A stretch of 64,000 bases of DNA from Dehalococcoidia bacterium (GTDB taxonomy: Bacteria > Chloroflexota > Dehalococcoidia > Plut-88900), in NCBI GenBank assembly GCA_965197585.1, contig OZ240215.1:640001-704000 (forward strand), in the 5' to 3' direction. The first letter of the stretch is position 1. Each line of letters opens with the position of its first letter. A program made the translations under genes and the position numbers. The notes under the pieces were generated by a model. The model had not been told where the DNA came from. It saw nothing but the letters and a program-made list of their open reading frames with translations, and did no database searches. Shown here one piece after another: positions 1 to 64,000 of this stretch.

Positions 1-801
1 CACTGTTCCATGACCTTGGCCTCTCTGGACAATGAAAAGCACGTTATGACCGAGGCGCGCATGGCCATGAACGCCGGCGAGGCCCATGACATGCTGGATG
101 GTGCCAACGCCAGCCCCGGACTCGTAACCCAGATCGTCCCCTCTCCCTTCACCTTCGCTCTTGATGACACCATTAGTTCCCTGGTGGCAGATGGTTATCT
201 CGGTGACCTATTGGCCATCGACATGAACGTGAACGGCAACCAGTTCCTGGAACGGGAAGCTCCCATATCCTGGAGGCAGGACATGGGGCTCAGCGGGCTC
301 AACATATTGCACATGGGCATCTGGTACGAGGCCCTTTTGCGGTGGGTGGGCCCGGCCTCTGAAGTCATTGCGATGACCTCCGTGAACGTTCCCGTGCGCA
401 GGGACGAAGACGGCAACCCAGCCTTCATCACCGTACCCGATCATGCGGACGTGCTTTGCCGCATGGCCATCGGGGGCCAGGCCCGGATAAGGATTAGCTC
501 GGTTATCGGGCTAGGGCAGGAGTCGGGCATCTGGATAAACGGCTCGGAGGGGAGCCTGTTCATCGACAAGACGGGGCAGACCCTCATGGGAGGCCACAAG
601 GGCGATTCCGAGCTGAAGGAGATAGCCATAGCCCCGGAAAAGCGCGGGAGCTGGCGGGTGGAAGACGAGTTCATCGGCGCCATACGTGGGCAGGAGAAGA
701 TCAAGCTGACCTCGTTTGAAGACGGGGTCAAGTACATGGAGTTCACCGAGGCCGTCACCCGAAGTGCGCAGATGCGGAAAGCCGTGATCCTTCCCCTCTA
801 G
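1..801 (+). CDS. Gfo/Idh/MocA family oxidoreductase (5' truncated by window)
   Basis: KHVMTEARMA resembles the family KHVxxEKP motif, followed by HMGIWYE and C-terminal GSEG...FIGAIRG; frame is open from position 1. Confidence 0.85.
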   Translation, partial: HCSMTLASLDNEKHVMTEARMAMNAGEAHDMLDGANASPGLVTQIVPSPFTFALDDTISSLVADGYLGDLLAIDMNVNGNQFLEREAPISWRQDMGLSGLNILHMGIWYEALLRWVGPASEVIAMTSVNVPVRRDEDGNPAFITVPDHADVLCRMAIGGQARIRISSVIGLGQESGIWINGSEGSLFIDKTGQTLMGGHKGDSELKEIAIAPEKRGSWRVEDEFIGAIRGQEKIKLTSFEDGVKYMEFTEAVTRSAQMRKAVILPL

Positions 802-839
802 GGCAAGGCCCCAACACAGCTTAGATTTAGGAGAAACTT

Positions 840-1151
840 ATGATAGCGCTGCTGGTTACCATCGACATCCAGCCCGAGTTCAAGGAACGATTCATGGAGG
901 AGCTGCTTCTGGACGCGAAGGGCGCCAATGATGACGAGCCCGGCTGCCTGCGGTTCGACGTTCTACAGGATAATGAAGACCCCAACCGCGTCCACCTGTA
1001 TGAAGTTTACAAGGACGACGCGGCGATTGCGGCTCACAGGGAGGCCCCTCACTTCGTCAAATGGCGGGACACGACCAAGGACTGGCTTGCCAAGCCCTAC
1101 TCCCGCACCCTCGGCACCAACGTCTATCCTTCAGACGAAAACTGGCGGTAG
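840..1151 (+). CDS. ABM-family putative quinol monooxygenase (LsrG-like)
   Basis: EPGCLRFDVLQD...LYEVYKD...HREAPHF; AGGAG RBS. Confidence 0.88.
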   Translation: MIALLVTIDIQPEFKERFMEELLLDAKGANDDEPGCLRFDVLQDNEDPNRVHLYEVYKDDAAIAAHREAPHFVKWRDTTKDWLAKPYSRTLGTNVYPSDENWR

Positions 1152-1272
1152 ATTGTATTACGCTTCTTTGCCGCCGAAAGAGGCATCCGTGAGCAGAACC
1201 GGCTAGATTTGTGGGCTCGCTTCCCCTGAGATTGTGTAAGGGAGAGCATGATAACCCATTCTGGGAACCGAG

Positions 1273-1509
1273 ATGCCTACCGTCCTCGAAAAAGGTCCGT
1301 ATCGCTTCTTCTTCTATTCAAGCGATCAGATGGAACCCCAACACGTGCACGTTGTACGTGATAATCGTGTCGCAAAGTTCTGGCTACGGCCCGTGAGACT
1401 TCAGAGGAGTGGTGGGCTGACCCAGGCAGAGATACGCCGCATCCGGCGTATAATTGAAGCGAACCACATATTGTTTGTGGAGGCGTGGAATGATTACTTC
1501 AACGATTGA
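1273..1509 (+). CDS. DUF4160 protein (putative toxin)
   Basis: MPTV...YRFFFYSSD..EPQHVHV...AKFWL...WNDYF is typical of DUF4160; overlaps the DUF2442 gene. Confidence 0.88.
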   Translation: MPTVLEKGPYRFFFYSSDQMEPQHVHVVRDNRVAKFWLRPVRLQRSGGLTQAEIRRIRRIIEANHILFVEAWNDYFND

Positions 1510-1804
1510 GGCGCGAATACCGGAAGCAGAGCAGGTGTTGGTTACGGAATCAGCTCTGCGGGTTAACTTCTCCGATGGGCGCACCATTTCCGTGCCTCTG
1601 GACTGGTATCCCAGACTAGTCCATGCCACCCGAAAAGAGAAGGACAATTGGGAGCTGATCGGCGAAGGGGAGGGTATCCGCTGGCCCGACTTGGACGAAG
1701 ACCTTAGCGTTGAGGGCTTGATCGCAGGTCGGCCGTCGGGTGAAAGCCAGCGCTCCTTCAAGCGTTGGCTTGAAAAAAGAGAGGACTTATCGGCAGGCCA
1801 CTAG
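1490..1804 (+). CDS. DUF2442 protein (putative antitoxin)
   Basis: DGRTISVPLDWYPRL...GIRWPDLDEDLSVEGL; ATG at 1490 behind GGAGG. Confidence 0.88.
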   Translation: MITSTIEARIPEAEQVLVTESALRVNFSDGRTISVPLDWYPRLVHATRKEKDNWELIGEGEGIRWPDLDEDLSVEGLIAGRPSGESQRSFKRWLEKREDLSAGH

Positions 1805-1890
1805 CCCCACTACTCCAGAAGCCTGGACGGGAGGCTTCCGCATAACTTCCCTCGGCAGGATACGGCAAGAATGAAAGCGGCCTTGATCCC

Positions 1891-2175
1891 CTACTTTATC
1901 TCCACCTCGATAAACGCGAACTCACCCTCGTTCGCATTTATCACGTTGTGCTCGACCCCAGCGTTTCTGAAGTAGGGCTGCCCGACCTTGAGCTCATTGA
2001 CCGACTCCCCCTCGGGGGTCACCGCCCTGAGATTCCCATCCATGATGGGGACCACGACGTAGTCAAGCCCGTGGACGTGATGCCCCACCTCCGCCCCCGG
2101 AGCGAAACGCCACTCCAGCACCCTGACCCTATCGTTGTCTATAAATACTGTTGATTTGGCCTGCGCTGCAGTCAT
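1891..2175 (-). CDS. Cupin domain protein
   Basis: GHHVH...YFRNAGVEHNVIN cupin motifs. Confidence 0.85.
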   Translation of the reverse strand: MTAAQAKSTVFIDNDRVRVLEWRFAPGAEVGHHVHGLDYVVVPIMDGNLRAVTPEGESVNELKVGQPYFRNAGVEHNVINANEGEFAFIEVEIK

Positions 2176-2190
2176 GTATAAGACTCCTGC

Positions 2191-2904
2191 CTAGTCCACT
2201 GTCTGTATAGCTTCTCTCAGATTCACGTCACCGGTGTAGAGGGCTCTTCCGATTATCGCACCCTCAACGCCCAACTCTTTCAGTGACTTCAAATGTTCGA
2301 TGGTCGAGATGCCTCCCGACGCGATAACCGGCACCTTAGTCCTCGACACCACCTGGCGCACGGACTTCAGGTTCGGACCTGACAGCATCCCGTCTCTCGA
2401 TATGTCCGTGTAGATGATGCGCCGCGCCCCGAATCCCTTCACCCGTTCGATCAGTTCGATTGCATCGACCTCCGTTGTCCTCTTCCACCCCGAGGCTGCG
2501 ACCCGACCCTCCCTCGCGTCTATGCCAACTATTACGCCTTCCCCAAATCTTCGCAATGCCTCTTGCAGGAAGTCCGGGTCTTCCACTGCCGCAGTGCCTA
2601 GCACCACCCTCTGGACGCCTCTGTCCAACCAGCCTTCCAGCGTTTCCATGTTTCTGACCCCGCCGCCGAGCTGGACGGGTATATCCACGCTTTCGAGGAT
2701 GCGGGCCACGGCCTCGGCGTTTTCGGATCTGCCCGATGCGGCGCCCTCCAGATCGACTACGTGGATTCTCGGCGCGCCTGCCTGCTCCCAGCCTCGAGCC
2801 ACGGCCCCAGGGTCCGTCGAGAAGACGGTCTCCTTATCGAAATCACCCTGGAGAAGACGGACGCAGCGCCCGCCTTTCAGGTCGATAGCCGGGATTATTT
2901 CCAT
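2191..2904 (-). CDS. hisA: ProFAR isomerase HisA
   Basis: MEIIPAIDLKGGRCVRL, QLGGGVR, TDISRDG, IASGGI; start moved to ATG 2904, which overlaps the hisH end. Confidence 0.95.
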   Translation of the reverse strand: MEIIPAIDLKGGRCVRLLQGDFDKETVFSTDPGAVARGWEQAGAPRIHVVDLEGAASGRSENAEAVARILESVDIPVQLGGGVRNMETLEGWLDRGVQRVVLGTAAVEDPDFLQEALRRFGEGVIVGIDAREGRVAASGWKRTTEVDAIELIERVKGFGARRIIYTDISRDGMLSGPNLKSVRQVVSRTKVPVIASGGISTIEHLKSLKELGVEGAIIGRALYTGDVNLREAIQTVD

Positions 2905-3536
2905 GTCTGGTCCAGGACCCAGTTCTGCATGAAATTTTCGTACATCTTCAGGCCCAAGGTCCCGCTCTTTTCCGGATGGAAGAGAGTGGCGACCATGTTG
3001 TCCCGAGACGCGGCACAGCAAAAAGTGCGTCCGTAGTCTGTGGTGGCCAGTGTGAGACCCGGGTCCCGGGGCACGGGGTGATAGCTGTGGACGAAATAGA
3101 AGTAGGAGCGGTCGGGAATGCCGTTGAAGAGGGGACTTGAGTGGCTCTGCTCCACATTGTTCCAACCCATGTGGGGTTGCTTCACGCTTTTGGGCAGCCG
3201 CTCGACTGACCCCGGCAAAACCCCGAGACACTCCTGCTCTCCCTCTGCCGAGAAATCAAATAGCACCTGCAAGCCCATACATACCCCGAAGAAGGGTCTT
3301 CCCTGCGAGATGGCACTAAGGACTGGATCTATCAGCCCCCGCTCCTTCAACCCCTCCATCGTAGGCTTTGCCGCGCCCTGACCGGGCAGCACCAGCGCAT
3401 CCGCCGCTGCGATATCCCCCGCCTCCCCCGACACCCGGGCCTCGTATCCCAGCTTGGCGAATGCTTTCTGCACGCTCCTAAGGTTGCTCGCCCCGTAGTC
3501 GATTACCAGCACTACAGGCCCCGACTTCATATTCAA
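2895..3536 (-). CDS. hisH: Imidazole glycerol phosphate synthase glutaminase subunit
   Basis: DYGASNLRSV, GVCMG, PHMGWN, YFVHSY, FHPEKSG. Confidence 0.95.
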   Translation of the reverse strand: MNMKSGPVVLVIDYGASNLRSVQKAFAKLGYEARVSGEAGDIAAADALVLPGQGAAKPTMEGLKERGLIDPVLSAISQGRPFFGVCMGLQVLFDFSAEGEQECLGVLPGSVERLPKSVKQPHMGWNNVEQSHSSPLFNGIPDRSYFYFVHSYHPVPRDPGLTLATTDYGRTFCCAASRDNMVATLFHPEKSGTLGLKMYENFMQNWVLDQTWK

Positions 3537-3574
3537 ACTCTCCGAATCTCCTTCAACCCGATTAAACGGCAGAC

Positions 3575-4522
3575 CTAGAGTCCCAGTATTTCAATGGCAT
3601 TGGCTCCCAGTATCGCCTCTTTTTCGCCATTCGTGAGTATTGGCAACTCCATTATCCGTTCCACGCTGCGGGTCAGGCCGTACCAGGGGTAGTCGGAGCC
3701 CATCATGACGCGACCCGGGCCGATGTCACGGATGAGCTGCGCCAGCTGCTCGTCCGTCGGGGCCTTGGGGGCGCCTGTCCACTCTATTACCTCGCAGCTG
3801 TCGAAGTAGGCGTTGGGGAAGGCCTTGCCGATATCCAGGGTTTGTTCCCACGTAGCCCCGCCCATATGGGCGATGATGAACTTCAGATTGGGAAATGCTT
3901 CCAGCACCGGTGCAAAAGACCGGGGCTCGGCATAGGGCATCCCGTCGGACGACGGCCCCGAATGGCTGAGGAAAGGCATCCCCAACTCTTGGCAGACCCG
4001 GTAGATGGGCCACATTCGCGGATCGCTCATCTCGAACTTTTGAAGTGCCGGATGGACCTTCACACCCTTGGCCCCTCGCCCCTCCACCAACTCCCTAAGA
4101 TGCGCTGCACCCTCCTCACCGGGAAGGGCATTGGGGTCCACCGCTACGAAAGGGACCAGGCACTCGTTCTCCGCCGCTAGGTCGCACCCCCAGTAGTTAA
4201 ACTCCCGGAGCAGGGCTGGGGAAGATGACTTGATTTCGGTGATGGCAGCAGCCCGCTGGGTCTCGGTCAGGTTAGGGTCGAGGTGGAATATGGCATAGTC
4301 CCGGGCCTGGTCCTCGACGAACATGTTGGCGACGACCGCACGGTAGAAGCCTGCGTCGGCTATGTCCTGGATGGCCTCCTCAGCGCTGCCGTTGGAGGAG
4401 GGGGAGGTTACGTTTTCCTTCTCTCCGTATTCGCCAATGCTGTAGTTGGCGAGGCGTCTGGCGCCCCACTCCCGGGACCTGTATATGTGCATGTGAACGT
4501 CGACTAACTGCGGTCCTGCCAT
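3575..4522 (-). CDS. Amidohydrolase_2 family protein
   Basis: DVHMH, KVHP, SHSG, AHMGG, GSDYP. Confidence 0.88.
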   Translation of the reverse strand: MAGPQLVDVHMHIYRSREWGARRLANYSIGEYGEKENVTSPSSNGSAEEAIQDIADAGFYRAVVANMFVEDQARDYAIFHLDPNLTETQRAAAITEIKSSSPALLREFNYWGCDLAAENECLVPFVAVDPNALPGEEGAAHLRELVEGRGAKGVKVHPALQKFEMSDPRMWPIYRVCQELGMPFLSHSGPSSDGMPYAEPRSFAPVLEAFPNLKFIIAHMGGATWEQTLDIGKAFPNAYFDSCEVIEWTGAPKAPTDEQLAQLIRDIGPGRVMMGSDYPWYGLTRSVERIMELPILTNGEKEAILGANAIEILGL

Positions 4523-4536
4523 CGGTCTCTCCCTTC

Positions 4537-5754
4537 CTAGCTCCCTTTCAACCCGAAGGCCTTCTCTGCTGCGTCTACAACATGCCGGCCTATGGCAATT
4601 GATGCCGTTGCCCCCGGAGAAGACGCATTCCTCACGTGCACTGTATTATTGCCACTGCTGATCAGAAAGTCATCCAGCAACCGGCCCTTGCGGTCGACCG
4701 CCTGCGCCCTCACCCCAGCCCCTCGCTCCACCAGATCTTCCTTCTGGATTTCGGGTACCAGTCTGCGCGCTGCCTTGAGAAACGCCTGCTTGCTCACCGA
4801 CCGAAAGAACTCCTGCATTCCCATGCGCCAATATTGCCGAGTCAGCAGCCAGAACCCCGGAAAGGACAGGGTCCTCAGAAATTCACGCGGGTTGACGCTC
4901 CCGATAGTGTATCCCTCTCTGGCGAAAGCTAGAACTGCATTGGGCCCCGCTTCCGTGTACCCGCGCACGGTCTTGGTGAAGTGTACGCCCAAGAATGGGA
5001 ATGCGGGATCGGGGACGGGGTAAATCAGGCCGCGCACAAGACCCTCGGCCCGAGGTGATAGTGTGTAATAGTCCCCGCGAAAGGGGACTATGCGAACGTC
5101 GCGGTCGGGCGACGTCATTTCGGAGACGACGTCCGCGTAGAGCCCCGCACAGTTGATGAGATGCTTCACCCGCAGGCTGCCACCCGACGTGATGAGTTCC
5201 ATTCCGCCGGGCAAGGAATTGACCCCCAACAACGCTGTCCCCAAGGAGACTCGGCCCCCCGACCCTTCGAAATCCGAGGCATAGGCCTTGGCCACCTGGG
5301 TGTAGTCGACTATCCCGGTCTCGGGTGAGTGAAGGGCGGCGACGCCTCGGGCGTAGGGTTCCAGTTCCTTCAGCTCATCCGGCCCGATCCTCCGAAGGCC
5401 CGGGACCCCGTTTGCCGTCCCCCGACGGTATAGCTCCTCCAACGCCGGGGCCTCCGAATCATCCACCGCCACGATGACCTTGCCGCATTTTTCGTAGGGT
5501 ATGCCGTGGTCGTCGCAGAACTCGGTAAGCATTCGGGCGCCGGTAACGCAGTTCTGAGCCTTTAGGGAGCCGGGTTTGTAGTAGATGCCCGAGTGGATAA
5601 CGCCGCTGTTGTGTCCAGTCTGGTGCCGGGCTAGTTCTTTCTCCTTCTCGATGACAACTATGCCGAGGCCCGGATACCTGAGCCCCAACTCCCGCGCCGC
5701 CGAGAGCCCGAGTATCCCCCCGCCTATCACCCCCACGTCAAAGTCGAAGCTCAA
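4537..5754 (-). CDS. lhgO: L-2-hydroxyglutarate oxidase-like FAD oxidoreductase
   Basis: GGGILG, HQTGHNSGVIHSGIYY, PVPDPAFPFLGVHFT, GVRAQA, SPGATAS. Confidence 0.85.
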   Translation of the reverse strand: MSFDFDVGVIGGGILGLSAARELGLRYPGLGIVVIEKEKELARHQTGHNSGVIHSGIYYKPGSLKAQNCVTGARMLTEFCDDHGIPYEKCGKVIVAVDDSEAPALEELYRRGTANGVPGLRRIGPDELKELEPYARGVAALHSPETGIVDYTQVAKAYASDFEGSGGRVSLGTALLGVNSLPGGMELITSGGSLRVKHLINCAGLYADVVSEMTSPDRDVRIVPFRGDYYTLSPRAEGLVRGLIYPVPDPAFPFLGVHFTKTVRGYTEAGPNAVLAFAREGYTIGSVNPREFLRTLSFPGFWLLTRQYWRMGMQEFFRSVSKQAFLKAARRLVPEIQKEDLVERGAGVRAQAVDRKGRLLDDFLISSGNNTVHVRNASSPGATASIAIGRHVVDAAEKAFGLKGS

Positions 5755-7193
5755 CCGCTGCCCCCCGAGTGTGCACCCAATTCCTTTTCACCGGATCCAC
5801 GCCTTCGCAGAATTCGGCGTGCGAATTGTCCGCTGCCTCCCCCCAGCGCCGGCCCCCTCATAAGCATCAGAAAGGCTCCGAACATGCAAACCATAAACAT
5901 CCCGGAAGGCAAAGCATAGCTATCGTTCAATTCATACATATTGCCGATTACGGTCGGGCCCGCGGCCATCCCGAAAAGCGCAAAGCTGCCCAATGCGCCC
6001 GATATCGCTCCCACGTTCCTTATCCCGAAATTCGAGGCTGCCACTATCGGAACTATGGCGCTGAACGCCGTTCCCGCACTGGCCAGGATAAGGGGTATCA
6101 ATAATCCCATGAATCTCGGCGCATCCAGGAAGACCACACTGAACATCACAGTCGGGGCCATCATAGCTCCGATGGTGGCCGTGCCCAGGATAGCCTTGAT
6201 GGGGACCTTGTCGCTAAGGTACGCGTACAAGAACTTGCTGAAGATCACCATCCCGCCGTTGGCCGCAAGCAGAGCCGATGCCACCTCAGGTACATAGCCG
6301 AGGTCTCCCAGGAAAGGCTGGGTCTGGGTGAAGGTTCCGAAGGAGCTGCATAACGCCACGAAGAACAGCACACCGATTATCCAAAACTTCAGCGTTTTGG
6401 CTGCCTGGCTTAGTGCCACCCCGGGTAATGAGGCGGAGGGTGGTGTTTCCGAGCGCGCACGTCTTTCTTCAAGGGAGGGAACAACTTCCGGGTCGCCGTC
6501 GGGGCGCAGACCCATGGACTGCGGGTCTCTGCGGACAACGAATATGCTTATGGGAATTTGCAGGGCCCACACGGTGATGGCCAATATGCTAGTGGTAGTC
6601 TGCCAGCTGTACAGCTCTATGAAGGCTGTGGCCAAAGGAATGGTGATCAGCCCCCCGGCTCCGATGCCCGTATACGTAATCGCTATCGCAAGACTCCGCC
6701 TGCGCTCGAACCATCGGGCTATGAGTACGTTGACCGGCACGGCCACGCAGAAGGCGAACCCCAGGGCGGCGATCATCATCGTCGCATACAGTTCCCAGGG
6801 CTCGGAGATCCAGCGGAGCAGGAACACCCCTACCCCCAACATCACTCCCCCGAACAACATAACGGGCTGCGAGCCGTACTTGTCGGTAATCTTGCCTGCG
6901 CCGGGCGAGGCTAGAGCCACAGCCAGAAGGCTAAGTGAGAACGCGTTGGAGATGGTGCCGCGGCCCCAGCCAAAGGTGTCGGACCAGGACTCGAAGAAAA
7001 TGAGGGGCGCAGAGAAGAGGATACCGTAGCCGAGGGTAAGGGCGATCCATCCGCAGACGACCATGTACCAGCCATAGAAGATCCTGGGTCTCCTGATTGC
7101 TGCTTCGGCGCCCGGGCCTGCCCCTTTTGCCAGCGAGGGGCCCGGGCCTGGGAGAAGCCCCGGGTCTTGGCTTTCTGCAGAGGTCTCGGCCAT
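5751..7193 (-). CDS. MFS transporter
   Basis: FYGWYMV, GKITDKYG motif A and many TM stretches; start placed at ATG 7193. Confidence 0.88.
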   Translation of the reverse strand: MAETSAESQDPGLLPGPGPSLAKGAGPGAEAAIRRPRIFYGWYMVVCGWIALTLGYGILFSAPLIFFESWSDTFGWGRGTISNAFSLSLLAVALASPGAGKITDKYGSQPVMLFGGVMLGVGVFLLRWISEPWELYATMMIAALGFAFCVAVPVNVLIARWFERRRSLAIAITYTGIGAGGLITIPLATAFIELYSWQTTTSILAITVWALQIPISIFVVRRDPQSMGLRPDGDPEVVPSLEERRARSETPPSASLPGVALSQAAKTLKFWIIGVLFFVALCSSFGTFTQTQPFLGDLGYVPEVASALLAANGGMVIFSKFLYAYLSDKVPIKAILGTATIGAMMAPTVMFSVVFLDAPRFMGLLIPLILASAGTAFSAIVPIVAASNFGIRNVGAISGALGSFALFGMAAGPTVIGNMYELNDSYALPSGMFMVCMFGAFLMLMRGPALGGGSGQFARRILRRRGSGEKELGAHSGGSG

Positions 7194-7252
7194 GCCAATA
7201 AGGTTAACTCCAACATCGGGGCTAGTCCACACGCGAACTGCTTTCCCCATCC

Positions 7253-8236
7253 GTGGCTCCCCCTGCTAAAATGTCTCCACACTGGACTTGGAGTTGCACC
7301 ATCAGCATAGTCATTGGGAAACGGACCAAGGTCGGAATAGCAGTCCCCCAGACCTTCCCCGATGGTCCTTTCGACATTTCCGTAATCGAAGAGAACCTGA
7401 AACTGATCGAGTCCCTGGGCTTCGAAAGCGTGTGGACCCACGACCAGGCCATAGGCGCCATCCAGACTCTTGACCCCTTCGTCCTGCTGGCCTACGCCGC
7501 CCGGCACACGACCAAGGTAAAGCTCGGCATATCCGTCATCGTCACTCCTTATCGCAGCCCCGTTCATCTGGCAAAGTCGGGCGCGAGTATCGACCAGATC
7601 AGCGGTGGACGCTTCATCATGGGCCTGGGAATCGGCAGCGATATCGAGGTCTACCCCGCTTTCGGCATCACCCCAGAGGCCCGAGCCACTCGCTTTGAAG
7701 AGCAAATCGAGGTTATCAAGGCACTCTGGACTCAGCCGGAAGTTACCTTCAAAGGCAGGTTCCTGGACCTGGACGGGGTAACTATCGCCCCAAAGCCCTT
7801 ACAGCAGCCCCGTGCCCCGATATGGATCGGGGGTCACGCCAAGGGGGCATTGGTACGAGCCGTGAAGTACGCCGACGCATGGATGGGTGCGGGAGCGTCT
7901 ACCATCGCCGATTTCAAAGACCAAATCGTCTTCGTGCGCGGACTTTTGGAAAAGGAGGGTCGCGACCCGGCCCACTTCCCAATATCCAAGCGCATATTCA
8001 TCGGCATTGGACCAGACAGGGAGTCGGTGGGCCGAAAGATGAGTCAGTGGTTCGGAGAGTATTATCACGACTCCGAGCTTGCAGGTCGGGTGGCGGTGTA
8101 CGGGCCCGTGCAGCAGGTGATTGAAGAGCTGGCTACCGTGGTAGAAGAGGACTTGGATATGCTCATGCTCAACCCCGTCTACGACCCCACAGAGCAGACT
8201 CACATCCTCGCCGAGGACGTGCTCCCTAAACTCTAG
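7253..8236 (+). CDS. LLM-class flavin-dependent oxidoreductase (start uncertain)
   Basis: GFESVWTHD, LDPFVLLAYAA, DQISGGRF, PKPLQQP..PIWIGG. Confidence 0.88.
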   Translation: MAPPAKMSPHWTWSCTISIVIGKRTKVGIAVPQTFPDGPFDISVIEENLKLIESLGFESVWTHDQAIGAIQTLDPFVLLAYAARHTTKVKLGISVIVTPYRSPVHLAKSGASIDQISGGRFIMGLGIGSDIEVYPAFGITPEARATRFEEQIEVIKALWTQPEVTFKGRFLDLDGVTIAPKPLQQPRAPIWIGGHAKGALVRAVKYADAWMGAGASTIADFKDQIVFVRGLLEKEGRDPAHFPISKRIFIGIGPDRESVGRKMSQWFGEYYHDSELAGRVAVYGPVQQVIEELATVVEEDLDMLMLNPVYDPTEQTHILAEDVLPKL

Positions 8237-8244
8237 TGTCTGCA

Positions 8245-8273
8245 TTGACACGCTTGCTGTCCACTCATAAACT
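8245..8273 (+). promoter_or_regulatory. sigma70-type promoter of the DsbA-like gene
   Basis: TTGACA-N17-TAAACT. Confidence 0.55.
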
Positions 8274-8316
8274 CGCCCCGAGGCCCGGCTCCTTAGAAAC
8301 AAGCAGGTGATTTCAC

Positions 8317-8952
8317 ATGGATCCCGTTAAAGTACAGATCTTCTCCGACTACATCTGACCCTGGTGCTACATCGGCCTGGAACGGACCGAAAGATTGGCT
8401 GAAGAATACGACGTTGATGTCGAGTGGCTGGCCTTCGAGCTGGTGCCCGGCACCCCGCCCGAGGGCACACCCCGGCCCTTCAAGGAGGGTGAGACCTCCG
8501 ACCTCCGAGGTCACATGAAGGACTCCGCCGAGGAGGCGGGCCTTACCAAGATGCGCCGGCAACAGGTCACTCCCTACACCATCCCCGCCTTTGAGGCCAG
8601 CGAGTTTGCCAAAGAGCAGGACAAGTTCGATGACTTCCATAAGGCAGTCTTCAGGGCATTCTGGGAAGAGGGCCGCAACATAGGCGTCGACGACGTCTTA
8701 AAGGACATCTTCGAAGAGTGCGGCATGGACTGGGAGGAGTACGAGTCGACTGGAGGCGGAGAGAACTACCGACCCACGGTCGCAAACCAGCTGATGCAGG
8801 CCCGGGCCTACGGCATTTCGGGTGTACCTGCCTTCATCCTGGACCGCTATCTGATCTCCGGCGCGCAGCCCTACGAGGTGTTCCAGCAGGTCATGCAGCG
8901 CATTGACCAGGACCGCCGCAAGCAGGGCCTCTGGGTCCCGGGGCAGGAGTAG
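8317..8952 (+). CDS. DsbA/FrnE-like thioredoxin-fold selenoprotein (UxxC, in-frame TGA at 8356-8358)
   Basis: ATG 8317 reads MDPVKVQIFSDYI-TGA-PWCYIG in frame with ORF 8395; C-terminal GISGVPAF...ISGAQP. Confidence 0.85.
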
Positions 8953-8958
8953 GTCTCT

Positions 8959-9735
8959 CTACCCCACCACCCCCACCCCATCCCCGACACTCACACTCCC
9001 CGGCCTCGAAACTGTGCCATAGACGCCGAAATAGGCGGCTTGTGGGTCGGGGCGGTAGCTCAGGATTACGCGGAGGGTGTTCATGTCACGCTCCCCCGTG
9101 TCAGGGTCATGGGTGGTTATGGCGCACCTCGGGTCCCTGGCCACGACCTTTACCCGCACCTCCGGCCCTACCGACACCTCTTCCCCTACCCATGAGTCCT
9201 CCTCGTGGGGCGTCGAGTTCTCGATGAAGAAGGTCGGGCGGAATCGCCGGTTGTCCATGGGCTTCGACACCCCTTCCTGCCCTCCCAGGAAGTCCAGCGA
9301 CGCCTGAGACAGTATGGAAATCGGGTATGTGTCCTGGCATTGGCCGGGCTTGTCGGACTTTATCAGCCGGATGTCGGCGCCGCAGAAGTGTGACAGAGCT
9401 TCGCAGAAGCTGCCCCCCACCACCCTGCCCCCGACCATGCGCCCGAATATGAACGTCTTCACCGTGTCCTCCGGCTCGGGCTTCCCTTCGATGGTGGAGC
9501 CGTCGGGAAAAGTCAGGGACAACCGCTCGGGGTGTAGCTGGTACTCGGCTTTGACCTGCACCATCCTGCTGATCTGACGCTGAGTCATTAGCCGTCCAGC
9601 CGCGTCGATGACGTGGAACCGCCGGTCTTCTATGATTCCTTCCTTACTAACGTGCACCGTTTGTGGGTGGCACAATCCCAGCGATTTTACGGGAGCGATA
9701 TTCAGTGCTTGTAGAGTGAGGGATTCGCTGCTCAT
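8959..9735 (-). CDS. MOSC domain protein
   Basis: PVKS, DRRF, RRFRPT, PRCAITTHDPDTG, FGVYG. Confidence 0.88.
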   Translation of the reverse strand: MSSESLTLQALNIAPVKSLGLCHPQTVHVSKEGIIEDRRFHVIDAAGRLMTQRQISRMVQVKAEYQLHPERLSLTFPDGSTIEGKPEPEDTVKTFIFGRMVGGRVVGGSFCEALSHFCGADIRLIKSDKPGQCQDTYPISILSQASLDFLGGQEGVSKPMDNRRFRPTFFIENSTPHEEDSWVGEEVSVGPEVRVKVVARDPRCAITTHDPDTGERDMNTLRVILSYRPDPQAAYFGVYGTVSRPGSVSVGDGVGVVG

Positions 9736-9813
9736 AGTTATTCGACTCGGCTCCTGATTTCGTTTCGGTTGCCCATAGACTCGACTCTCAGTATCATCAC
9801 CGCCGGTGGAACT

Positions 9814-10914
9814 TTGCACGCAATAGTAATAGGCGCCGGCGTGATCGGCGCTTCAATAGCTTACTATCTCAGCGCAGCGGGCGCACGCGTCACCGTGATC
9901 GAGCGTGGCAGGCCGGGTGGAGGGACTTCGGGGACGTCGACAGCCTACGTGAACGCCGTCCTAAAGCGGCCCGAGCATTACCACCGCTTCAGCCGTTTGG
10001 GTGTCGAGGCGTACGACCAACTGGAAGAAGAGCTGGGGCCAAACAGCGGAATCGGGTCTCGGGGAGCGCTCCATTGGCCCGGGTCGATGCCCGGTAGCCT
10101 TCGGACTTTCGACCGTACCCTTGCAGAGTTGGAAGAGTGGGATTACCCCCATGAAGTCCTTTCCCCGCAACAGGCTTCCAAGATTGAGCCCAACGTCCGA
10201 GTCAAAGACCACTCCGGCCCAGTCCTCTATCTCCCCAACGAACGTTGGGTAGAAGGCGAGACCCTGGCCCGTACCCTATGTGACAGGGCCGTCGATATGG
10301 GCGCTAGGCTCATGGACTCATGCCCGGTAATCGAGATAGTCTCTTCCGGTGGACGGGCCACGGGCGTTGATACCGGCCTTGGGTTCGTGGCTGGGGACCA
10401 GGTCGTCGTGGCGGCTGGTGTGTCGAGCGTGGGTATTCTGGCCCCCTTGGGCTATCGACTTCCATTGGGTCGCTCGGTTGGCGTGTTAGTCAAGTTTCGC
10501 CCCCCGACCCCCCTGCTCAACGGCGTTGTATATCCCGGCAAATACCACTGCCGCCCGACTGAGGGAGGTGGCGTCATAATCGGCAGCGACGATTTCGATA
10601 TCATGGCCGACGAGTACACCGATACTTCAAAGCCTCCCTCATGGCTCTACGGCCTCCGCGACATCGCCGCCCAGGACATACGCGGCCTCGGTTCCCTGCC
10701 CATCGAAGAATTCCGCATCGGCCTCCGGCCCTTGCCCTCCGACGGCCTCCCGCTAATCGGACCAGTTCCCGGCGTGGAGGGCGTCTATGCCGCGGTCATG
10801 CACAGCGGCATAACACTAGCAGCGATAGTTGGCCGTACGGTGGCGGAGGAGGTGGGGCGGGGGGAGGAGTTGGGGGTGGTGGGGGGGTATCGGTTGGACA
10901 GATCCATCTCGTAG
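9814..10914 (+). CDS. FAD-dependent oxidoreductase (DAO/glycine oxidase family)
   Basis: VIGAGVIG, GLRPLPSDGLPLIG, HSGITLA; start at TTG 9814 is likely. Confidence 0.88.
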   Translation: MHAIVIGAGVIGASIAYYLSAAGARVTVIERGRPGGGTSGTSTAYVNAVLKRPEHYHRFSRLGVEAYDQLEEELGPNSGIGSRGALHWPGSMPGSLRTFDRTLAELEEWDYPHEVLSPQQASKIEPNVRVKDHSGPVLYLPNERWVEGETLARTLCDRAVDMGARLMDSCPVIEIVSSGGRATGVDTGLGFVAGDQVVVAAGVSSVGILAPLGYRLPLGRSVGVLVKFRPPTPLLNGVVYPGKYHCRPTEGGGVIIGSDDFDIMADEYTDTSKPPSWLYGLRDIAAQDIRGLGSLPIEEFRIGLRPLPSDGLPLIGPVPGVEGVYAAVMHSGITLAAIVGRTVAEEVGRGEELGVVGGYRLDRSIS

Positions 10915-10939
10915 ATGAGTATCAATCGCACCTCACTTC

Positions 10940-11350
10940 TTAAATTAAGAGAGTTGCGAACCCAGCTTGCTCGAAATTGTGGTCTTCAGCCAAGGCCTCC
11001 CAAATGCACCTTTGCCTCATCAGCACAAAACTCGCACAATCGGTTAGGCTCCAGTGTTGATCAGATCGTGAAGCGTACAGATCTAAGGCAGCCTCAAACT
11101 GATTGCTTGTCTGTGGGACAACTTCTACGTTAGGCTCGATTTTCAAGCTAGTGACCGTCTCTGCAGCACGTTGCCTTAGTTGCTGCCCTCCGGCGCTTAT
11201 GTAAGTCAGGAATTCAACTAATACCATTTCTGTGGTAACAATACGGAAAGGGGCAAGTTGTGTAGCCAGTCGCTTCGCCTTTTCATGCAGGGTGTCTCGG
11301 GGATTCAGCAGTGCAATCCAGTATCCAGTGTCAGCAAAAACCGTTTTCAC
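10940..11350 (-). CDS. vapC: PIN-domain (VapC-like) toxin
   Basis: VFADTGYWIAL, VLVEF, WSLTDCASF, EDHNFEQAGF. Confidence 0.9.
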   Translation of the reverse strand: MKTVFADTGYWIALLNPRDTLHEKAKRLATQLAPFRIVTTEMVLVEFLTYISAGGQQLRQRAAETVTSLKIEPNVEVVPQTSNQFEAALDLYASRSDQHWSLTDCASFVLMRQRCIWEALAEDHNFEQAGFATLLI

Positions 11351-11356
11351 TTGGGC

Positions 11357-12748
11357 CTATTCCTTTGGCCAGCCGTAAAGATAATGTTTGTAGTTCCTTG
11401 CACCGTCGGACGGTAGGCTATCGAATGCGCCGGCCGGAATGGATTCTCGGATTTTCCGGACCGTTTCCAAGACTGACAACCCTGCGTCTGGCTTTGATAT
11501 AGTTTCTTCGATGCTGACCATGTCTACAATGTCTTCCGGTGCCTTGAGCCCAGTTCGTTGCTGGAAGTCGTTAACGTCACGATAACTGGCACGGAAAGCT
11601 GTAACCAGATTCGCCCCCATATTACTGGCACTGATCAGGTCTGTCCGGGCTTTTCCCCATTCTCCGATTACCATAAAACCAATCCCGCGATTGGTGAAGG
11701 CTGCCTTGTTTGGCCTTAGAGTTAGCGCCTTGTCGAAATCTTGCATTGCACGGGCATGGTTGCCCTTTCTTAGATATGCAACTCCGCGATCGTTATATGC
11801 GTTGCAATTGTTCGGGTCTAGGGCCAATGCCTTGTCTATGTCACGGATGGCTTGGTCTAGGTTGCCTTTATCCGAATGTGCCGAGCCGCGCCAAACGTAT
11901 AAGAAGACACGGTTGGGGTCCAATTCTAATGCCCTATCGAGGTCTCGGATCACCCAGTCCAACTCACCTTTCCTGGCGAACGCAATCGCGCGTGCATAGT
12001 AGGCATAGATGTAGCCGGGGTCTAGGACTATCGACTCTCCAAAGTCCTCTATAGCTTTGTCCAAGTCGCCTTTTTTGCTGTGAGCTATTCCTCGCTCTAG
12101 ATAGAGGTAGGGGTCGCGTCTGTCCAGAGCCAAAGCTTTCTCGAAGTAAGTTATGGCGCGCTCATAGTTGGCTAGAAGGGAGTGAACGCTGCCAATGCTT
12201 ACGTAGGAGGTTGCATTATTGGGGTCTAGAGCTAACGCTTTTTCGTAATCCCGAATGGCGTGATCATAATCCGATTTGTGTATGTAGGAGTGACCACGAT
12301 AATTATAGGCTTCTATGTTGCGCGGATTTAGATCCAACGCATTGGAGTAGTCTTTTATGGCTCGGTTGTAATCACCTTTCTTAAAGTAGATGTTGCCACG
12401 ATTGTGATGCGCTTGCGATGAGGGCGCTAGATTTAAACTCGTGCTGAAATCTTGTAGCGCCAAGTCCAGATTGCCTATGCTTTCATAGGCAACTCCACGG
12501 TTCACATATAAGCCTGCTATATCCGGACAAAGTTCAATTGCCTTAGTGTAATAGGATATTGCTCCTTGGTAGTCATGCGTTTCCTGGCAAGACCAAGCTT
12601 GGTCAATTATATCGTCGTATGTGCCTACTACCTCTCCTGAACTGTGACGAATGCCAGCCAGATCGATGATTTTGGCCTGGGCGCTCTGATTGGGAGGGAA
12701 CCTTCCCTCGACTCTATAGATTGGCGTGATGGTCTCTGCAGTTACCAT
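11357..12748 (-). CDS. TPR-repeat protein with C-terminal antitoxin-like segment
   Basis: About 9 TPR repeats (YxNRG...AIxDYxxALxLxP); C-terminal LPSDGARNYKHYLYGWPKE; 6 nt upstream of the PIN gene. Confidence 0.85.
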   Translation of the reverse strand: MVTAETITPIYRVEGRFPPNQSAQAKIIDLAGIRHSSGEVVGTYDDIIDQAWSCQETHDYQGAISYYTKAIELCPDIAGLYVNRGVAYESIGNLDLALQDFSTSLNLAPSSQAHHNRGNIYFKKGDYNRAIKDYSNALDLNPRNIEAYNYRGHSYIHKSDYDHAIRDYEKALALDPNNATSYVSIGSVHSLLANYERAITYFEKALALDRRDPYLYLERGIAHSKKGDLDKAIEDFGESIVLDPGYIYAYYARAIAFARKGELDWVIRDLDRALELDPNRVFLYVWRGSAHSDKGNLDQAIRDIDKALALDPNNCNAYNDRGVAYLRKGNHARAMQDFDKALTLRPNKAAFTNRGIGFMVIGEWGKARTDLISASNMGANLVTAFRASYRDVNDFQQRTGLKAPEDIVDMVSIEETISKPDAGLSVLETVRKIRESIPAGAFDSLPSDGARNYKHYLYGWPKE

Positions 12749-12820
12749 TTCTCACCTTACTTGCAGGATTAACTGCGAATACGTTAAGCAATTGTACAGC
12801 ATGGAAAGGAGAACGGGGCG

Positions 12821-14059
12821 CTATCTGCTCATTCGCTCAGCTTTAACTTCGCCCGGCACCCGAGGCTGTCTCAGCAGCATCACAAATACCGCTGTTGCCA
12901 CCAGTGCCCCGACGCATATGTAGTAGAACAGCCGGTAGGAGTCCTGCGCGTCGGCTATTCCCCCGGCCATGATCGGGCCGGCTACCCCTCCCGCCGTGGA
13001 CAAAAGCCGGAGCCCGCCTTGTATCGTGCCGAAGTTCCGGGCCCCGAACAGGTCGGCCTGCAGCGCCGACCGCACCGGTATCACCCCACCCGACCCCACC
13101 CCATAGAAAAATGACCCTGCTATAGCCAGCAAAGGTGTCGCAAGGTTGGCTAACAGCACCAACCCCATAGCTTGGATTGCCAGACTGACCACCACTACAG
13201 CCTTCTTATCGACGAAATCTGACAGCGATCCCATCCCCAGCCGACCTATCACGCTGAATAGCGGTACCCCCGCGGCCGCTGCGCCCGCCACGGTCAACGA
13301 TACGTTTCCATCCAGCTTCAGTGCAGAGATCAACTGGGAGATTACCGCCCCGTGGACCAGCGTCCACAGCGTAAACACAGCCCCCAGGTACCAGAAGGTC
13401 CGCGTGGATAAAGCCTCCTTGAAACGAAAGTCGACCTCCGTGCGTCTGGAGTAGACGGGGGAATTAGTTCCTGCCACGTCGCCGTCGGGCAGGAGTCCAT
13501 ATTGCTCAGGCCGATGCCTGAATACCAGGGCTAGCGGCAGGATGACCGCCCATGATGCAATACCCAACACTTGTACCGTGGTCCGCCACCCAAACTGGGA
13601 AATAAGCACCACGAGCAGGTAAACCATGATCCCGCTGAACGCCGAGCCCAGCGAGATGATCCCCATGCTCCGGCCTCTCTTTCGGCGAAACCACTGGGCC
13701 GCAGCAATATATGTAACGATTGGGTTGCACCCGCTGGACCCTACGGAGATGACCAGGAACATAACGTAGAACATCCCCAGCCCATCTATGTAGCCCAGAA
13801 GGAGAAACCCGACCCCGTAGATAACCCCGCCCACCATGATGACTCGCCTCGGGCCCAGCTTGTCGACCAGCACGCCCACCACCGGCGCAGCTATCCCGCT
13901 CTCCCCTTGCTGCAACGCAAAGGCCACAGAGGTCAGGGCTCTCGACCACCCGAACTCCTCGATAATCGGGTCGAACAGCGCCGAGAATCCATAGAAGAAT
14001 GCCCCCGTAATGATCGACACCGGTATTGAGCCGATGACGATCCACCATCCGTAGAACAA
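12821..14059 (-). CDS. MFS transporter
   Basis: FYGWWIV, GVLVDKLGPRR, 12-TM pattern; the true start may lie slightly upstream. Confidence 0.88.
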   Translation of the reverse strand: MFYGWWIVIGSIPVSIITGAFFYGFSALFDPIIEEFGWSRALTSVAFALQQGESGIAAPVVGVLVDKLGPRRVIMVGGVIYGVGFLLLGYIDGLGMFYVMFLVISVGSSGCNPIVTYIAAAQWFRRKRGRSMGIISLGSAFSGIMVYLLVVLISQFGWRTTVQVLGIASWAVILPLALVFRHRPEQYGLLPDGDVAGTNSPVYSRRTEVDFRFKEALSTRTFWYLGAVFTLWTLVHGAVISQLISALKLDGNVSLTVAGAAAAGVPLFSVIGRLGMGSLSDFVDKKAVVVVSLAIQAMGLVLLANLATPLLAIAGSFFYGVGSGGVIPVRSALQADLFGARNFGTIQGGLRLLSTAGGVAGPIMAGGIADAQDSYRLFYYICVGALVATAVFVMLLRQPRVPGEVKAERMSR

Positions 14060-14111
14060 TTTGGGTCTGGGAGTTATTGGGCCATCCTCCGCTCGGTCTT
14101 TTCCCTTATCC

Positions 14112-14969
14112 TCAGGCAGTATTTTGGTGGTTGGAAGGGCGAATTGCTTCTTCCCGATTGACCCGCGCCTGTGTCATCCCTGCTTCCAAAGTTTGGGCGT
14201 AGATCGACTCCACGTAATTACGTCTGAGCACCGCAATCCCCGATTCCGTCAGACTCCTGGGAATAGAGTACTCCTCCATCATCCCCTCTAATGCTATAGG
14301 GCTGGCGTCCTGTGTCTTCAGGCATCTCGCCATCGACTCCAGAGTGCTTAGCGTTATAGCCTGCGCTTCCGCACTGGTAAACCCGTTGGCAGACCCGAAC
14401 TCTACGAAGGCCTTGAGCACCGGCCATATAAACGTTTGACCCGCCGCGTGGAGCAATACGAACGTGTCCATCGCCTCCTCCCGGATGGTGATGACATGTT
14501 CGCAAAAGCGGCCCCAATAGGATTCCAGGTCTCGGATACGCTCCGGGTCCGAACCCGGTTCGGGGCAGAGGGCCAGGTAGCCCAGCCTCAGTGACATATA
14601 CGATGTCGGGAAGACCCAGGCCAGGGTGCATTTGGAAGACAGATACCGGCGGTAGAATGACAGGGGCAGCGATGCAGCGCCCGCGGCGACTATCTGCCCG
14701 TCCCCGATCCCCGGACCGATCTCCTCCATCAGAACCCCCATCTGATCGGGCCTGACAAGCGGATAGATTACATCGGCTCCTTCGCATGCCTCCCGGTTGT
14801 CGGCGTAGACAGTAATACCGTATTTCTCTCGGAGCTCTGCACACCGCTCCGGCCGTCTGTGGGAGGCAACCAACTCGACTCCCTGCGCTCGTTCCTCGGG
14901 CCCGGTCATTGCCGCCAACATAACCTCCCCGAACCCGCCCGCGCCGATAATTGCCACTCGTCGAATCAT
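14112..14969 (-). CDS. Pyrroline-5-carboxylate reductase-like NAD(P)-binding protein (divergent)
   Basis: VAIIGAGGFG; ProC-like layout (VRPDQM, EEAMD, SLTESGIAVL). Confidence 0.7.
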   Translation of the reverse strand: MIRRVAIIGAGGFGEVMLAAMTGPEERAQGVELVASHRRPERCAELREKYGITVYADNREACEGADVIYPLVRPDQMGVLMEEIGPGIGDGQIVAAGAASLPLSFYRRYLSSKCTLAWVFPTSYMSLRLGYLALCPEPGSDPERIRDLESYWGRFCEHVITIREEAMDTFVLLHAAGQTFIWPVLKAFVEFGSANGFTSAEAQAITLSTLESMARCLKTQDASPIALEGMMEEYSIPRSLTESGIAVLRRNYVESIYAQTLEAGMTQARVNREEAIRPSNHQNTA

Positions 14970-15120
14970 TGGATCTTTCACTTTCCCTTGCATTAAGAGT
15001 CCGGCAATGGGCAAAGCCGGCACCGGCCATTCTACCGCCCGGCTCCCTTCCTCGTCTTTCCGTATCCCTCCCCCGACTTGCACATCATCCCGGCATTTCC
15101 GCTACTATGGCCCATCTCCG

Positions 15121-15882
15121 ATGGATGACCGCAACATAAGAGAAACATGGGGCCCGCGTATGAGGCGGGACTGGGACGAACGCGCCCACGCCGATGCTTT
15201 CTACTACTCGACCTGGAAAGTTGGGCACAAGTGGGACCCCGACGAGTTCTTTGAGTCCGGCGAGAGGGACTGTCAGCTTTTCGTAGATCCCATCATCAAG
15301 GAGCTGGGCCTAGAGCCTGTGGACTCAGCGATGTTGGAGTTGGGGTGTGGGGTGGGCCGGATGACCAAGGCGCTCTCTCGCCGCTTTCGCTCCGTCCGTG
15401 CGACCGACGTCTCCCCCGAGATGGTCCAGCAAGGCCAATCCCTCTGCCCCGAGTTGAACAACGTCACCTGGGAAGTCTCCGACGGCTTTGACCTGACCAC
15501 CATCTCGGATGGGTCTCTAGATTTTGCCTTCAGCTTCCTCGTTTTCCAGCACGTGCCGCATAAAGAGATCGTCCTCCACAACGTGGCCGAAATGCTCCGT
15601 GTCCTCAGGCCCGGGGGCGGGTTCCTATTTCAGTACAACGGCGAGACCCGACGGAAGGTCGGGCGGAGGGGACGGCTGATCTGGGGAATTCTCGATCGGT
15701 GGCGTATTCCCCTGCTCCCACGCCTCTTTGGGATCGACACTCGGGAGGCGGGTAAGACCTGGGACGGCGCTCCTCTCACCGGCCAGGAGGTTGAAGCATG
15801 GGTCGAGGCACGGGGTGGTCAGGTAGTCGGGGTGAGGGGGGTGGGCACGCCAGCCGCATGGTGCTGGGGTGTTAAGAAGTAG
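15121..15882 (+). CDS. Class I SAM-dependent methyltransferase
   Basis: LELGCGVGR, DVSPEM, RVLRPGG. Confidence 0.88.
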   Translation: MDDRNIRETWGPRMRRDWDERAHADAFYYSTWKVGHKWDPDEFFESGERDCQLFVDPIIKELGLEPVDSAMLELGCGVGRMTKALSRRFRSVRATDVSPEMVQQGQSLCPELNNVTWEVSDGFDLTTISDGSLDFAFSFLVFQHVPHKEIVLHNVAEMLRVLRPGGGFLFQYNGETRRKVGRRGRLIWGILDRWRIPLLPRLFGIDTREAGKTWDGAPLTGQEVEAWVEARGGQVVGVRGVGTPAAWCWGVKK

Positions 15883-15916
15883 AGATGCGAGGCGCGATCG
15901 GAGACTGATATACCCT

Positions 15917-17137
15917 TCAAGCGGTGGGCAGATCAAAAACGGAAGCGGCCCGGTCGGTGACATATTCCCCTATCGAAAGCGAGGACGTAGCCCCCGGAGA
16001 CGGCGCATTGATCACGTGCACCGCGTTCCGTGTTTCCTTAATCACGAAGTCGTCGACCATGTTGCCGTCCGGCAGCACTGCCTGGGCCCGTACCCCGCTC
16101 CCCCACTTCTCCAGGTCCTCCACCCTAACGCTTGGCACTAGCTTCTGCATCGACTTCACATAAGCCTTCTTGCTCAGCGAGAAATAGACCTCCTGTAGGA
16201 CCGTCCGCCAGTAGCGCATCGCCATCCTCCAGAAGGCCGGCATTGATAGGATAGTCCACGCTTCCTTTGGGTCTAAGTCGGTGATGGAGTATCCCTCCCG
16301 GGACCCGGCGACCATAGCGTTGGGCCCACTCCTGATGACACCTCCCTTTATCCTCCCGAATGTCGCTCCCAGGAACGGGAAGCGGGGGTCGGGGACCGGG
16401 TAGATCAGGTTGCGCACGTAGCCCTTGGCAGCAGGCTTGAGAGCGTAAAACTCGCCGCGGAAGGGGATGAGCCGGACGTTGGTCTTGACGCCCGCCATAG
16501 CTGCGATGTGGTCTGCATGGAGCCCGGCGCAGTTGACGAGGTATCGAGTGGAAACCGTGCCTCGCTCCGTGTTGATCTCAAGCCCTTCCGCCCGAGACCC
16601 TATTCCCCTGACCCGCGCTCCCGTCCACACCTCCCCACCCGACTCCCTGAACAGCTGTGCGTAAGCATCCGTGACTGCGTTGTAGTCCACGATTGCCGTC
16701 TCCGGAGAGTGGATCGCCTTCACTCCGTTGGCGTGGGGCTCGATCTCCCGCAGCCTCTCGGGCCCAATCAGCTCCAGCCCCGAAACCCCGTTGGCCGTGC
16801 CTTTACGGTACAACTCCTCCAGGGCCGGGACCTCCTCCGGGTTGGTTGCCACGATGACCTTGCCACAGTCTTCGTATTCGACATCGTTCTCGTCACAGAA
16901 GGCTTTCAGCATCCGGGCGCCGCGCACGCAGTTTCTCGCCTTCAGGGAGCCCGTGCGATAGTAGATGCCGGTGTGAATTACGCAGTTGTTGTGCCCGGTC
17001 TGGTGCCTCCCGAGACCGTCTTCCTTCTCCAGCACCACACACCGCGCCGATGGGAAGCGTCGGGAAAGTTGAAGGGCAGTCGCCAACCCAACCACCCCTC
17101 CCCCCACGATGGCAATATCGAAACGGATGTCAGCCAC
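15917..17137 (-). CDS. lhgO: L-2-hydroxyglutarate oxidase-like FAD oxidoreductase (second paralog)
   Basis: GGGVVG, HQTGHNNCVIHTGIYY, PVPDPRFPFLG, GVRAQA, APSPGATSSL. Confidence 0.82.
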   Translation of the reverse strand: MADIRFDIAIVGGGVVGLATALQLSRRFPSARCVVLEKEDGLGRHQTGHNNCVIHTGIYYRTGSLKARNCVRGARMLKAFCDENDVEYEDCGKVIVATNPEEVPALEELYRKGTANGVSGLELIGPERLREIEPHANGVKAIHSPETAIVDYNAVTDAYAQLFRESGGEVWTGARVRGIGSRAEGLEINTERGTVSTRYLVNCAGLHADHIAAMAGVKTNVRLIPFRGEFYALKPAAKGYVRNLIYPVPDPRFPFLGATFGRIKGGVIRSGPNAMVAGSREGYSITDLDPKEAWTILSMPAFWRMAMRYWRTVLQEVYFSLSKKAYVKSMQKLVPSVRVEDLEKWGSGVRAQAVLPDGNMVDDFVIKETRNAVHVINAPSPGATSSLSIGEYVTDRAASVFDLPTA

Positions 17138-17858
17138 GGGAAATGTCTTCATCCGAACAATGAATGCCGGACAGCTTTTCAACCCTAGACCAAGTTAATA
17201 TGTTCTCCTTCTTTAGCCAGCCCTTGCAAACCATGAACTGGACCTGAACTTCACGTCTTTTCGTGTCGTCTTTGTCCCACACCACGAATGGAACCACAGC
17301 CTTATTGCGATTGAGATGTTTAAGTAAGATTTTACCCATCACATACTGGCGTATTAGCTGGTGGACTAAAATGTCGCCACTGTCAGTACCAAAACTCATC
17401 TCGTGCTTGGCCTCTCCAATAAACAGATGATTTGGAGATTCCAATACGATATCGATCTCAGTGTTAAAGAGGTTATCGTAAAGCCTTTTAGCCACCTTTG
17501 CTTCGTTGGGGACGACATAGTTATCTGGCTCCAATTTTCGGAACTTCCACCCCTCGGGCGTCCTGAAACATTTGATGCTGTGGTGCAAGTCGGGAAATAG
17601 ACATCTGTAGTGCTGAGCAAATTCGTCAGTTAAATCAGGAGTTTCTTCCTTGGTCTTGTAGACGTGGTCGCGGACGCCCTTCCAGAACAGTTCTAACTTT
17701 ACTTGACCGGGCCGAAGCCTTGGCAGGTTGCAGTCGTCAAACTCACAGTAAGACTTCAAAAGGTTGTTGGCTAAGGAAGCGAGATTCTCAGGATACATAC
17801 GCGCGAAAGTCAGTGCCGTCTTCCAGTTCTCAGTCCTGTTCTTAATACCTAGGATCAT
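17130..17858 (-). CDS. Hypothetical protein with PD-(D/E)xK-like motif
   Basis: TEIDIVLESPNHLFIGEAK followed by HQLIRQY; lower GC than neighbours. Confidence 0.6.
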   Translation of the reverse strand: MILGIKNRTENWKTALTFARMYPENLASLANNLLKSYCEFDDCNLPRLRPGQVKLELFWKGVRDHVYKTKEETPDLTDEFAQHYRCLFPDLHHSIKCFRTPEGWKFRKLEPDNYVVPNEAKVAKRLYDNLFNTEIDIVLESPNHLFIGEAKHEMSFGTDSGDILVHQLIRQYVMGKILLKHLNRNKAVVPFVVWDKDDTKRREVQVQFMVCKGWLKKENILTWSRVEKLSGIHCSDEDISRG

Positions 17859-17868
17859 TGCAGCTCTC

Positions 17869-19215
17869 CTACTTCAATCTCAAATATGGCGACTGCGCCG
17901 GTGGCTCCGACAAGTAACCCTTCGCAAACCGCATCCCAGTTTGGCGGATCAGCTCTGCATCTTCCTCCGGGGTAGGGGCGGATGGCACCTTGGCGGAGGC
18001 CTCGTAGCCGTAGGTGGGGATGGGGTCGGTTATCGGCTCACGGAAGACGCCGACCGGGTCCTCTCCACGGTCCATTGCCTGGATGCCGTCTCGGATCATG
18101 CGGCGCATCAAGATTACCCCCCGATCCGTTGTTGCCAGGTGTTCCAGGTCGTGGACGGCAATGTCCCGCTGCCCGACCTGCGCGTCGTAGTCGGCGGGAA
18201 AGCGTTGCCTGTCCTCATAGGGTCTGGCAGTGCCCGCTAGTTGTGCCATCGTTGCGAACTCAGGGTTGTTGGTATAGGCGTCTTCCTCGCCCTCCGGCGT
18301 CCGGGTGAAGGTGAATTCCAGCGTATTGGTGTCGTCCTGGGGCACTCGCCACCGGAACAGGGTCGGATAGAAGCAGACCTGGTCCTGCCCCTCGTTGTAC
18401 TGGGGTGGCAGGTCGGGGGGCAGGGGGATGTGGCCGATGTTCGGGGCGATGTACTCGACGTTATGCGACCAGATGTGACCGTCAATCCGTCGGGTCACAC
18501 AGCACATCAGCCCGATCGGTGACTCCAGCACCTCAAACGCACCCACGTCCAGCAGGGCTTCGATGGGCCGACCCGCAGAGTCCGTAAATTGGACGTTGCT
18601 TATGCCTGCGTGGAGAAATGCCTCGTGCACCGGGTCTACAACGTTGTCCATCACCTGTAGCCAGTTACAGTGCTTGATGTTCTTCGTCCCGACGGCGAGG
18701 CTCATTCCGGGCGCCGTGTAGGCGTCGTACATCGGGAAGGGGTAGATTTTGTCCGGGGGGCCCATGTAGGCGAAGACGAGGCCATTGAACTCGTGGACCG
18801 GGTAGGCGCCGTGGTAGAGCCGGTCCTTGAGAGTGCTGGTATCAGGCTCACCCGGCGTCTCCAGTATCTTGCCGCTGATGTCGAAGAGCCAGCCGTGGTA
18901 GCAGCACCGGATGCCCCCGTCCTCGATCTTGCCGTACTCCAGAGACGTGCCCCGATGGCAACAGTGCAGCTCCAGCAGCCCCGCTCTTCCGGCGTCATCC
19001 CGAAAAGCAACCAGGTCCTCCCCGAGGATGCGTATTCTGACAGGCAGGTCATTCAGTTCGTCGGAGTGGGCAACGGGCTGCCAGAACCGCCGCAAATACT
19101 CGCCGGTCGGGGTCCCGGGCCCGACGTGGGTCAGGTCCACGTCCTCCGTGGGTATGTCCCTGTGCAAATAGCCGGAATAGGTCTCGGTCAGAAAAGCTGG
19201 TTTTGAGCTTGGCAT
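17869..19215 (-). CDS. Rieske non-heme iron oxygenase alpha subunit
   Basis: CCHRG...CCYHGW Rieske motif; DNVVDPVHEAFLH iron site; GGAGG RBS before ATG 19215. Confidence 0.92.
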   Translation of the reverse strand: MPSSKPAFLTETYSGYLHRDIPTEDVDLTHVGPGTPTGEYLRRFWQPVAHSDELNDLPVRIRILGEDLVAFRDDAGRAGLLELHCCHRGTSLEYGKIEDGGIRCCYHGWLFDISGKILETPGEPDTSTLKDRLYHGAYPVHEFNGLVFAYMGPPDKIYPFPMYDAYTAPGMSLAVGTKNIKHCNWLQVMDNVVDPVHEAFLHAGISNVQFTDSAGRPIEALLDVGAFEVLESPIGLMCCVTRRIDGHIWSHNVEYIAPNIGHIPLPPDLPPQYNEGQDQVCFYPTLFRWRVPQDDTNTLEFTFTRTPEGEEDAYTNNPEFATMAQLAGTARPYEDRQRFPADYDAQVGQRDIAVHDLEHLATTDRGVILMRRMIRDGIQAMDRGEDPVGVFREPITDPIPTYGYEASAKVPSAPTPEEDAELIRQTGMRFAKGYLSEPPAQSPYLRLK

Positions 19216-19338
19216 CGGTGTGCCTCCGTCACAGTGGAAGTAGATAAAAGGCGAATGGTGATCCAAGCGCTAGATTAACACGGCGCACAAGTGTCAAGCT
19301 GCATGATCCCGTTCACATAGAGGGGTGACATCACCCCC

Positions 19339-20649
19339 CGTGCGACCTCAAAATTGATGGTTACCGGGAGAGGGAATTGACCTCATAATTGCGGTTACCG
19401 GCAGTGTTCCAGGATAGCGGCTGACCCTGACGCCATGCTAGCCCCAGCAGCTTGTCGGTCTCGGCATCGATCTGACGGCTCAGCCAGAGCGGATTGAGCG
19501 ACAGGTAGAGCTTCTCCAGCAACATCTGCCGAGTTCGTGAGACTGCACCGCTGCTGAGCATCCGTTGGTACGGGGTCGCTCCCTCGTCGTGGTGTCGGAT
19601 GACCTTGGCCCTGTGCCCACTCCTCGCAGTGAGTCTTCGGACCGGCTGAAAGAAGTTCACGTGAAGCCTCGCCAGCGAGTAGACCTCGGTGAGTTGTTTG
19701 AAGGCCGCTGACGAGGCGTACCGTGCGTGTCCGGTCAGACGCCGCACCACAGCACCGTTCTTCTGCTCGACGTGGGCGCTGTCGTTCTTACGGTAGGGCC
19801 TGCTCCTGGTGAAGCTGATCCCGTTCTCCTCGCAGTAGGTGTAGAGCCCTCTGTTGATGAACTCTGACCCATTATCGCTGTCCAGGCCCAGGAGAGGGAC
19901 GGGCAGCCTCCGATGCATCCTGCGTATGGCAGCTCCCACACGCTCCTGTGTCTTACCCCAGACCACGTCCATATCCACCCACCCAGTGGCCACGTCCACC
20001 GCCGTAACCGTCCACAGGTGGAACCCCTCAACCGTCGGACCGCAGTGTGCCACCGTGTCCACCTCGACAAAGCCCGGCCTCGCATCGTCCCAGTCCCTGA
20101 AGGTACGCACGGCAATGCGGTTCCTAAGCAGTGTCCCGGGCTTGGTCAGGCTGTGCGTCCTCTTTCTAACGGGCACCTGGTCCGCAGCCAGGAGCCGCTC
20201 CAGAGTTGCCGCACTTGCACGCCTGAGCAGAGTATCAGTGGCAGGGTCGATCTCCAACTCTCCGAATGCCTCCAGTCGTGACGCCATCTCCCCCACAAAG
20301 GGCTGCAGCCTCCTGGCTCCGATGCCGCTGGCAGCCTCGTGAACCACCCTGGCCGCCGCCGCCACCTCAGGACCGTACTCGACCGGTCTACCCACACGGC
20401 CGCCTCTCCCCTTTCGAGTCCGACCGGACAGCAGCCGGACGGCCGACTTCCTGTGGTAGCCGGTCACAGCTACCACCTCGTCGAGGATCCTTCCCTTCTC
20501 GGTCCTGTCGGCCTCGCGGTACCTGTCCCGCTGTCGTTCGCAGTACTCTTGAATGCTCACTCGGTTCACGATTACCTCCCCGTGGTTTGGGTAACCGTAA
20601 TTTTGAGGTGCATTCCCCCGCTCGGTAACCAAAATTATGAAGTCATGCG
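19339..20649 (-). mobile_element. Insertion sequence (integrase-core DDE; IS481/ISNCY-like)
   Basis: About 60-bp imperfect terminal inverted repeats, each with two ACYTCAWAATT..GGTTACC units; flanked by CCCCC/CCCTC. Confidence 0.85.
19361..20569 (-). CDS. DDE transposase
   Basis: GYHRKSAVRLL, EVDTVAHCG, DSDNGSEF, SRPYRKND.AHVEQKN, NFFQP, TPYQR; GGAGG RBS before GTG 20569. Confidence 0.92.
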   Translation of the reverse strand: MNRVSIQEYCERQRDRYREADRTEKGRILDEVVAVTGYHRKSAVRLLSGRTRKGRGGRVGRPVEYGPEVAAAARVVHEAASGIGARRLQPFVGEMASRLEAFGELEIDPATDTLLRRASAATLERLLAADQVPVRKRTHSLTKPGTLLRNRIAVRTFRDWDDARPGFVEVDTVAHCGPTVEGFHLWTVTAVDVATGWVDMDVVWGKTQERVGAAIRRMHRRLPVPLLGLDSDNGSEFINRGLYTYCEENGISFTRSRPYRKNDSAHVEQKNGAVVRRLTGHARYASSAAFKQLTEVYSLARLHVNFFQPVRRLTARSGHRAKVIRHHDEGATPYQRMLSSGAVSRTRQMLLEKLYLSLNPLWLSRQIDAETDKLLGLAWRQGQPLSWNTAGNRNYEVNSLSR

Positions 20650-20654
20650 CCCTC

Positions 20655-20684
20655 TTGACATTATAAGTACCTATGTTCTATATT
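20655..20684 (+). promoter_or_regulatory. sigma70 promoter with overlapping LexA-type box (element copy 1)
   Basis: TTGACA-N18-TATATT; GTAC-CTAT-GTTC at 20667-20678. Confidence 0.75.
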
Positions 20685-21380
20685 ACAGCCAGGTCTAGAC
20701 CACCTAACCCAACCACCTTAAGGAGGAACCAAAAACCCAGGGAAGCCCCCGAGGACTCAACGCCTCAGCCCATCCCAACGGCCCTCGCGCAGGCCCGCGG
20801 CTCAAGCAACCGACGCCATCTCCTCATCCCCACCGGGTCCCGTGCCCCCTTCCCTGACCACTAGGCGATGGAAGACGCCCTGGACCGTACTTGAAAAGTC
20901 TCCTCACGGAGCAACCTTGTCCCATGAGCGGAACGGGGCAGCCCGTAGCCGAGGACCGCTCGGCTCTCTGTCCGCTTCCCAAATAAACTGGGCTGCCGCC
21001 GTCTCCCGGCTCCGGGACATCGTCGGCTAACTGGATACCCCGTACTCCTGCGAGGGGAACTGACCCTGGACTTTCCCCTTCCTGCACCCGCCTACGGCGG
21101 ACAGCGCAGCCAACCCTGCATCGGAGCCTATGACGGATGACGGACCCGTACGTCCGACCATACTTCCAGGTCTAGGCGGCGGCGGAGACCCGTCCCACGC
21201 TCCCGGGACGCCTCCATGCCCGCATTATCTAAATGTAGGGAGCCTAATCCAGCAAGCGTCTTTCATCGCCAACCCAAAACCTAACAGACAGAACGGAAAC
21301 CGAAACCCCACAATCTAAGATCCGCCTCTGGAGGACTGAAGAAAAGGCCAGTGTGTCACTAACCTATCGAACGAGTACAC
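20685..21380 (+). ncRNA. Candidate structured ncRNA, repeated element copy 1
   Basis: Ends homologous to 31221-32040; arms 20864-20878 and 21256-21270 are complementary; nested hairpins; no conserved ORF. Confidence 0.5.
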
Positions 21381-21453
21381 TGCTTTGCCAACCTTCGCAC
21401 GTTAGTGTTACGCTGACGCTCTAGCTCCGCAAATTCAGCCCTCGGATCTCATT

Positions 21454-22779
21454 ATGGCTGATCCAGTTGGCCCCCAGGCAGGCCGGTCCTCCCGCAGTCC
21501 TCTGTTCTATGGGTGGCTGATTGTCGGGTTATGCCTATTCATCAACTTCGTTTCTCTGGGTGGGCGCAGCAGCTTCACTGTCTTCGTTATACCCATGAGC
21601 GACGACTTCGGATGGTCCCGAAGCGAAATCTCGCTCGCTGCGTCAATCGGTCTGCTGGTCAACGGCCTTACCCAGCCCTTCCTTGGCAGACTGTATGACC
21701 GGTACGGCGCCCGGAGAATCGTTATCCCCAGCCTTCTCGTCCTGGGTGTGGCCACTGTTCTGCTCATGCAGACCTTCCACATCCTGTTCCTCATCGCCCT
21801 TTTCGGCATAGTTTCGTCTGTTGCCACCAGTGGGGTGGGGGACCCGATAACCGGTGCTATGTTGGCAAAGTGGTTCCGCCGACATCGCGCTACTGTCCTG
21901 GGCATCAGCATGGCCGGTGCATCCATAGGTGGAATGCTGCTGGTGCCCTTCACCCAATACCTCATAGAAATAACTCATTGGAGAACGGCGTGGGCCGTGC
22001 TAGGCGCCTTGCTCCTAGTATTTGCCCTGCCGGCAGCCTTCCTCATTATCAGAGAGAATCCCGAGAAGATGGGTCTCCTACCCGACGGAGATGCCACCCC
22101 AATTCGAGAGGTGGGGAAGAGCAGCCAACCGGCTGCAGAGCCGGCTAAGGGCCCGTTGGAAACGGAGTCCTGGGCCCACGCCTTCCGCTCCGCTCCTATC
22201 TGGCAAATGTGCGGCGCCTATTTCGTTTGTGGCGCTACCACCGCGATCATGGGGACCCACTTTGTTCCTTACGCCGTGGACAAGGGTTTCACGGAGTCAA
22301 CCGCTGCCCTGGCCTTCGGAATTATGAATGGGCTGAACATAGTGGGAGTGGTGGGGATAAGCCTTATCTCCGATAAGATGGGAAGAAAGAACTTGCTGGG
22401 CCTGGTATACGCTGGTCGGGGATTCGGATACGCCGTGCTCTTGCTGGTTCCAGGGGGCTGGGGATTGTGGAGCTTTGTGGGGATAGCAGGCTTTTCATGG
22501 TGGGCAACCGCCCCACTCACCACCTCCCTCACCGCCGATGTGTACGGCGTCAAGAGGCTGGGCACTATCAGCAGCATCGCCTTCCTGGCCCATCAGATCG
22601 GAAGCGCAGCCAGTGTCCAGTTCGCAGGGGTAATGCACGATGTCACCGGCAATTACTTCATTCCCTTCAGTATTGTCGGCCTGCTCCTGATTCCTGCCGC
22701 ACTGTCTTCCTTCACCATCCAGGAAAAGAAATACTCTATCAAGTATCAGACCCCGAGCCCCACGCTATCCCCTCCGTAG
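21454..22779 (+). CDS. MFS transporter
   Basis: FYGWLIV, GRLYDRYGARR, ISDKMGRK. Confidence 0.9.
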   Translation: MADPVGPQAGRSSRSPLFYGWLIVGLCLFINFVSLGGRSSFTVFVIPMSDDFGWSRSEISLAASIGLLVNGLTQPFLGRLYDRYGARRIVIPSLLVLGVATVLLMQTFHILFLIALFGIVSSVATSGVGDPITGAMLAKWFRRHRATVLGISMAGASIGGMLLVPFTQYLIEITHWRTAWAVLGALLLVFALPAAFLIIRENPEKMGLLPDGDATPIREVGKSSQPAAEPAKGPLETESWAHAFRSAPIWQMCGAYFVCGATTAIMGTHFVPYAVDKGFTESTAALAFGIMNGLNIVGVVGISLISDKMGRKNLLGLVYAGRGFGYAVLLLVPGGWGLWSFVGIAGFSWWATAPLTTSLTADVYGVKRLGTISSIAFLAHQIGSAASVQFAGVMHDVTGNYFIPFSIVGLLLIPAALSSFTIQEKKYSIKYQTPSPTLSPP

Positions 22780-22792
22780 CACCCCTCTGCTA

Positions 22793-22993
22793 ATGCTCTC
22801 GATCATTCTGGCACATCACGAAGGCGCCATAGACCCCGACCTCCTGGACGCCATCTTGCACCGCCTCGACACCATGTTCGGAGTGGACGGATGGCCGGCG
22901 GTGCTTGGACTCGGAGCCATCATATTGCTCATCCCAGTGTCATTGATTGCCGCATACCTGTTTTACCGGCGGAGGTGGGATAGCGGCGGCTAG
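22793..22993 (+). CDS. Small membrane protein
   Basis: One hydrophobic C-terminal helix; directly follows the MFS gene. Confidence 0.55.
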   Translation: MLSIILAHHEGAIDPDLLDAILHRLDTMFGVDGWPAVLGLGAIILLIPVSLIAAYLFYRRRWDSGG

Positions 22994-23061
22994 GGAACGT
23001 GGCCCGCGTGTTGTAAAATAGCCGTCGGGCCAAATAACCCCCAGGGAGACTGAGCAACACT

Positions 23062-23430
23062 ATGGACACGAGCATGCTACAACCCGGCCTGAGCGCCGAG
23101 CAGGTCATTACCGTTGACAAGGAGATGACTACCAACCGCACCGGCAAGGAGGGCGCGGATGTCCTTTCCACTCCCGCGCTTCTCGGCTTGATGGAGGACA
23201 CCAGCATCAAGGCCACTGACCACCTGCTGCCCAAGGGATTCACTACCGTTGGCTTCGCCGTGGACGGACTGCGGCACATCGCTCCCACGTTGATTGGTGG
23301 GAAGGTCACTGTCCGCGCCGAGCTCACCGGAGTCGACAAGAATAAGCTTATCTATTCCATAGAAGCTTCTGAGGGTGATAAGAAGATCGGGGTTGCCTCC
23401 CACAGACGGGCCATCATTCCCACGGACTAG
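23062..23430 (+). CDS. Fluoroacetyl-CoA thioesterase (FlK)-like hotdog thioesterase
   Basis: VLSTPALLGLME, TTVG, HIAPT, HRRAII. Confidence 0.85.
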   Translation: MDTSMLQPGLSAEQVITVDKEMTTNRTGKEGADVLSTPALLGLMEDTSIKATDHLLPKGFTTVGFAVDGLRHIAPTLIGGKVTVRAELTGVDKNKLIYSIEASEGDKKIGVASHRRAIIPTD

Positions 23431-23466
23431 GGCCCAGCTTCTACGTGTGTTAACATCCCTCCCGAT

Positions 23467-23976
23467 ATGACTACTACCGAAAAGACGCTTACCCCCGCCG
23501 CAATTCTCGGCGAGCTCAAGAAATTGGGTGTCAGCCACGTAGTCTGGCTTCCCGACACCGAGAGCCGCTTCCTCTACGATGCCGTATCCTCGGACCCCGA
23601 TATCAAGCTAGTGCCCGTCTGCCGAGAGGGTGAGGCGATACCGATCGCTATGGGCCTGATCCTTGGTGGACAGAAGCCTGTGTGCATGATCCAGAGCACC
23701 GGCTTCTACGAGTCGGGCGACGCGGTGCGTGGTCTGGCCTTGGATGTCGGACTTCCTCTCCTCATATTCATTGGCTACCGCGGCTTCAAGCGGGAGGGTC
23801 CCATACTTGACTCGGCAGCCACCTACCTGGAACCGGTATTGGGAGCTTGGGGTATCGACTACCATCTGATAGAGACGGACGAAGACGTGAGGCGAATATC
23901 CCAGGCATATTCGGAGACCCAGGAAAAATCGATGCCCGTGGCCGTGCTAATCGGAGCGGAGTACCAACAGGGATGA
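23467..23976 (+). CDS. Sulfopyruvate/phosphonopyruvate decarboxylase alpha-like (ThDP N-domain)
   Basis: LPDT, VCREGEA, MIQSTG, GYRG; ComD-like. Confidence 0.8.
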   Translation: MTTTEKTLTPAAILGELKKLGVSHVVWLPDTESRFLYDAVSSDPDIKLVPVCREGEAIPIAMGLILGGQKPVCMIQSTGFYESGDAVRGLALDVGLPLLIFIGYRGFKREGPILDSAATYLEPVLGAWGIDYHLIETDEDVRRISQAYSETQEKSMPVAVLIGAEYQQG

Positions 23977-24551
23977 TCCCCGGCATAGAGGCCCTCAAAA
24001 TAATTTCCCGTCACCAGGGCGATTCCGTGATGATTACCACGGAAACACCTTTCACCATCTGGGACTCGATATCTGACCGGCGGGAGTTCCACCTGCCCCT
24101 GATCAACTCAATGAGCAAGGCGTCCTCCATAGGTCTCGGAGTGGCGTTGGGGAGGCCGGACCTTAAGGTGCAGGTTGTGGACTCGGATGGCAGCCTTTTG
24201 ATGAATCTCGGTTCCCTGGTCACGATAGCCAACATGGCCCCGCCGAACTTTATTCACTTCGTATACCAGAACAACGTCTATGGCCTGAGCGGGGCGCAGC
24301 CCCTTCCGGGTGCAGAGAAATTCTCCTTCACGGGCTTGGCGAAGGCTGCGGGCTACCCCAACGTCTTCGAGTTCGACGAAGTGGAGGAGTTCTCCCTCGC
24401 CCTGCCGGAAATTCTGGAGAAGCCGGGCCCAACCTTGGTCTGCCTCAAAGTAGACGACGATGGCCCCAAGCCTAAGCTCCCGGCCCGCATGACCAAACAC
24501 GCCTACCCCGAAGTCCGGGACGCCATCGCACGCACTTCTCTGCCGGCCTAG
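23973..24551 (+). CDS. Sulfopyruvate/phosphonopyruvate decarboxylase beta-like (ThDP C-domain)
   Basis: SMSKASSIGLG, DSDGSLLMNLG, NNVYGLSGAQP; ATGA overlap with the alpha gene. Confidence 0.8.
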   Translation: MIPGIEALKIISRHQGDSVMITTETPFTIWDSISDRREFHLPLINSMSKASSIGLGVALGRPDLKVQVVDSDGSLLMNLGSLVTIANMAPPNFIHFVYQNNVYGLSGAQPLPGAEKFSFTGLAKAAGYPNVFEFDEVEEFSLALPEILEKPGPTLVCLKVDDDGPKPKLPARMTKHAYPEVRDAIARTSLPA

Positions 24552-24688
24552 GGCCTCGCTCCTGGGGCTGACCATAACGCCTGTCGGCTGTTATCCCCTC
24601 GGTAATGAACTAGAGCACCCTACTGTCTGTTGCCGATTCCTTCTTCCAGTATTGAATGGGAGGGAGATGTGCCCATCCCCTGACTAGC

Positions 24689-24717
24689 TTGAAAACTGCC
24701 TAGGCAGGTGTTATATT
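24689..24717 (+). promoter_or_regulatory. sigma70 promoter with palindrome in spacer
   Basis: TTGAAA-N17-TATATT with TG extension; CTGCCTAGGCAG at 24696-24707. Confidence 0.6.
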
Positions 24718-24766
24718 TGGGTCACAGCACTTTGTAAAAAAATTAACAATGTGGAGGGGGAGAGAG

Positions 24767-24976
24767 GTGTCTGAATCATTTCCTACTTGTCAAGCATGCA
24801 ATAGCGGAGACCTGTTACCGCTTTCGGATTTTGGTGGACAGGGCGCGCCCATACGCTATAAAGCATGGGTATGCAGCAACCCCAAGTGCGGATATAACCT
24901 GAAGATCCGCAACGGCGACGTATTCATCAATGAGCCCATTGGCAGTGGCGTAGGTCACATGCCCAGAGTCCGCTAG
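24767..24976 (+). CDS. Small zinc-ribbon protein
   Basis: CQAC...CSNPKC; G-rich RBS before GTG 24767. Confidence 0.75.
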   Translation: MSESFPTCQACNSGDLLPLSDFGGQGAPIRYKAWVCSNPKCGYNLKIRNGDVFINEPIGSGVGHMPRVR

Positions 24977-25596
24977 GGTCTATCCCTCGGCAACCGTAAA
25001 CACTCCTGGCCCGATCACCCGCGATGTCAAAATGTTGATAAACGCGGGCTAATTGAAGCTTGGCAGGCAGTGCCTTTACGCACTAACTCTTGGACGCATT
25101 TCCTGGCACGCCAGGGTGCTCTAGCTCTGCTGAAGTGGTTGCCGGGCGGACTGTTGACTTGTAGTCGGGCTCCCTGCAAACCAATAGCGTAACGTCTATT
25201 GATCCGGCGCATTCGATTCGTCAAGTGTAGCGCCTGATGAATTGAGTGATTCACATTCACACTGTAATTAGCCGGTTCATTAGTAGCCCTTGTAACACTG
25301 TCGGTGTCTTGGGGCTGGACTAGAAGAAGTGGCGCATTGTGGTTGTGTGGTCTTGACGGCTGGATTGTTTTATGTGGTGCAGCCGGCTTTTGACAGGAGA
25401 CATAGCAACCGTCGAGCCTTCCTGCGCCTCAAATGCTATTGGGGATCGGAAAACCTCCCAGCTGATGCTCTCAAATGTCTATCAGTGTGCTGCATTGCTC
25501 AACAATGAGAATAAATCTTTTGCATGGCAAAAGGCCCAGATTGCGGCGCCTATAGGCGTGTGCTACCATCTCGCCGAGCATCTAAGGAGGACATAG

Positions 25597-25893
25597 TTGC
25601 TAGACCTGCTAGTTCTGGGCGCAATCAGGGACGTAGTTTTAATCGTCTTTTTCGGTATGGGAACCTTGCTCGTCGTTCTCCTGATCCTGATTGCCTTCCT
25701 CTTCTACCGCAAGATGGGTGGATTGATAGACGCTGCCAAGGGTAACTTGGAGAATACTCGGGTCACCTTGGGAAACGTCGCAGCGTCGTCTACCATGATC
25801 ACTGATGCGGTGGTGAAACCACTCATCAAGACGTGGGGTATGGCTGCAGGCGCCAAAAAGGCGTTGTCCTTTCTCAGCAAGTTTTCCAGGTAA
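25597..25893 (+). CDS. Small membrane protein (DUF948-like)
   Basis: AAGGAGG RBS; N-terminal TM helix and helical tail. Confidence 0.65.
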   Translation: MLDLLVLGAIRDVVLIVFFGMGTLLVVLLILIAFLFYRKMGGLIDAAKGNLENTRVTLGNVAASSTMITDAVVKPLIKTWGMAAGAKKALSFLSKFSR

Positions 25894-25989
25894 TAGCGCC
25901 GGCCCGACTACGGCGAACTATACCGCCTTCAATTAGTCCACCGGGAACTGCGTCCCGGCATTTTCACTGAAGCAAAAGGGGTTATTGTC

Positions 25990-26247
25990 ATGTTTGCTTT
26001 CATCATAGGTTTCTTAATGGGTGGCGCAGCTGGAGCTACGATTGTCTTAGCGACAGCGCCACAGTTCCAACACAAGGAAGAGAACGGTCAGGCCCCCGAG
26101 GCCTCGGGCCCGACCTTCCAGAAGGAGCTCAAGGCGCGCATCGACGGGGCCATCATTGTTGGGAAGAAGGCAGCAGCCGAGAAAGTTTCAGAGCTGGATG
26201 AGATGGTGAAACGTCGTAGGGGAGCAGTGCCTGAGGAACAGGAATAA
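25990..26247 (+). CDS. YtxH-like protein
   Basis: FIIGFLMGGAAGA..VLATAP N-terminus. Confidence 0.65.
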   Translation: MFAFIIGFLMGGAAGATIVLATAPQFQHKEENGQAPEASGPTFQKELKARIDGAIIVGKKAAAEKVSELDEMVKRRRGAVPEEQE

Positions 26248-26305
26248 TCTGGGGTTGCCCTACTGGTTTATATCGGCACTTGCCTATCATGCAGGCTAGT
26301 GAAGC

Positions 26306-27133
26306 CTATTCAGAGAAACGTGGGTAAGAGCCGAACACTCTGAACCGAGAAGTGATGCGTTCCACATGATCTAACGCCTCGCGCACCGGGGGGTCCTCCC
26401 TGTGTCCGTACAGGTCCACCAGGAAGATGTAGCGGCCAAGGGCATCCTTGGAGGGGCGGGAATGGATCTTGCTCAGATTGATGTCCCTTTGGGCGAACTC
26501 ACTCAGCACCTCCACCAAGGCTCCCGGCCTGTCCTCTTCGAACGAGAAACAGAGGGACGTGCGGTCCGACCCGGTATGAGAATGGTCTCCCGAGGCCAGC
26601 ACCACGAACCGGGTCTCGTTGTTCATCGTCTCCTGAATGTCCGAAGCCAGCACGTGGACGCCGTAAATGTCTGCCGCTCGTCTTGTGGCTACAGCAGCCA
26701 CAGATCCGTCACTCTTCTTAACTTCCTCAACGCCTGCTGCGGTGCTGAGGGCTGCTTCCATCTGGGCTTTGGGAAAGCACCTTTCCAGGAATCCCCGGCT
26801 CTGACCGAGTGCTTGCGGGTGGGAATACACCACCTTGATGTCGTTGGCTTGGGCGCCGGGAAGCACCAGCAGACAGTGACGTATGGGAAGAACTACTTCA
26901 TATCTTATGGCCAGTTGAGAGCCATGAATGAGCAGGTCCAGTGTGTCGGTCACCGAGCCTTCGATACTGTTCTCGATAGCCACCACCCCTTCTTCGACCA
27001 TTCCTGATACCACAGCCGATCCCACGGCTGATATCGATGGCAGTGGCACAAAGTTGGCGTGAGGGTCATATAGGATGGCAGCCTCCTCGGTGAAGGTGCC
27101 TCGGGGGCCCAGGTAACCCAGACGCTTACTCAT
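26306..27133 (-). CDS. pheA: Prephenate dehydratase
   Basis: YLGPRGTFTEEA, ENSIEGSV, SHPQALGQ, NETRF, ACT domain with SRPSK. Confidence 0.95.
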   Translation of the reverse strand: MSKRLGYLGPRGTFTEEAAILYDPHANFVPLPSISAVGSAVVSGMVEEGVVAIENSIEGSVTDTLDLLIHGSQLAIRYEVVLPIRHCLLVLPGAQANDIKVVYSHPQALGQSRGFLERCFPKAQMEAALSTAAGVEEVKKSDGSVAAVATRRAADIYGVHVLASDIQETMNNETRFVVLASGDHSHTGSDRTSLCFSFEEDRPGALVEVLSEFAQRDINLSKIHSRPSKDALGRYIFLVDLYGHREDPPVREALDHVERITSRFRVFGSYPRFSE

Positions 27134-27810
27134 ACGCCATCCGAGGAATTATCCCCGAAGAGAGCTGAACGCAGCATCTCCTCGTCTTCCGTTGCAGTTA
27201 CCGCGATAACCTCGTCATGCTCGTTGAGCACCAGATCGGGACTCGGCGCCATCGGCACGCCCTCTTTGTTTATGATCAAGGATATGAACGTCCCTGATGG
27301 AAGGTTGAGATCCCCGAGACGTCTGCTTTGGATGTCGAGGTCGCTTGGTATCTTTACAGACACAAGTGCAGCTCCCGAAGCGTCAAAGTCCAACAGCGGT
27401 ACGGAGGCCTGATCAGGAAGCTGGTGTTCTATGTATGAGAGTATCAGGCGAGTTATGCTGATGGTGACGTCCACGCCCAGTTTCTTGAATAGGGACTCAT
27501 TACGCGGGTCGTTAACTATCGCAATTGTGCGAGACACCCGGAACCTGGTCTTGGCAACCTGACAAGCCGTGAGGTTGTCCTTGTCCTGGCCGGTTGTGGC
27601 GATCAGGGTATCTGCACGAGATGCTCCAGCGGCCTCCAACACGGTCGCCTCGCACCCGTCCCCCCGCAACACCACGTCTCCCAGATCTCTACCGAGCTCA
27701 GCGCTGCGTTCCCGGTCCTGTTCTATTATCAGCACCTCATGGGATCGTGCGAGCAGGTTCTTGGCCAAATGGTATGCGACCGAACTCCCTCCGACCAGCA
27801 AGATGTACAA
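27130..27810 (-). CDS. trkA: TrkA/KtrA potassium uptake regulatory protein (RCK N+C)
   Basis: GDGC...LEAAG..RAD, DKDNL; TrkA-C tail. Confidence 0.85.
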   Translation of the reverse strand: MYILLVGGSSVAYHLAKNLLARSHEVLIIEQDRERSAELGRDLGDVVLRGDGCEATVLEAAGASRADTLIATTGQDKDNLTACQVAKTRFRVSRTIAIVNDPRNESLFKKLGVDVTISITRLILSYIEHQLPDQASVPLLDFDASGAALVSVKIPSDLDIQSRRLGDLNLPSGTFISLIINKEGVPMAPSPDLVLNEHDEVIAVTATEDEEMLRSALFGDNSSDGV

Positions 27811-27820
27811 CTCTACGGGC

Positions 27821-28225
27821 CTACCTCTCTATGGCGTCTCTGAGGAGTTCCACGGTCACTGTGGTCGGGCTGATAGTCTCGAGGCCCAAATCCCGGAACA
27901 GGTCTTTCTGGATCGGGTCATGCAGCCTGCACACCACCTTGGGGACTTTGAATTGAGTCTTCGCCTTTTGGGACGCCAGCAGGTTGCAATTGTCCTCCCG
28001 GGTTGCGGCTACGAACACATCCGTATCATCAATGTCTGCCCGCGCTAAATCGTCGTCGTCGGTCCCGTCCCCGATTAAAGCGTTACCGCGAAATCCGGGC
28101 CCCAGAAAACGGAAACTGTCCTCGTCAACATCCATGACCGTAACCTTATGCCCCTCGGCATCCAGGACAGTTCCCAGCCTTCCTCCGACTCTGCCGCACC
28201 CGACGATAACTACATTCATGTCCAA
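27821..28225 (-). CDS. TrkA-N domain protein
   Basis: IVGCGRVG, GDGTD, DNCNL. Confidence 0.88.
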   Translation of the reverse strand: MDMNVVIVGCGRVGGRLGTVLDAEGHKVTVMDVDEDSFRFLGPGFRGNALIGDGTDDDDLARADIDDTDVFVAATREDNCNLLASQKAKTQFKVPKVVCRLHDPIQKDLFRDLGLETISPTTVTVELLRDAIER

Positions 28226-28282
28226 TTCCCAAGGTTCATTGCGATCCTACTTTGTGGGCTGAGGCAAGACCCGGGCGCCCTG

Positions 28283-28717
28283 CTATCCTGCCCCGTTCAT
28301 AGGGCCACGGTAAAGCCACACGTGGCAGGTGGCGTTCTCCAGCACGTAGGGCGCCGCACTGCCGAGTGTGAACTCGCCATACTTTCTTTCATATAGGGTG
28401 TTCATCACGACGAGGTCGATTCGCCTGTCGATGGCGGCCTTGACCACCCCCAGTCCGGCGTTTCGTGCTTGCACAACCTCGGTCTGGACGGAGGTGTGCT
28501 GGCTTTTGGCCACGCTCTCCATATAGTCCAGTACGGCCTCGGCTTTGCGCACCTCCAGCCCCATCTCGGCGTCCAGGGGATAGGACCAGGGCACCTCAAT
28601 GACGTATAGGACGAACACTGCGCCATTGCTCTCCTGTGCGAAGCTGCACGCCAGCGCAATGGCCTCCTCGTCGGCGGTATTGCCGTCCACCGCTACCATG
28701 ATTCGTCTATATATCAT
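28283..28717 (-). CDS. Universal stress protein
   Basis: RIMVAVDG, DLVVM, LGS..YVLENATCHV. Confidence 0.88.
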   Translation of the reverse strand: MIYRRIMVAVDGNTADEEAIALACSFAQESNGAVFVLYVIEVPWSYPLDAEMGLEVRKAEAVLDYMESVAKSQHTSVQTEVVQARNAGLGVVKAAIDRRIDLVVMNTLYERKYGEFTLGSAAPYVLENATCHVWLYRGPMNGAG

Positions 28718-28761
28718 TGCTTGCTATTTTAACTCGCAGAGACTCTTAGGTGGCGTTCTAA

Positions 28762-29376
28762 TCACCTGTTCGGGTTGCGTATTTTCAACTGCTCGATGTG
28801 TAGCCCCACCAGGTTGTTGGTTGACTCCCGTAGGAGTTCCAGCTCATCCATGCTTAGCTTGTCAAGGTCTTCCAAGTTCCGCTTGATCGTGGTTATCAAT
28901 TCAACTTCCGTGCGCTCCCGCCTACGCATGAAGAAGACTGTTACGCTGGCGATAATTGCTCCGTAAAAGATAATGGTACCGATGATCGACCATGCGCCCC
29001 CTACTACGCTTCCCCAGAAAGTGTCGGGTCTCCAGTTGTTGCCGTGGGTCTGCATCGTGAAGATTGCCCACCACAGTGCGTCCACGAATCCATCTACGTT
29101 GGCGTTGCTGTCTCTCTCCAGGAAGTAAATCAGCGTAGCCACCAAACCTGCTAGGAAAGCAACGACGGACAAGGAAAGTAGCAAGGGGGTCTCGGTGAAA
29201 ACCACCTTCCAAAAATTCAGCACCCCTGGCAGCCTAGGTCTTAGCCTAAGCGGATGATGAGATCGGACCTTTCGCCGAAGTACGTCGTCGCCCAGCTTGT
29301 CGGTGCCCAGGCGCTCGAACCGATCAGCCGTAAGGCGTTGTCGCTTCACTTGTCCCCCCTCCGCCGACAAACCCAA
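28762..29376 (-). CDS. Two-TM ion channel (KcsA-like, divergent filter)
   Basis: TM-pore helix-TM layout; DALWWAIFTMQTHG. Confidence 0.7.
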   Translation of the reverse strand: MGLSAEGGQVKRQRLTADRFERLGTDKLGDDVLRRKVRSHHPLRLRPRLPGVLNFWKVVFTETPLLLSLSVVAFLAGLVATLIYFLERDSNANVDGFVDALWWAIFTMQTHGNNWRPDTFWGSVVGGAWSIIGTIIFYGAIIASVTVFFMRRRERTEVELITTIKRNLEDLDKLSMDELELLRESTNNLVGLHIEQLKIRNPNR

Positions 29377-29482
29377 TTATAGGCTTGGCCTTTTTGGGCA
29401 CGCAAGGCGATTTGTGGATGCGGTGTTCCATACTTGACCCGGCCCCTACACGCACCGGCACGCTGGCAGCTAGACTATCTCT

Positions 29483-29776
29483 ATGGATGAGAAACCTGGA
29501 GAGAGTGCAAGGCTTACTGCCATTGTCAGGGGTCGGGTGCAGGGGGTGTTCTTCCGTTACTTTGTTCAAGAGGCGGCTAACAAGATGGGATTGACCGGAT
29601 ACGCATACAATCGGGGCGACGGCCGATCTGTGGAAGTCGTTGCTGAAGGGGAGAGACCTGATTTGGAAGTCCTTTTACGCCAACTTCACGTCGGGCCGCC
29701 GGACGCGATGGTGGAGACAGTGGAAGCCTCTTGGTCTCCTGCCGAGGGGACGTTTCACGGGTTCCGGGTGGGATAA
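29483..29776 (+). CDS. acyP: Acylphosphatase
   Basis: VRGRVQGVFFR, GYAYN..DG.SVEVVAEG, GP. Confidence 0.93.
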   Translation: MDEKPGESARLTAIVRGRVQGVFFRYFVQEAANKMGLTGYAYNRGDGRSVEVVAEGERPDLEVLLRQLHVGPPDAMVETVEASWSPAEGTFHGFRVG

Positions 29777-29788
29777 CGACGGGAGTAT

Positions 29789-31069
29789 TTACAACCCCCA
29801 GTCCAGCATCTGCACTTTGACCACGTCACCTTTGTCTACGGACGCCACATCCTCTGGCACTATGGCCAGGCCGTTGGCCAAGGACATCGAAGTCAGGATG
29901 CCGGAGCCCTGGGGGCCAGTGGTCCGGGCGTAGTATTGCCCGTCCCGCCGGGTGACTACTGCCCGAGCGAAAATCCGCCGTGCGTCAGTGTTTACGATTG
30001 AGTCTTCCATGACGGCGTCCACCGTAGGCTTGTCCAGGTCTTTCTTGCCCTGCATCTTCAGCAGCGCGGGTCTGCCGAACTGCTCGAACGCGATCATGGA
30101 GCTGACGGGGTTGCCTGGAAGGCCCAGGTGGGGAACCTGCCGCATCCGCCCCGAGGTGTCACGGGTCTTCAGCAAACCAAAGGCAAGGGGCCGGGCGGGT
30201 TTCATTTTCACCATCCAGAAGGCGATCTCGCCTTGCTGCGCCAGAACGTCCTTTACGATGTCGTAGTCGCCCTTGGACACCCCCGCCGAGGTAATCACCA
30301 TATCGGCGTCCACGCCCTCGGCTATCTTGGACTTCAGCGATTCCATGTTGTCCCGTGCAATTCCAAGCACCTTTGGAACGCCGCCATAGCGCAGCACCAG
30401 AGATGCCACGCTGTAGTTGTTGCTGTTGTATATCTTGCCCGGTACCAGGGGCTCGCCGACTTCCAGCAGCTCGTCTCCCGTGGCCAGGACGGAGACCACC
30501 GGCTTTCGATACACCTTTGCCGTGGGCTTGCCCAACGAGGCGAGAACCCCTATCTCTGCAGGCCTTAGGGTTGCGCCTGCCTTTACTATCACTGTGCCCG
30601 GCGCCACGTCCTCTCCTGCGCGCCTGATGTTGGAGCCGATGCTCCACGCCTTGCGTATATCGATTCGCTCTACACCTCCGTGCCCCGACGCTGACTTCTG
30701 GTCTTCCTCGTCGGTGTCCTCGAAAGGGACTATGGTGTCGGCGCCATCGGGCATGGCGGCGCCGGTCATGATCCTGATGGCAAGACCCTCGGAAACAGAT
30801 TTCTCGGCGATCTTGCCGGCGGGCAACTCCTCGATTACTTTCAGAGTGATGGGGGACTCGGGGGTTGCGCCGTGGATGTCATCCCAACGGACAGCGTAAC
30901 CATCCATGGCGGTGTTATCCCTTGGCGGGATGGAAAACTCGGAAACCGCGTCCTCAACCAACACCTGCCCCAGACAGTCCAATAGTGGCTTTTCCTCTAC
31001 CTCAAGCAGGTCGACGTAACCAAGAATCTTTTCGAGGGCTTCCTCCACCGTTAGCCAGCCCAAGACCAT
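29789..31069 (-). CDS. moeA: Molybdopterin molybdotransferase
   Basis: AMDGYAV, IMTGA, ATGDEL, GVSKGDYD, GLPGNPVS. Confidence 0.95.
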   Translation of the reverse strand: MVLGWLTVEEALEKILGYVDLLEVEEKPLLDCLGQVLVEDAVSEFSIPPRDNTAMDGYAVRWDDIHGATPESPITLKVIEELPAGKIAEKSVSEGLAIRIMTGAAMPDGADTIVPFEDTDEEDQKSASGHGGVERIDIRKAWSIGSNIRRAGEDVAPGTVIVKAGATLRPAEIGVLASLGKPTAKVYRKPVVSVLATGDELLEVGEPLVPGKIYNSNNYSVASLVLRYGGVPKVLGIARDNMESLKSKIAEGVDADMVITSAGVSKGDYDIVKDVLAQQGEIAFWMVKMKPARPLAFGLLKTRDTSGRMRQVPHLGLPGNPVSSMIAFEQFGRPALLKMQGKKDLDKPTVDAVMEDSIVNTDARRIFARAVVTRRDGQYYARTTGPQGSGILTSMSLANGLAIVPEDVASVDKGDVVKVQMLDWGL

Positions 31070-31191
31070 GCTCGTAGACCTCCATTTGTAATTGAGTGCA
31101 GCGATATAGTGCGGAACTTAAGACATGATATCACGAGGTTATGGCCGTACATGCTTTTATCCCGTTCACATAGAGGAGTGACATCATCCCC

Positions 31192-31220
31192 TTGACTTCA
31201 TAAGACACATGTTCTATTAT
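31192..31220 (+). promoter_or_regulatory. sigma70 promoter with degenerate LexA-type box (element copy 2)
   Basis: TTGACT-N17-TATTAT; AGAC-ACAT-GTTC at 31203-31214. Confidence 0.65.
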
Positions 31221-32040
31221 TGGGCCAGTCTAGACCCGACACCCACCTTAAGGAGGTACCAAAAACTAGGGAAGCCCACCCGGCCCCTGAGGACTCAACG
31301 TCTAAGCCCATCCCAACGGCCCTCGCGCAGGCCCGCGGCTCAAGCAAAAGTCGCCATCTCCTCATCCCATCGGGTCCCGTGCCCCTTCCCTGACTCCCAG
31401 GCGATGGAAGAAGCCCTGGCTTTTTACTCCCACCCCTCTCCTGCCATCCCCCTCTCCGTCATTCCGGCCCTCGAGCCGGAATCCAGGGGCGGGGTGCACG
31501 GAGAGATTACAACAAGGGTGAAAGGAGATGTACTCGCGGACCGTTTGACCCCCATAGAGAACCGTCTCGAAGTTCGGACCGCATTGCAAGAGTTAGCGCG
31601 CTACGGCGAGGGGGTGCCGGAGGATTTGCTCCATATCACTCCGGCAAACTAGGACATCATCAGTTAGGCTGTGGGGCCACAGCTGGATCACTGGCCCCGT
31701 CGTGCCCATAGCGGCATACAGCCCCGAAGGAGCCTCTGACGGACATCCTGCCCTGGATCGGTCCGTGAATATAATCGAGCAAAGGGCACGGCCGGCTGCA
31801 AGTCCCTCCCTCTCAGGCGGGGCCTGCTCTCCAGGTCCCCCGACAGCCGGAACACCCGCAAAGAGAGAATGCAAAGCCACTTAGAGGGCAAAAGGGCATC
31901 TTCCATCGCCAACCCAAAACCTAACAGACAGAACTGAAACCGAAACCCCACAATCGAAGATGGAACATCCGCCTTGGGTGGATCCGCCTCTGGAGAACTG
32001 AAGAAAAGGCCGGTGTGTCACTAATCTACCGAACGAGTAC
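31221..32040 (+). ncRNA. Candidate structured ncRNA, repeated element copy 2
   Basis: Ends homologous to copy 1; arms 31400-31417 and 31893-31910 are complementary. Confidence 0.5.
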
Positions 32041-32130
32041 ATGCTTTTGACACCCCCCCAGCCATTAAATATAATCGCGCAGCGGCCACTATCCTGATAG
32101 CCGCTTTCTATTTCCACACAGGAGTAGCCA

Positions 32131-33789
32131 TTGCCTCGATATGACGTAGTAGTAGTTGGCGGAGGCTTCGCTGGAATGAGCGCCGCCCTGTCGGCCCGAG
32201 AGCAGGGAGCCAGCGTCTGCATACTTTCCAAGCAGCACCCGCTCCGCAGCCACTCATCGGGGGCTCAAAGCGGCATAAACGCGGGCCTCAGGGGTGACAA
32301 TGCGTGGGAGTCTCATGGTCTCGACACCGTGAAGGCGGGAGCATATCTCTCCGACCAGGACGTGGTTGAAGCCATTTGCCAGGAGGCTTCCGCCCGAGTC
32401 ATAGGACTCGAGCACATGGGCGTCCCATTTGACCGTAACGCCGAGGGCCGTATCCACCAGACCCGCTTTCCCGCCTCCTCCGAGCCTCGCACCTGCTACT
32501 GTGCCGACGCCACGGGTCACAACATTCTGAATTCCCTGTTCGAACAGGTTCTCAGGATGCAGATACCGGTCTATCATGAATGGTCCGCCGTATCCTTGAT
32601 TACGATGGATGAAGGCTCCTGCCAGGGTGTGTTCGCCCGCAACTTGAAGGACGGCACTTTGGCTGCCTACTCCTCGGGGGCAGTGGTCCTGGCAACCGGA
32701 GGGATGGGCCGAATGTACCGCAACAGCACGGCGTCGACGGCTTCTACTGCCGACGGCCCTGCTATGGCTTATCGGGCAGGCGCCCCCCTGCGGGACATGG
32801 AGATGGTCCAGTTCGCTCCAACGGCCCTGGCGCCCAACGGCCTCCTGATCACAGCGGCAGCGAGAGGCGAAGGGGCTATTCTGGTCCGCTCCGACAACGG
32901 ACCAATCGCATCCGGCGACGCGGGCGCTGCCATTGCGCAATCTTCCAATGATGTAGTCACCCGAGCCGTGGCTGATGAAATTGCCAGTGCGGCCATCTTC
33001 CTTGACTTCCGCAGCCTTGACTCTGATCGGCTGGCCCAACGGCTTCCCGAGACCCGCCTCCTCGTCAAAGACCTAACCGGCATTGACATAACCAAGGACC
33101 CGGTACCAGTTCAGCCGGCCATGCATCGCCCCATCGGGGGCATCAAGATAGATGCATCCGGGGCTTCCCCGGTTACCGGACTTTTCGCCGCGGGTGAGTG
33201 TGCAAACTCAGGGCTGAACGGCGCCAACCGGCTTGGAGGCAACTCTTTGCTGGAGAGCGTGGCTGTCGGACGGCGCGCAGGAGCGTCAGCGGCGGGATTC
33301 ACAGGAACCGCAGGCCCCGCCCCCGACCTTTCTGTCCAGCAGGCAGACGAGGAGAGGAAAATAGCGGGAATATCGGCCAGGGAAAAGGGAGTCGAGTCTG
33401 CCGGTGTGATAAGACGGGAACTAGCCTCTCTGATGCAGGACAACGTGGGCATATACCGGGACGCCTCCGGCCTCAATGCAGCTGTAGAAAAGCTCTCAGA
33501 ATTGCGCGAGCGGTGTGACGCTGTCGGAATCCAGGGCCCTGCAACAGGTTACAACACGGAGGTTGCTTCGATAATCGAGTTGGGCAACATGCTGGACATA
33601 GCCCAGGTTACCGTAACATCCGCCCTGGCCCGGGAGGAGAGCCGCGGTTCTCACTCCCGCCTGGACTTCCCCAATAGAGACGATGAAAACTGGCTCAAAC
33701 ACACCGTGGCCCGGTCCTCGGGTGACGGGCCTCAATTGGAATATGAACCCGTGACGGTAACTCGCTGGAAACCGGAAGGGAGCAGCTAG
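32131..33789 (+). CDS. SdhA/FrdA-like flavoprotein (catalytic residues substituted)
   Basis: RSHSSGAQSG FAD-His motif, LATGG, GANRLGGNSL, REESRGSH. Confidence 0.85.
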   Translation: MPRYDVVVVGGGFAGMSAALSAREQGASVCILSKQHPLRSHSSGAQSGINAGLRGDNAWESHGLDTVKAGAYLSDQDVVEAICQEASARVIGLEHMGVPFDRNAEGRIHQTRFPASSEPRTCYCADATGHNILNSLFEQVLRMQIPVYHEWSAVSLITMDEGSCQGVFARNLKDGTLAAYSSGAVVLATGGMGRMYRNSTASTASTADGPAMAYRAGAPLRDMEMVQFAPTALAPNGLLITAAARGEGAILVRSDNGPIASGDAGAAIAQSSNDVVTRAVADEIASAAIFLDFRSLDSDRLAQRLPETRLLVKDLTGIDITKDPVPVQPAMHRPIGGIKIDASGASPVTGLFAAGECANSGLNGANRLGGNSLLESVAVGRRAGASAAGFTGTAGPAPDLSVQQADEERKIAGISAREKGVESAGVIRRELASLMQDNVGIYRDASGLNAAVEKLSELRERCDAVGIQGPATGYNTEVASIIELGNMLDIAQVTVTSALAREESRGSHSRLDFPNRDDENWLKHTVARSSGDGPQLEYEPVTVTRWKPEGSS

Positions 33790-34746
33790 ATGCAGGTTAA
33801 TCTGAAGGTACGCCGCTACGATCCCGTGTCCAATGGCAATGGCAGCCACCAGACTTACTCCGTAGAGGTGGACGAGCAAAGCTCGGTATTGGACGCCTTA
33901 ATCCAGGTCCGTGATGAACAGGACGCCACCCTATCTTTCCGAGGCTCCTGCCGCACGGGTTTCTGTGGCGACTGTACGATGGGTGTCAACGGCAAGGCCA
34001 AGTGGGCCTGCCGGATGCCGGTGGCGAAGGCCCAGGTCAAAGGCGAGATAACCCTGGCCCCGCCTAGGTTGGTCAAGGAGGTTAAGGACCTGATCTATGA
34101 CCAGGACCAGTTCCTGCTAGACAAGTACGCAGCCGTAAAACCCTGGATCGAAACATCACCGCCCAGCCCGACGGAAGAGCACATCGTCTCCCAGAAGAAA
34201 ACCAGGGAACTACAGGAAGCTTCCAGCTGCACCCTCTGCGGCATGTGCGACGAAGGCTGCACGGTACTGGTCATAGACAAGACGTTCCTGGGACCGGCGG
34301 CCCTCACCAAGGCCTTTAAATCGGTTGCCGACCCTCGGGACCGGGTGACTGTAAGGCGGCTCAACGAGCTTAGCCAGAAAGGTGGGATGTGGGACTGCGT
34401 CCACTGTTTCGAGGCGACGGAGCATTGCCCAAAGGGGATCGATCCAACGGACAGGATACTATCGCTGAGAGATGAGGCAATTAAGCGGGGCATCGGCACA
34501 CCGCGGGTGGTGCGCCACAACGACAGCTTCGCCAAGTCTATAAAATCCAGTGGTTGGCTGGACGAAGCCCGGCTCGCCATCGAGAGCGAGGGTTTAACCA
34601 ACATAGGCGGCCTAATGCACCTGGTGCCAACGGCTGTAAAGGCTATGGCACACCGCAAAGCGCCCCTGCCATACCTCCATAAGAAACGGCCCGGGGCCAA
34701 GCGGATCAAGCGTATATTTGAAAAATGGGAGGGAGACGGCAAATGA
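33790..34746 (+). CDS. SdhB/FrdB-like iron-sulfur subunit
   Basis: [33 protein letters not shown]. Confidence 0.88.
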
Positions 34747-35627
34747 GATATGCATTCTATCCGGGTTGCGTCGCCAAAGGCGGATGCCCCGAGCTCTACC
34801 CCGCCGCCGTAAAGGTTGCCGACAGGCTCGGCATTGAGCTGGTGGAGATGGAAGATGTCGGTTGTACCGGCGCGGGCGTCCTCAGTCGGGAAGTATCCGA
34901 CCCGATCAATGCCCGGACGCTCGCCAAGGCCGAGGCTATGGGCCTCCCCATTATGACCATCTGCAGCACTTGCCAAGGGTGCCTTATGCAGGCAAACCAC
35001 CGACTTACCACCGACCCTGAATACCGAGCCAGGATCAACCACGAATACCTGGACGAAGAAGGTCTGGAATACAAGGGGACCACGGACGTGAAGCACTTCT
35101 TGTGGGTGCTGGAGGAGGACTTTGGGCTGGACAAGCTGAAAGAGATGGTGGTGAATCCGCTGGAGGAACTTAAGGTAGCGCCCTTCTACGGATGCTACCT
35201 CCGCCGTCCTCCTGAAGTCGTTGTGCCGAAGGGCAAGGAGAGCAGGAAAACTGCCCTGGAGGGCACTATTACAGCTCTAGGTGGGCAAGTGGTCGCGACG
35301 AAGGGCAAGGGCAAGTGCTGCGGTTTCCCCATCTTATACCCGAACGAAGAAAACTCGCTGGAGATGTGCGGCAACCACACGATAGAGGCGAAGGACAAGG
35401 GAGCGGATGCCATGGTCACCCCCTGCCCCCTCTGCCACTTGGAATTGGACGGGACGCAGAGTCGTGCGGAAGCCCATAAAGGCAGGAAGATCAACCTGCC
35501 AGTGCTGCATCTGCCCCAGCTTGTGGGTCTGGCCTTGGGCTTTACCCCCAAGGAGATGGAGATGCAGAGGCACCTTGTTTCCACCTCTCCAGTGGAGGCC
35601 AAGGCCAAGAAGAAGGCCAAAGTGTAA
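34743..35627 (+). CDS. HdrB-like CCG-domain subunit (type E Sdh anchor)
   Basis: FYPGC, CSTC, FYGC, CCG, TPCPLC. Confidence 0.88.
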
Positions 35628-35660
35628 CCCTCGGTCTTGTTGCTTCTAGCTGAGCCACAA

Positions 35661-35696
35661 AAGGGGTCGGCCCCGCCATCGGCGGGCCGACCCCTT
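35661..35696. terminator. GC-rich hairpin after the Sdh-like operon
   Basis: AAGGGGTCGGCCC...GGGCCGACCCCTT, 13-bp stem. Confidence 0.65.
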
Positions 35697-35777
35697 CGCT
35701 TGTCCCTGTTGACGGGCCAATGCTACAATCGCGCACCGGTTACCCGATAGCTCAACACCACAGGAGACACAGGAAAC

Positions 35778-37835
35778 ATGGTTCCACCAGGCGAAATCTT
35801 TGGCGTGATTCCCATCTGGATTGGCGTGTTCGCGTTCGCCGTCCTTGGATTCGGATTTGCCGGTTATGTGGTCTATTCCCGGGTATTCCGTCTGATCATG
35901 CTTGGCAAGAGCGAGAACCGCTTCGATCAACCTTTGAAGCGGAGTTTCAATGCCTTGGTGGTCGTATTGGCTCAAAGGAAGGTGCTTCAACGGGTGTCCC
36001 TGAAAGACAAGGCGGGGTTGGGGCACGTGTTCGTCTTCTGGGGATTCCTATGCTTCGCCCTTAGCTATGTTCTATTCGTATTCCTGGATTCGATTAACCC
36101 GAGTATTTCCGAGACCATCCTCACTGACACCGGCGTTAAAGTCTACGTCTTCGTACTGGATGCCCTAGGACTTGCCATCCTCACTTCCCTTACCTGGGCG
36201 CTTGTCCGGAGATGGCTGGCCAAGCCTCGGCGCCTGAGCTTCGACCTAACCCGCAGCTCCGATGCCGTAATCATCGTAGGCGCGATTGCCGGCCTGATGA
36301 TATTCACCTTCCTGGTGGAAGGTTTCTACAACGCGATGGCCAGTCAGGGCGTATTAGCCGAGCCCAGTCCTCACGTAGCCTCTCCGGTCGGGACGGCTCT
36401 GGGGAAACTCTTTGATGGAGCGAGCTTCGAAGTTGTAAACACGCTTCACGGCGTCTTCTGGTGGGCTCACGTAGCTCTCATCATTGGATTCAGCATGTAC
36501 ATCCCCTTCTCCAAGCACATGCACATGATTGGGGCTCCCATTAATGCCTTTCTTCACGACATCAACCCCAGAGGCACCCTCCACCCCATTAAGGACATGG
36601 AGACAGCCGAGAGCTTTGGGGCAAACTTTGTCCAGGAGTTCACCTGGAAAGAGCTGTTGGACGGCTACGCCTGCGCCGTATGCGGCCGCTGCTCCGACGC
36701 CTGCCCGGCAAATCTTACCGGTAAAGTGCTGTCACCCATGCACGTCATTGAAGGAATCAAGGACCACCTCCTGGATGTCGGGCCCATGCTGGCCAAAGGC
36801 GGCGATGGCAACGGTAACGGCGCGGCGCTCCCAGTCATTGGCAACATCGTCAGCGAGGAGGCCATCTGGGACTGCGTCACCTGTGGCGCCTGCGAGCAGG
36901 AATGTCCCGTCGCGATCGAGCACATTGACAGCATAGTAGATATGCGCCGACACCTCGTTCTGGAAGAGAGCAAGATGCCGGAGAGCGGCCAAAACGCTCT
37001 TCGCAGCATGGAGACGCGAGGTCATCCGTGGGCGGGCACAAAGTTTAGCCGTACAGACTGGACCGAGGGTGTCGACGTTAAGCTGATCGCCGATAACCCC
37101 CACCCCGACGTGCTGTTCTGGGTCGGGTGCACACCTGCACTGGAAGAGAGGAGCCAGGGGATAGCGAAGTCTTTGGCCTCAGTGCTGAACACTGCGGGGG
37201 TCAACTTCTCGATTCTCGGCGATGAGGAGACCTGTAACGGAGACCCGGCTCGCCGGATGGGCAACGAGTACTTGTTCCAGCTCTTGGCCGAGCAGAACAT
37301 CGAGACTCTCAAGAAGCACGGCATTAACCGCATCGTCACCGCCTGCCCCCACTGCTTCAACACGATGAAGAACGAGTACCCCCAGTTCGGCGGCAACTTC
37401 GAGGTCATGCACCACAACCAGTTCATTGACGAGCTCATGGATCAGGGCAAGATTAAGCCGAAGAAGCCCATAGACAAGAAAGTTGCCTACCACGACTCTT
37501 GTTACCTGGGTCGGCATAACGGCGTCTACGAAGAGCCGCGGAATATGATGAAGAAAATCCCAGGCATCAAGACCCTGGAGATGGCCCGGAACAGGAGCCG
37601 AGGCTTCTGCTGCGGCGCGGGCGGCGGTCACATGTGGATAGAAGAGTCATCAAAGGGGAAGAGGATCAACCATGTTCGAACCGAGCACGCCCTGGAAACG
37701 GGGGCCGAGGTGGTCGGGACGTCGTGCCCGTTCTGTCTGCAGATGTTTGAAGACGGGATCAGGGTGAAGGAGCAGGAGGGGAAGATCGTGGCCAAGGACC
37801 TGGTGGAGATTCTGGCGGAGTCGTTGGAGGAGTAG
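35778..37835 (+). CDS. Membrane-bound Fe-S oxidoreductase (FadF/GlpC/HdrD-like)
   Basis: TM N-half with SKHMH, two CxxCxxCxxxCP motifs, two CCG domains. Confidence 0.9.
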   Translation: MVPPGEIFGVIPIWIGVFAFAVLGFGFAGYVVYSRVFRLIMLGKSENRFDQPLKRSFNALVVVLAQRKVLQRVSLKDKAGLGHVFVFWGFLCFALSYVLFVFLDSINPSISETILTDTGVKVYVFVLDALGLAILTSLTWALVRRWLAKPRRLSFDLTRSSDAVIIVGAIAGLMIFTFLVEGFYNAMASQGVLAEPSPHVASPVGTALGKLFDGASFEVVNTLHGVFWWAHVALIIGFSMYIPFSKHMHMIGAPINAFLHDINPRGTLHPIKDMETAESFGANFVQEFTWKELLDGYACAVCGRCSDACPANLTGKVLSPMHVIEGIKDHLLDVGPMLAKGGDGNGNGAALPVIGNIVSEEAIWDCVTCGACEQECPVAIEHIDSIVDMRRHLVLEESKMPESGQNALRSMETRGHPWAGTKFSRTDWTEGVDVKLIADNPHPDVLFWVGCTPALEERSQGIAKSLASVLNTAGVNFSILGDEETCNGDPARRMGNEYLFQLLAEQNIETLKKHGINRIVTACPHCFNTMKNEYPQFGGNFEVMHHNQFIDELMDQGKIKPKKPIDKKVAYHDSCYLGRHNGVYEEPRNMMKKIPGIKTLEMARNRSRGFCCGAGGGHMWIEESSKGKRINHVRTEHALETGAEVVGTSCPFCLQMFEDGIRVKEQEGKIVAKDLVEILAESLEE

Positions 37836-37844
37836 GGGGGCGAG

Positions 37845-37972
37845 ATGCTTGCCAGGGACAACTTGCACGCGGCACGGGACTTCCTGTAAGCGACATATCG
37901 GGAGTTCGAGGCCGGGGAAATTCCTCGGACATCAGAGAAGATGTGGGGCTCAAGCAAACCACCGTTGTCTGA
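37845..37972 (+). pseudogene. PaREP1/HEPN-like fragment
   Basis: MLARDNLHAARDFL*ATYREFEAGEIPRTSEKMWG resembles the A..FL..A..E...GD..Q.SEKLWGA pattern; TAA at 37887. Confidence 0.55.
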
Positions 37973-38207
37973 TGATCGAAGACTTGGATCAATGAGATCT
38001 CCATATAAGTCGAAGAGCACCCCCCTGTCCCGAAGACACTGTAAGGGCAAATGCCAGACCGAGTGTTTGGGGAAGCCCTAACGGAATCCTTGGGCCATTA
38101 ATCCTAAACTTTTCTACTCGACTTCAGCTTCGTTTAAACAAACGGGAGCAATTCCTCCGTATATTAAGCTCCCACACTGATTACAAGCTCATCCGCTTTT
38201 CTGATGC

Positions 38208-38240
38208 GAATACTATGGGCTGTAGACCTTTGGTATTCAC
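38208..38240 (+). promoter_or_regulatory. Putative C-box operator
   Basis: GAATACTATGGG-N7-CCTTTGGTATTC imperfect inverted repeat just upstream of the HTH gene. Confidence 0.55.
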
Positions 38241-38257
38241 GATAACACAATTCAATC

Positions 38258-38485
38258 GTGGAAAGCGTAAACGAGGCACTCGGTCGAACGATTAGCGGGC
38301 TCCGAGAATGCCTAGGCTTATCTCAAGAGGATCTTGCTGACCGGGCGGGCATTCATCGGACCTACGTCAGCCAACTGGAGCGAGGGATTAAGTCTCCTAC
38401 GCTCGTTGTTCTGATTAAGATCGCGAAGGCTCTTAACACAAGACTGAGCTCGCTAGTTCAGGCCTTTGAGGAGGAGCTTGGCTAG
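38258..38485 (+). CDS. XRE HTH controller (C) protein
   Basis: LSQEDLADRAGIHRTYVSQLERGIKSPT; overlaps the nuclease start. Confidence 0.88.
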   Translation: MESVNEALGRTISGLRECLGLSQEDLADRAGIHRTYVSQLERGIKSPTLVVLIKIAKALNTRLSSLVQAFEEELG

Positions 38486-39149
38486 ATACAGAGTACGCGA
38501 CGATTTCAGAATCGACGTGGGGTTCGTAGTATCTGCAAAACAAATACTGGATGCCGTAAGCCTCACCAACTCAAACCTGATCAATCTACCTCTTGGACTT
38601 TATCAAAGCTTAGATTATAAGACTACTAGTGCTATAGTCGGTTCCATATTTTGCGACTCAGTCGCGAGAAATACTCTGGGCATCACAAATCCAATCGAGA
38701 AGGGGCACCCAGATGTTATCCCGGCTGCAGGCGCTTCAGCATCTGAAGAGCAACTTAGAAACTATCCCAAAGGCCTTGAGGTCAAATGCACGATCGGCAA
38801 TATAGAGCAAGGGGCTAACCTTAGAGCGGGGGAGCGGCGCGTAGAAAGGCTTACTGGAATATCATGGCAGGCTCACCATCGAGAAGTTGAAGAATTGATG
38901 GGCCTTGTCTGGGACTTCGTTCAAGCCAAGGCCGGTTTCAAATATCCAGGTATTACTGCGGTCTTCTATGCAGATACTTTAACCAGTGACGACTGGGGGC
39001 GGATCAGTGGGGTGACGGGCAGAAATACTAAGGTCACAGGAATGAGAACCAGTGGTAAGCGGAAAATGGCAACCGGCTGGGTACTGCTCACCGACGACCC
39101 GGCATACCTATCCGCCTATTCTCGCGTGTTAGGATTGGCCTTCGAGTGA
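38478..39149 (+). CDS. Putative type II restriction endonuclease
   Basis: GHPD...LEVK PD-(D/E)xK motif; lies between the C protein and the methyltransferase. Confidence 0.7.
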   Translation: MARYRVRDDFRIDVGFVVSAKQILDAVSLTNSNLINLPLGLYQSLDYKTTSAIVGSIFCDSVARNTLGITNPIEKGHPDVIPAAGASASEEQLRNYPKGLEVKCTIGNIEQGANLRAGERRVERLTGISWQAHHREVEELMGLVWDFVQAKAGFKYPGITAVFYADTLTSDDWGRISGVTGRNTKVTGMRTSGKRKMATGWVLLTDDPAYLSAYSRVLGLAFE

Positions 39150-39845
39150 CTCTGGGCTGGTGGGTATTAACTCGAGTTGTCTTAGGACTGAACCTGGGCG
39201 ATAGAAGATCATTTCGTCACTGAGTTTCCCCGCAACGCCCCCTGCCCTTATTAGCGACCTGAAGGGCAGGTAGTCACCGTATGGTCCCTCACAGGAGATC
39301 ACTTCTCCACGCCGTGCTAAGATCCAATCCGCGAGTTCATTGTAGTCTAAATTGTCGCTCCCATGAGCATAACCTAATCCTGGGAGGGATTTATACGGCG
39401 GATCAATGAACCAAGTGGCTTCGATATCAGGTGCTTCCCGATAATCCCCACAGATAATCTGCCAATGCTTGATCTTGTGGACATTAGCCGCCATGACCCG
39501 TTTACTGATCTCCCAATTACGTTCCAGCACCGGGGTAACCTTGATGGTTCGGTACTTGAAGGCCATCTTCGTAGCAGCATGAATGATATGCAGGAAATCG
39601 GAACTTCTATCGCCCACCCTAAGGTTTGGAAGAGCGCTTATCTCTTCGGGCGTAGCCTCTCTAATGAGCCACTGCCAAATTCGTGCCACCCGTGGATCCT
39701 TCTCAATCAAGATGACCTTACGGCGCCACCTGTCACCAAATAACGAATAGGCGGCTGCCCCAGCAAAAGGCTCTATAACTGTGTCGTAGGCTGGCTCCGG
39801 ATAGTGCTTAGCAATCTGCTTTTTCCGACCATAATAATAGAACAC
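39129..39845 (-). CDS. DNA adenine methyltransferase (Dam/D12-like, compact)
   Basis: YYGRK, EPFAGAA (motif I), FIDPPY (motif IV). Confidence 0.85.
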   Translation of the reverse strand: MFYYYGRKKQIAKHYPEPAYDTVIEPFAGAAAYSLFGDRWRRKVILIEKDPRVARIWQWLIREATPEEISALPNLRVGDRSSDFLHIIHAATKMAFKYRTIKVTPVLERNWEISKRVMAANVHKIKHWQIICGDYREAPDIEATWFIDPPYKSLPGLGYAHGSDNLDYNELADWILARRGEVISCEGPYGDYLPFRSLIRAGGVAGKLSDEMIFYRPGSVLRQLELIPTSPESLEGQS

Positions 39846-39870
39846 TCGTAGTTAGCTCCAAATTGGTATA

Positions 39871-39907
39871 TGAACACTATGGTATTCACACTGAACAAAT
39901 ATGTCAA
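39871..39907 (-). promoter_or_regulatory. Methyltransferase promoter with operator
   Basis: Minus strand TTGACA-N17-TACCAT; imperfect palindrome TGAACACTATGGTATTCA at 39871-39888. Confidence 0.55.
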
Positions 39908-39988
39908 GCACTTGCTCGATCGAGAATGTGATGAAATCGGATAGTATGAATTCCCTAACCAAATCCAAGTGAGTTACATAGACCCATA

Positions 39989-40025
39989 ACGAATATGCCC
40001 CCACTACAAGTGGAGGCATATTCGT
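39989..40025 (-). terminator. Hairpin ending the 16S transcript
   Basis: ACGAATATGCCCCCACT-ACA-AGTGGAGGCATATTCGT. Confidence 0.7.
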
Positions 40026-40157
40026 CTCAATAGGGCCTTAACAACTCAGTAGTGAAAGGAAGCCGTGTCCTCCCAGTGGGAGGAAATGCTCCCCGGCGAA
40101 CCGGGGAGACCGACCTAGGAGATGTCTCCGCACCACGTGGGTGTGAGAAATGCTCCC

Positions 40158-41758
<1,601 letters not shown>

Positions 41759-41831
41759 GTTTATCTTTTTCTTACCTAGCTATTGGCTTCCTTCCACTAT
41801 TCAGTTGTTAAGGTGCAAATGTGCAAGGGGT

Positions 41832-41860
41832 AATCTAACACGGGCGCCTACCTTAGTCAA
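41832..41860 (-). promoter_or_regulatory. 16S rRNA promoter
   Basis: TTGACT-N17-TAGATT with TG extension. Confidence 0.7.
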
Positions 41861-41959
41861 GCTAATGTACCCGTGCCAACTCACCTCAGCACTTGCGAGT
41901 TTGCGACACGCTGAAGCTGAACGGAGGAGGGTGGAGTCCCAGGTTAGGACAGCTGCCCT

Positions 41960-43348
41960 TTAGCCCACGCTCGGAGCCATGACGGGGGCGGATATGGTGG
42001 ACATAAGATCGCCGATGTCAGGCATGTCCTGGAGGGCATAGACCTGGGAAAGCGCCTGGTCTACTTGCGAGGAGTTCAAGGTCCTGCTGGCGCAGGAAGT
42101 GAACTTCTGGTTTAGTTCCTCGTCACTCAGGGGGTACTCGGGGGTGCCACTGGCCTGTTCGATACGGGTAGTGACCGAGCTCCCAGCAGACATGTTAATC
42201 GTGACGTCGACGTGGCCGCCGGCATTGACTACAACGGGATCCTGAGTGTCGTCGTACTCCAGTTTGACGAGGCCCGTCAGCCGCTGCACCTCGGGCCTGT
42301 CGACGCTGGTCTGGTCGAAGGTATTGAGGTCGACTCGACCGTCGAGGATGGCGGATGCGATGCAGTACTGCATGGAGAACTTTCCCTCTAGCCCGGTGGA
42401 GGCTCGGCTGTAGATCAGGGGAATGTCCTCGCCAGGGGGCATGGAGATGACTACGCTTTCGATTTCGGAGAGGGAAGGACTGTGTTCGGAGACGAGGCTT
42501 AGGGTCGCGTCGATGGTCCGGTGGGTGCTGTTGCAGCAGGGGTACTTCTTGACTACCAGGCCGGGGGATGCGATGTCCCAAGGACTGCCGAGGGTACCGA
42601 CGATACGGGATGCATCGGCCTCATCCTTATCAGCGAAGACGCGGGTGTAGTCGATAGGGTGGTCCAGAATGTCGGCGGTGGCAGTAAAGCCGTTGGAGGC
42701 CAGGAGGGCTGCCATGAGGCCGCCACGGGCTGCTTGGCCAACGTGGAAGGGCTTGGTCATGGTGCCGAAGTTGATCCTCATTCCGGCGGAGGAGGATGCG
42801 GCGATGCCGAGGGCCATGCCTATTTGCTCACGGTCCAGTCCGAGCAGCTTGGCGCATGCGGCCGCAGCAGCCATTGTTCCGGTAGTTGCGGTGGCGTGCC
42901 AACCCTTGGCGTAGTGGGCGTTGCCGATAGCAAGACCGAGCTTGCACTCCAATTCGAAGCCGATTAGGAAAGCCTCCAGGACTTGGGCGCCGGATGCTCC
43001 CAGTTCCTCGCCTAAAGCCAGGACGGCGGGTACGAGGGGTGCACTGGGGTGGCCCATACAAGAGTCGTTGACATCGTCAAAGTCGAGGGCGTGGGCGAGG
43101 ACGCCGTTGATGAGAGCGGCGGAGAGGGAGTCGGTCCGGTGGCTGCGGCCTATGACGGTGGCGGCCGAATTGCCCTCGCGACCGGCGAGGGTCTCGGCGA
43201 GGATGGCAACGGCCTCGTCCTTGGCTGCTGCTAGAGAGACTCCCACGGTGTCCAGAATCGCCCGCTTGCCGAGATGCTGGACATCGGCGGGGATGTCATC
43301 AAGTTGCGTGCGATGGATAAAGTCGATTGCGGCGTCGGTGGCCCTCAT
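41960..43348 (-). CDS. MmgE/PrpD family protein
   Basis: NGVLAHALDFDD, GHPSA, GWHAT, KPFH, KKYPCC, KFSMQY. Confidence 0.92.
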   Translation of the reverse strand: MRATDAAIDFIHRTQLDDIPADVQHLGKRAILDTVGVSLAAAKDEAVAILAETLAGREGNSAATVIGRSHRTDSLSAALINGVLAHALDFDDVNDSCMGHPSAPLVPAVLALGEELGASGAQVLEAFLIGFELECKLGLAIGNAHYAKGWHATATTGTMAAAAACAKLLGLDREQIGMALGIAASSSAGMRINFGTMTKPFHVGQAARGGLMAALLASNGFTATADILDHPIDYTRVFADKDEADASRIVGTLGSPWDIASPGLVVKKYPCCNSTHRTIDATLSLVSEHSPSLSEIESVVISMPPGEDIPLIYSRASTGLEGKFSMQYCIASAILDGRVDLNTFDQTSVDRPEVQRLTGLVKLEYDDTQDPVVVNAGGHVDVTINMSAGSSVTTRIEQASGTPEYPLSDEELNQKFTSCASRTLNSSQVDQALSQVYALQDMPDIGDLMSTISAPVMAPSVG

Positions 43349-43561
43349 AGCGTCTCTCCTCCCAAGATGTGCATTAAGGCGGCGGCTTGAGGGTCATTAT
43401 CGGGGATGGGGGGATGAGGGGGCAAGGGGGGCCGGGGGGTGGGGGTTTTTGATTGATGTGCGGCCTCAGGCGTGAATTCTGATTGTTTTCGGAAAATCCC
43501 CTTAAATGCCGAGGGGTTTTTGGCTTAGTCTGTGCCAAGAGCGGGCTATTCCCTTGACCGC

Positions 43562-43804
43562 TTAAGCTTGGGGGGTTGAAGGGCTTTGACGGTGCGATGG
43601 AGGTTTTGCATGGCGGGGTCGGTGAGTCGCAAAGAGTGGAGGGAAAGGCGGTCCATAAAGGCGGAGAGTGCGAGGGCGGGTATGGGGGACGAGGGCGAGG
43701 ATGGCTGCGAGTTCCCGCAGGCGGCGGGAGTTCTTGCCGTGCTTGAAAGCGTTGTAGTTTCCTTTGGGTGCGCCGGCGCCGGGCCGGCGGCCTCCTCTAG
43801 GCAT
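43562..43804 (-). CDS. Small basic protein with GAPKGNxNAxKHG motif (possibly frameshifted)
   Basis: GGAGG RBS 6 nt before ATG; MPRGGRRPGAGAPKGNYNAFKHG. Confidence 0.6.
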   Translation of the reverse strand: MPRGGRRPGAGAPKGNYNAFKHGKNSRRLRELAAILALVPHTRPRTLRLYGPPFPPLFATHRPRHAKPPSHRQSPSTPQA

Positions 43805-43861
43805 GGGCGGCCTCCAATGGTCGGTGAGGGATATGCGGACTTGTGGGTGGGGGATGGGAGG

Positions 43862-44470
43862 GCGATGGAAGGTCCGAGACTCTTAACCAGGAAGACAACG
43901 ACACCTGCGTCGACGCGGTTGGTCCGCCTAAGCGGATGTTTTGCGTCGGCGGCAATCCTGGGTGATCCCCACGCGTGTCTGAGGAGACTTACCGAAGTCG
44001 AGGGGGTCTCTGCGTGGGGCTTATCCGTGCGCCGGCAGCGCTCGACCGCTCCGGGGGACGGGTGTATAGACTCGACGCCGTGGTTAGCCGAACGGGGAAG
44101 TCCGGGGGTGACGGGTGTGGAGTCGTAAAAGGGCACGATGGCCCTGAACCTGAGCCCGAGATTAGCGGGCTGAGGGTAAACGCCGACTATGCGGATAGCG
44201 GCGGAGTAAACGCGCCGGGTGAGTGGAGCGTTGAATCGGCAAAGGTCCTTGGAAAGGGGTTGCCGCATATAGCCTATGGACCTTCCATCGCTTGGTAGGG
44301 GGTTGCTGGGGGACACGGTGAAGGAAGAGGAAGTGGGGAGGAGGCGCGTGCCGGGTGCCGGGCGGTCCCACACCGCCCGGGGTCGATGGGGCCTATGAAG
44401 GCTTGTGCGACTCATGGGACTCCTTTGTTCCTTTCCTGATTGGGCTCGACGTAGGGTGTCGAGGTCTGAG
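43862..44470 (-). ncRNA. Candidate structured ncRNA, repeated element copy 3 (divergent)
   Basis: Perfect 14-bp arms at 44278-44291 and 43862-43875; same promoter architecture as copies 1 and 2. Confidence 0.45.
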
Positions 44471-44474
44471 GGGT

Positions 44475-44504
44475 AATATAGTACATATGTTCACATCAGG
44501 TCAA
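44475..44504 (-). promoter_or_regulatory. sigma70 promoter with LexA-type box (element copy 3)
   Basis: TTGACC-N18-TATATT; GAAC-ATAT-GTAC at 44492-44481. Confidence 0.75.
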
Positions 44505-44545
44505 GGGGTTGATGTCACTTTTTGCCAAGTGGGATCAACCTCATC

Positions 44546-44619
44546 CTAGCCCTCTCCCGTCAAAGGGAGAGGGGATAGGACTCCGCCCCCCAGATTCCTC
44601 GCGGGGCCTCGGAATGACA
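44546..44619. repeat. REP-like palindromes
   Basis: CCCTCTCCC-GTCAAA-GGGAGAGGG and AGATTCCTCGCGGGGCCTCGGAATGACA; the latter recurs at 56312-56339. Confidence 0.75.
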
Positions 44620-44652
44620 GTGTAGGGGGGCTTGGTTGGGACGACGGCGGGC

Positions 44653-44832
44653 GTGACGGATTGGCGGAGGTGAGCCGCCCCCCGCTCGATCGTTCGATCC
44701 GCCTCAGCGGACTTATAGCAGACTCAGGGTGAGCGGGCCATCGGCCGGGGGATGGATTCACGCCTCGGCGCATCTTCGACCGGCTCTCGGCGGCCGGAAT
44801 GATCCGCCTAAGGCGGACAGGCTTCCCTCGGG
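44653..44832 (+). repeat. Composite palindromic repeat of about 190 bp, copy A
   Basis: Colinear with 59497-59697 (GTGACGGATTGGC...GATCCGCCTCAGCGGACTTA...CTCAGGGTGAGCGG...GGCGGACAGGCT). Confidence 0.85.
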
Positions 44833-44898
44833 GGTGGGTGGTAGCAAAGGGGAATGGCGAAAGGTAGAATAGCCCAATACTTTCGCCGGAGGTCATTG

Positions 44899-45888
44899 AT
44901 GGCCAAACCCAAGATTTACGTTACAAGACAGATATTCGATGAGGCTGTCGACCGTCTAAGAGAGGCGACCGACATGAAATACTGGGACTCGGAGATGCCG
45001 CCCTCTCGGGACGAGCTTCTTAGGGAAGTCCAGGATATAGACGGGTTGTTCTGCTTGCTGACGGAGAAGATTGACGCAGAACTTTTCGATGCTGCGCCCA
45101 ATCTGCGGGTGGTCAGCAACATGGCTGTCGGCTTCGACAACATTGACGTAGCCGAGGCGACCAAGCGGGGTATCCCGGTGGGGAACACGCCGGGCGTTCT
45201 GACCGAGACGACGGCGGACTTCGCCTTTGCGTTGCTTATGGCAGCAGGCCGGAGGGTGTCGGAAGGAGACCGGTACACGAGGGCCGGAAACTGGAAGACC
45301 TGGGGACCGATGGTGCTGCTGGGACAGGACATCCACGGTTCGACGCTGGGGATCATCGGGTTTGGACGGATTGGGGTGGAGATGGCGAAACGGGCCAAGG
45401 GATTCGGCATGAACATCGTCTACTACGACGTGATTCGCAACGAGGAGAGGGAAAAAGAGTACGGGGCGACATACTGCGCCGACGTTAAGGAACTCCTTGC
45501 TCAGTCCGACTTCGTGAGCATTCACGTAAACCTTACCCCCGAGACCCGGCACCTGATAAACTCGGACACCCTTTCGGGGATGAAGTCGACGGCGGTATTG
45601 GTGAACACTTCGAGGGGCCCGGTTGTCGATCAGACGGCGCTGTACCATGCGCTGAAGGATGGGACGATAGGAGCGGCAGGGTTGGATGTGACAGAGGTAG
45701 AGCCTATCTCTATGGATGACCCACTGCTTACCCTGGAGAACGTGATCATTGCTCCGCACATTGCGAGCGGGAGCGTGGTGACGCGCACCAAAATGTCTCT
45801 GATGGCCGTCGACAACTTGATGGCGGGCCTGAATGGGGAGCCGCTGCCGAACACACCCAACCCTGAAGTCCGGGGCGCAAAGACGTAG
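44899..45888 (+). CDS. D-glycerate dehydrogenase / glyoxylate reductase
   Basis: AVGFDNID, NTPGVLTETTAD, GFGRIG, NTSRG, DVTEVEP, PHIAS. Confidence 0.92.
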   Translation: MAKPKIYVTRQIFDEAVDRLREATDMKYWDSEMPPSRDELLREVQDIDGLFCLLTEKIDAELFDAAPNLRVVSNMAVGFDNIDVAEATKRGIPVGNTPGVLTETTADFAFALLMAAGRRVSEGDRYTRAGNWKTWGPMVLLGQDIHGSTLGIIGFGRIGVEMAKRAKGFGMNIVYYDVIRNEEREKEYGATYCADVKELLAQSDFVSIHVNLTPETRHLINSDTLSGMKSTAVLVNTSRGPVVDQTALYHALKDGTIGAAGLDVTEVEPISMDDPLLTLENVIIAPHIASGSVVTRTKMSLMAVDNLMAGLNGEPLPNTPNPEVRGAKT

Positions 45889-45893
45889 ATGGG

Positions 45894-48110
45894 TTGACCA
45901 AAGGCCGCGGGCGCCGTCCGAGAGTCGGGCCTGGGCCAAGGATGCTCCTCACGGCATCAGCGCTGCTGGCGCTGGCATTGGTGCTGGCCGTGTCTATAGC
46001 ATATGGGCAACCAGTAGCGGCAACGGAAGATGAGCCGGACTGGGTCCAGGCTCGGCTGGATGCCTACGCCACGCTGTTCAACATTACACCCGAGGGTCGG
46101 GACGTGATTGCTTCCCTTGATGTACGGCAGATAGAGGGGCGGCCCGCGTGGTACGGGAGCACGGGTTACCGGGGTTTCACGGGTATGGGGCAGGCGAGGC
46201 CCGACATCGTAGCTCACGAACTGGGTCATGCCTACTGGGGGGCATTCCCGGTAACGGGACACCCCGAACTCTCTTGGGAAGTGGCTCAAGGGGAAACGAT
46301 ACCGTCGGCGATGGAGCGGTATCACGAAGACCTGTTACGTTTCATGCTCCAGCCCCCGGACAGGTACGAGCCCTTGAGGGAGCGATTCAGGAATTTTCCC
46401 AACCTCAACCAGGGCCGGCTGCCGGACCTGATCCACGCGGGCGAAGCCGACATTCCGAGGCTCACAGCAGGAGACCTGGGACTGGTTCCGCCCATATTAC
46501 GGAAGTACTTCGACCAGTACATGTCTGACGGAGAGTACGAGACGTGGGCCGATTTGATGGGATGGTATGCGGATCTAGGGCCCGAGGATAAACGGCTAAC
46601 CGACGGCTATCTTCAGATTGCGCATATACCGAGGGATGCGTACTCGGGGGTGGGGAGGGGTGAGGGGTTGGGGTTGGACGAAGATGTGAGGGACATACTT
46701 GTCGGGGAGGAGAGGCAGCGGCTTATCGATTTCGTAGAGCAGTTTGGCTTGGTGCTCGGCGACGATGACAGCCTGAGGGACGCCGTAAACGTAGACCGGG
46801 GATTTCCGTTCTGGAGGAGTTACCTGCGTGAGATGTTCGCAATCTACAAGCGGCACCCGGGCTTGGTTGAGGAATACGAGAGCGCCGGGACTGAAGACTC
46901 AATTGCGGTTGCATTCGAGGCGCTGGAGTCGGCGATGGGGCGGGGGCATGGCGAGGCGGTTGAGTATCTGACCAAGAAACTTGAGGAGGACGCTTTCCTC
47001 TACAACTTCCTGCCGGTCCTGGACAACCGACTTCTTTTGGCGGTGCTGGAACCGGAGGAGGAAGACGTAGCGACACACGCCCTGCCGAAGGGAGCCTCAG
47101 CGTTTGTGGAAGAGCTGCGTCATCATATTGGTGACGTTGAGATGATCCTCGAGGCGGGGGAGGGGGACCCGGAAGCCGGGGCACGGGCGCTGGAGCAGCA
47201 TGTGAGATCGCTGGGGCTGAGCGATCCGACGAAACTGCAGCAGAACGTGGACACGATCCTGGAACTGCTTTTCAGCACCGACAGGCAGGCAGCAGAGGCA
47301 ATTCTGGAAAACATAAGTGATGAGGCCGTGGTGGATTTCCTAGAGTTGAGCCCGGCCCAGGCCCGACAGAGGTTGCGGCCAGCGAAACTTGTCGATGCTC
47401 TGGGGATTAATGGAGATGCCGGGTCGGAGGAGTTCACGGAGGGACTCAGGATGCTTTTTGACAACAGCTCAGGGAACTTTGTAATCGACAGGGCGGCGAA
47501 TGAGGAGGCTTATGAGAGAGTCGTGGCAAGGGGGTCAAATGACCCGGAGGGGACACTCGCGATTATCAGGGAAGTGAGGCCGCGGGTGTCGGAGCTCATA
47601 GCATATAAGCCGGAGGAGGTGTTGGAGATTCTGAGTTCGGACTTGGAGACGACGTTGGACCTGGTGTTGGAGTCGGGGCCTGTGCGGGTACCTCCGGCTC
47701 GGCTCATATATTGGATTGCGTACTTCGACGCCGATTTCGCTGCCGAAATAGTGTCGGGGCTGAGGGCTCGGGGGGAGGACGAGGTGGTGTATGAGTCGGT
47801 GGCCTACTTCGCCTACGACCTGGAGCGGTCTCGGGAGTACCCGAACCAAAGGATATCCTTAGAGCGAGACGGGGAGTTTCTTCTGGGACTACTCAGCAGA
47901 AATGGGGCCTGGAGATTGAGCAGGATGATGAATGGAGCGATCGAGAAGTACCGGATGGAAGTCTGGATAGGAAACGTCGACGGGGACTTTCTGGACGCCT
48001 ACGGAGAGACGTTGCTGGAGGCGGTGTCGACAATATCGGGAGCGAAGGACAGGGTGTTGCTGGAACGGGTGATTGGGGAGGCGTTTGGGGTGGGGAGGCC
48101 GCATTTATGA
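45894..48110 (+). CDS. Secreted or membrane-anchored hypothetical protein with HExxH motif
   Basis: N-terminal hydrophobic signal; VAHELGHAYW; acidic helical C-half. Confidence 0.7.
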   Translation: MTKGRGRRPRVGPGPRMLLTASALLALALVLAVSIAYGQPVAATEDEPDWVQARLDAYATLFNITPEGRDVIASLDVRQIEGRPAWYGSTGYRGFTGMGQARPDIVAHELGHAYWGAFPVTGHPELSWEVAQGETIPSAMERYHEDLLRFMLQPPDRYEPLRERFRNFPNLNQGRLPDLIHAGEADIPRLTAGDLGLVPPILRKYFDQYMSDGEYETWADLMGWYADLGPEDKRLTDGYLQIAHIPRDAYSGVGRGEGLGLDEDVRDILVGEERQRLIDFVEQFGLVLGDDDSLRDAVNVDRGFPFWRSYLREMFAIYKRHPGLVEEYESAGTEDSIAVAFEALESAMGRGHGEAVEYLTKKLEEDAFLYNFLPVLDNRLLLAVLEPEEEDVATHALPKGASAFVEELRHHIGDVEMILEAGEGDPEAGARALEQHVRSLGLSDPTKLQQNVDTILELLFSTDRQAAEAILENISDEAVVDFLELSPAQARQRLRPAKLVDALGINGDAGSEEFTEGLRMLFDNSSGNFVIDRAANEEAYERVVARGSNDPEGTLAIIREVRPRVSELIAYKPEEVLEILSSDLETTLDLVLESGPVRVPPARLIYWIAYFDADFAAEIVSGLRARGEDEVVYESVAYFAYDLERSREYPNQRISLERDGEFLLGLLSRNGAWRLSRMMNGAIEKYRMEVWIGNVDGDFLDAYGETLLEAVSTISGAKDRVLLERVIGEAFGVGRPHL

Positions 48111-48229
48111 GTCGGGGATGGTTTGGTCGGGGGCGTAGAGATGTGTAGAATTGCGGGGAGTGATGAGGGCATTTTGCGAACGTTGTCAGCGGGTGAGGCG
48201 CGCGACGCTCAGTACAAAGCGATCCCGCA

Positions 48230-48335
48230 TCGCTCGACCCTTCGAGGGCCTCAGGGTGAGCGGCCCCACCGCCACGCAACCCTTAGACAGGGTGAGAGTG
48301 GAGCGTCGGGCGGTTCACGAACCGCCCCTACGGGG
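48230..48335. repeat. REP-like cluster
   Basis: CCCTTCGAGGGCCTCAGGGTGAGCGG and GGGCGGTTCACGAACCGCCCCTAC. Confidence 0.7.
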
Positions 48336-48355
48336 GAGATGGCCAGTACAGATAG

Positions 48356-49066
48356 ATGGGAGATATTGTGAGCGATAGTAATAACGGCAGATCGTATGTT
48401 AAATACACGTTCTTCAAGGCTGACAGGTCGTGGCGCGGGCTTTCGGATGGTGAAAAGTCACAGGGCAGGGGGCAGTTCCTGGCGATTCTCGACGAGTTTT
48501 CGGACAGGATGATGGTGAAGAGCTACAGCACCGTCGGGACCAGGGGAGATGCAGACCTGCTGATCTGGAACGCCTGCGATCAGCTGGAGCCGATTCAACA
48601 GCTGACCTCGGCATTACTTTCGACGGGCTTGGGCTGCCACCTGGAGACGCCGTATTCCTACCTTGCGATGACCAGGAAGTCGATATACACGGATAAGCAC
48701 CGGCACCCGGGACAAGAGGGAAGCAGGCTGAAGATCACACCGACGGAGGCGAAATACCTGTTCGTCTACCCTTTCGTGAAGACTCGGGCCTGGTACGCGC
48801 TGGACAAGTCGACTCGACAGGGAATGATGGACTCCCACATCACCATGGGACACAAGTACCCTTCGGTGAAAATCAATACCAGCTATTCATTCGGGCTGGA
48901 CGACCAGGAATTTATGGTGTCCTTCGAGACGGACAGCCCTTCCGACTTTCTGGACCTTGTGATGGCGCTGCGGGGGACGGAAGCGAGCTCCTACACCCTT
49001 AGCGACACACCCATATTCACGTGCGTATCCATGAGCCACATGGAAGCGCTGGAGATGCTCGGCTAA
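48356..49066 (+). CDS. Chlorite dismutase family protein (coproheme decarboxylase-like)
   Basis: YPFVKTRAWY, H...G, YSFGLDDQEF, DTPIF. Confidence 0.85.
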   Translation: MGDIVSDSNNGRSYVKYTFFKADRSWRGLSDGEKSQGRGQFLAILDEFSDRMMVKSYSTVGTRGDADLLIWNACDQLEPIQQLTSALLSTGLGCHLETPYSYLAMTRKSIYTDKHRHPGQEGSRLKITPTEAKYLFVYPFVKTRAWYALDKSTRQGMMDSHITMGHKYPSVKINTSYSFGLDDQEFMVSFETDSPSDFLDLVMALRGTEASSYTLSDTPIFTCVSMSHMEALEMLG

Positions 49067-49076
49067 CGCTGTCGCA

Positions 49077-50231
49077 CTAACCGACGGCGGCTTGCGGAGC
49101 CTCGACGAGGGGAATGACCTTCTCGGCGAAGAGCTCAATGGAGCGCATCACGTCGCGATGGTCTAAGCCGGGCATAGCCATGAGTGTTAACAGGCTCTCA
49201 AGCTGGTACTCCCGCCCAATGCCCCGGATCTTCTCGGCGACAAACTCCGGGTCTCCGATGAGGATGTGGTCCTTGTCCATCAGGAAGTCGAACCACGGCT
49301 TGGCGTTGTCTTCGTCGGTAAGCTCTTCGCCAGGGTCCAGATAGATAGAACGGGCACGGACACCACCAACATATTTGCAGAGTTGGTTGAGAGGTCCTTC
49401 GGCGATTCTGCGGGCCTCCTCCATAGTCTCGGCGACGAAGGTGGTGCGAAGAAGTGCGCAGTCTTCGCCGAGGGCCATGGGCCGGCCGTTGACGCGGGTT
49501 GCGGCCTCCTGGTAGGTGGAGAAGGCCTCTCGGAGACCGTTGCGGGCCCGTAGCCAAGTCATGGGCTTGAGCCCGAGCTCTGCGGCGACGACAAAACCGG
49601 GAGTCTTGTCGACCACGTTCCAGAGTGGGGGGGTGGGGGTCTGGAGGGGCTTGGGCTGAACGGACATGCCTATGTACTCGCCCGTATCGGAGCGGTACCT
49701 GGGGTCTCGGGGGAGCCAGGAGTGGCTGTCCTGGACGCCGGGATGGGGAAACTTGTAGAACTCCCCGTCCCAGGTGAACGGGTCTTCTGTCCAGGCCCGT
49801 TTCATGATCTCTACGGTTTCGGTGAAGAGACGCCAGTTCTTCTCGTCATTACGGCGGTCGGCGTCGATGTTGAGGTTGGTGAGTTCTCTGGGGAAGATGC
49901 CTCGTCCGACACCGCACTCGACGCGGCCGCCGCTTAGCTGGTCGAGCATGGCGACATCTTCGGCGATTCGAAGAGGGTGCCACTGGGGTACTATTACGGC
50001 GGCAAGGCCCAGCCGGATGGTGGTGGTCTGAGCAGCGAGGTGGGAGAGAATCATCAGCGGGTTGGGGATGCAGTCATATCCCTCTCCTCCGAAGTGATGT
50101 TCTCCGAGCCACACGCCGTTGAATCCAGCCTGCTCGACGGCTTGGGTCTGTTCGGAAAGCTCGGTCAGGATCTGGTTATAGGGAATTTCAAGTCCAGGGT
50201 TATCCAGGACGGAAAAATATCCGAATTGCAA
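49077..50231 (-). CDS. LLM-class luciferase-like monooxygenase
   Basis: WLGEHHF, PNP, HPLRIAEDVAMLDQLSGGR. Confidence 0.9.
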   Translation of the reverse strand: MQFGYFSVLDNPGLEIPYNQILTELSEQTQAVEQAGFNGVWLGEHHFGGEGYDCIPNPLMILSHLAAQTTTIRLGLAAVIVPQWHPLRIAEDVAMLDQLSGGRVECGVGRGIFPRELTNLNIDADRRNDEKNWRLFTETVEIMKRAWTEDPFTWDGEFYKFPHPGVQDSHSWLPRDPRYRSDTGEYIGMSVQPKPLQTPTPPLWNVVDKTPGFVVAAELGLKPMTWLRARNGLREAFSTYQEAATRVNGRPMALGEDCALLRTTFVAETMEEARRIAEGPLNQLCKYVGGVRARSIYLDPGEELTDEDNAKPWFDFLMDKDHILIGDPEFVAEKIRGIGREYQLESLLTLMAMPGLDHRDVMRSIELFAEKVIPLVEAPQAAVG

Positions 50232-50392
50232 GGGCGCACCCCCTGTTTACTGGTCTTTTGGAAGGTCAAGCTTAGCATAGCCGGATATTTGCGTCCATGA
50301 ATGAAGAGTGATGGTGAAACGAGGCCATTGGGCCCGATCCCTGTGCTAAAATCGCCCAATCCGTCCGGCATCGAACTGCTGGAGCTTTCAGG

Positions 50393-51157
50393 ATGCAATA
50401 CCGTTACATAAACCTCCAACTAAATGGCTCCGTCGCCCTAGTTACATTGAAGGGGGACGATGCGTCGAACCGCGTGAACGCGCAGATGTCCGAGGACTTG
50501 AGCGTTGCATGTGAATCTATTGTGGATGGGGGAATCGTTCGGGTGGTGGTGGTGATGGGGGAGGGGTCAATGTTCTCCGGAGGGACGGAAGAGGCGGTGA
50601 GAGAGATGCGAGAGGGGGGTGGGGAGGGGATGATCGGAGCTTCGGGGCATATTGCCCGGCTGCCGATGCCGGTCATCGCAGCGATGAACGGGGATGTATC
50701 AGGTTTGGGGCTGGAGCTGGCCCTGGCCTGCGACCTGCGTGTCGCATCCGACGAGGCGGCTTTCGCAATGGACCAGATCCGGTTTGGGATGATGCCCTGG
50801 GACGGGGGAACACAACGGCTTCCGAGGCTGGTGGGGAGGGGACGGGGGGCGGCGATGGTTTTGACAGGGATGAAGGTGAGCGCCGAGGAGGCCCTGGGTA
50901 TGGGGCTGGTACATGCCGTGTTTCCGAAGGACACTCTCTGGGATGAGGCCCTGAGTTTAGCCCGCAAGATAGGCGAACATGCTCCGATAGCCTTGGAGTA
51001 TGCAAAGGAAACCATAGGCAAGGGCATGGACATGACTCTGGACCAGGGCCTCAGGCTGGAGCAGGACCTGACGGTAATCCTGCAGTCGACAGCGGACCGG
51101 GCCGAAGGGATAAGGTCATTCCTTGAGAAGCGAAAGCCCGAGTTCCACGGTGAATAG
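50393..51157 (+). CDS. Enoyl-CoA hydratase/isomerase family
   Basis: PVIAAMNG, GLELALACDLR, GGTQRLPRLVG. Confidence 0.9.
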   Translation: MQYRYINLQLNGSVALVTLKGDDASNRVNAQMSEDLSVACESIVDGGIVRVVVVMGEGSMFSGGTEEAVREMREGGGEGMIGASGHIARLPMPVIAAMNGDVSGLGLELALACDLRVASDEAAFAMDQIRFGMMPWDGGTQRLPRLVGRGRGAAMVLTGMKVSAEEALGMGLVHAVFPKDTLWDEALSLARKIGEHAPIALEYAKETIGKGMDMTLDQGLRLEQDLTVILQSTADRAEGIRSFLEKRKPEFHGE

Positions 51158-51896
51158 CGACTCCATGAGCAGCTTCGAGACTGTAATTTATGAAAGGCAG
51201 GGGCCTTTGGCCCGTATCGAGCTGAACAGGCCACGGGTCCTTAACGCGTACAACGTGCAGATGCGGGACGACCTATATGAGGCGTTGACCGCGGTCTCCA
51301 TCGACCCGGACGTGAGGGCGCTGGTGATCTCCGGGGCGGGGGATAGGGCGTTCTGTGCGGGGGCGGACCTCACGGAGTTCGGGACTGCGCCTTCACAGAG
51401 GATAGCGAGGCAGGTGCGGTGGGAGCGGGATGTGTGGGGGCTGCTGATGGACCTTCCCATACCGACGATAGCCGCTCTCCATGGGTACGTTTTTGGGTCG
51501 GGGCTGGAGCTTGCGCTTTGCTGCGACATAAGAATTGCGGCGCCGAATGCGATATTCGGACTGCCGGAGACTTCGCTGGGTTTCATCCCGGCGGCGGGGG
51601 CGACTCAGACTTTGCCAAGGGCCGTAGGCTCGGGGTCTGCGCTGTGGGCCTTACTTACAGCAGAGCGGATGAACGCGACGCGGGCCCTTTCGATGGGCCT
51701 GATCAGCGAAATTACGCCGGAGGGCGGGCTTTTGACGCGATGTGATGAGATGGTCCTGGGGTTCTTAGACTCGGGAGCCGAGGCTCTTGGGGCGGCGAAG
51801 GCAGCCATGCGCCGGGGTTTAGACATGCCGTTAGGGGAGGGGTTGGGGGTGGAAGTCGGGCTGGCGCGCGGGTTGCTGCGGGTCTGCAATAGATAA
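51150..51896 (+). CDS. Enoyl-CoA hydratase/isomerase family
   Basis: LNRP, AFCAGADL, GLELALCCDIR, PETSLG. Confidence 0.9.
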   Translation: MNSDSMSSFETVIYERQGPLARIELNRPRVLNAYNVQMRDDLYEALTAVSIDPDVRALVISGAGDRAFCAGADLTEFGTAPSQRIARQVRWERDVWGLLMDLPIPTIAALHGYVFGSGLELALCCDIRIAAPNAIFGLPETSLGFIPAAGATQTLPRAVGSGSALWALLTAERMNATRALSMGLISEITPEGGLLTRCDEMVLGFLDSGAEALGAAKAAMRRGLDMPLGEGLGVEVGLARGLLRVCNR

Positions 51897-51952
51897 TCCT
51901 TGATGACCGCGATAGAATAGTTGCCCAAAGCCTAAAAACCGAGGAACGCGGA

Positions 51953-53506
51953 ATGAATACGCCCGAATTTCTTCTTATATCCAGCTCCATATGTCCCGAC
52001 CGGGAATCGATCATATTTGAGGGGAACCGCTGGAGTTTCTCAGACCTGGCTGATCGGTCTAACCGGCTGGCCAATGCGCTTGCGGGAATGGGTGTGGGGC
52101 AGGGAGACAAGGTGGGGATGCTGCAGGTCAACTGCAACGAATGCATTGAGGTCTATTTCGCAACGGCGAAGCTGGGAGCGACTTACGTACCCCTCAACTT
52201 CCGCGCCAGAGCCGAAGAGCTGGAGTTCATGATCAATTTCTCGGAGGCTTCGGCTCTATTTTTGGGGCAGCGCTACGTCAAAATGATTAGTTCGATGCGA
52301 GAACAGATTCCGGGAATGAAGAATTTGGTCTCGGTGGAAGGGCCGGCGGAAGGAATGCTGGACTATGAGTCGGTCATCGCCGAGGCGGACTCCGAAGAGG
52401 TGTTCACGGACATAGACGACAACGACACTTCCATTCTGATGTTTACCGCCGGTACTACGGGTCAGCCCAAAGGTGTGATGTTGACTCACGACAACCTGGC
52501 GACATACGTGCTAAACAACGTGAGCCCTGCCGACCCGGATATCGAGGAGAAGAACATCCTCACCGTGCCCTTGTATCACATAGCCGGAATGCAGGCGGTG
52601 CTGGCCGCAGTGTACGGAGGCCGGACCCTGGTTGTACAGCGACAGTTTGATCCGAGCGACTGGATGACCCTTGTGGAGACGGAGAGCGTGACCCGGGCCA
52701 TGATGGTTCCTACCATGCTTAAGCAGCTAATGGAACACGAGGAGTTCCCCAAGCGGAACCTGAGCAGCCTGCAAGTCATCACCTACGGCGCGGCCCCTAT
52801 GCCCGTGGAAGTGATAACAAAAGCTATCGAGGTGTTTCCCGGCACGAGGTTTATCAATGCCTTCGGGCAGACGGAATCGGCGTCGACGATTACGATGCTG
52901 ACTCCGGAGGACCACGTTATCGAGGGTTCGCCGGGGGAGAGGGCGATCAAACTGAAGAGGCTGGGGTCGATAGGGCGAGCACTGGGCGACACGGAAGTGA
53001 AGATATTCGACGAGGATGGGAGCGAGCTGCCGGTGGACGAGGTTGGGGAGATCGTGGCTCGGGGGCCGAGGGTTATGAAGGGCTACTGGAAGGCTGAAGA
53101 GGCAACCAACAGCACAATCCGAAACGGCTGGTTGTATACCGGGGACATCGGTTACATGGACGAGGCCGGGTATATCTTCTTGTCGGGTCGGGCGAAGGAC
53201 ATCATCATCCGGGCCGGGGAGAACATCTCGCCTGAGCAGGTGGAGGCGACTCTGCACTCGCACCCGGCCATCGACGAGGCGGCGGTTATCGGGGTGCCCA
53301 ACCCGCAGTGGGGCGAAACGGTCCGTGCAATAGTGGCGCTAAAGGCTGGGGCTCAGACTTCCGAGGCAGACATAATCGAACATTGCCGGGGCCAGCTGGC
53401 CAGCTTCAAGAAGCCGGAGTCGGTGATTTTCGTGGACTCTTTGCCCCGTAACCCATTGGGGAAGGTGCTGAAGCGTGTGTTGCGGGAGGAGTACGGGAAG
53501 GCGTAG
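51953..53506 (+). CDS. Long-chain acyl-CoA synthetase
   Basis: FTAGTTGQPKG, FGQTE, TGDIG, GRAKD, PRNPLGK. Confidence 0.92.
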   Translation: MNTPEFLLISSSICPDRESIIFEGNRWSFSDLADRSNRLANALAGMGVGQGDKVGMLQVNCNECIEVYFATAKLGATYVPLNFRARAEELEFMINFSEASALFLGQRYVKMISSMREQIPGMKNLVSVEGPAEGMLDYESVIAEADSEEVFTDIDDNDTSILMFTAGTTGQPKGVMLTHDNLATYVLNNVSPADPDIEEKNILTVPLYHIAGMQAVLAAVYGGRTLVVQRQFDPSDWMTLVETESVTRAMMVPTMLKQLMEHEEFPKRNLSSLQVITYGAAPMPVEVITKAIEVFPGTRFINAFGQTESASTITMLTPEDHVIEGSPGERAIKLKRLGSIGRALGDTEVKIFDEDGSELPVDEVGEIVARGPRVMKGYWKAEEATNSTIRNGWLYTGDIGYMDEAGYIFLSGRAKDIIIRAGENISPEQVEATLHSHPAIDEAAVIGVPNPQWGETVRAIVALKAGAQTSEADIIEHCRGQLASFKKPESVIFVDSLPRNPLGKVLKRVLREEYGKA

Positions 53507-53524
53507 GGGTCGGGCCGGCCTCGG

Positions 53525-54202
53525 CTAAGATCCGGGGCCCAACTCCCGAGGGGTGGATTGGTCCGTACCCGCCTTTTCACTCTTGCCAAGCCGACGGTAA
53601 AGACTTTCACGGTCATCGTAGGCTTCGGTGTAGGACTTGTCCAGGTTAATTGCCTGGGTTAGGTCTTTAATTGCCTCGGGCAGACGGCCCTTATCGGCGA
53701 GCAGCAGTGCTCTCTCGTGGTAGGCCTCCGGGAGATTTGGATCGCTGATAATGGCCTTGTCCAGGGACTCGAGGGCTCGGGCGACGAGCCTTGGCTCGGA
53801 TCTGGGTGGAGCCGTTTCTGCCTGTTTGGCATAGACGATTCCTACGTTAAGCAGGGCTCGGGCGTCCTTCGGATTTATTTTCAAGGCCTTCTTGTATTCC
53901 TTGAGCGCGGAAGAAAAATGCCCTTTCCTGAGGTAGCAGGTGCCGAGGTTGCTGAGGAGAGCGCTGTCTTGCGGGCCGAACTTTTTGGCCGAGTTCAGGT
54001 CCCGGATGGCGGCGTTCAGGTTGCCGAGCCCGCCGTGAGCGAGACCTCGGTAGAAGTATGCGTGGGCATCCTTGGAGTTAAGGGCAAGGGCTTCATCAAG
54101 GTGGACTAGGGCATCTTCAAAGCGCCCATCTTTGACGGCTTTTTCGCCTTTACGGGAGCCGACGACCCAACTGAGGCCCCGGATTTTGTCAAGGATGCCC
54201 AT
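53525..54202 (-). CDS. TPR protein
   Basis: Several TPR repeats. Confidence 0.85.
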   Translation of the reverse strand: MGILDKIRGLSWVVGSRKGEKAVKDGRFEDALVHLDEALALNSKDAHAYFYRGLAHGGLGNLNAAIRDLNSAKKFGPQDSALLSNLGTCYLRKGHFSSALKEYKKALKINPKDARALLNVGIVYAKQAETAPPRSEPRLVARALESLDKAIISDPNLPEAYHERALLLADKGRLPEAIKDLTQAINLDKSYTEAYDDRESLYRRLGKSEKAGTDQSTPRELGPGS

Positions 54203-54225
54203 AAAATAAAGAGGCCTAACGCGAG

Positions 54226-55227
54226 TCAGCCCGTTGACGCAACGTCGAAGATGCGGGGGGCCACGTGGGCGAGAAGGAGGTCGGTGGACATGATCATGGA
54301 GCGGCCTGAGGGGTCGATACGGGGAGATACTTCTACGAGGTCCATGGCGCCTATGGGATAGGCAGAGAGGACGCGGAGGATTGTCGCCATGATGTCAGGG
54401 GTGATGGCGTCGTTGACTACGGAGCCGGTGGCTGGGAAGAAACCGGTGTCTATAAAGTCGATGTCGACGGACATGTATATGTAGTCGCAGCCTGCGGCAG
54501 CGCGCTCACCGGCGCGTCTAGCGACCTCTTCGGGACCAATCCTTAGAACGTCGGCGGCGGTGAAGATGAGACCTCCGTGGGAGTCGATGGCGCTGATGGG
54601 CTCCTCGTCGGACCAGCCCTGAATTCCGATCCAGACCATGTTTGCGGGGCTGACAAGGTCGAGCTCGGAGATGCGGCGGGCGTTGGTGCCGTGGTTGTAC
54701 TTGCCCCAGACAGGGGTGTCGTCTCGGAAGTCGAGGTGGCCGTCGATGTGGATGTAGCCAATCTTGGGTTTCGGAGACATCTCGGAGACGGCTCGGGTGT
54801 AGCCTAGGCAGGATGGGTAGCCGACGTAGTGGTCGCCGCCCAGGCAGACGGAAAAGCCGCCCCGACGCACCACCTCTGCCACTCCACCGGCTATGCCCTC
54901 GGTGGACTTCATCACGTCGGTTGGGTAGACGTTGTAGTCGCCTACGTCTACGAGTCGGTTGGAAGCGGGGGTGGTGAGCCGGTTGCCGGATGTGACTTCA
55001 AGGATGCCGTCGGGGCCTGCGCTGCTTATGCGGTCGGCCATGGCGAGGGAGCCTTCCCTGATGCCTCGGGGGCCCATTCTGGTGCCGAAACGGCTGGTGT
55101 GGGTGCTGTCGTGGGGGGCTCCGCCGATCACGACCATCCCGCGCTCAACTTTGTCCAGGGCAACGTAGGGCGAGCCAAGGAAGGTGGCTGCGCCGATGTC
55201 TTCTACGTGTTCCAGCAATTCACTCAC
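54226..55227 (-). CDS. Ureohydrolase (agmatinase family), intact metal site
   Basis: GGDH, DGHLD, NHGT, DIDFID, EVSP; GTGA overlap with the upstream gene. Confidence 0.88.
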   Translation of the reverse strand: MSELLEHVEDIGAATFLGSPYVALDKVERGMVVIGGAPHDSTHTSRFGTRMGPRGIREGSLAMADRISSAGPDGILEVTSGNRLTTPASNRLVDVGDYNVYPTDVMKSTEGIAGGVAEVVRRGGFSVCLGGDHYVGYPSCLGYTRAVSEMSPKPKIGYIHIDGHLDFRDDTPVWGKYNHGTNARRISELDLVSPANMVWIGIQGWSDEEPISAIDSHGGLIFTAADVLRIGPEEVARRAGERAAAGCDYIYMSVDIDFIDTGFFPATGSVVNDAITPDIMATILRVLSAYPIGAMDLVEVSPRIDPSGRSMIMSTDLLLAHVAPRIFDVASTG

Positions 55228-56219
55228 TTGGCGGCCTCGGCTACTCTGATTTTCTCGTCGATGAAGCGGACCAGCATCTCTGCGCCGCAGCGCTGGCCGG
55301 TCTTGGACAGGCTCATGGTCTCGATGAGAGGGTTTAAGCCACATAGGCTGACGCCGCCGACCGGGCCCCGGGCCAGGAGGGTTAGGGCCTCGAACAGGTC
55401 TACATTTCGGAGGCCGTCGAAGTGGGGAGTTCCGGTCATGGCTACGTAACCGCCGTCCATGACATCAATGTCAACGCCCACGAAGATACCGGAGCAGCCG
55501 TTGGAGGCGCGTTCCAGGGCTTCAGCTATCACATCGGGGATGCCGCGGCGGCGGACTTGCTCCGCGTCGATCATAGTAGCCGGCAGTCTGTTTGCAATCT
55601 GCCACTGGTCGAGCGGTACGTAGCCGTTTGCGCCGATCCATACCAAGTTCTTCGGGTGGACGGCCCCCGAGTCCAGGAGGCGGCGAACCGTCGCTCCGCG
55701 CCATACGTCTCCCCAGGCTGGGTCTCGGAGGCCGAGGTCAAGGCGGCTGGAGAGCTGGATGTAGCCAATATTCCCGCCGGTTGCTTCCCGGTAGCCCTGG
55801 GCCAAGGCGGAGGCGATGAAATGGTCGCCGCCGAGGGCTATGGGCACGGCACCCAGGCCGCTGATGCGTTTTGCTGCGTCCCGAAGGGTGGAAGACAGTA
55901 TCTCCCAGTCGACGTGGGAGACGGGTAGGTCACCCAGGTCACGGACACGTTCGCGGATGACGTTGGTGTCGGTGGGGAGCCGGGAGTTGATCTCGACGAG
56001 GGTTGCGTCCTGGGCGGTCATCATCTGGAAGTAGGTGGAGGTTTCTCGATAGGCCTTGGGCGCAAGGCGAGGGCCGAGCTGGTCGGGGGCGGATACATCG
56101 TAGGGCACGCCGAATACGCCGAACATGCCGGGTGTCAGCTCTTCGATAGTCCCTGTCGGGGCACCGATGAAGGTGAGCAAGCCACCTGTTTTGGGTGTCG
56201 GTCCTCTGCGGATTGGCAT
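55224..56219 (-). CDS. Ureohydrolase-fold protein, degenerate metal site
   Basis: GGDH and DID are present, but DxHxD is replaced by SSRLD. Confidence 0.85.
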   Translation of the reverse strand: MPIRRGPTPKTGGLLTFIGAPTGTIEELTPGMFGVFGVPYDVSAPDQLGPRLAPKAYRETSTYFQMMTAQDATLVEINSRLPTDTNVIRERVRDLGDLPVSHVDWEILSSTLRDAAKRISGLGAVPIALGGDHFIASALAQGYREATGGNIGYIQLSSRLDLGLRDPAWGDVWRGATVRRLLDSGAVHPKNLVWIGANGYVPLDQWQIANRLPATMIDAEQVRRRGIPDVIAEALERASNGCSGIFVGVDIDVMDGGYVAMTGTPHFDGLRNVDLFEALTLLARGPVGGVSLCGLNPLIETMSLSKTGQRCGAEMLVRFIDEKIRVAEAAK

Positions 56220-56310
56220 TACGGCCTCGTCATCCTAAGCATCAGACTGTCTGCCAGATTTGCTTGATGTGGAGGGGATTGGGGGGAGAGAGGCGTGAGT
56301 GCACAAGTCC

Positions 56311-56339
56311 TAGATTCCTCGCGGAGCCTCGGAATGACA
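56311..56339. repeat. REP-like palindrome
   Basis: AGATTCCTCGCGGAGCCTCGGAATGACA, near-identical to 44592-44619. Confidence 0.75.
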
Positions 56340-56448
56340 CGGGGTGAGGGAGAGGGGATATGACTGCTGTGCTCACCCTGAGTGGCCAGACGACGGGGAG
56401 CATGGGCCAAGTGATTACGCTCTTCTTCATGCCAAATTGGTCGTGTTC

Positions 56449-57420
56449 TCAATAGATATCAAATATTCTTGGGGCGATTAGCTTGATTAGGGCCTCGGCG
56501 GCGAAACGGGGGGTGCGGCTGCCGGCGTCGAGGGGTGGGGAGGTCTCGACGAGGTCCATCGCACCGATGGGGAATTCGGAGAGGGGTCCGAGGATGCGGA
56601 ATAGGGTGGAGGCGGTCATGGCTCCCATAGTGACCGAGCCTGTGCCGTCGGAGAAGCCGGCGTCAATGACGTCGATATCGAAGCTCATGTAGATGGAGTC
56701 ACAGCCCTTGAGGGCTAGCTCGGCTGCGCGGCGTCCGACGGTCTCGGGGCCCATCTCCTCTACGTCTTCGCTGGTGAAAATCGTGCCTCCGTAGCGGCGG
56801 ATGAGCTCGACCTGGTCCAGGTAGCAGGGGCCCTGGATACCTATGAAAACCATGTTGGCGGGTTCCATGGCGTCCAGCTCCGAGATCCGGCGGGCGTTGG
56901 TGCCATTCATGTACTTGCCGTAGGGGCCGTAGGAGTCGGCGAAGTCGAGGTGGCCGTCTATGTGAATATAGCCGACCCGGGCGTTGGGCCTGAGTTGTCC
57001 AAGGGCACGGGTGTAACCGAGGCAGGATGGGTAGCCGACGTAATGATCGCCGCCCAGGCAGACGGAGAAGCCGCCCCGCAGCACGACTTCCGAGACGCCG
57101 CCGGCGATGCCCTCGGTAGCTTTCATAACGTCGGAGGGGTAACTGTTGAAATCGCCGACATCTACGAGGGGGGATTGGGTGGGGCGAATCAGGGTGCGCC
57201 CGGTGGACACGTCTATCAACCCCTCTTCGGCGCGGTCGAAACTCTGGGCCAGGGGCAGGGAGTGCTCGCGGATGCCTCGGGGGCCGTACCTCTCGCCGAA
57301 GCGGTCTCGGAGGCTGTGAGGAGCGCCGCTTATTACTGTCATGCCGGGCTGGACATCGGAGAGGCCGACGAGTGGGGCTCCCATAAAGGTGGGAGACGAT
57401 GTGTATGCGTAGTCTTGCAT
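56449..57420 (-). CDS. Ureohydrolase (agmatinase family), intact metal site
   Basis: GGDH, DGHLD, MNGT, DIDVID, ETSP; start at ATG 57420. Confidence 0.88.
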   Translation of the reverse strand: MQDYAYTSSPTFMGAPLVGLSDVQPGMTVISGAPHSLRDRFGERYGPRGIREHSLPLAQSFDRAEEGLIDVSTGRTLIRPTQSPLVDVGDFNSYPSDVMKATEGIAGGVSEVVLRGGFSVCLGGDHYVGYPSCLGYTRALGQLRPNARVGYIHIDGHLDFADSYGPYGKYMNGTNARRISELDAMEPANMVFIGIQGPCYLDQVELIRRYGGTIFTSEDVEEMGPETVGRRAAELALKGCDSIYMSFDIDVIDAGFSDGTGSVTMGAMTASTLFRILGPLSEFPIGAMDLVETSPPLDAGSRTPRFAAEALIKLIAPRIFDIY

Positions 57421-57434
57421 AGTTAAATCATGGC

Positions 57435-58418
57435 CTAGGGATAGGCAAGGGCCTCGCCGGCCAGGAAGCGGATGACTATCCAGGCCCCGAGTCGGGGGCC
57501 GGTAGCAGATAGCATGTTCACGGTGGGATTCATGCCCACGAGGTCGAGGGCGCCGGCCTTCTTTCGGCGGAGGATGTCGACGGCTTTGAGAAGCTCGACG
57601 TTGGTAAGGCCATCGAAGCACGGGTCTGCGGTGGCGGCGACGATACCGCCGTCCATAACGTCGAAGTCGATGCTGACGTAGACGGAGTCGCATCCATCTC
57701 CTGCAACTTCCATTGCGTTTTCGACCACGTTCTGCGGGCCTCGGCGGCGCACGTCTTCGAGAGTGAAGACGGACAACTCCCTTTCTTGTGCGAAGTCCCA
57801 CTCCTCTCGGCGGAGGTAGCCGCTCACGCCAATCCAGACCATATTCTTCGGGGCAACGGCCCCGGAGTCCAGGATGCGCCGGGCGGTTGCGCCCCGCCAA
57901 ACGTCTCCCCAGACCGGGTCCCGGGTCCCGAGATCAAGGCGGCTGGAAAGTTGGACGTAGCCGATGCCTCGGCCCGTACGCTCGCGGACGGCGTCGGCGT
58001 AGCCGAGGCAGAGGGGGTAGGAGACGAAATGGTCTCCGCCGAGGACCACGGGAGTCGCACCTGTGGAGGCTACTTCGTTGAGAGAGCGTCGGAGCTCTTT
58101 TTCGGTGCGGGGCCAGTCGAGGGGGTAGGCATTGAAGTCGCCGAGGTCGAGGATTTGCGAGCGACGGGCGCCGCTCATGCGGTCGCCGGTGGTGATTTCA
58201 ACGAGGTCGGAGCGGGAGAATGCGCCGGCGTAGTAGCCGGAGCTATCCCGGATGGCTCGGGGGCCGAATCTCGACCCAATCTTGGTAGTGCAGGACAGAT
58301 CATAGGAAACGCCGCAGATTGCAGCCATCCCTTCTTTGAGGTGCTCCAAGTCGCCTCGGGGCAGATCCATGAAGGTTGTTATGCCCGGTGTGGATACGGG
58401 GGCCGACTGTGTGGTCAT
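57435..58418 (-). CDS. Ureohydrolase-fold protein, degenerate metal site
   Basis: GSRFGP, GGDH, SSRLD, DFD. Confidence 0.85.
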   Translation of the reverse strand: MTTQSAPVSTPGITTFMDLPRGDLEHLKEGMAAICGVSYDLSCTTKIGSRFGPRAIRDSSGYYAGAFSRSDLVEITTGDRMSGARRSQILDLGDFNAYPLDWPRTEKELRRSLNEVASTGATPVVLGGDHFVSYPLCLGYADAVRERTGRGIGYVQLSSRLDLGTRDPVWGDVWRGATARRILDSGAVAPKNMVWIGVSGYLRREEWDFAQERELSVFTLEDVRRRGPQNVVENAMEVAGDGCDSVYVSIDFDVMDGGIVAATADPCFDGLTNVELLKAVDILRRKKAGALDLVGMNPTVNMLSATGPRLGAWIVIRFLAGEALAYP

Positions 58419-58431
58419 AAGGGTCTCGGAC

Positions 58432-59412
58432 TCACGCCCCGAAAACGGAGGGCGCCATAAGTTCGATAACGGCCTGGGCTGCGAGTCGTTCGGAGCGGCC
58501 TCGGACGTCGAGCCCAGGGGCTACCTCGACGACGTCAAGGGCGGCTATCCTTGGGAACTCCGAAAGCTCACGCGTGATAGCGAGCAGGTCGCGGGGAGTA
58601 AGGCCACCAACTACAATCTCGGCGGTTCCGGATGCGTAGCCGGAGTCGACAACGCCGATGTCGAGGCTAAGGTAGACGGCGTCGCAGTCCTGGCCGGCGA
58701 TTTCCAACGCCCGGCGTACTGTCGCCTCGGGGCCTTCGGCTTTAACTGAGTCGGCGGTTATTACGGTGACGCCCTGTGAGCGAGCGTATTCCCACTCCCG
58801 GTAGGGTATATAGCCCTGGGTACCGACAAATACCGTGTTACGGGCCTCGACGGCGCCGGAGTCCAGGATGCGGCGTACTGAAGCGCCGGACCAATCGGGG
58901 CCGTATTGGGAGCCGGGGTCGGCCAGGGAGAGTTCAGCGGAGATGCGTATCAGGCCGAGACTGCGGCTTGAACCCGCCTTCACGCCTTCCATCAGAGGGA
59001 ATGTGATAAACCGGTCTCCGCCGAGGGCCACGGGGCAGGCACCGGACTCGGCTATTCGGGAGAAGGCGGACCGGCAAGCATCAAGGTTGCCGGGAAGGTC
59101 CAGAGGAGAAAGGGTGAGGTCTCCGAGGTCGAGAAGGGATGAGGGTTGAGGTACGTGGAGCACCCGGCCAGATATGACGTCGATGAGGGCGCCGGACTCG
59201 GAGGCCTCGAGCTCGTAGATGAAGTCGGCGCTGGCTTCTCGGATGGCCCGGGGGCCCTGCCTGACGCCTTGGCGGGAAGTGGAGGAGCCGTCGTGGGGGA
59301 CGCCGATGACGGCTACGCAACCGGGCCCGACGTCCTGGAATCCGGCTCTCGGGGCACGGGCGAAGGTGTTGATACCGGCGAACGAGGGCAGAAGGTCTCG
59401 TTGGTAGGGCAA
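58432..59412 (-). CDS. Ureohydrolase-fold protein, degenerate metal site
   Basis: RQGP, GGDR, SAELS, DIG, EVAP. Confidence 0.85.
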   Translation of the reverse strand: MPYQRDLLPSFAGINTFARAPRAGFQDVGPGCVAVIGVPHDGSSTSRQGVRQGPRAIREASADFIYELEASESGALIDVISGRVLHVPQPSSLLDLGDLTLSPLDLPGNLDACRSAFSRIAESGACPVALGGDRFITFPLMEGVKAGSSRSLGLIRISAELSLADPGSQYGPDWSGASVRRILDSGAVEARNTVFVGTQGYIPYREWEYARSQGVTVITADSVKAEGPEATVRRALEIAGQDCDAVYLSLDIGVVDSGYASGTAEIVVGGLTPRDLLAITRELSEFPRIAALDVVEVAPGLDVRGRSERLAAQAVIELMAPSVFGA

Positions 59413-59496
59413 AGCCGCCTCCCTTCTAGGGTTCGGATTATAGCATGGGGGTGGGGGAGGAATTTGAGTCAGTACTGTGTGTATGCCAGGGCCGGG

Positions 59497-59697
59497 GTGA
59501 CGGATTGGCAGTGCGGGGCCGCCCCCCGCTCAACCCTTCGATCCGCCTCAGCGGACTTACAGCAGGCTCAGGGTGAGCGGCCCCTCCCCACGGGATGGAT
59601 ATGCGCTTCGGCGCATCCTCCGTAGGCGGACGTTTCGCTTACAGCCGGCACTCGGCGGCCAGAATGATCCGCCTTAGGCGGACAGGCTCCCCTCGGG
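59497..59697 (+). repeat. Composite palindromic repeat of about 200 bp, copy B
   Basis: Colinear with 44653-44832. Confidence 0.85.
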
Positions 59698-59785
59698 TGG
59701 GGGAGGGGTTCGTTGACTGAGGTAGGGGGTTTGCCTACAATCGTGAGACCAGTAATGTGGGCGTTACACAAGGAAAAGAGCAGAG

Positions 59786-62572
59786 TTGAATAGCGACGAG
59801 CTAAGGCGAACATTCCTGTCATTCTATGAATCGAAGGGACATCTGGTCATACCCAGCTCGTCTCTGATACCCATTGGGGACCCGACCCTGTTGTTGACCA
59901 GCGCAGGGGTGGTGCAGATCAAGCCGTTCTTCACGGGAGAGGCCAAGGCGCCCGCGCCTCGGATAGCCTCGTGCCAGAAGTGTTTTCGCACCACGGACAT
60001 CGACTCCGTGGGAGATGCAGACCATCTGACCTTCTTCGAGATGCTGGGCAATTTCAGTGTTGCGGACTACTTCAAGAAGGAGGCGATAGACTGGGCGTGG
60101 GAGCTAGTGACGGAGCGGCTTAAGCTGCCGCCGGAAAAACTCTGGGTAAGCGTTTTTCTGAGTGACGACGAGTCGTACGAATTGTGGCGGGCCTTAGGGG
60201 TGCCGGAAGAACGGCTGGTGCGGTACGACGAAAGCGAGAACTGGTGGGGGCCTCCGGGGGACTCGGGGCCGTGCGGGCCGTGCACCGAGATCTACTACGA
60301 TTTCGGGGAGGAGCTTTCGTGCGGCAAGCCTGACTGCGGCCCGGCCTGCGACTGCAACCGATTCACGGAGTTCTACAACCTGGTACTCACCGAGTATTAC
60401 CAGGATACGGGGGGCAATCGGACGCCCCTGCCGAGCGGGAACATAGACACGGGGATGGGGCTGGAACGCACGGCGGCGATTATGCAGGGCGTTACCAACG
60501 TCTACGATACCGACGGGTTCCAGGCCATCATGGGGAAGGTGTCGGGGGTGACCGGGCGCACGTATGGGTCGGACAAGGAAACGGATGCGGCGATGCGGGT
60601 GCTGGCGGAGCACGCCCGGGGCACAACGTTCCTGATCAGTGACGGCGTGGTGCCGGGTAACGAGGGCCGGGGGTACGTGCTGCGGAGGATACTGAGGCGG
60701 GCGGTGACGTTTGCGCGGAAGCTCGGGGTCCGGGAGCCGGTGCTGGTGACGATAGCCGAGACGGTTATCGCGAATATGGAAGAGGCTTACCCGGATTTGG
60801 GGAGGAACCGGGAGTTCGTGTTGAAGGTTATCGAGCAGGAAGAGGCTCGGTTCCACGATACGCTGGACGCGGGGTTAGAGATACTCGACGGCATGGTTGG
60901 GTATAGACACTATTTTGCTCCAGTTGTAGAAAAAATTCTGAATGGGGATACGGATGCGAATGCTCCCGATTCAATCGATAATTTGATGGAAGCCGATCAC
61001 CTTTTGGAAGTGATGCGTGAATCGGGCAGCAACATTGGTGATAAAGGCAATCACATTGAGATGCTCAGATGGTCAGAGAACCTGCTAGGGAAAGAAGTGT
61101 TTGGGCTATATGACACTTATGGGTTCCCGCCCGAGTTGACGGAGGAAGTAGCTGCGGGCCACGGGTTCGGGGTGGACATGGAGGGGTTCGAGCGGGAGAT
61201 GGAGGCGCAGAGGGCGAGGAGCAGGTCGGCGAAGGCGTTTGGGAAGGACAAGATGTCGGAGGCGTATGCGGCTGTGGGGCTGGGGGCGACCCGGTTCACG
61301 GGGTATGAGACGCTGGCCGGTGAGTCGGTGGTGGTGGGGCTGCTGAGGGAAGGGGTGTCGGTGCAGAGGGTTGGGGGAGGGGAGGAGTTGGAAGTGGTGA
61401 CGATGGAGACGCCGTTCTATGCGGAGGGCGGAGGACAAGTCGGGGACCGAGGTGAGATCACAGGATCGGTCGGCCGGTTTATTGTCGAGGACACGCAGGC
61501 TACGATGTTGGGGTTCTACGTGCATCGGGGGAGGGTTGTCGATGGGGAGATGGTTGTTGGGGACCCGGTGACGATGGAGGTGGACATAAGGCATCGGAGG
61601 GAGTCGGCGAGGAACCACACGGCGACACACTTGCTGCACGCGGCGCTGAGGCAAGTGCTAGGGCAGCACGTCAGGCAGGCGGGGTCGCTGGTTGCGCCGG
61701 ACAGGCTGAGGTTCGACTTCACGCATCCGGTCGGGCTAGGAAGAGCCGACCTGCACGACATCCGAAACCTGGTGAATGAAAAGATCAGCTCTGATCTTGA
61801 GATTACCAAGGATGAGGCCCCGTATGCGGAGGCGATATCGAGGGGGGCGCTGGCGTTCTTCGGGGACAAGTATCCGGACGTGGTCAGGCTGGTGTCGATG
61901 GGGGATGGGGATGACAGATTCAGCTTCGAGGTTTGCGGCGGAACGCACGTGGCCCGGACGGGAGAGGTGTGGAATTTCCAGGTAACGGATGAGGGGAGCA
62001 TAGGATCGGGGCTGAGGAGGATCGAAGCGGTGACTGGGGGCTCGGTGCAGGACCTGCTGGTGCGGCGGTACGACCTGGTCGAAGAGCTATCGGCGCAACT
62101 GAAATCGCCGGCGGAAGAGATCGCCGACAAGGTAGCGGCCTTAGTGGAAGAGCGAGACTCGGAGCGCAGGCGGGCTGACCGGCTGGAGAGGGATGCAGCG
62201 CGTCGGGAGGCAGAGGGGCTGCTGGGCCGGGTGCAGGACGTGGATGGAGCAAAGGTGGTTGCGGCTCGGGTGGACGCGCCGAATGTTGAGACGATGCGAG
62301 AGATGGGCGACTTTCTGAAGGCTAAGCTAGGGAGCGTGTTCGTGGTGCTGGCGTCGGTGATCAACGACAGGCCGATGTTCGTCGCAATGGCGACGCCTGA
62401 CCTAGTGGCCAAGGGAGTACACGCCGGGAATATCGTGAAGCAAGTGGCGAAGGTAGCGGGAGGGGGTGGGGGTGGGAGTCCAGAGATGGCGCAGGCGGGT
62501 GGCAAGGACAAGAGCAAGGTGTCGGCAGCGTTGGAGGAAGTGGCAAGGTTGGTGAGAGAGGGTGGGAGCTAG
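59786..62572 (+). CDS. alaS: Alanine--tRNA ligase
   Basis: HLTFFEMLGNFS, GPCGPC, DTGMGLER, LYDTYGFP, NHTATHLLH, EVCGGTH, AQAGG. Confidence 0.98.
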   Translation: MNSDELRRTFLSFYESKGHLVIPSSSLIPIGDPTLLLTSAGVVQIKPFFTGEAKAPAPRIASCQKCFRTTDIDSVGDADHLTFFEMLGNFSVADYFKKEAIDWAWELVTERLKLPPEKLWVSVFLSDDESYELWRALGVPEERLVRYDESENWWGPPGDSGPCGPCTEIYYDFGEELSCGKPDCGPACDCNRFTEFYNLVLTEYYQDTGGNRTPLPSGNIDTGMGLERTAAIMQGVTNVYDTDGFQAIMGKVSGVTGRTYGSDKETDAAMRVLAEHARGTTFLISDGVVPGNEGRGYVLRRILRRAVTFARKLGVREPVLVTIAETVIANMEEAYPDLGRNREFVLKVIEQEEARFHDTLDAGLEILDGMVGYRHYFAPVVEKILNGDTDANAPDSIDNLMEADHLLEVMRESGSNIGDKGNHIEMLRWSENLLGKEVFGLYDTYGFPPELTEEVAAGHGFGVDMEGFEREMEAQRARSRSAKAFGKDKMSEAYAAVGLGATRFTGYETLAGESVVVGLLREGVSVQRVGGGEELEVVTMETPFYAEGGGQVGDRGEITGSVGRFIVEDTQATMLGFYVHRGRVVDGEMVVGDPVTMEVDIRHRRESARNHTATHLLHAALRQVLGQHVRQAGSLVAPDRLRFDFTHPVGLGRADLHDIRNLVNEKISSDLEITKDEAPYAEAISRGALAFFGDKYPDVVRLVSMGDGDDRFSFEVCGGTHVARTGEVWNFQVTDEGSIGSGLRRIEAVTGGSVQDLLVRRYDLVEELSAQLKSPAEEIADKVAALVEERDSERRRADRLERDAARREAEGLLGRVQDVDGAKVVAARVDAPNVETMREMGDFLKAKLGSVFVVLASVINDRPMFVAMATPDLVAKGVHAGNIVKQVAKVAGGGGGGSPEMAQAGGKDKSKVSAALEEVARLVREGGS

Positions 62573-62574
62573 GG

Positions 62575-63018
62575 GTGCGGTTGCTTGGTCTGGACGTGGG
62601 AGATATCAGGATTGGTGTGGCGGTGAGCGATCCGACCGGCACTGTGGTAGAGCCGCTCACCACAATAAGAGCCGGGACCCGGGCCGCGGCGATAGAGAAG
62701 ATAGCGGAGTTGGTGGAACTGGAATGCGTTGGGGAGGTGGTCGTGGGTACGCCGGTTTCGTTGGATGGGGAGGTCGGGCCGCAGGCGCGGAAGATACGAG
62801 CGTTTACGGACCTGCTGGCTAAGCGGATATCGAAGCCGGTGCGGATGTGGGATGAAAGCTATTCGTCAGTTGCGGCGGACAGGATCATGGGGGAGTCGGG
62901 GGTGGGGAGGAGGAAGAAGAAGGGGAAGCGGGACTCGGTGGCGGCGGCGGTAATTCTGCGGGAGTATCTTCAGGGGACTCGGAGCATGGGTGCCCCCCAG
63001 CCGGTTGATAGCTTATGA
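62575..63018 (+). CDS. ruvX: Pre-16S rRNA nuclease YqgF/RuvX
   Basis: LGLDVG..RIGVAVSD, WDE..SS, DSVAAAVIL; follows alaS. Confidence 0.92.
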   Translation: MRLLGLDVGDIRIGVAVSDPTGTVVEPLTTIRAGTRAAAIEKIAELVELECVGEVVVGTPVSLDGEVGPQARKIRAFTDLLAKRISKPVRMWDESYSSVAADRIMGESGVGRRKKKGKRDSVAAAVILREYLQGTRSMGAPQPVDSL

Positions 63019-63857
63019 GCAAGTCCCTCGGGATCATCGGGTATCCACTTGGGCATTCGATTTCTCCCGTGTTCCAGCAGGCGGCGTTGGACGCCCTAGG
63101 AATCGATGCTCGATACGAGGGCTGGGAGACTGCGCCCGAGGATTTGGCGAAACGGCTGGAAAGCTTCCGCTCAGACGGGGTGCTCGGGTCGAGTGTGACC
63201 ATCCCTCACAAAGAGTCGGTGATGCCGCTGCTGGACGAGGTGAGCGATACGGCGAGGAAGATAGGCAGCGTAAACACCATAGTTTCGCGAGGGGGCAGGC
63301 TGACGGGGCACAACACTGATGCGCCGGGCTTTCTGCGAGGGTTGAGGGAGAACGGCGGGTTCGAGCCACGGGGGAAAGACGTGGTGGTGGTGGGGACGGG
63401 AGGTGCGGGCAGGGCGGTGGCCTTTGGGTTGGCGGGGGAGAGCGGTGCATCGATGATGCTGGTGAATCGGACGGTTGCGCGGGCGGAGAGGTTGGGGGAA
63501 GAGGTTTCGGCGGCATATCCGGATGTGAAAGTGTCGGTGATGGGGGAGATACCGGAGGGATACAAATACGACTTGCTGGTCAACTGCACGTCGGTGGGGA
63601 TGCGGCACACGGCGGTGGAGGATGCATCGCCGGTGAGCCGAGACCGGATCGTGCCCGGAGCCCTGGTATACGACCTGATATATAATCCTGAAGAGACCGT
63701 GCTGCTGAAGCAGGCCAAGGAGGCCGGGGCGCAGACATTGGGCGGGCTGCCGATGCTGGTATTTCAAGGGGCGGAGGCGTTCGAGCTGTGGCTCAGGCGT
63801 TGGGCCCCGGTGGACGTGATGTTCCGAGCGGCGCGAGAAGCGATGGCAAATAGATGA
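63015..63857 (+). CDS. aroE: Shikimate dehydrogenase
   Basis: GHSISP, VTIPHK, VNT, NTD, GTGGAG, DLIYNP. Confidence 0.95.
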
Positions 63858-64000
63858 GTAAAATAAGGTTTCTGACCAGCGGAGAGTCCCACGGGCAGGG
63901 ACTCTCGATCATTATCGAGGGTATACCTGCCGGGCTTCGACTGAGTGAGGACTACATCCAGAAGGACCTGGCGCGCCGGCAGAAGGGTTACGGGCGCGGG
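63854..64000 (+). CDS. aroC: Chorismate synthase (3' truncated by window)
   Basis: [14 protein letters not shown]...[11 protein letters not shown]. Confidence 0.93.

What the first reader, a model, noticed from the sequence alone, without database searches (positions are those of the whole stretch)
20650..21380. Candidate SOS-controlled large structured ncRNA family, present in three diverged copies
Seen: three loci share the same architecture. Each has a GTGACATCA motif, a TTGAC-N17/18-TAT(A/T)(T/A)T promoter with a LexA-like box, a C-rich leader of about 180 nt, and a long-range stem around 377, 475 or 402 nt. The stem covaries between copies. Copy 1 pairs GGCGATGGAAGACGC (20864-78) with GCGTCTTTCATCGCC (21256-70) including one G-U wobble, which favours RNA on the promoter strand. 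Copy 2 pairs GGCGATGGAAGAAGCCCT (31400-17) with AGGGCATCTTCCATCGCC (31893-910). Copy 3 (minus strand) pairs GCGATGGAAGGTCC (44291-78) with GGACCTTCCATCGC (43875-62). The copy 1 interior folds into nested helices (TGTCCC/GGGACA, GGCAGCCC/GGGCTGCC, AGCCGAG/CTCGGCT, AGGGGAA/TTCCCCT, CGTCCC/GGGACG). Homologous ORFs are out of frame between copies. Inference: a multicopy, DNA-damage-inducible structured RNA of about 400-700 nt, perhaps excised by RNase III at the closing stem. I recognise no known family.
Basis: partly seen in the sequence, partly recalled or inferred. Interest (0 to 1): 0.9.

Follow-up and report, generated by a model that had tools for sequence, protein, structure and literature searches.

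The report
Mobile element carrying a structured RNA
The flagged region is one copy of a jumping DNA element, present dozens of times in this bacterium and its closest relatives, that encodes no protein but carries its own promoter and a large folded RNA, and that tends to land just in front of host gene promoters.

Summary
They are not a three-copy RNA gene. They belong to a dispersed element of about 0.7-0.9 kb with at least 57 copies in this 3.43-Mb genome. It was found in 8 of 8 congeners and in no other genus searched. The element has imperfect terminal inverted repeats that resemble those of a resident IS481-like insertion sequence. It has 5-bp target duplications and empty sites at orthologous loci in sister species, so it is mobile and non-autonomous. 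It usually sits 5 bp upstream of a host TTGAC (-35) box, co-oriented with the downstream gene. Copy 1 really spans 19304-21379 and is split by an unrelated IS. Every copy aligned keeps a near-consensus promoter, an invariant AAGGAGG leader and the closing stem GGCGATGGAAG/CTTCCATCGCC. The 300-550-nt cores fall into at least six subfamilies. A shared sub-domain shows compensatory changes (14 of 27 pairs; 93% paired against 29-47% when partners are slid). The sense strand folds far better than shuffles (z -5.7). LexA control is not supported: 0 of 42 parsed promoters have the canonical box. Transcription is not shown. There is no match in Rfam, plasmids or phages.

The parts
19299..19303 (+). 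5' copy of the target-site duplication of copy 1 (CTGCA)
   Evidence: The 3' copy CTGCT lies at 21380-21384. The empty site in G003 reads ...CAAGCTGTTTTGCC.
19304..19339 (+). 5' terminal inverted repeat of copy 1 (TGATCCCGTTCACATAGAGGGGTGACATCACC...), cut off from the rest of the element
   Evidence: The same 5' end is found in about 20 copies. It matches the 3' end at 18 of 30 positions with one indel, p about 4e-4.
19340..20648 (-). Unrelated single-copy IS inserted into copy 1. Its transposase ORF is 19361-20632 on the minus strand (423 aa, rve domain, weakly IS481-like). It has its own inverted repeats. It is not part of the element.
   Evidence: Pfam rve, E 8.7e-9. One copy in the genome. 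NCBIfam IS481, 50 bits. Ends read.
20655..20684 (+). Element promoter TTGACA-18-TATATT. The spacer contains the dyad GTACCTATGTTC (20667-20678).
   Evidence: 11 of 12 consensus positions. The -35/-10 pair is visible in all 57 aligned copies. Dyad types are listed.
20691..20863 (+). C-rich leader with invariant AAGGAGGAAC, GAGGACTCAACG, AGCCCATCCCAA and CGCCATCTCCTC, and one hairpin that changes on both arms between copies. The start at about 20691 is inferred from the -10 box.
   Evidence: The leader is conserved in sequence and shows little covariation overall (RNAalifold covariation term -0.12).
20864..20878 (+). 5' arm of the closing stem
20879..21255 (+). Structured core of the subfamily that contains copy 1 (10 members in this genome). 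It includes the sub-domain 21042-21173 that is shared with other subfamilies: three hairpins plus a candidate pseudoknot helix.
21256..21270 (+). 3' arm of the closing stem
21271..21345 (+). G-poor, C/A-rich tail with an embedded small REP-like hairpin. No intrinsic terminator on this strand.
21346..21379 (+). 3' terminal inverted repeat (...GGCCAGTGTGTCACTAACCTATCGAACGAGTACA)
   Evidence: Its reverse complement matches the left inverted repeat of the resident IS481-like IS at 19 of 30 positions (p < 2e-4).
21380..21384 (+). 3' copy of the target-site duplication (CTGCT). It is followed by the host TTGCCA box of the MFS transporter gene (21454-22779).
31157..32041 (+). Copy 2, a complete 885-bp element with a different core subfamily (12 members). 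TSD TGCTT at 31152-31156 and 32042-32046. The host sdhA promoter TTGACA-17-TATAAT follows at 32047-32075.
   Evidence: R1 hit at 31663-31782, E 2e-37.
43862..44520 (-). Copy 3, a member with the second leader family and a GGTCC/GGACC-type closing stem. Promoter TTGAC at 44504-44500 and TATATT at 44480-44475. The 3' limit is not defined.

Best explanation
The region is one copy of a genus-restricted family of non-autonomous DNA transposons. They resemble MITEs but are larger, about 0.7-0.9 kb. Their ends and 5-bp target duplication are those of IS481-type elements. They are presumably moved in trans by an IS481-family DDE transposase; this step is inferred. They integrate preferentially 5 bp upstream of a host TTGAC (-35) box, in the same orientation as the downstream gene, and the host promoter stays intact at the 3' junction. 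Instead of a transposase gene they carry a transcription unit. It consists of a near-consensus sigma-70-type promoter with a conserved dyad in its spacer, a sequence-conserved C-rich leader with an invariant AAGGAGG, and a 300-550-nt multi-helix core closed by GGCGATGGAAG/CTTCCATCGCC plus a covarying extension, followed by a G-poor tail. The core fold is kept by compensatory changes across subfamilies and is specific to the promoter strand. I therefore infer that the payload is an RNA under selection. Cores are exchanged between copies by recombination through the conserved leader and trailer. What the RNA does is not shown. My preferred guess is an element-serving or regulatory RNA whose synthesis is gated by a repressor that binds the dyad.
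For: Copy number and range. There are 57 leader copies in the own genome. All 8 of 8 congeners match, with 60-119 first-look candidates each; 0 of 32 genomes of other genera match. Core model R1 hits the own genome and 5 of 5 congeners sampled, and 0 of 145 other genomes of the class. All 92 listed exact matches to a 28-nt leader pattern lie in 8 Dehalococcoidia MAG assemblies.

Mobility. The sdhA upstream site is occupied in 3 of 9 genomes and the MFS site in 1 of 9. The empty sites align precisely.

Target duplication. Of 15 complete class-A copies, 7 have a perfect 5-bp duplication and 4 have one mismatch (re-read in 5-bp register).

Ends. The 5' and 3' ends match at 18 of 30 positions with one indel (p about 4e-4). 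The 3' end matches the IS481-like left inverted repeat at 19 of 30 (p < 2e-4). That IS has 21 copies and also makes a 5-bp duplication. Its transposase is nearest to NCBIfam IS481 (184 bits).

Target. TTG[ACT] follows N5 in 15 of 24 defined 3' flanks, against 2.6% background. A full -35/-10 arrangement follows in 12 of 24. The downstream ORF is co-oriented in 45 of 57 copies.

No coding capacity. There are 1-nt indels between copies and no Pfam hits for the spanning ORFs.

RNA fold. 93.1% of cells are paired, against 83.5% in shuffles and 29-47% with slid partners. 14 of 27 pairs changed on both sides, against 7.8 in shuffles (0 of 500) and 1-5 when slid. Cognate closing-stem extensions give -9.61 kcal/mol, against -7.32 +/- 0.27 for permuted partners (0 of 1000). 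The sense strand scores z -5.68 and the antisense -2.63. G-U cells number 40 and A-C cells 21.

Cassette exchange. One ancestral insertion at sdhA, with identical unusual junctions, carries three different cores in G000, G005 and G002.
Against: No autonomous copy with these ends was found in this genome. The resident IS481-like IS targets a REP sequence, not TTGAC. The mobilising enzyme is therefore unidentified.

The 5' boundary is defined for only about 20 class-A copies. Class-B and other copies are preceded by REP-like repeats and their 5' ends are unresolved.

Transcription is not demonstrated. RNA-library contigs cover the core but give neither strand nor ends and may be DNA carry-over.

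The covariation alignment was fitted to the model, and its rows are related paralogues (caveats). SF3, copy 1's own subfamily, is only marginally hit by R1 (E about 0.03). Neither the subfamily of E24/L068 nor any GGTCC-type core was hit.

The leader shows almost no covariation.

The candidate pseudoknot helix has a mismatch in many rows (87.8% paired).

Gene calls behind the orientation count are crude longest-ORF calls.
Confidence: 0.7

Rival explanations
1. It is an ordinary selfish MITE. The promoter is a relic of a transposase promoter. The internal helices are incidental or act at the DNA level, and no RNA is under selection.
For: TIRs, TSDs, empty sites and no ORF. Copies within a subfamily are about 95% identical, so some conservation is simply recent expansion. 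The leader lacks covariation. Expression is unproven.
Against: Compensatory changes occur between subfamilies in 14 of 27 pairs and exceed both controls. Cognate stem arms fit better than permuted ones. Folding is strand-asymmetric, z -5.7 against -2.6. The -35/-10 boxes are visible in all 57 aligned copies while the surrounding spacer varies.
Confidence: 0.15
2. It is a cis-acting long 5' leader or portable promoter module whose purpose is to regulate the downstream host gene, for example by read-through, transcriptional interference or attenuation.
For: Elements sit 5 bp upstream of host -35 boxes (15 of 24) and are co-oriented with the next ORF in 45 of 57 cases. There is no intrinsic terminator on the sense strand.
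Against: The downstream genes are unrelated: an MFS transporter, sdhA, prpD and a tRNA. The host promoter is retained intact. The same genes lack the element in sister species. The G-poor tail is compatible with Rho-dependent stopping before the host gene; that point is inference.
Confidence: 0.08
3. It is a LexA-repressed (SOS-inducible) non-mobile ncRNA gene family.
For: A dyad sits in the promoter spacer of the copies parsed. It matches GAAC-N4-GTTC at 7 of 8 positions in 16 of 42 and at 6 of 8 in most of the rest. The organism has lexA with a canonical box in its own promoter.
Against: 0 of 42 parsed promoters carry the canonical box. Only AC-N4-GT is invariant and the half-sites are often not symmetric. 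The units are demonstrably mobile.
Confidence: 0.05
4. It encodes small or low-complexity proteins, for example the 82-aa ORF from the ATG in the 5' arm of copy 2 or the 289-aa ORF over copy 3.
For: Open frames exist. ATGGAAG is invariant in the 5' arm.
Against: The frame from that ATG stops after 8 codons in copy 1 and 4 in copy 3. There are 1-nt indels within subfamilies, no Pfam hits and no Shine-Dalgarno at a proper distance.
Confidence: 0.02

Closest known systems
Bacterial MITEs that carry promoters or are processed as RNA, e.g. Neisseria Correia elements, ERIC, RUP (recalled from general knowledge, not from a call)
   Same: Non-autonomous, multicopy, with TIRs and a TSD, located between genes, able to supply promoters and form RNA hairpins.
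   Different: Those elements are about 100-300 bp with one simple hairpin. This one is 0.7-0.9 kb, with a dedicated inward promoter, a conserved leader, a multi-helix covarying core in at least six interchangeable subfamilies, and a preference for the position 5 bp upstream of -35 boxes.
IS481-family insertion sequences
   Same: The 3' terminus reads TGT on its reverse complement (the 5' terminus reads TGA). The inverted repeat resembles that of the resident IS481-like IS (19 of 30). The TSD length is the same, 5 bp.
   Different: There is no transposase gene. The target is N5-TTGAC, whereas the resident IS targets the REP motif GTCATTCC|GAGG.
RNA-bearing transposons: IS200/IS605 omega/re-RNA (HEARO), IS110 bridge RNA, group II introns (recalled)
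   Same: A mobile element whose non-coding RNA is conserved in structure.
   Different: Those RNAs lie beside and work with an element-encoded protein (TnpB/IscB, IS110 recombinase, IEP), and those elements lack TIR+TSD hallmarks. No such protein is linked here, and Rfam models of those RNAs do not match.
Large orphan bacterial ncRNAs (GOLLD, ROOL, OLE, raiA; recalled, all in Rfam)
   Same: Size class of 300-600 nt, many helices, unknown function.
   Different: No Rfam hit even at E up to 10. Here there are dozens of copies per genome, on a transposon, restricted to one genus.

Membership tests
MITE / non-autonomous TIR transposon | Terminal inverted repeats | tested here: met
   5' end against reverse complement of 3' end: 18 of 30 with one indel, p about 4e-4. 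Defined only for class-A copies, about 20.
MITE / non-autonomous TIR transposon | Target-site duplication | tested here: met
   5-bp direct repeats: 7 of 15 perfect and 4 of 15 with one mismatch. Of the other 4 (3 of 5 or fewer in register), 3 fit if shifted by one base.
MITE / non-autonomous TIR transposon | No transposase gene; multicopy | tested here: met
   No Pfam hit for ORFs over the copies. Frameshifting indels. 57 copies.
MITE / non-autonomous TIR transposon | Presence/absence at orthologous sites | tested here: met
   sdhA site occupied in 3 of 9 genomes, MFS site in 1 of 9.
MITE / non-autonomous TIR transposon | Miniature size (usually under about 300-600 bp; recalled) | tested here: not met
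   Complete copies measure 731-1100 bp between ends.
IS481 family | Encodes a DDE (rve) IS481-type transposase | tested here: not met
   There is no such ORF inside the element. The only rve ORF in copy 1 belongs to an intruding IS with different ends.
IS481 family | IS481-type ends and TSD | tested here: met
   19 of 30 and 17 of 30 identity to the left and right inverted repeats of the resident IS481-like IS. Both make 5-bp TSDs.
IS481 family | Mobilised by an IS481-family transposase | not testable with these tools
   Needs a transposition assay.
LexA (SOS) regulon | Canonical operator GAAC-N4-GTTC at the promoter | tested here: not met
   0 of 42 parsed promoters; 15 of 57 were not parsed by the script. 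The lexA promoter itself has GAACGCCCGTTC.
LexA (SOS) regulon | LexA binding or DNA-damage induction | not testable with these tools
   Needs EMSA or ChIP, and RNA measured with and without mitomycin C.
Any Rfam 15 family | Covariance-model match | tested here: not met
   At gathering score the only hit in the window is 16S rRNA. At E up to 10 over 20500-21500 there are only three chance-level hits, 10-17 bits.
Structured non-coding RNA (generic) | Base pairs kept by compensatory change | tested here: met
   with the caveats that the alignment is model-fitted and the rows are paralogues.
Structured non-coding RNA (generic) | Transcribed | tested here: inconclusive
   Only contigs from RNA libraries were available. 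They give no strand, ends or level.

The most novel reading that the evidence does not exclude
This is an 'RNA-cargo transposon'. It is a DNA transposon family whose selected payload is a large, pseudoknotted, promoter-driven RNA with interchangeable core cassettes. It homes to the upstream edge of sigma-70 -35 boxes. The RNA would act in trans, for example as a ribozyme, as a decoy or sponge for a host or defence factor, or as a cofactor for the element's own spread. The dyad-controlled promoter would couple its production to a cellular signal.
Probability: 0.3. Interest if true: 0.85.

Novelty: new variant of a known kind. Interest (0 to 1): 0.66.

Why it matters
Bacterial non-autonomous transposons are usually seen as short, inert hairpins. 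Here the 'stuffing' is a regulated gene for a 300-550-nt RNA whose fold is preserved while its sequence diversifies into cassettes, and the element appears to select host promoter edges as landing sites. If the RNA is expressed and functional, this would add a protein-free, RNA-only payload class to bacterial mobile DNA. It would also provide a natural system for studying promoter-directed integration. With dozens of paralogues per genome across nine species, it offers an unusually rich data set for solving the structure of a large orphan RNA. If the RNA turns out to be inert, the case is still a useful warning: multicopy 'structured RNA' candidates in uncultured genomes can be transposon copies.

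Tried and rejected
Rfam. Gathering thresholds over the whole window and E up to 10 over 20500-21500 gave nothing relevant.

Known replicons. blastn 'distant' of 20649-21379 against PLSDB plasmids and INPHARED phages gave no match.

Literature. Three full-text searches found no paper describing this element: IS481/MITE/promoter/non-coding RNA; 'miniature inverted-repeat' with Chloroflexi; non-autonomous/structured RNA/bacterial/transposable element/covariation. I saw only the search listings and abstract starts and read no paper. Supplements are closed.

Expression. The look-up of sequencing runs listed 6 RNA runs holding 5-9% of the sampled words. I laid 4 of them, all as contigs. In 4 of 4 runs contigs cover parts of the cores, for example a 248-nt contig over 20941-21187. 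Contigs show neither strand, ends nor level. A REP inside copy 2 inflates depth. DNA carry-over cannot be excluded. I therefore draw no conclusion on transcription or habitat.

Autonomous partner. Pattern searches for both element ends with up to 3-4 mismatches found no pair flanking a transposase gene. The 19-member ORF family next to some elements turned out to be the antisense frame of a 1056-bp IS481-like IS that targets REPs. A 4-member '327-aa ORF' family is in fact further elements with the second leader.

Class-B 5' ends. A search for the 3'-flank pentamer upstream gave no consistent boundary.

Whole-core alignment. MAFFT plus RNAalifold on 33 type-I cores was too gappy, and mafft-qinsi is not installed. 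I therefore modelled only a 122-position sub-domain. R1 did not reach the subfamily of E24/L068 or any GGTCC-type core, and it gave one likely false hit at window 54047-54190 (E 0.1). I dropped that hit by tightening the E-value and re-running on 24 of the 55 sources.

Leader. RNAalifold on 38 leaders predicts only weak, sequence-invariant pairings. I make no structural claim for the leader beyond one hairpin, read by eye from that alignment, whose arms change together.

Cores without a leader. The scan was confounded because GGTCC-type arms read alike on both strands. I draw no conclusion from it.

Full report
WHAT IS THERE. Copy 1 has TTGACA-18-TATATT at 20655-20684 (11 of 12 consensus positions). 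It has a C-rich leader and a 15-bp stem, 20864-20878 with 21256-21270, that encloses 377 nt. Copy 2 (arms 31400-31417 and 31893-31910) and copy 3 (minus strand, arms 44291-44278 and 43875-43862) have the same layout. GTGACATCA occurs three times in the window against 0.31 expected. For copy 1 it lies at 19325, not next to the promoter.

IT IS A HIGH-COPY DISPERSED ELEMENT. blastn of the copy-1 leader finds 57 copies in the 3.43-Mb genome. The trailer gives 38 pieces. The leader start and trailer end are 670-863 bp apart. Copy 3 belongs to a second leader family that this query missed; it adds roughly 12-20 further members.

All 8 of 8 congeneric genomes have matches, with 60-119 first-look candidates each. 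None of 32 genomes from other genera does. A covariance model of the core (R1) hits the own genome and 5 of 5 congeners sampled, and 0 of 145 other genomes of the class. An exact 28-nt leader pattern scanned over the GTDB species representatives returned 92 listed stretches, all from eight 'MAG: Dehalococcoidia bacterium' assemblies.

IT IS MOBILE. Upstream of sdhA the element is present in G000, G005 and G002 and absent in the other 6 of 9 genomes. Upstream of the MFS transporter gene it is present only in G000. Alignment of occupied and empty sites gives exact junctions.

In the roughly 20 'class-A' copies the 5' terminus is TGATCCCGTTCACATAGAGGGGTGACA. The 3' terminus is ...GTGTCACTAAYCTAYCGAACGAGTACA. 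These ends are imperfect inverted repeats: 18 of 30 with one indel, p about 4e-4 by shuffling.

I re-read the 15 complete class-A copies in a 5-bp register. The pentamer before the 5' end equals the pentamer after the 3' end in 7 of 15. It differs at one base in 4 of 15. Of the remaining 4, 3 fit if shifted by one base.

No transposase is encoded. The ORFs over the copies have no Pfam hit, and 1-nt indels separate members of one subfamily.

COPY 1 IS LONGER THAN FLAGGED. Its 5' end lies at 19304-19339. It is followed by a 1.3-kb single-copy IS (19340-20648; rve transposase at 19361-20632 on the minus strand) that has its own, different inverted repeats. The element resumes at 20649 and ends at 21379. 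The flanking pentamers are CTGCA and CTGCT, and the empty site in G003 reads CAAGCTGTTTTGCC.

WHICH TRANSPOSON KIND. The genome holds 21 copies of a 1056-bp IS. Its 320-aa transposase is nearest to NCBIfam 'IS481 family transposase' (184 bits, below the curated cut-off of 224). The reverse complement of the element's 3' end matches this IS's left inverted repeat at 19 of 30 positions (p < 2e-4) and its right repeat at 17 of 30 (p about 4e-4).

That IS also makes a 5-bp duplication, but it inserts almost always into the REP motif GTCATTCC|GAGG. The element is therefore IS481-like in its ends and duplication. Its mobilising enzyme is not identified, and no autonomous copy with the element's ends exists in this genome.

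TARGET CHOICE. In 24 copies with a defined 3' end, positions +6 to +10 after the end read T, T, G, A, C in 22, 20, 20, 16 and 17 cases. TTG[ACT] after N5 occurs in 15 of 24, against 2.6% at random genome positions. A complete -35/-10 arrangement follows in 12 of 24. At sdhA and at the MFS gene this box is present in the empty sites, so it belongs to the host.

With crude longest-ORF gene calls, the next downstream ORF is co-oriented in 45 of 57 copies. The inner part of the IS481-like inverted repeat itself contains TTGACA, and the element's repeat contains GTGACA. From this I infer that the transposase is drawn to sequences that resemble its own binding site. This is not tested.

THE PAYLOAD. 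The -35/-10 pair is visible in all 57 aligned copies. So are an upstream GTGACA and an invariant AAGGAGG(A/T)AC, with no start codon behind it. The blocks GAGGACTCAACG, AGCCCATCCCAA, CGCCATCTCCTC and CAGGCGATGGAAG are also kept.

The cores between the arms are 309-555 nt long across the 83 cores extracted from the own genome and relatives. The own genome's 57 cluster into six subfamilies of 12, 12, 10, 7, 6 and 6 members, plus four singletons.

Promoter class, leader variant, core and trailer are combined mosaically. At the sdhA site one ancestral insertion, with identical unusual junctions, carries three different cores in three species whose SdhA proteins are 95-99% identical. This points to cassette exchange by recombination between copies.

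IS THE FOLD SELECTED? The evidence has four parts.

1. Closing stem. 56 of 83 cores pair at 14 or more of 15 positions in ungapped register. Another 19 score 11, probably because of a 1-nt bulge. The two main haplotypes of the inner extension, ACGC/GCGT and GTCC/GGAC, differ at three pairs on both sides. Cognate extensions bind at -9.61 kcal/mol, against -7.32 +/- 0.27 for permuted partners (0 of 1000 permutations as low).

2. Sub-domain model. I modelled a 107-128-nt sub-domain shared by several subfamilies from 7 sequences of copy 2's subfamily (R1). R1 finds another subfamily at E 1e-12 to 1e-5, two further types at 1e-15 and 5e-7, and copy 1's subfamily only marginally at about 0.03. On the resulting 24-row alignment, three hairpins plus a candidate pseudoknot helix give 93.1% paired cells. 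Shuffles give 83.5 +/- 0.8 (0 of 500 as high), and slid partners give 29-47%. 14 of 27 pairs changed on both sides, against 7.8 +/- 1.5 in shuffles and 1-5 when slid. The alignment is fitted to the model and its rows are paralogues, so these figures are supportive, not a formal test.

3. Independent check. RNAalifold on a plain MAFFT alignment of 32 sequences independently recovers the long-range helix and one hairpin. 6 of its 11 pairs are compensated.

4. Strand. The sense core of copy 1 folds at -179.9 kcal/mol (z -5.68; 0 of 100 shuffles as stable). The antisense gives z -2.63 (1 of 100). G-U cells outnumber A-C cells 40 to 21.

The leader is conserved in sequence and shows almost no covariation.

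SOS CONTROL. The organism has lexA, with GAACGCCCGTTC just downstream of its own -10 box, and recA with only a half match. My script parsed the element dyad in 42 of 57 promoters; the anchor regex mis-hit in the other 15. None of the 42 reads GAAC-N4-GTTC. 14 read GAAC-N4-GTGC, 9 GTAC-N4-GTAC, 7 AAAC-N4-GTAC, and the remaining 12 are other variants. Only AC-N4-GT is invariant. A repressor site in the spacer is plausible. That the repressor is LexA is a guess.

WHAT IS NOT SHOWN. Transcription is not shown (contigs only). Transcript ends and processing at the stem are untested. The 5' boundary of the non-class-A copies is unresolved. The mobilising transposase is unidentified. The RNA's function is unknown. 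No intrinsic terminator lies on the sense strand. The G-poor, C/A-rich tail would suit Rho-dependent termination, which is inference.

COMPARISON WITH WHAT IS KNOWN. There is no hit in Rfam, plasmids or phages. Three literature searches found no description (listings only). The element works like a MITE in having TIRs, a TSD, no transposase and many copies. It is two to eight times larger than typical MITEs, and its interior is a promoter-driven, covarying, cassette-diversified RNA gene. It shares ends and TSD length with IS481-type elements but fails the family's defining feature, an encoded transposase. Unlike omega-RNA, bridge-RNA or group II intron systems (recalled from general knowledge), it has no partner protein gene beside it.

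VERDICT. I rate it a new variant of a known kind, interest about 0.66.

Noticed in passing
window 19340-20648: A single-copy IS (423-aa rve transposase on the minus strand, weakly IS481-like at 50 bits) sits inside copy 1, just upstream of the element's own -35 box. Its inverted repeats, GTGCGACCTCAAAATTGATGGTTACCG and its imperfect reverse complement, differ from the element's.
   Followed up: partly
genome-wide, e.g. G000:C1:1768145-1769200 (L065 238-1293): A 1056-bp IS481-like IS in 21 copies at 96-99.8% identity. Nearly all copies are inserted in the REP motif GTCATTCC|GAGG with a 5-bp duplication ATTCC. The longest ORF there is the antisense frame and has no Pfam hit, a trap for gene callers.
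   Followed up: yes
window 31455-31490, 44580-44625 and many other places: Several families of small REP-like palindromes litter intergenic DNA and are nested in or next to the elements, for example GTCATTCCGGCC..CGAGCCGGAATCC and TCCGCCTNAGGCGGA. The one inside copy 2 reaches word depths above 3000 in RNA-library contigs.
   Followed up: no
G000:C1:3404961-3405010 (outside the window): A solo 5' end of the element (TGATCCCGTTCACATAGAGGGGTGACATCACCCCCTTG) is fused to the groES promoter, just upstream of a CIRCE operator. The pattern is what a deletion between the element's -35 region and the duplicated target plus host -35 would leave.
   Followed up: partly
L013, L014, L015 (sdhA upstream in G000, G005, G002): The same insertion, with identical junctions, carries three different core subfamilies in three closely related species. 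This indicates cassette replacement by recombination between copies.
   Followed up: partly
window 40161-41758 (-): The 16S rRNA gene spans 1598 nt for a 1533-position Rfam model, so it carries about 65 extra nucleotides somewhere. I did not look further.
   Followed up: no
window 43565-43804 (-): An 80-aa ORF with a good Shine-Dalgarno lies directly after the 3' arm of copy 3 (MPRGGRRPGAGAPKGNYNAFKHGK...). There is only one partial paralogue in the genome (31 aa, 58% identity). Function unknown.
   Followed up: partly
G000:C1:1445212-1447095 and three paralogous loci: What my ORF caller listed as a 4-member '327-aa protein family' without a Pfam hit is a further subfamily of the element. It has the second leader, arms CATGGAAGGTYCCCGGAC and GTCCGGGACCTTCCAT, and a core of about 480 nt.
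   Followed up: partly
run X6: One of the RNA-library runs whose contigs match this stretch at 90-99% identity is labelled 'sponge metagenome' by the tool. A relative of this organism may therefore live in sponges. I draw no habitat claim from it.
   Followed up: no
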